A DNA stretch of 26,717 nt from Emiliania huxleyi CCMP1516 (lineage: Eukaryota), in NCBI RefSeq assembly GCF_000372725.1, contig NW_005201349.1:384723-411439 (forward strand), written 5' to 3'. Under the pieces are notes generated by a model. It was not told the DNA's origin and made no database searches. It was given only the letters and a program-made list of their open reading frames with translations. Made by a program: the position numbers and the translations under genes. Positions 1 through 26,717 of this stretch are shown here, piece after piece (position 1 is the stretch's first letter; every line of letters begins with the position of its first letter).

Positions 1-43
1 CCCGAAGGGCATACTCAACCCCGGCAAAGTCCTGCCGCCGTGA
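1..43 (+). CDS. 3' end (partial) of an FAD-linked oxidase, D-lactate/D-2-hydroxyglutarate dehydrogenase-like
   Basis: Frame from base 2 reads PKGILNPGKVLPP-stop (TGA 41-43), matching the C-terminal DPxGILNPGK motif of FAD-oxidase_C proteins. Confidence 0.7.
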   Translation, partial: PKGILNPGKVLPP

Positions 44-215
44 CGGGGCCATTCTCTTGACACTTGAGAAACGGGGATCGGAACAGTTAGTATGTGACGG
101 CCCGGCCCGGTGCACGGCCCGGCCGGGGGTTGTGTGTACGGTTGCTGTAAGTATGTAAGACCACCTATATGTGGCATTCGCGCTAACGCGGAAACATATC
201 GCGCCCCTCCGTTCG

Positions 216-300
216 TCGGGACCGTCGTGCGCTGCCCTGCTTCGGGACCGTCGTGCGCTGCCGCTGCGTCGGGACCGGCGTGCCCTGCCGCTGCGCCCGG
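216..300. repeat. Short imperfect tandem repeat (TCGGGACCGTCGTGCGCTGCC-like, 3 copies)
   Basis: Three near-identical copies start at about 216, 243 and 269. Confidence 0.6.
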
Positions 301-493
301 TGATCCTCGCCATCCGCATCGCCCACCGCGACGCGTCCGTCGTCCACTACGGCTTTGCGCCACCTCCCATCCGATGGGATGGACATGCGCTGTGCCACCT
401 TTGCATGCATGATGGCCGGCTCTCTCTGTGCGGGTGTGCGGCACCGTCCGCAGAGCCGGCGAAGGCAACAGCCCACGCGCACCTCGTCACAGG

Positions 494-1855
494 TCACAGC
501 TTGAGGCGACGCACGCTCACGATGGACACGGACACCTTGCGGCCGTAGCTCAAGGCGCACGGATACACGGGCCCAGTGATGCCCTTTGCCTTGTGTGGCA
601 CCTCCACGCCGTCGATGAAGAAGGTCACCTGCCCCGCCGCCATGTCCACGAGCATGCGCGCCTCCGCGCCAATGGGGAACTCGTAGCCACGCGGTGTCAA
701 CCCCTCCTTGTGGTTCTCGCTGTACACCATCCTATGGAAGCGACGCAGCCACCAGACATTAGGCATGCCATTGGAGTTGCTCTCAAGGCGGTCGCAATTG
801 TCTCTGACGATGCCGAAGCCCGAAACTGCAGCCGAGAGATCGGCGCCGTCCTCGGTCAGTTTGAAGACGACCTCGTAGGTGCCCGAAGCGATCAGCGTGT
901 CGACGCGCACGAGACCCTTCTGCGTGGTCATCGTCTCGCCAGCGGCCGAGACGTTCGCTGCATCGTGGCCCTCGAGCACCCACTTGGGGTTGAGCGGCCC
1001 GCCGGTTCGGGGCGTGGTGCGCGGCGTGGCGGCGCCAAAGGACTTTTCCTTCATCGCCTGGGCGAGCACCTTGAACGCGGCGGCCGTGTTCATGAGCGGC
1101 TCGGTCTCCACGTGCTCGGTGAGAAAGTCGGCGCTCATCGTCGAGAAGCGAACGTGTTCGAGCAGCGCGGCGACCGTGCTCTCCTCCCGCACCGCCGGCG
1201 CCTGCGCGCGCAGCCAGCGGACCAGCGCGGTGAAGACGGCGGCCTCGTCGGCCTCGACCTCGTCACTGGCGAGCAGCGCAGAGAGCATCTCGTGGCTCAG
1301 CTGCACAAAGTCGTCGGTCGCCGCGACGTCCGCAAAGTGCTTGAGCGTGTGCTGCCGGGCCGTGGCCGCCAGCTCGGGCAGGCTGGCGCGGTCCGCAAAG
1401 ATCCACGTGCTCAGCGCGTTTGCCACGGAGATGCGCTCCTTGAGCGCCGCCGTGAGCGCCTCGGCCAGCGGTGCCACCTGCAGACGCGACGCCGCCTCGA
1501 GCAGAGGCACCAGCAGCTCCTCGGGAACGTTGCAGCTGCCCTCGTAGATGAAGGAAAGCACGCCTTCGAAGACCGACGCCTTCATGTCCTTGAGCTGGTG
1601 CTCGGCGCTGTCGGCGAAGCGGTCGCCGGGCAGCAGGGCGCGGAAGTAGTCCGACGCTGCCGCGAGCTTGAGCTTGTGCACGGCAAACGCGGAGCCGTCG
1701 ACCGTCACCGTGAGATCGCACAGCTCGCCCGCGCGCCACATCGCAGCCTCCGCCTGGAGTTGCGGATTGTCCACGTCGTGCGACGTTTTGAGAGCGACCA
1801 ATGGTGCCGACGAGGCAGCGGCCGCGTCGGCGCGAGCGCGCTTGCGTGGTGGCAT
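494..1855 (-). CDS. BTB/POZ-BACK protein with a C-terminal SPRY/B30.2-like domain (probable Cullin-3 adaptor), intronless, about 453 aa
   Basis: BTB signature LCDLTVTVDGSAFAVHKLKLAAASDYFRALL; BACK region (FVQLSHEMLSALLASDEV, EAAVFTALVRW, LLEHVRF); SPRY-like end (MLVDMAAGQVTFFIDG...GPVYPCALSY). ATG at 1855 is followed by the NLS-like PPRKRAR. Confidence 0.85.
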   Translation of the reverse strand: MPPRKRARADAAAASSAPLVALKTSHDVDNPQLQAEAAMWRAGELCDLTVTVDGSAFAVHKLKLAAASDYFRALLPGDRFADSAEHQLKDMKASVFEGVLSFIYEGSCNVPEELLVPLLEAASRLQVAPLAEALTAALKERISVANALSTWIFADRASLPELAATARQHTLKHFADVAATDDFVQLSHEMLSALLASDEVEADEAAVFTALVRWLRAQAPAVREESTVAALLEHVRFSTMSADFLTEHVETEPLMNTAAAFKVLAQAMKEKSFGAATPRTTPRTGGPLNPKWVLEGHDAANVSAAGETMTTQKGLVRVDTLIASGTYEVVFKLTEDGADLSAAVSGFGIVRDNCDRLESNSNGMPNVWWLRRFHRMVYSENHKEGLTPRGYEFPIGAEARMLVDMAAGQVTFFIDGVEVPHKAKGITGPVYPCALSYGRKVSVSIVSVRRLKL

Positions 1856-1901
1856 ATCGGCCGCGCGCACGCAGGCGCTCGCTCGCCCCCCACGTTGTTT
1901 C

Positions 1902-2164
1902 TCACGTCTCTCTTACATAAACGCACAACTCCGGACCCATGGCCGCACGGAAGATGTCAGCCTCAAACATCCACTGCGAAGTGGCTTTGAGGAGCTCCTG
2001 GTCATCGAGGCAGGCGAGGACATACTCCGACTGCCGCTCGATGGCCTCGTTGACGAAGAACATGCCGGAGTCGTGCATGGCCTCAGTCCTGCGAGTGCGC
2101 AATGCGACGGCCATATTCCATTGCCAAATTTGTCGGGTAAAATAATTGGCGAGAATTTTCTCTG
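1902..2164 (-). pseudogene. Protein-like ORF fragment truncated by the adjacent repeat element, function unknown
   Basis: EKILANYFTRQIWQWNMAV...ELCVYVRET-stop has ordinary protein composition, which changes abruptly to low complexity at the repeat boundary near 2165. Confidence 0.3.
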
Positions 2165-4207
2165 TAGGTGTATGGTCGGCACCAAAATCAGTGGTCTCAC
2201 CGGCGGGCCCTCCTACTGCCAACCGGGCTCGAAGGCGCGGTGAACACAACCGCCTCGAGCGTACGCTCAAACACGAGCCGAGCAGGGTGGAGGGGGGGCG
2301 GCGCGGGCGAAGAGGCGGGAGAGCTGGGTCCGTGCGCTCTGCTGCTGGGGGTCGGGACCCCCCCCCCCAGCAGCAGCGCTCTGCTGCTGGGGGGGTCAGA
2401 CCCCCCCCCCTAGCAGCAGGGATGGCTTTAGATGTGCAGGGGGGTACCGAGCAATGTGCGGCCGCTCCGTCCTCCGAACCGGTTCGCAGTTGCTGCCCAA
2501 GAAGCTCGAGGCGTGGGCGAACGAGCCGCCCCTGAGGCCCCACACCAGGCGGTGCGGCCGCCAGTGCCGCCATCGTTTCCGCCACCCGCACTGCCACTTC
2601 CGCCCCCACCACTGGAACGGCTGCAGGGTCGTGGGGCCGCCCCAGCGGCTCCATACCAGGCGTTTTGGCCGCGAGGGCCGCCACCGTGCCCGCCGCCCCT
2701 GCCACCGCCTCCACCCCCGCCACCGGCGGGGCCGCCGCCGTATGGACCCGCTCGGAATAACCTGGGGGGCCCGGGACCGCCCCGCCGGAGGCTGGTGTGC
2801 CCGGGAGGAGGAGATGGGGGAGGGGAGTCGCTGCAATACGATAACGGACCCGCCGGCGAACCGGAGGGCCGTGGCCGGAGGGCCCCGGGGGGGGCTTGGG
2901 GTCAACTTTCGGAGGAGGTGAGAGTCGAGCTGACTCGGCCTCTGCGAGTGGAACCGGGCCGTGTGAGCCCACCAGGGGTAGACCCGTCGCGGCGTTGGAT
3001 AGACCGCCGTGACTCACGACAAAAGGGACCGCGCCTTCCCGAGTTTAGTGAGGAGCAGGATGAAGGGGAGGGCGAGCCGAGGACGATAGAGAGGCCACGG
3101 GCGCGGGCGCGACTCGCTGACCGGGGAGAGCCGGCCCGACCTTCCGGAGAGGAGTGGCGACGAGTGATGCCGCCGCCCTCACCCGGGGAGTCGGGCGTGG
3201 GATCGCCGGAGGCGGAGTCAACAGGATCAGGCAGAGAAGACGAGACGGCGGCGGGGCCGCAGCCGAAAAAGGCTAGGAGGGGAGGTCGGGCCCCGCGCCC
3301 GTCGCACAACTATCGGGATGCGGCCAGGAGGAAGGACCGAGAGGTGGGGGAAGACGCCCCGGAGTGAAAGTTGGGAGACCTCGAAGAGGGGCCCGGTGTG
3401 CCCAGGTGCCGGGTGTGGATGGGCGTCGAGTCCGTGTCGAGTGTTACAAGCTCCGAGTAGAGGGGGCGTTCTGCTGCTAGGGGAAACCTGGAGCGCGGAG
3501 CTAACCCTCGGAGACCCGTGTTTACTTTACAGCCCTTGCCCTGCGAACGCGCACCCCCCCTAGCTAGGGGTCAGGGCTCTCTAGCCCGTAGCCCGATCCC
3601 GATCATCCGGCCCGCTGGGTGCGCTTCTGAGCTCCCCGGCCCTGGATGTGAGGTTAATGACTGCACTCCAAGTGCTCCAAATTCATGTTTGTCTCTCTAG
3701 CACCCCCCCTAGCTAGGGGTCAGGGCTCTCTAGCCCGTAGCCCGATCCCGATCATCCGGCCCGCTGGGTGCGCTTCTGAGCTCCCCGGCCCTGGATGTGA
3801 GGTTAATGACTGCACTCCAAGTGCTCCAAGTGCTCTAGGTGTATGGTCGGCACCAAAATCAGCGGTCTCACCGGCGGGCCCTCCTACTGCCAACCGGGCT
3901 CGAAGGCGCGGTGAACACAACCGCCTCGAGCGTACGCTCAAACACGAGCCGAGCAGGGTGGAGGGGGGGCGGCGCGGGCGAAGAGGCGGGAGAGCTGGGT
4001 CCGTGCGCTCTGCTGCTGGGGGTCGGGACCCCCCCCCCCCCCCAGCAGCAGCGCTCTGCTGCTGGGGGGGTCAGCCCCCCCCCCTAGCAGCAGGGATGGC
4101 TTTAGATGTGCAGGGGGGTACCGAGCAATGTGCGGCCGCTCCGTCCTCCGAACCAGTTCGCAGTTGCTGCCCAAGAAGCTCGAGGCGTGGGCGAACGAGC
4201 CGCCCCT
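2165..4207. mobile_element. LTR-like or DIRS-like non-autonomous element: about 370-bp direct repeats (2165-2533, 3836-4207) around a Pro/Arg/Glu-rich ORF (2432-3367) and an internal duplication of about 130 bp (3551-3680, 3700-3829)
   Basis: Both copies run from TAGGTGTATGGTCGGCACCAAAATCAG to GAACGAGCCGCCCCT and differ only by a few substitutions and small indels around the poly-C/G tracts. No RT, integrase or recombinase motif and no clear TSD were seen. Confidence 0.7.
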
Positions 4208-4543
4208 CAATGGGGCAGGGGCGACCATGGACCAATGCGATCTCGGAGGAAGAGTGGAGCGACAATGAGGATGAGTAGAGCGGCCGATGTGGGCCCTCTC
4301 GGGTCGGATTGTCCGACTGAAAAGAAAAAAAACGCTGCGCAGCGCGCACAGACACCACACAGTCTCAGCGCGAGAGAGTCACCCGAGTCACTGACTTTGA
4401 GTCAGCCGAAAGAGTGGAACATATTGCATCAAGAGTCTGCAGTTTTCTAATAGAGACCTCTTGCCCTGAAATCTAAGTGGTCGCCCCTTCCCTGTGGCCG
4501 CAGCTTCTTAAACCTCGCCCCGATCTCACGCCGCCGTCTCACG

Positions 4544-7500
4544 CTACCGCCGCGCAGCCAGGCCGCTGGCACCCGCCGCCGCCGCCTCCTCCGCCGGCTC
4601 CTCGGCGAGGTCCTCCACCTCGAAGCAGGGCGAGTGGCCCGCCCCGAGCAGCCGCAGCCGCGACGCGTGGAAGGAGAGCAGCGACGGCCGGTGCCCCACC
4701 GAGACGTAGGTGATGCCGGGCACCGCCGCGAGCGCCTTTGGTGAGTACTTCTCATTGAGTCACGAATGAAAGACGTGGGCGGCTGCCGGCGCTTGCGGTC
4801 GCCTTGTACATGATCGCCTCGTTGTTGAGGTCGAGCGCCGACGTCGCCTCGTCCAGGATGGCGAGCCTTGGCTTGCTGACGAGCACGCGCGCGAAGGCGA
4901 GCCGCTGCTGCTCGCCCAAGCTGAGCTCGTCGCCCCAGTCGCGCACCGCGTCGAGCCCCTCGACACCTCGCTCCGCCAGCCGGTCGAGCTGCACCTATCC
5001 ACTCTCACTCCCCCACCCTCACCCACTCGTCGCGAGCCAGTGTTTGCCTCCCCCCCAGAGCCGGGTGAGCTGCGCCGTCGCGAGGGCGTCGAGCAAGCTC
5101 CCGTCCGTGCCGAGGCTGCTCCCCCTCGCCCACTCGTCGACAGTCCTCGGGTACACCAGCTGCTGCCTATTCACAGCTCTCTATTCACAGCTCTCCACTC
5201 GTCGACAGTCCTCGCGTACACCAGCTGCTGCCGCAGCGAGCCGAGCGTGCAGTACGGCCGCTGCGGCAGGAACATCGTGTCGGCGGTGTGCGGGCGAGCG
5301 ATGTCGCCCGAACCGCGGTCCCACAGCCCCGCGACGGCGCGCCTGTGCACCGCGGGGGACCTGTGAAAGAGGCGCCGTTCTCAGCCGCTTGTCCCGCAGC
5401 CCCGCGACGGCGCGCAGCATCGACGACTTGCCGGTGCCGGAGTTGCCCATCACGAGGAGATGCCGCCCCGGCTGCACGTCCACAGACACGTTCGAGAAGA
5501 GGCGGCGCGAGCCTACGCCCCGTGCAATCTCGGACAACCTCGGACAGCGTCGGACGTCTCTTGGACCAGCGCCCGGGGAGGAGAGGCGGCGCCGTCCGGC
5601 GTAGACAGCGAGAGCTGGCGGACGGCCAACACGCCCCCGCCCGGGACAAGCCCCCCTTCGGCGTTGCGGACGCCACCGCGCGTCGGCGCGACGACACCCT
5701 CCAGCCGCAGCTCACCCTTCCTCCTCCGGGGAGGCGGCGGGGGCGCGCCTCCGCGGCCATACAGGACCCTCTCCCAAGCGGAGGGCGCCTAATCTCGCGC
5801 AATCTCGGGTGATCTCGCGCATCTCGGCCGATCTCGGGTGGTCTCTCCGCCGCGGAGGGCGCCTCGCCCCCCCCCGCAGCGGTCTGCGCCGCGGCGCCCG
5901 CCTCCGGTCCTGCGGGCGGGCCTCTGCGGCCGAACCTGGCGGCGAAGGGTCCGAGAAGGGTCCGAGAAGAACCCGAGGGGAGGGCGGCAGGGCGGGGCCT
6001 GCTGCGGCCGTACCGAAGCGCGTGCCAGAGGGAGGGGGTGCCTCCGCCCGCCTGTCCACAGCCTGAAGGTGTGAAGAGACGCCGCTCGCAGCGTGCCGCA
6101 GGGAGGGGGATGCCACGCGGCCGCCTCGGCCGAGGCCGCTGCTTCGGCCAGCTGGAAAGTGGCTGGCGAGGAGGAGGAGGAGGAGGGGCCCTGGTACGCC
6201 TCCATGCGGTCCACGAAGGTGGCGAGGCGGCCGAGGCCGGCCGAGAAGGAGGAGAGGCCTAGAAAAGGAAGGAGGCGTCCGGAAAAAGAAAAGCAGAGGT
6301 GCGCGCTGCGCGAGGCGGAGGAGCGGTCCCTCGAACTGGTTGACGATGATGGAGAGGTCTCCGAGTACGTGGTTGAAGGCGCCTGAGTTGAAGTCACCAG
6401 CTCACTTCGACATGAGGGAGAGGTCGCCGAGGAGCGTGGCTGAAGGCGCCCGTCGACTGGGTGATCACGCCGAGCTCGACGGAGCCGGCAAAGTAGAGCG
6501 GCGACACGACGAGCACGGGCAGGATTTGGATCAGGTACGAGTACCCCACCGTGAAGAACTCGAGGTTGCGCTGCGTGCCTTCAGTACTCAGCCGCTTGAC
6601 TTAACCAACTAGTCAATGAGTCAAGAACTCGAGGCTGCGCCGCGTGCCGAGGATCGCACGCTTGTTCTCGACGGCGCCGCCCAGTCGCGAGACTACCTCC
6701 TCCTCCTCCTGCGCCTCTCCGCGGTAGAAAGCGATCGACTCCGCATTCTCGCGCAGCCGCACGAGCGAGTAGCGCAGGTTCGCCTGCACTCTCCGGCACC
6801 CGTGCGCACTCGCGGACCATCTCCCGCCATCTCGGCAGACATCTCGCGCAATCTCGGGCTCGCCTCCCGCAGGAGCTGCTCGGCGTTTTGCCCGACGAGC
6901 GCCTTGCCGAGCTTGACGGTGGTCAGAGTGCCGACACCTAGGAGTGACTCACGAGTGACCGAATGGGCCCTGCCCCAGCCTGACGGCCGCCAGAGTCCCG
7001 ACGCCGGCGTAGACAAAGATGGCGTAGAAGAGGTTGGGGTAGATGGAGTAGAGGATGCCGGAAAAGGAGACGAGATCGATTGCGGCGGTCATCAGCGTGA
7101 TGAAGAAGTCGAGTGACACCTTGGACGCACCACGTGAGGAAGAGTGAGACATAGCACAGAAGAGAAGAGACACACAGTGGCGACGACGGCGAGGTGACCA
7201 CCTTGGTGAAGGCCTGCACGTCCTCGGTCAGCCGCTGGTCCGGGTTGTCGATCTCGGGGTCGATCTCAAGCTTGTAGTACGCCTGCACCGGAGGCAAGGC
7301 TCGAGCGAGGGGAGGGAGGGAGGGGGGCGCCTCGAGTGGTCTCGAGCTTGCGGCGCGCCTTGTCGGTGCAGTACTGCCGAGACAGCTCCGTGGTCATCCA
7401 CTCCCGCCTAGGGGAAGGTTCCGAGAAGGTGCCTGGAGGACGGGGTGCGACACCGGCATTCGCCTCGCGCGCCAGTTGAGGGCGAGGCGCTGGCGCTGGA

Positions 7501-7933
7501 ACTTGTAGAGGACAGTGAGCGGCGTCGCCACGGCGAGCCCGACGGCGTAGTTGGACGTCTTCTCCAGGAAGAGCGCCTGGTCCTTTGCTGAGAGCGCCGA
7601 GTAGAAGTCGCGGCCGACGTACGAAAAGATGACCGAGATGCCGCTGTTGATGAGGACGAGGAGCAGCATCAGACCAAAGTTCAGCTTCGCGCCCTCCGCG
7701 TTCGAAAAGTAGGGCACGGCCAGCCGCCAGAAGAGGCGCAGCCGCTCCTGGACTGTATCCTCACGTGCTGGTGCCGCGTGCTCCTCGCGCCGCTCCGTCG
7801 CCACCGGCTCGGAGCAGCGCGGCTGAGCCAAGGCATGGTGCGGGCGGGAGACGAGAGGCTGTCTGCTGAGGGTTAGGCTCGCGCCCGGCGAAACGCAGAG
7901 AAGCGCGATCGCAAAGGCACCGGATCGGGGCAT
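4544..7933 (-). CDS. ABCD-subfamily half ABC transporter (ABC_membrane_2 + NBD; plastid ABCD2/YddA-like), 14 or more exons
   Basis: The spliced model gives IDNPDQRLTED, the EAA region EANLRYSLVRLRENAESIAFYRG, Walker A GNSGTGKS, FLPQRPY, signature LSLGEQQRLAFAR, Walker B ILDEATSALD and SVGHR; the N-terminus is signal-like. Frame-consistent introns: 7408-7472, 7283-7358, 7120-7201, 6938-7004, 6784-6863, 6579-6647, 6383-6449, 6259-6328, 5343-5415, 5167-5231, 4995-5075, 4736-4802. Linker exons between about 5520 and 6100 are unresolved. Confidence 0.9.
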
Positions 7934-8179
7934 CGTCCAGAACGAGAATTTGGCCGGCTTTCTTTTCTTTTTAAGGAGCGGCTGAAACCTGAATTTTACA
8001 ACAAAGCTCCCTGAAACCAGAAACTGCGATGGACTAGCGATAAACTGCACAACACTGGGCACAGGACTGGCGCCTATGGCACTAACACAGGTACACCACG
8101 GGAGCCGCCTAAGCGACTCCTGCGAGGGTGGCGAGGCACTTAGCTCCGTGCACCCGCCCACCCCCGCCACAGGCAAGCT

Positions 8180-8490
8180 CATTCACAACCTGCTCTGCGA
8201 TTGATTGCCGTGTGAAGAACGACTGAGATACGCTGCTTCTGTGCTTCTGCAGCCCCAGCCAATTCTTAGTGGTCCAAGTCACCTCATCGAGGTACTGGGC
8301 CCGCGTCAGTTTGTTCTGTAGCACGTTCGCCGCCTTCCGGAGGATCTCGCCGACCCCCTTCCCGAACCCACCAAACGACTCGAACAGCAGCAGCTTGCAC
8401 CCTGCACGTCGACGTCCTTGTCTTCCCTGGCGTAGCGATAGTCCCCGCCGTAGGACGGTATGCGGCGGTCGCCGCCCACCACCCTGCCCC
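8180..8490 (-). mobile_element. Degenerate, frameshifted fragment resembling the C-terminal restriction-like endonuclease region of a non-LTR retrotransposon
   Basis: GDYRYAREDKDVDV / LLLFESFGGFGKGVGEILRKAA...TWTTKNWLGLQKHRSSV, split over two frames, resembles the (P)LxxETxG motif and following helices of RLE-type elements. Confidence 0.5.
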
Positions 8491-8544
8491 CCCTGGTATG
8501 CCAGCGCCCGGTCCCTTGCCCTCTCTCGCCCTTGCTCTTCCTCT

Positions 8545-8620
8545 CCCCCTCCATGCCGCCCCCCCCTCCCCCTCCCCCCCCCCCCCCTCTCCCTCCACCC
8601 CCCTCCCCCCCTCCCCCTCC
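8545..8620. repeat. C-rich low-complexity tract (CCCCCT-like)
   Basis: Nearly pure C/T run; G-rich on the minus strand. Confidence 0.8.
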
Positions 8621-8680
8621 TCGCAGTAGGGCCCATGCCCCATGACCATGTTCCGGTAGAATGATTCAGAACGAGAAAAC

Positions 8681-8827
8681 GTATGGCTCAAGCATGGCGA
8701 CGAGGTGGAGTGCACGGTGGAGGGGATCGGCACGCTGCGCAATTCGGTCGTGCAAACTTGTGACCATGTGCATGCGCACGCACATGCACATGTGCATCTG
8801 CATGTGATCGCTCGTGTGTGTCAATGA
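8681..8827 (+). pseudogene. Orphan C-terminal fragment of a fumarylacetoacetate hydrolase (FAH) family protein
   Basis: VWLKHGDEVECTVEGIGTLRNSVV matches the FAH C-terminal motif (WLKPGDxVExxIEGIGxLxNxV). No upstream FAH exons were found. Confidence 0.7.
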
Positions 8828-9107
8828 CACGCTGCCTTTTATCTCAACTCAAGACACAGAGAGAGCCGCCACCATAGAATGAGGGTTAGGTTTCTGGAGC
8901 CTCGGGTGCTTTTACGCTTTTGATCGGGTCAGGGGAGAGTTTTGGCTTTTGCCCCGGGCGGGCCCACTTTATTTGTCGTCGTGTTTTGCCCCAAATCTAC
9001 GCGGCCGACCGTGCTTTAGCGTTTTCCAAATCGGCCGAACTTTTAGGATACCCTCAGACTATGTGGCCGCCACGCAGGCATACAGGGCCGACCTGCCCTG
9101 GGAGGAA

Positions 9108-10700
9108 CTAGATCCTCATGACGCAACCCTCAGGGTAACCGCCCCACGAGAAGCGCAACCGCTCTCGCCACGGCGAGCGGTCCCGCCTAGAGGCACGGGA
9201 GCTGCGAGCTGGCCGCGCCTCTGCCGCGTCCAAGACGCTCCAGCTCCCGTCGGCGGGCGCGACCTCCTCGTGGTCGCGGATGATCCGGGTGTCAGAGCGG
9301 GGCGTCTTCAAGACCGGGGACCTGGGAGTGCCCTCAGGGTCGCTGCTACTTCCATCTGTGCGTGGCGTCTTGAGGCGAGACTTGAAGCGAGAAGGCGTGC
9401 CCTCGCCGCTAGCCGAGCCCGGTGTGTGCGGTGACGCCGCCTCGACGTGATGGTTGTTGGTTAGAGGATGCCAGCGTCGCCTGCGCCGGTGAAGGTAGCA
9501 AACGATGCAGCAGCACAGGAGCAAGATGATCAGGCATGTCACCATCAGTGCAACCTCAAGGCCGCTCAAGCGTTTGTCGCGCCTTTCCGGATTTTGGCCT
9601 GGCCCATCAGGATCGCCATTCTGGTCGATGAGCGGGGGTGGGCTGCTTGGGGGCGGCAAGGACCGCGGTGTCTTGAGGTGCGTCGAGTCGGGAGGTCCCT
9701 TTGTCCCTTCGGAGAGTCGACGGCTCGACGGCGCGAGCGTGCAGCTCGTCCCGCGAAAGAGGGTGCAGAGAGCACCGCGCACCTCGAAGCCGCACGTCGT
9801 GTCGTCCTTGGTCGAGGCGTCGCAACATTTGCCGTCGTTGGCCACCAGGCTAGAGTCTGTGTAACCCGCGATGGTTTCGCCTGAGTAGCTGTTCTCGTGG
9901 CCGGAGCACGACAGGGGAGGTGGCGGTGGCCTCGGACCCTTGCCGGGAGGGTGAGGCGGTGGCATGGGCGCCTTGCCAGGGGGATGCGGCGGCGACGGCG
10001 GCGGCGACGGCGGCGAGGGCGGCGACGGAGGCGGCGAGGGCGGCGAAGGCGGAGGCGACGGCGACGGCGGCGGAGAGGGCGGTGGCGGCGGCGGTGTCGG
10101 TGGAGAAGGCAGGGACGGTGGCGACGGCGGCGACGAGGGCGACGGAGGCGGCGAGGGCGGCGAGGGCGGCGAAGGCGGAGGCGGAAGCGACGGCGGCGGT
10201 GGTGACGGCGGCGGCGGTGGCGGCGGCGTGGGTGGCGAGGGGGGCGGAGAGGGCGGCGACGGAGGCGAGGGTGGCAACGGCGGCGGCAACGGCGGCGACG
10301 GCGGTGGCGGCGGCGACCTCGGCGGAGAGGGTGGTAAGGGCGGCGGCGAGGGCGGAGAGGGCAGGGAGGGCGGCGACGGCGGCGACGGAGGCGACGGCGG
10401 CGAGGGAAGCGGAGAGGGTGGCGGAGAGGGTGGGGACGGCGGCGACGGAGGCGACGGAGGCGGCGAGGGCGGCGAAGGCGGAGGCGGAAGCGACGGCGGC
10501 GGTGGTAGCGGCGGCGGTGGTGATGGCGGCGGCGGTGGCGAGGGGGGCGGCGAGGGCGGCGACGGAGGCGAGGGGGGCAACGGCGGCGGCAACGGCGGCG
10601 ACGGCGGTGGCGGCGGCGACCTCGGCGGAGAGGGTGGTAAGGGCGGCGGCGAGGGCGGCGAGGGCGGCAAGGGCGGCGAGGGCGGTGAGGGCGGCGAGGG

Positions 10701-10736
<36 letters not shown>

Positions 10737-11857
10737 AGAGGGTGGCGACGGCGGCGACGGCGGCGACAGAGGCGGCGAGGGCGGCGAGGGCGGAGGCGAC
10801 GGCGACGGCGGCGGGGAGGGCGGTGGCAGCGGTTGCGGCGGCGGCGGCGGCGCACTGCCGGGTGGAAAGGGCGGCGGCGGGCAGGCAGGATTGAAGAGGC
10901 CAAAGTGAACTTTCACGCAAGTGCTGTCGGGCACACAGTAGGACCACCAGTGAGATGCAACCTTCCCGACGGTGGCGGTGGGCGTGCAGTCCTCGGAGAC
11001 GACTTCGCACCTGAGAGTGCGATTTGGCGGGAGGTCGCGGGTGCGTTCGGTGCGCATGTCGTGGTTGTTAGAGAGTGTGTAGTCTGTTGGGTGTGTTAGT
11101 AACGGCGAGTCGATGAAGTTGAGTGATGAGGGGCGAGAGGAGGGTATGTGTGTGTCGACGAAGAGGTGTTGAGACGAGGGGGCGCACACCACGGGTCGTC
11201 GCCGTCGCAGGACGTGGCCGGGCAGCCGAATTGGTTTGTGCACCGTGTATCGTACAGGTGCGCATCCCATTGGACGTCGCAGCGGCACGGCGGTGGTGGG
11301 GTTGGCGGCGGGCTCGGCGGCGCCGGCGGCCGTGGCGGAAGACGGGGTGGGATCGGAGGTGAAGGCGGCGTGGAGGGTGGCGACGGCGGCGATGGCGGCG
11401 ACGGCGGCGGCGAGGGCGGCGAGGGCGGGGAAGGCGGAGGCGACGGTGGCGGCGCGCCGGGCGGCGCAATGGGCGCGGTGCAGTAGGTCCAGCCCCCCTG
11501 GCCGTGCGAGCCGTTGCAGCCCGGGTTGCTCACGGGGCACCACGTCCCTTGAGGATCTTCGTCACAGGGCACCCGCATGCAGCCGATTTGGTTGGTGCAC
11601 CGCGGGTCGTGTTCCGCAGTCGACCAGTAGTCAAGGCACTTACAGACCTGCCCGAGGCCCGTCAGGCTCAGAGACGGCATCGACGGGCTGTTGCAGTCAA
11701 CCCGAACACACTGAGCGCCGTCCAGCACCCAGACTCGGATCTTTGTTAGTGCCTGCGGCGGTATCGAGGTCTCGTGAGTTTTGGCACACGGACTGATAAA
11801 TTCGGCCCCGCCGCCCCCATCGCCGCCGCCGGGGCTGCGGCGGCCTCGGCGGACCAT
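9108..11857 (-). CDS. Extensin-like Ser/Pro-rich single-pass membrane protein with two Cys-rich repeats and a PAN/apple-like module; start codon uncertain
   Basis: Two repeats of the form CxC..W...DxRCTNQxGC...CD.D..WC.V...C....W.YC, the second joined across a GT-AG intron at 11011-11189. These are followed by long (SPPP)n tracts, a Cys module (CSGHENSY...KCCDAS...CTLFRG), a TM helix VALMVTCLIILLLCCCIVCYL, HRRRRR and a tail with several TPR motifs. Confidence 0.75.
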
Positions 11858-11916
11858 CCGACGCGCCGCGTGAGCGCGTGAAACGGCCTGTCGGCGAAGG
11901 CGACTCGCGCTGGCAC

Positions 11917-12088
11917 CCTACTGTCTGAATACGTTTTCCACGTATTCCAAATGACCTCCCAGAGGCCTGTATTCCACCCGTATTCCACCCGTATTCCACG
12001 TATTCCATGGAATACGCCGTATTCCAAGCTCCAAAAATGGACGTATTCCGTATAAAATTTTCTTCGCTCCGCGAATTCAGACAGTAGG
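11917..12088. mobile_element. 172-bp MITE with perfect 14-bp TIRs and an 8-bp target-site duplication
   Basis: TIR CCTACTGTCTGAAT (11917-11930) / ATTCAGACAGTAGG (12075-12088); flanking direct repeat GCTGGCAC at 11909-11916 and 12089-12096; internal (C)GTATTCC repeats. Confidence 0.85.
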
Positions 12089-12203
12089 GCTGGCACGTGC
12101 ACAGAGGGATGTTCACATACGCGGCTACACGTGTGGGCGCCTATCTAGGGGAACATACGCGCCCCATGCGTGGGCGTGTATGTCACGCGGTACGCGGCTG
12201 CGA

Positions 12204-12305
12204 GTGCAGCCGCCTATGTTGGCCAAGATAGGCGGCTGCACGTGTGGCGCGAGTACCGCTATACGCGTCTGCACGTGTGGCCGCGTATCTTGGCTAAGAT
12301 ACGCG
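12204..12305. repeat. Two related palindromes centred on TTGGC(C/T)AA
   Basis: GTGCAGCCGCCTAT-G-TTGGCCAA-G-ATAGGCGGCTGCAC (12204-12241) and CGCGTATCTT-GGCT-AAGATACGCG (12282-12305). Confidence 0.8.
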
Positions 12306-12435
12306 CCGGCACAGAATGACACGTATCAGGCCCCGCCGAGCTCGATGAACGCCAGCGGGTGAGGGCGGCTATTCTCCCCCGAGGCAGGCGAGGATACGCA
12401 GTCCCTCGTGTCGCGCGTGTAATGGGGGACTAGCA

Positions 12436-12949
12436 CTAGCCGTCTTCCACATGGTCCCTCGGGTCCCTGCTGCTCCTAACGATCTCTTCGTACATCCTCC
12501 TGCTGATCTCCGCAACGTCCTGCTCCCTCCCTCGTCTCGCCCTGCGCGTCTGCCCCAACTCTCCCCCGTCGTCTGCCCTGCGTCGTCTGGCGACTGGTCC
12601 TCCATAGTCGGTTGAGGTCGCCGCCCTCCTCGTGCCTCTTCCCAACGTTCCCTCGGCGGTCGATGCCGTCTGGTCCGCCTCCGCCGTCCCCGGGTCTGAC
12701 CTGCCCTCGTCTGCACTAGCTTCTGTTTCGTCATCACTGGCGCCTCTCCTCTTCTTTCTCCTCTTCTTGTATGCTTTGTACATTGCGTCGATTCCTTTTC
12801 GCGTGAGCACCACCCTGAAGCTCGCCCAGCAGCGGAACCGCTCCCTAAGTCGAAGGAGCATCATCAGTCTCACCCACTTCGCTCGCTGCCCACTGTCTCC
12901 GCTCCCTCCCGCTTGAGCTGCCGTCGCGGTGCGGTCCTCGTTCGTCCCA
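12436..12949 (-). pseudogene. Charged, basic ORF fragment of unknown origin (possible mobile-element ORF end)
   Basis: Open frame ...WVRLMMLLRLRERFRCW...YKKRRKKRRG...HVEDG-stop abuts the DUF1800-type fragment in a different frame. Confidence 0.3.
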
Positions 12950-13640
12950 CTGGACGCTCGTGGGTAGCGACGCGAAGCCGACAGCGTCTCCAAGCCGGCC
13001 GAGCCGTCCCATGTACTGCTCGTTCTTGCTCCACTGCGTCATGAGATGGTGGTGAGGGAAGCGGATCGTGGAAGTGCCGCCCTCGGCGGGGCTGACGATA
13101 GGGTTGGGCCGTCCACCCTTTGCGGCCTCTTTGTTGCCCTCATGGTTGCTCGCCTGTGGACACGCCGTGGACATGTCACCGACATACGGGACGGAGGAGG
13201 GAAGCACAAGTGCCTCGCGCCCAGTACGAGAAGTCGCGCACGTCCAAGTGGTCCGGGTGCACGTGCGTCCAGCAGTCATTGTCGACGGTGAGCGAGGCGC
13301 CGACGGTGTCTTCCGGGAGGCACTCGCGGCTGCTGTCGACGGTCACATCGCGGACATACGGGTTGGTCGTGTCGCTGCTGCCCGCGATAGCGTTGGCGAT
13401 CGTGTCCCGCGTCGCCGTGTCGAGCGGCGAGTCAGCGTCGCACGGCCCGTCAGCAAATTCCCACCGCGTGGTTGCGGCGGAGCAGGGCGACTCGTCGTAC
13501 GGCGCCTCGAGGCGAAGCCCCTTGACGACGTAGACGTACTTCCTGCTGCGCGTGTAGAAGGCGCGCAGCGTCGAAGCATTGAGCTGGAGCAGCTGACTAC
13601 CGAACACGAGCGGGGCGCACGTCTCTTGCATCTTGCACTT
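12950..13640 (-). pseudogene. Internal fragment of an algal DUF1800/DUF1501-type giant protein, two exons (GC-AG intron 13154-13220)
   Basis: YVYVVKGLRL...CWTHVHPDHLDVRDFSYW|ASNHEGN...NPI...IRFPHHHLMTQW...LGRLGDAVGFASLPTSVQ resembles, from memory, conserved blocks of these proteins. No cognate start or end lies in the window. Confidence 0.5.
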
Positions 13641-14167
13641 TCCGGACCGCGCGTCAAAAAGGTCTTTGCGACGTTAGGGCAGCCCGACTTGTAGGTCAGC
13701 TCCGACTCTGCGCCCGCAGCGGGGCTATCGAGCGTATTCTGCTCGAGGTGGAGGCGGCCATCAAACCGCCAGTACTCGCTCCCCTTAGTTCGGACGATAG
13801 AGGCCGTGCAAGGCGGCAGCGTCGGCTCGCCGACGAGAGCATCGAGGACAGCGGCGTCGGCGACGCCGGCGATGGTCCCTCGGAGTTCACGCGGAGTAGG
13901 CTAGGGCTTACCAGACAGAGTCGCGGGTCGAAACTCGAAAGTATTTTTTCGATTTTTCTCTAACACAGGAACCACCGGAGCCGGGAAGGGAAGGCCCTCC
14001 CACTCTCTCGGAGGAGTGGGCCGAGGGGAGCGGGGCGCGCGCGCCGTCGCCGTGCGCGTGCACGTCCTGGAGGTGGGCCACGAGCCACGCCCAGGTGAGG
14101 CAGACAGAGACGACGAGTGGGCAGAGCAGGAGCAGGAACTGACAGTGCCGCAGCAGCAGCTGCTGGT

Positions 14168-14297
14168 CCTATGCCTTGCCTATGGGTCTCTCCTGATTCA
14201 AGGCCCGCCAACGTAACCTATGCCTTGCCTATGGGTCTCTCCTGATTCAAGGCCCGCCAACGTAACCTATGCCTTGCCTATGGGTCTCTCCTGATTC
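14168..14297. repeat. 49-bp tandem repeat, about 2.6 copies, at the 3' end of the multi-TM gene
   Basis: CCTATGCCTTGCCTATGGGTCTCTCCTGATTCAAGGCCCGCCAACGTAA starts at 14168 and 14217, with a partial copy at 14266. Confidence 0.9.
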
Positions 14298-15377
14298 CGA
14301 GGACCACGCTGACATGCCACACGAAACCTTGTCGCTGAAGTACTCGCTCTCGCTGCCGCCAGAGGAGCCAGGCACGATGGGACGGAAATGCGCAGCGGAA
14401 ATGGCAGGCTCTGCGTGCGGGACGGTGGCGGCGGAGGGCTCGCTGCGAGAGTCGTGGCTGCTGCTGCCGGGGTCGCGTGCTTCTGGGGTCGGCTGATGGC
14501 TGCTGCTGGGGTGCACGCTCGGCAGAAGCGGCGTCAGCGCATCAGCGGCTGGAGCTCCGAGGCCTCGAGTCCGTGGGAGCGAAGCGTGGGAGGGGCCCGA
14601 GGCACGAGGCGCTTCGCTGCTCGACTCTGTCTCGGCGTCGGTAATTCCATCCTCGGAGGATGAGCTGTGCGTCGGAACCAGCATCCACGCTTGCTGCATC
14701 TCCAGGCGCCTCGACTCCTCGATCGCACCGAGGAGGTGCGCCTGCTGCTCCAGGAGAGCGGCCGTCGCAGCACCGAAGGGACGCGGAACGACGATGGCCA
14801 ACAGCCAGCCCACGACATATGGTATCGTGGTAGCAGGCAGCAGCAGCGTTAGCGCGGAACGGTTGGTCGTGAGCGCGCACAACAGCGTGCTGTTCAGTCC
14901 GCGCAGTGCCAGGAAGGCGGTGATATACCCAGCGGCGTGCATGGGGTCGATTCGCTGTGCGCCCTGACCGGCGCCGAGCAGCAGCGTCCCCAAGGCCATC
15001 AGCCACCACAGGTGTAGTCTGCTGTCCAAGCTGACTGCCATCTCCTCCTTGCAGGCCTCGCCGTCGACCGCAAGGCTGAGGAACGCTACCCCTTGATGAA
15101 GCAGAGGTAACCAGCACACCGCGCTTGACGCAGCCGCTGTGAACCGCCGGGACAGCACCAGGTAGGCGTGCACGAGGAAGCCCAGGATCATCGCACCCAG
15201 CTGCAGTGTGTTGGAGAGCGGGACGTGCCCACGACGCCGCTGGTACGCATACATGACGGCAAAGAGAGGCATCGGCAAGAGCTGAACCGCCGTTTTCGTA
15301 CATGCGGCATACGTGCGAAGCTCGCGCGCCGCACGAGACAGCTCGCCCCGCGCCGCAAAGTCGATCGGGATCGCCAT
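14247..15377 (-). CDS. Hypothetical multi-pass membrane protein (about 6 TM helices) with a Ser-rich disordered C-terminal tail
   Basis: 376-aa ATG-started ORF with several hydrophobic helices, then a short coiled segment and a low-complexity tail. It could extend to 13960 if the 49-bp repeats are spliced out. Confidence 0.65.
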   Translation of the reverse strand: MAIPIDFAARGELSRAARELRTYAACTKTAVQLLPMPLFAVMYAYQRRRGHVPLSNTLQLGAMILGFLVHAYLVLSRRFTAAASSAVCWLPLLHQGVAFLSLAVDGEACKEEMAVSLDSRLHLWWLMALGTLLLGAGQGAQRIDPMHAAGYITAFLALRGLNSTLLCALTTNRSALTLLLPATTIPYVVGWLLAIVVPRPFGAATAALLEQQAHLLGAIEESRRLEMQQAWMLVPTHSSSSEDGITDAETESSSEAPRASGPSHASLPRTRGLGAPAADALTPLLPSVHPSSSHQPTPEARDPGSSSHDSRSEPSAATVPHAEPAISAAHFRPIVPGSSGGSESEYFSDKVSCGMSAWSSESGETHRQGIGYVGGP

Positions 15378-16299
15378 GTCGGGGAATTCGGCGAAGTCGG
15401 AATTCGGCGAAGTCAGGCGGCCCGGCGGACTACCCGAGTACAGGAAAAAAGAGAAAGCGAGACCGCCTACCTACCTACCTACCCGCATACTAACAAGAAC
15501 ACAACGCACTCTCTCACATGACAAGCGATCCCACGTCAGCGATTGTGGGGACTACATGATTACATGAAGGGTGGAGGGGCCCGTCCGCAGAGCTAGGCGG
15601 CGCGGGCACCCCCCACCCACTGGGGCCGAGCGTAAGAAGCCGTTTGCCTCTTGCTTGTTCTTGACCCAATTGGCACGCGCTGGGGAGTTGAGCCAGTCTT
15701 TACGCCCATTGCGCGCCTGCTTGTTGATGTTCTCGGCGTCGCCCGCCACCGCCGCCATGCCTCCTCCGCGACTCCCTCAAGGCCGGGCGGGCCTCCTTCC
15801 ACCCAGCGAAGAGCTTCCTCAGCCACTCGATGTGTTCCTCTCTCTTCATTATGCGCGCCGTAGCCTCATCATTGAGCTGGATCCACCTCTGCACCGCTCC
15901 CGTCGCCGCCTCGGCCACGACTTGCAAGTTCCTCGTGACCCCGGTGCCAAGGTCTCCTCATCGCGGCACGCGCATGCGCATGTTGCCGCGCGCATGGCCG
16001 ATGCGTGCATTCATCTTTCTACCTCTTCTAGATTCTACCTCTTCGTGCATCTTCTGCTTGCGCTCTGTACTCGAGTATGTGTTTCTGCAGCTTGTGTCTG
16101 CTCCGATCGCGCTTGCGTGGTCATGGACTGGCGTTAGCCGGTCCGAACTCCTTGCAGCGGCCCAGGGGCGACACACAGACACACAAACTCACAAGACACT
16201 CTGCCCGCCCCCAAGACAAACGCGGCGTTCTGACATCAAAAAAGAAATAAACTTGCAATTTCGGCGTTTTTTGCGCTGCACCCTTCTGTACCCCGGTAC

Positions 16300-16758
16300 A
16301 TGTTGGCCGCTCTCGCCGTCGCCGCCTTGGCTGCGCCCGCGCCCTCCGACTTGCGCGAGGCGACGCCCACTCCGAAGGCGCGCGAGCCCACCTTCGCCCC
16401 GTCTCTGGCGCCGTGTGACGCCGGCTTCGTCCCGACGTGCAAGCAAGCGAAAGGCTTTGGTCTGTGCGACTCAGCCAACCTTACGGCCAACGCAGCGTGC
16501 AACAAGGCGTGCGTCGTAGGAGTGAAGATGACCTGCCCTATGACGTGCAGCCTCTCGAACGCGACGTCCGGGACCCCCTCCGACTACGGCAACCGCTTGC
16601 CGCCGGCCGCCACGGCGGCCATTTGCAGCACCTGCGCAGCTAAACCCGACCTCTCCTGCTGCCACGAGGGCAAGGACCGCCGCCGCCGCCGCCTGGGTGA
16701 TACCATGGGAATGCCGAATCGCGATGGTCAGGGCAGGCAGTGCCAATACCATGGGTGA
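16300..16758 (+). CDS. Small secreted cysteine-rich protein with an ShK-toxin-like module
   Basis: Signal peptide MLAALAVAALA, then CDAGFVPTCKQAKGFGLC...KMTCPMTC with ShKT-like spacing, further Cys residues and an RRRRRL motif. The 3' end is uncertain because GGGTGATACCATGGGAATGCCGA is duplicated (16696 and 16753). Confidence 0.6.
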   Translation: MLAALAVAALAAPAPSDLREATPTPKAREPTFAPSLAPCDAGFVPTCKQAKGFGLCDSANLTANAACNKACVVGVKMTCPMTCSLSNATSGTPSDYGNRLPPAATAAICSTCAAKPDLSCCHEGKDRRRRRLGDTMGMPNRDGQGRQCQYHG

Positions 16759-17355
16759 TACCATGGGAATGCCGATGTCAGTGTTTGCCGGCGGAGATTC
16801 CTCTTGCTTGCGACGTGCGCACTGTTTGTTTGCGCCTCGACGCGGACCCCCCTCTCTCTGGTGATGAAATGGTGTGGTGCCAGGACTCCGATGTGGACAG
16901 GAGGAAATTGTGTGAAACCTGGTGTAGGAGCTGGGGCCGGCGATTTGATTGGGCACGATGTGAATATTTTGTGTTCGTTTGCGGTCCGGCTCCATAGAGC
17001 CGTACACGACATAGCGGGTGGGGAGGCCCTAAAGCGGCGGGAGGGGTAGGGCTACTCTATATCGACAGCCCACGGTACTCGAATCCACGGTGCATGGAGC
17101 GATTCTCCCACACCGGTGCATGGAGACCCAAGGGTGGTCCTCCTTCGCGCTTTGGTCCCTAACCAAAAAAGCACGATTCTGAAGTTGGGCCCTCGAGCTG
17201 CTTGAGCTCGACGGGATGCTCCGAGCGCTCGAGCGCCTCGGCCGCCAGCGCCTCAAGCGTGCCGTCGAATGACGACAGGTCGCGAAAAAGAAAACTGGCG
17301 ATGGACGCGTCCTCGGGCTCGGCTCGGGGCCGCCCCGCGTCGACAGCAGGTCGCC

Positions 17356-18929
17356 ATGAGCTGCGTCATCTGCCTCGTAGATTTTCCTGCGGGCGCGGCC
17401 AACCTGGTTTGTGGACCTCCCGCACCTTACCCTTACAGGCCACCATAAGGGACCCCGTTGTCCGTTTGACATCAGACTTTTTTTGAGTTGGAGGTAATAA
17501 TTAAAAGGATTGCACTGTCCCAAAGAACTGATTCATTCATTTCACCCTCACATAGTAACAATACCTCAAAGTTGAAAACCTCCAAAATAGGCCGTCAGGA
17601 CTCTGTCAGGACTCCGTCAGGACTCTGTCAGGACTCTGTCAGGACTCCGCCAGGACTCCGCCAGGACAACCACTGCCCCCCCGCTGTGAACAGAGCCCTT
17701 AGCTAGAGAGTAGGGAGGGGTGTACAGTCGAGTTACTCCCGAGGGCAGGGACGGCCCTCCACTGAGGGAAAGGGCGCAACGGGGACGGTATGCTCACAAC
17801 CCAGCCACGCAGCTCTTTGCTCGCGTACAGCCAACGAGTTTGCTGGTCCACAGGCAGGCCAGGCCGTGAGCGTGGGCCGGTCGGGCCTGATCCTGCGGTG
17901 AGCACTGGAGGGCTATGCGGCTCGCTCCGTCAGCCGACTTGCGCTGTCGAGCGGTCGAGCGCTTCGGGTTGGACCCGCGGGAGGGTCCCTGCGCGGCTGA
18001 CATGGCCAGCCAAGCCGTGTGCGCTGCCGTGGGCGCTGTCGTGGGTGCTGCCGTGGGTGCTGCCGTGGGCGCTGCTGTGGGCGCTGCCGTGGGCGCTGCC
18101 TCGGTCAGCAGTCGGTCAGCAGTCGGTCAGCAGTCGGTCCGCTGCTCGGCGCTGGCCTGCAGGCCGCCGGTGGCAAATCGGGGGGGCGCGGGCCATGGAC
18201 GTCGTGGCCGAGCTTTGCTGCCTTCTTGCACGTTGCCGGCTGTAACGTTGCCTGCACCATGGCCGCGCCTCTCTTGCTTGTGCGCTTTCATGGTCGAGCC
18301 GAGTGGCGCGAGAGTGAGCGTGATTTCTTTTGTCTGTCTGGACTCTAAGTTTCTGTCAGGACTCTCAAGTTTCTGTCAGGACTCTCAAGTTTGCTTGTCA
18401 GGACTCTCAAGTTTGCTTGTCAGGACTCTCAAGTTTGCGTCAGGACTGCCCCATCAGGACGATTCCGCAGAGGGCGCGCACGGTCGAAAGGGGGGCTGGG
18501 CGTCTATCATTCACTGCTGGGGGGGAGGGGAAGGAGGGTTGCAGTGAAGGAAGGTGGAGGTCTCGTCGGAGGCACTTGTGAGCACTGTGAAGACCGTGCG
18601 CCGTCAGGACCCCGCCAGGACTCTGTCAGGACTCTGTCAGGACTCTGTCAGGACTCTGTCAGGACTCTGTCAGGACTGTCAGGACAGGTGCGGGAGGTCC
18701 ACAAACCAGGTTGGCCACCAAGCTGTGCTGCGCCAGTGACCACGCAATCTGCGGTGACTGCTTTGGGCCCTACCTGCTGACGAATGCGGACAAGCTGGGC
18801 AAGACCGACCTCCTCGCGTCCAAGGCGGAGGCGGCGGAGATCACAGGGGACGGAAGTCGGAACGCTCACCGAGCGCCTGGCCGGGTTTGGGAGTTATGCT
18901 TAGGCACCCACCCTGATGGGAAGCAGTGA
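17356..18929 (+). pseudogene. RING-finger-like ORF split by the TIR element (17356-17400 joined to 18717-18929)
   Basis: Removing the element and one GGCC gives the in-frame MSCVICLVDFPAGAA|TKLCCASDHAICGDCFGPYLLTNADKL (CxxC...CxxxHxxCxxC). The final Cys pair is not evident. Confidence 0.7.
17401..18712. mobile_element. 1312-bp non-autonomous DNA transposon with perfect 27-bp TIRs and a GGCC target duplication
   Basis: AACCTGGTTTGTGGACCTCCCGCACCT (17401-17427) / AGGTGCGGGAGGTCCACAAACCAGGTT (18686-18712), with GGCC on both flanks. Internal TCAGGACTC arrays at about 17595-17667, 18340-18447 and 18604-18685, plus GCCGTGGGCGCT and TCGGTCAGCAG repeats. No transposase seen. Confidence 0.9.
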
Positions 18930-19326
18930 GCGCTGTGGTCAGTTGCGCTTTGTGCGCCGGTGACGCTGCAGGGGCGACGACGCTGCAGCGGCGAGCCGAC
19001 GCTGCTGCGGTGCTGCGCCTAGGCACCGGCGCTGTCCGGAGAAGGTGCATGGTCCTTCCTGACTGCCCATGCGCGCGAGGCTGTGTAGGCATAGCCTCGA
19101 GAGTGCCAGCAGCCAGTCGCCGAGGCAGTTTGTGACGCGCATTGCGTCAGAAGCGTGCACGCGCTGGAAGGACACCTTCCTACTGGCCGTACGATCAGGT
19201 CGTCACTGAATGGTGGATACTAAGGCCGCGAGCTATGCAGGTGGTCAATTGTGCAGCAGGGCACGGTCAGCAGCGCCGACAGGCTGTCGCAAGGCGTGAT
19301 AGCATGGCCGCAAGTTCGCCATTCCC

Positions 19327-19601
19327 GAAAACAAGTAAAAAATCGCGCAAAAAAGAAAAATGCAAAAAATCGGCGCCTGCGGCGGGCTTGGGGGACCCCA
19401 TCTCTCCCCCGCATGGGTACCCCCTAGGGCCCTCGCCTCCCCCCAGAGGCATCCAGGCATCTAAAGAATTCCTTGAAAACAAGTAAAAAATCGCGCAAAA
19501 AAGAAAAAAAAGTCAAAAAAATCGGCGCCTGCGGCGGGCCGTGGGACCCCATCTCCCCCCCGCATGGATACCCTCTAGGGCCCCCGCCTCCCCCCAGAGG
19601 C
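19327..19601. repeat. Tandem duplication with about 148-bp period, containing A-rich tracts and AAAAAATCGGCGCCTGCGGCGGG
   Basis: Both copies run from GAAAACAAGTAAAAAATCGCGCAAAAAAG (19327 and 19475) to CGCCTCCCCCCAGAGGC. Confidence 0.85.
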
Positions 19602-19749
19602 TAGTGGTAGGCTAGTCCCCCATCCGAGGGAGGACGACCCCGGCTAGTCGCCGACCACACCCACAAAGAACCCTGCACAAAGACCGCAGGGCGGGGACCT
19701 GTTCCTTTTTACCCATCTCCTAGTAGAGGTGTCCGTTTTATTTATTTAT

Positions 19750-20962
19750 TTAATATCCCACCACCGCCCCGCCACCTCCACTGCCAGCAGCAGCGCCACC
19801 AGCCGGCCCTTCCCTCTCTCCGCCAAACAGCGCGTACTCAGCGTCCTCGCAAGGCATCGCCACGTGCAACGTCGGGAACTCGATCACCTAAAGAGCGATT
19901 CGTCAAGTATTCAGGCGGGGGTTGGTACTCCCTTCCGTGCAGCCGTCGACAGGGCAGGTCACCACGTGCGAGCGGAGCGACTCGCCCAGACTCGCGTCGA
20001 GCGGGAGCAGGACGAAGCGAGGGTCGTTGGCCTAGTGTGTGGCCAGGCGAGGCCGTGAGCACACGGAGCGATACGAGGAGGTGAGGTTGCGAAGGCACGC
20101 TGGCTGCAGCACTGCGGCGACGTGCGTCACAGATGGCTCTGCATCTAGGCTCTGCATCTGGAGGCTGCATCTGTGAGGCCCTGCATCTAGAGGGGCAGCG
20201 TACCGGCCGCTGCTGCAGCGGCAGCAGCACGCGCAGCGCGCCGACGCCCTCGCGCGAGTAGGAGCGCAGCTTGTGCCGCAGCAGGCTCCGCTCCCCCTCC
20301 GCCGCCGCGCCGCCGCCGCATGCGCCGCCGCCGTCCGCGCCGCCGCCGCCTGCGGAAGCAGCAGCGCCGCCAGCGGGAGCAGCGCCGCCGGCAGGCGGGC
20401 GGAGGCCGCCGCCGAGGAGGACCGCCTCGAGCAGCGCCCGGAGGCTCGTCCTGTCGCCCACCGCCGCCTCGACGTGAGTGATACCCGCCCGCCCGAACCG
20501 CAGCTCGACGCGCCACCGAAGCAACTTGCGCCGCGCGTCGTAGCTCGAGCTGTTTTCGCGCGCGCGCTGCATTCCCGCGGGCAGAAGCTCCAGCCGGATG
20601 CCGCGGTGCGCCGCCGCATCACGCAATTTTCGCCGCGCCGGGTGCATGCCGCCGCCGCCGCCGCCTCCGCCTCCACCACCTCCTCCACCGCGGCCGCCGC
20701 CTCTGGCGGCGGGAGCAGCGAGCGTGGCGGCGGTGCGCGCCGCGCTGTCGACGGAGCGGAGCCCCGCCTCGAGAAAGTGGTAGTCGCTCACCACGGACGC
20801 GTCATCAAACTCGCCGATGGCGCGGAAGGCGGTCACGTCGCGCTTGCCCGAGCACTGCGTCGCCTCCTTGTGCTTCTTGACGCACGCGAGCGAGCAGCTC
20901 TGGGTGCCGCAGCCAGGGCAGCGGTACTTGGCCTCGCTGGAGCAGGCGTGGCAGGCCGTCAT
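19750..20962 (-). CDS. BCD1: Box C/D snoRNA protein 1 (zf-HIT, BCD1/ZNHIT6), 3 exons (20204-20962, 19963-20031, 19750-19887), about 321 aa
   Basis: CHAC...AKYRCPGCGTQSCSLACVKKHKEATQCSGKR, SDYHFLE, RGIRLELLPAGMQRAREN, LRWRVEL and the C-terminal VIEFPTLHV; both GT-AG introns keep the frame. Confidence 0.85.
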
Positions 20963-21145
20963 CGTCGGACAAGATGTCTGCGAGCCGGGCTTGTGCGGCT
21001 GCGTGCCCCCCACCAGGTGGTGTAACACGGTGGCCGGCTACGAATTCTTTTTCTCGACCCGGACACATCGTAGCCGCGCCATCGCTGCAACCACCCTCTG
21101 TGTCTTGATTTGCCAACAACATACCTAAAACCCGTTCCGCCCCCA
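20963..21145. promoter_or_regulatory. Probable bidirectional promoter (about 180 bp) between divergent genes
   Basis: Head-to-head ATGs at 20962 (-) and 21146 (+), separated by a short, less GC-rich spacer. Confidence 0.5.
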
Positions 21146-23142
21146 ATGCTCGACGACCTCCTCCAAGGGCGAGATCTCGACAGCCTCACAGACGACGAGA
21201 AGATGGCCGTCCTCGTGAAGGCTGGCCTCATGACCTCCGACTCGCCGGCGGCGGCCGCCGCGCCAGCACCGCAGCAGGTGGCTGCTGCGGCAGACGACGA
21301 GGACCCGCCTCGGACGGAGGCGGAGCGGCTCGCGTACCTCCGCTCCCGCGGCGTCGAGGTTGAGCTCGCCGAGGAGCGTCAGTCCCACCCTCCGCCGGCT
21401 GCCGGCGGCGCCGGCCGCGCCTTCACCTTTGTGCGCATTCCGGCCGAGCCGACGGTCGCTGTGTCGCTCGAGTCGGCGGCCGCGCCGTCCGGCGGCGGGG
21501 ACGTGCTCCCCGGCCTGCTGGCGCCGCGCTTCGCCGACGACGGCGTGATGGACGACGCGACCGTCGCGCGCGAGACGGCGGGCCGCCTGCGCAACATGGT
21601 GGCGGGTGGCGCGCCCGGCGCTGCGGAGGCGTTGCGCGCGCCGTCGGCGGAGACGGTGCGAGGAGCCTAGAAGCTCGGGGGATCCGTGTGCTCGAAGTGG
21701 CACTCGGAGAGGACGCGTAGACTCAGCTGTGCTGGAGCCGTCTCCCGCCGCACACTCGTACAGTCCGCCGTGGTGCCTCCCCCGCCCGGCTTCGAGTGCA
21801 CGGCTCGAGAGACAGCGTCGCGTGACACGGCGATAGGTGCAGAAGCTGGCTGCCGGCGGCGCCTGCGAGGCGTACCCCCTCGCTCAGCCGAGCGCCGCCA
21901 ACGGCTGGGTCGGCGTCCGCCTCTACATCGACGAGGAGATACGGGGAGATACGGGGAGATACGGGGAGATACGGGGAGATATGGGGAGATAGGGGGAGAT
22001 ACGGGGAGATATGGGGAGATACGGGGAGAAACGGGGAGATATGGGTCGCGTCCGCCTCTATGTCGACGAGGCCGGCACACGCACGCAACGCCATGCACAC
22101 CACACACATACCACACCCACACCACACCCACACCACACGCACACGCACACGCACGCACACACACACAAACACACACACACACACACACACACACAACACA
22201 CACACACACACCGCTCACCCACGCGCGCCGGGCCTTGCACTTTGAAGGTCGTGCCAGCTCCTGTCGTCTAGACGCGGAGTCGCGAGGGATAGCCCTGGCC
22301 CTTGCCCCACCACCTCGTGCGTGCGGAGAAGTTTACCTCGCCTCACCTCCCCTTAGGTCGGCGCGCTGCGCTCGCGGCCGCGCAACGCTAGAGCCGAGGT
22401 GCATATCTCCCCATATCTCCCCATATCTCCCCATGTCTCCCCATGTCTCCCCATATCTCCCCATGTCTGACGCGCAACGAAGAGCTGAGGTGCATATCTC
22501 CCCATATCTCCCCATATCTCCCCATATCCGACGCGCAACGCTAGAGCCGAGGTGCCCGCCGCCAAGGACAGACCAGGGCTGACCTCTTCCTGGCGCACAC
22601 ACGCTCCTGGCGCACACGCCCCCTGGCGCACACGAGCCCTGCGCCGCCGTAGGCGCTCGCTCTCGCCGCCGGGCTGAGCGGGCGGGCGATGCACGGTCGA
22701 CCTGGCGACCCGTACTCAACAGTGTGAGTCCTCAGTCACCAATCAGTAGGCTGGCGATCCACGGCGACGTGTACGTGTCTCGGTGCGCGCGGCGCGAGGG
22801 CGGCGGCGGAGGCGAGGGCGACGCGTCGACTGCGTCTCCTCTCACTGCTCCCGGGCCCAGAGGCTGCTGTTGTGAGTTCTCAAGGCGAGGCCAACGTCGA
22901 CTTTGGGCTCGAAGAGCTGGCGCCGGACTCGGCGTGGGCGGCCGCGGCGCGGAGGGAGAACGGGGCGGCGGCGGCGGCACACGGCGGCGGCGACCACTTT
23001 GCGGGCGGCGACAGCGGCAGCTATACGAGACGCCGTCCCACACCTCTCTGCTGCCGTGTGCTGACGCGCTTTGGTTCTCGCAGGCAGCTACGCGTGGAGC
23101 CAGACGGAGGAGGAGGTCGAGGTTCGCGTGCACACGCACGCA

Positions 23143-23226
<84 letters not shown>

Positions 23227-23838
23227 CACACACTGATCACCCACGCGCACCGGGCCTTGCACTGTTCATGCCGTGGGCCCCCTGTCCGTTAGACGTGGAG
23301 TCGCGAGGGGCTGCCTCCCCCCCTGCACCACCACCTCGTGTGCGCGGGAGGTCAGTCAGCTGGCCTTTAGGTCTGCGTGCGCGGAGCGCCGTCCGGGCGC
23401 GGCGCCGCCAAGTGCGTGGGCGTGGCGACCGGCCGCCGAGTGGCGCGGGCAGCGTCGCTTCACACCTGCAGCCGTGAACAGGCGCGTGGGCGTGGCGTAC
23501 GGCCGCGGCCGTTCCTTGCGCGTCTGCTTCGACGGAAAGGTTGCGGTGGAGCTGCCGGAGCTCTTCGACGCGGTGGCCTCGCCTTAGCCGAAATGAGCCG
23601 AGATGCGGCGAGATGCGGCGAGATTGGGAGGTGCGGGAGCTCTCCGCTGCGGCGTGCTTTGTCGGCGGCGCGGTGCCAGTTGGGTGAACGGCGGCTGTTC
23701 ACAGCTGGTCCGTGCGATGCACAGGTGGTGCCGGATGGGTGCGCGTGGACGCTCGAGTCCGGGGTCCTCGCGCTGACGCTCGAGAAGGCGGACGCGAGGC
23801 CGTGGGCGACGCTCGCCCTCGAGCTCACAAAGGCGTAG
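21146..23838 (+). CDS. Multi-exon protein with a C-terminal CS (NudC/p23-like) domain
   Basis: Exon pieces: YLRSRGVEVE, GVRLYIDE|VGALRSRPRNARAE, AIHGDVYVSR, NVDFGLEELAPDSAW; CS domain YAWSQTEEEVE|VCVRG...LFDA|VVPDGCAWTLESGVLALTLEKADARPWATL-stop (TAG 23836-23838). Some junctions are unresolved. Confidence 0.75.
21935..22045. repeat. Intronic 10-bp minisatellite GGGGAGATAC; reverse-orientation copies (ATCTCCCCAT) at about 22403-22528
   Basis: Directly visible tandem decamers. Confidence 0.9.
22076..22356 (+). repeat. (CA)n microsatellite plus about 140-bp intronic repeat, copy 1
   Basis: TCACCCACGCGCGCCGGGCCTTGCAC...TAGACGCGGAGTCGCGAGGG...CACCACCTCGTG...TTAG, homologous to 23131-23370. Confidence 0.8.
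23131..23370 (+). repeat. (CA)n microsatellite plus about 140-bp intronic repeat, copy 2
   Basis: TCACCCACGCGCACCGGGCCTTGCAC...TAGACGTGGAGTCGCGAGGG...CACCACCTCGTG...TTAG. Confidence 0.8.
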
Positions 23839-24555
23839 GAGGGGGCTGAAATGCGCTTCCGCTGCTGACGAGGTACAATATTCGGAACGCCGGATTGCGA
23901 AATTACTCTCATCCGTGAGTTGTGAACACAGTGAACAGACGCACTTGCAATCGGGGCAAGTACCCAAATCCGCTAGGTTGGGCGTGCTTCACCCGCACCG
24001 CCTCACCCACCGTGCCACGAGAGTAGATTGAAATTCACGTGCCACGGCCCACGCGCTTTTTTGTTTTTGTGTTTTTTGAGAAAAAGAATTTTACCACGCT
24101 CAATACCAACATCTGACACTATCCTCGAGAGTCCATCCCCTCGAGAGTCCATCCCACTAACGGCAAACCCGCACGAGAAACTAATGAAAACTGGCGCCGA
24201 CCCGCTAGGAGGGTCGGCATGGGGTGCGGTGGGCAGGATCTGCGCCACTTGGGCAGTGGATCTGAGCTGGGGGCGATTTTTGAGCTAAACCCCTCCCTTG
24301 TGCCTCCGTTTCGTGGGCACGCGCGCCGGGGCGCCGTATGCTCGCCCTTGATCGTATCAAGACGCCCCAGGGCAGTGGGGTCGTCTCCAAGGGACGGTGG
24401 GGGCACCAGCGGCCTCACACCTGCACGAGTCAGCACTCAGCAGGCGCAGCGACCGTACCTCAATAGTACATAAAGAGCAGGACCACTCCTCTGACAAAGT
24501 GCCTCTGATTGACCGTCGGCCCAGTCCTCTCCGAAGTGATTGAGCTGCTCCGTCG

Positions 24556-26489
24556 ATGGCGCCGCTGGTCGCGTCGCTCACCATCGCCGCGGGCATGATA
24601 CTGGCTCAACCGCCACCCGAGAAGCCGAACATCATATTCTTCCTCACCGATGATCAAGACCAAATGCTCGGCGGCTCCTTCCCTCCTCTCGACGGCGGTA
24701 TGCGCACCCCGCCATCCCACGCGGCACGCCGTCCACTCACCGCAGGTCGTTGGCGCCCGTGCTGCTTGCAGTGACGCCGATGCGGCGGACACAGACCGAG
24801 CTTGCCGACAAGGGCGTCACGGCCACCAATTTTTTTGTCCACACGCCAATCTGCTGCCCGAGCCGCGCCGAGATCGTCTCAGGCCGCTACCTGCACAACA
24901 TCAAAGCGCAGCCGGTGACGACGCCGCCGCTGCCGCCGAAGGGTGCCGTGTGCATGCATGTCAACGTCACCAAGGTCGACCAGCGCACCTTCGCCGCCGA
25001 CCTTCGCGACGCCGGCTACACCGTCGGCCTCTTTGGTAAGTACCTCAACTCTGTACCATATGACGACTTCTCCCAGCCGCCCGATGGCTTCGACGCGTGG
25101 ATGGCCAACGGCGGGGGGGAGTACATAGCGCCGCAGTTCGGCGCGCGCGGCCTCGCTTTCGCCGGCATCCCGGACGGCAACGTCTCCTTCAACGTCACCG
25201 ACTACACGACCGCCGTCGTGGGCAATGTCTCCAGCGCGTGGATAGAGCACGTGACGGCGACGAGGCCGCGCGCGCCTTTCTTCGCGTACATCGCGCCCAA
25301 GGCGGCGCACGAGCCGTTCATCCCAGCACCATGGTACCTCGACCACTGGGAGCCCTCGTGGCCCGTCCACGAGCCGCGACCGCCTGCGTACAACTCCTCT
25401 GCCGCCGCGCGCGCCGACAAGCACGGCAACATCGCCACGCAGCCTCTCCTCTCGGAGGAGGCGGCACGCGTGATCACCGGCGTGTACAAGAACCGCTGGC
25501 GCACGCTGCTCTCGGTGGATGATGTGATCGGCGACGTCCTTGCCAAGTGCGACGCCCTCGGCCTCCTCGAGCGCACCTACGTCTTCTACACGAGTGACCA
25601 CGGCTTCCAGCTCGGAGAGGACAACATGCTGATGGACAAGCGGCACGTGTACGACTGGGACACGCGCGTGCACCTGCTCGTGCGTGGGCCCGGGCTCGTG
25701 CCTGGCGCACAGATGGCGCAGCCGGCGACGACCGTCGACCTTGCCGCCACGTGGCTCGGTCTCGCCGGCGTGACGAAGGCTGCGCGGTACGATGGCCGCT
25801 CGATCTTACCGCTGCTGCTCGCCGCCGGCCGCTCGATCCCACCTCTCGATCCTATGTCGGCCGCTCGATCCCACCGCTCGATCCCACCGCCGCTGCTCGC
25901 CGCCGGCCGCGCACTCAACGCATCGGGCGCGGCGGCGGCGCCGACAGCAGGTTCTCCAGACGACGCGGCCATACGCCGGACGCTCGCGCCCGCCGTGGTG
26001 CGCCACCTCGATGCGCTCGGCCCTGTGTCGGCCTACGCGGCTGGCTGGCGACGCGAGGTCTTCATCGAGTACTACTACGTAGCGGACAACGACAAGTGCA
26101 TCGACAACTGCACGACGCCGGGCGAGTACCCGCAGAAAGACGCGGCCTGCGTCGACCTGAGGCACAATGCAGGCTGCTGGGGGCCGCCACAGTGCAATGC
26201 ACAGTGCTACCCGACAGAGTCGACCGCCAACAATTTCATCGCGCTGCGCACGATGGCCGATGCGCCGGGCGCGGGCGAGGCCGACGTGCTGTACGCCGAG
26301 TTTGCAACGGGCGAGCAGTCGACGGCGGACATCGACTTCGCGCGGCCCGACTTCTACGAGATGTACGACGCGGCGAGTGACCCGTGGATGACCGCCAACG
26401 TCGTCAAGCGCACGCCCACGGCGGTTCGCCACGCACTCCACGAACGGCTGCACAAGTGGTTTGCGTGTGCGGGCGAGAAGTGCCCTTGA
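24556..26489 (+). CDS. Secreted formylglycine-dependent (S1) sulfatase, N-acetylglucosamine-6-sulfatase-like; GT-AG intron 24698-24771
   Basis: Signal peptide, KPNIIFFLTDDQD, catalytic CCPSRAEIVSGRY, GYTVGLFGKYLN, APKAAHEP, YTSDHGFQLG, EMYDAASDPW. Confidence 0.92.
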
Positions 26490-26717
26490 GGGGCGTGCGC
26501 GGGAGTGGGATGGCACGTGGGGGCGGCGAAGACCCAGTTCCCCTGTGCATGAGTCGCACAAGCGAACCACGGCGGGTGCTCCAACACGCGGGCAGGCCGC
26601 GCGTGGACTGACGGGCGGACGCAACTCGCTCGAGTGGAACGCTGGCCAAAGCACGATGAAGAGGCACCAGTGCATCCACACCCCTACGGTCTATCGCGGT
26701 CCCGTCGTGGCCCACGA

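Follow-up and report, generated by a model that had tools for sequence, protein, structure and literature searches.

The window analysed here, a 26,717-nucleotide stretch of Emiliania huxleyi CCMP1516 DNA, contains an ABCD-type half transporter gene, defined by its spliced open reading frame and by the near-identical public models P0040 and P0058, and a CS-domain gene, placed by spliced alignment to the E. huxleyi proteins P0061 and P0062 and their homologue P0064 (Table 1). ABC_membrane_2 and ABC_tran domains are found on P0040, and exon 1 of the transporter gene matches two Emiliania huxleyi models at 98-100% in addition to many algal orthologues. Intron density contrasts sharply between neighbours: an apparently intronless BTB/BACK-like gene, recognised by eye, lies on the minus strand at 30-1860, next to the transporter gene with its 16 introns. 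Elsewhere in the window, a direct repeat of ~370 nt (2160-2530 and 3835-4205, ~1.7 kb apart) encloses a 130-nt tandem repeat at 3551-3829 and looks, by eye, like an LTR-type remnant, and 11-mer arrays (GTCAGGACTCT) at 17583-17670 and 18354-18679 flank a 12-mer array where no gene was mapped.

Table 1. Genes and introns mapped in the window, with the copy of the following exon ("echo") found at the start of each intron.
Feature	Position	Strand	Splice sites, length	Echo	Other observations
ABCD-type half transporter gene	4544..7933	-			17 exons, 740 aa
Intron 1	7408..7472	-	GC-AG, 65 nt	not significant	CCTTCTCGGA-type filler in common with intron 10; RNA joint
Intron 2	7283..7358	-	GC-AG, 76 nt	14/19	RNA joint
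Intron 3	7120..7201	-	GT-AG, 82 nt	weak, gapped	position in common with L022; RNA joint
Intron 4	6938..7004	-	GC-AG, 67 nt	~38 nt	echo taken as coding by public gene models; RNA joint
Intron 5	6784..6863	-	GC-AG, 80 nt	7 nt only	CCGAGAT-type filler; position in common with L015 and L022; RNA joint
Intron 6	6579..6647	-	GC-AG, 69 nt	23/25	RNA joint
Intron 7	6383..6449	-	GC-AG, 67 nt	~41 nt	RNA joint
Intron 8	6259..6328	-	GA-AG, 70 nt	gapped	RNA joint
Intron 9	6052..6124	-	GC-AG, 73 nt	~34 nt	filler homologous with intron 23412-23481 up to acceptor; RNA joint
Intron 10	5936..6013	-	GT-AG, 78 nt	~24 nt	RNA joint
Intron 11	5789..5862	-	GC-AG, 74 nt	17/20	CCGAGAT-type filler; RNA joint
Intron 12	5513..5592	-	GC-AG, 80 nt	14/15, 4-nt offset	RNA joint
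Intron 13	5343..5415	-	GC-AG, 73 nt	24/25	filler related to intron 23573-23724; RNA joint
Intron 14	5167..5231	-	GC-AG, 65 nt	36/37	echo followed by a 14-nt unit x2 ending in acceptor; RNA joint
Intron 15	4995..5075	-	GC-AG, 81 nt	14/20	RNA joint
Intron 16	4736..4802	-	GC-AG, 67 nt	gapped (p=0.02)	RNA joint
CS-domain gene	21146..23840	+		5' echo	9 introns
Compound introns of CS-domain gene	21936-22356, 22399-22652	+		mirror form	10-mer arrays, then copies of the upstream exon end

The introns of the transporter gene are short (65-82 nt), and removing all 16 yields a 740-aa open reading frame from 7933 to 4544. Their donors are GC in 13 cases, GT in two and GA in one, the acceptors are AG, and splicing restores the reading frame. 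RNA contigs (X10, X11, X12 and X13) carry every one of the 16 splice joints, 15 of them seen in at least two studies when X10 and X11 are counted as one study; the joint of 6938-7004 is carried by X13 only, X11 having matching loose ends. This bears out from RNA the splicing that an earlier note had read from the letters alone, with its count of 12 introns in this gene raised to 16. None of the joints was listed in four DNA or unknown-type runs (X1, X7, X8 and X9), which carry the introns; a single X8 contig covers 5100-7060, and metagenome contig L031 contains all 16 introns with allelic differences, the DNA-side evidence consisting of short-read contigs. Runs X16-X19 had no shared words and were left out. 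Since RNA resolves each joint only up to the repeat described below (a slide of 2-19 nt), cuts were placed by the G[CTA]..AG rule. Intron spacing, at 111-273 nt (mean 178), is too variable for a claim of nucleosome phasing.

In most of the 16 introns confirmed by RNA, the sequence opens with a decayed copy of the following exon. We scored this echo by junction-anchored alignment of the intron's first 40 nt to the exon, with 240 mismatched intron-exon pairs as the null. The mean score against an intron's own next exon was 26.4, compared with 5.5 for the mismatched pairs (maximum 20), and the observed sum was reached in 0 of 200,000 permutations (p<5e-6). The own next exon ranked top for 12 of the 16 introns, and 13 were individually significant (p<0.05) when set against 151 40-nt stretches of the transporter CDS that start with GC or GT, the exceptions in this comparison being 7408-7472 (p=0.41), 6784-6863 (p=0.10) and 7120-7201 (p=0.053). 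The proposal that most of these introns echo their next exon thus stands against both shuffled pairs and a GC-matched null. The identities first quoted for introns 14, 13 and 6 (36/37, 24/25 and 23/25) proved exact, and weaker echoes suggested at 6383-6449, 6938-7004, 7283-7358 and 4995-5075 reached significance, while that at 7120-7201 fell just short of it. Weak versions claimed for BCD1, DUF1800-type and extensin introns could not be confirmed, a noisy ab initio scan having listed no BCD1 or DUF1800-type introns.

The echo has a direction and a gradient. Its repeat length varies from 7 to 41 nt among the transporter introns, and ungapped identity declines from 0.65 at positions 4-10 to 0.34 at positions 31-40, where the background is ~0.28. 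In these 16 introns the 3' ends show no likeness to the upstream exon (3.1, against 3.2 for mismatched pairs). Echo mismatches have no codon-position bias (8/9/6), as expected if decay falls on the intron copy, and orthologues retain the residues of the exon rather than those of the echo. Errors of assembly or mapping, or resemblance by chance in GC-rich DNA, are hardly credible as sources of these repeats. The near-identical repeat of intron 14 does break some short-read contigs, but echoes occur in four independent runs and in L031 and L032 with allelic variation, are spliced out of RNA, and lie far above two GC-matched nulls. Echoes also mislead gene finders: P0040 and P0058 translate echo sequence into protein at introns 4 and 14, and miss linker exons.

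The CS-domain gene was said to show the same pattern, and it does: its nine introns, mapped from proteins, echo their own next exons (exact permutation p=5e-5), most strongly at 22682-22749, 22812-22884, 23017-23083 and 23412-23481. A direct repeat of the adjacent exon at the intron's far end therefore exceeds background in both genes. The two compound introns consist of stacked units at one position: an array closes with a copy of the last bases of the upstream exon, AG included, and a second unit follows; recursive splicing is possible there. The CA-rich introns 22072-22356 and 23122-23370 are mutually homologous and form a candidate intron family. Intron 22812-22884 is spliced in P0062 and read through in P0061, consistent with the intron retention reported for E. 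huxleyi.

The anatomy of these introns is as follows: copy 1 starts at the donor, a filler ends in the acceptor AG, and copy 2 opens the next exon, so that splicing takes out copy 1 and the filler and restores the reading frame exactly. The next exon begins with GC or GT in 25 of 25 cases (16 in the transporter gene and nine in the CS-domain gene), although only 17.6% of positions in the transporter CDS would provide such a start, and in 19 of the 23 GC/GT cases the donor has the dinucleotide that also opens the next exon (Fisher p=0.011). Only six of the 16 transporter introns follow an exon with a terminal AG. Taken together, the GC/GT start of all 16 next exons and the scarcity of upstream AG indicate that the copy gives the donor and the filler gives the acceptor. 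GC is three times as common as GT in the transporter CDS, so donors copied from coding sequence should be mostly GC, matching the 56-64% of GC donors in E. huxleyi, which the available text of their report ascribes to GC content alone (PMC4028052).

Fillers fall into families common to different introns and genes, some members being alike right up to the acceptor (600 pair-orientations tested). The likeness is only partial, ~75-85% over 15-40 nt among the 25 introns, with one longer pair, and at least five unrelated filler types occur within the transporter gene. The 16 transporter fillers share neither an end nor a terminal inverted repeat, and TTAGGG/CCCTAA arrays are absent from the window's introns. 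Other DNA contigs match filler stretches and then diverge. Hairpin fillers were ruled out, with z below -2 in only one of the 16 transporter fillers.

These features bear on the Rogers model, in which plain tandem duplication over an AG|GY site makes the intron and its 3' half decays later. The six upstream AGs are what such a duplication would leave, and the repeated unit inside 22399-22652 spans AG|GTGC. However, 10 of the 16 upstream exons have no AG at their end, the introns' 3' half is unlike the upstream exon and belongs to filler families shared between genes, and the youngest echoes stop abruptly where the filler starts. We regard the model as largely refuted for the transporter gene and as very improbable overall.

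To place the introns in time, we mapped their positions in related loci. Of 42 such loci, 33 were mapped with a custom spliced aligner (introns predicted) for the position count, leaving out near-duplicates (L009, L024, L028, L029 and L040), the E. huxleyi alleles L031 and L032, and the distant partial loci L041 and L042; more near-duplicates remain among the 33, and some of their short contigs without introns may be transcripts. We disregarded introns that the aligner called in the N-terminus, linker and C-terminus, which are unconserved; the three linker introns of the window lie outside the comparison, and the donor of an L013 intron was moved by hand. Scans for host DNA in viral contigs gave nothing useful, and ten loci at 35-46% GC, unlike E. 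huxleyi, were left out. Over the 13 alignable positions of the transporter gene, 3 of 349 position-by-locus comparisons were shared, and 11 positions were absent from every covering locus. The intron positions are thus lineage-specific, the outcome that the earlier note had named as support for gain. Each time a position was shared, a close relative of the sharing locus was without the intron, so parallel gain is likely. No introns lie in the conserved parts of the long contigs L003 and L011. On a quick tree, the loci nearest to the E. huxleyi gene are ~0.5 changes per site away; no close intron-lacking relative is among the related loci, only distant ones lack the 16 window introns, and all E. 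huxleyi haplotypes seen carry them. Therefore, intron birth can be read directly in the relatives, and we infer it for the 16 window introns.

The lineage-specific positions also speak to a second alternative, in which the 5' part of old introns is repeatedly replaced by repair on spliced cDNA, copying the start of the next exon. Such overwriting would equally produce a one-sided echo, two intron positions are held in common with L022, and exon polymorphism is enriched at echo-matched exon starts: between the window and L031, exons differ at 9 of 480 sites in their first 30 nt and at 9 of 1705 elsewhere (p=0.008, for an interval chosen post hoc). This clustering is a weak hint that occasional exchange between the copies is possible. 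On the other hand, most positions are not old, every next exon would have needed its GC/GT start beforehand, and where positions are shared, the echoes are among the weakest and the introns are missing from L002, close kin of L022. In the few haplotypes available, moreover, echo and exon drift independently: at intron 7, two bases of the window exon depart from the echo while the L031 exon agrees with it there, and at intron 14, an exon variant of X8, X9 and L031 is missing from their echoes. A suspected parallel change in the echo and exon of intron 14 vanished with more haplotypes. Ongoing overwriting, one of the two processes first envisaged for these introns, is disfavoured by exon changes that were not copied into the echo of the same haplotype, and we consider it improbable. 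The other, recurring birth by duplication, holds as far as birth is linked to duplication, as lineage-specific positions and the empty sites of relatives indicate, and fails as regards plain tandem duplication over AG|GT as the main route.

Those empty sites come from related algae. Of 36 introns in related loci, 17 have an echo above the 99th percentile at one end, 5' or 3', and in no intron do both ends pass it; such introns number 13 of 21 in the clade with Prymnesium and E. huxleyi, 4 of 8 in the Aureococcus clade (7-9 exact bases) and 0 of 7 in distant loci. Predicted introns of the haptophyte loci L017, L022, L035 and L037 are telomere-repeat arrays, in both polarities, set between near-perfect repeats of 14-25 nt. 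TTAGGG/CCCTAA array introns with long direct repeats, missing from close relatives, lie at L035 1071-1306, L037 1075-2188, L017 972-1632, L018 644-1518 and L022 4063-4872. L017 and L037, with CDS 92.6% identical, lack each other's echo-bearing introns, the only intron common to their group has no echo, and L011 and L012 are without any of the L017/L037 introns; L002 likewise lacks all three L022 introns. Where relatives are 92-93% identical, the introns that one of them lacks are telomere-repeat arrays, and introns of L017, L037, L022 and L015 that are absent from a close relative are represented there by a single repeat copy at the empty site. In mixed arrays the G-strand precedes the C-strand in 4 of 4 units, a small sample, which is the order expected from repeat addition at both broken ends. 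A strict rule tying telomere strand to echo side fails, since the C-strand array L017 1485-1632 has an echo of the upstream type. Six introns in L007 9642-12604 (also in L008 and L010) contain another 10-mer-like repeat of the TGATTGCCTC type, judged by eye, and three of these have 5' or 3' echoes; filler motifs seem to be lineage-specific.

Outside the haptophytes, Aureococcus-like introners with target repeats of 7-9 nt were found at L014 2461-2671, L015 3362-3562 and L015 4297-4471; two introners of L015 are absent from L014, whose CDS is 99.3% identical, and one of them sits at the position of window intron 5. It is conceivable that the window's introns, too, stem from a selfish element rather than from host repair, with short introner-like or retro-copied pieces bearing an acceptor inserting and a long variable target-site duplication giving the donor. 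Target-primed reverse transcription typically leaves long variable duplications, and those seen here fit it. Introners that take their 5' splice site from a target-site duplication are reportedly the subject of Huff 2016. Several fillers are alike right up to the acceptor (intron 9 and 23412-23481, intron 13 and 23573-23724, and the two CA-rich CS-domain introns), the pelagophyte loci L014 and L015 do contain introns of this kind, and introners whose donor comes from a duplication are known (bioRxiv 10.1101/2022.06.06.494994). Nevertheless, the fillers of a single gene comprise several unrelated types with no shared ends, members of a filler family resemble each other only partially, and in the relatives the filler is a plain telomere array with ordered strands. 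A DNA-transposon-type introner was rejected, as repeat lengths are not fixed and 15 of 16 fillers lack a hairpin signal. We consider a mobile element unlikely, if less so than overwriting from cDNA.

In our view, the introns were probably born by insertions that duplicated a long stretch of the target, likely at a break with staggered ends. A short piece of repeat DNA would have been inserted into coding sequence, introns arising one by one, and 20-40 bases at the insertion site would have been duplicated. Repair of a staggered double-strand break is the probable occasion: filling in the break would give the duplication, a filler would be added, and the result would be copy 1, filler and copy 2. 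Survivors would be those insertions whose duplicated stretch begins with GC or GT, or contains AG, because only these would splice cleanly; such a filter would leave all next exons with a GC/GT start and give mostly GC donors in GC-rich E. huxleyi. Copy 1 would then decay neutrally, and the spread of identities would reflect age. To judge from the relatives, the filler may be added by a repeat-adding or templated repair step, being the telomere repeat itself in several other haptophytes and, putatively, one of several genome-wide 10-40-nt families in E. huxleyi. The staggered break and the repair enzyme are both putative. Speaking against break repair, the E. huxleyi fillers are not telomere repeats and have no hairpin signal, and repeats of 20-40 nt exceed the 4-12 bp of Daphnia break repair.

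Repair of staggered double-strand breaks in Daphnia pulex left such short repeats in 33 cases among 90 new introns (PMC4202315, PMC3443670), and the available parts of these papers, as of those cited below, allow a comparison. The introns described here resemble the Daphnia ones in being insertions whose flanks carry a direct repeat of the neighbouring exon's end, spliced precisely and located at new positions, but differ in the length of the repeat (~15-41 nt), its occurrence in 13 of the 16 introns of a gene, the supply of the whole donor, and the repeat filler. The introners of Symbiodinium and Aureococcus likewise derive their 5' splice site from a target-site duplication (bioRxiv 10.1101/2022.06.06.494994, PMC12130899), with the donor coming from the duplicated target and the acceptor from the insert; as described, they have fixed 4-8 bp duplications, near-identical families and often terminal inverted repeats, in contrast to the long variable repeats and mixed low-identity fillers seen here. 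The tandem genomic duplication model also has an intron partly copied from the neighbouring exon, yet has a duplicated AGGT provide both splice sites and involves no filler, whereas here the acceptor usually comes from the filler (PMC3443670). Interstitial telomeric sequences arise at breaks, sometimes with target duplication (6 of 130 rodent and 4 of 25 primate loci), and this telomeric insertion matches the introns of L017, L022, L035 and L037, although the available portions of that paper describe no making of introns (PMC2246262), and the E. huxleyi fillers are of another kind. In Calcidiscus, interstitial telomeric tracts are pervasive and, in the text available, not tied to introns (PMC13518057). 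Most dinoflagellate introns have a locus-specific repeat at both ends that is present once in the mRNA; at 2-11 bp and centred on AG|G, it differs from the E. huxleyi echoes, which are far longer, decayed and one-sided (PMC5032977). Repeats of 4-30 bp near splice sites occur across taxa (PMC11782384), and most gained introns are without a readable source (PMC3443670, PMC4202315).

In the full-text literature, mostly open papers in their main text and including the available parts of PMC12480563, PMC11347835, PMC8379373 and bioRxiv 10.1101/2024.05.26.595999, we came across neither pervasive long echoes for E. huxleyi nor haptophyte introns made of telomere arrays. The repeat-flanked intron gain described here for one gene family and one gene is long, pervasive and one-sided, and is apparently an unreported variant with a clean counterpart in related algae. 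It is tempting, if speculative, to think of a standing intron factory in haptophytes, in which broken coding DNA is healed by repeats added to its ends, by telomerase in some lineages and by a telomerase-like or templated step in E. huxleyi, and rejoined between duplications of 20-40 bases, so that most introns and the majority of GC donors would be recent products of it. We hold this broader picture to be doubtful, distinctly less probable than the insertion process itself.

How new introns originate has long been an open question, and in these algae the answer may still be legible. Since nearly every intron of one gene keeps a footprint that decays like a clock, the rate of gain, the choice of sites and the source of the inserted DNA could be measured from public genomes. 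Intron birth with target duplication would explain the prevalence of GC donors in E. huxleyi. The echo also offers a mechanism for the missing intron conservation in the lineage, where the available text of Csuros 2011 reports no detectable conservation of introns between E. huxleyi and other eukaryotes (PMC3174169).
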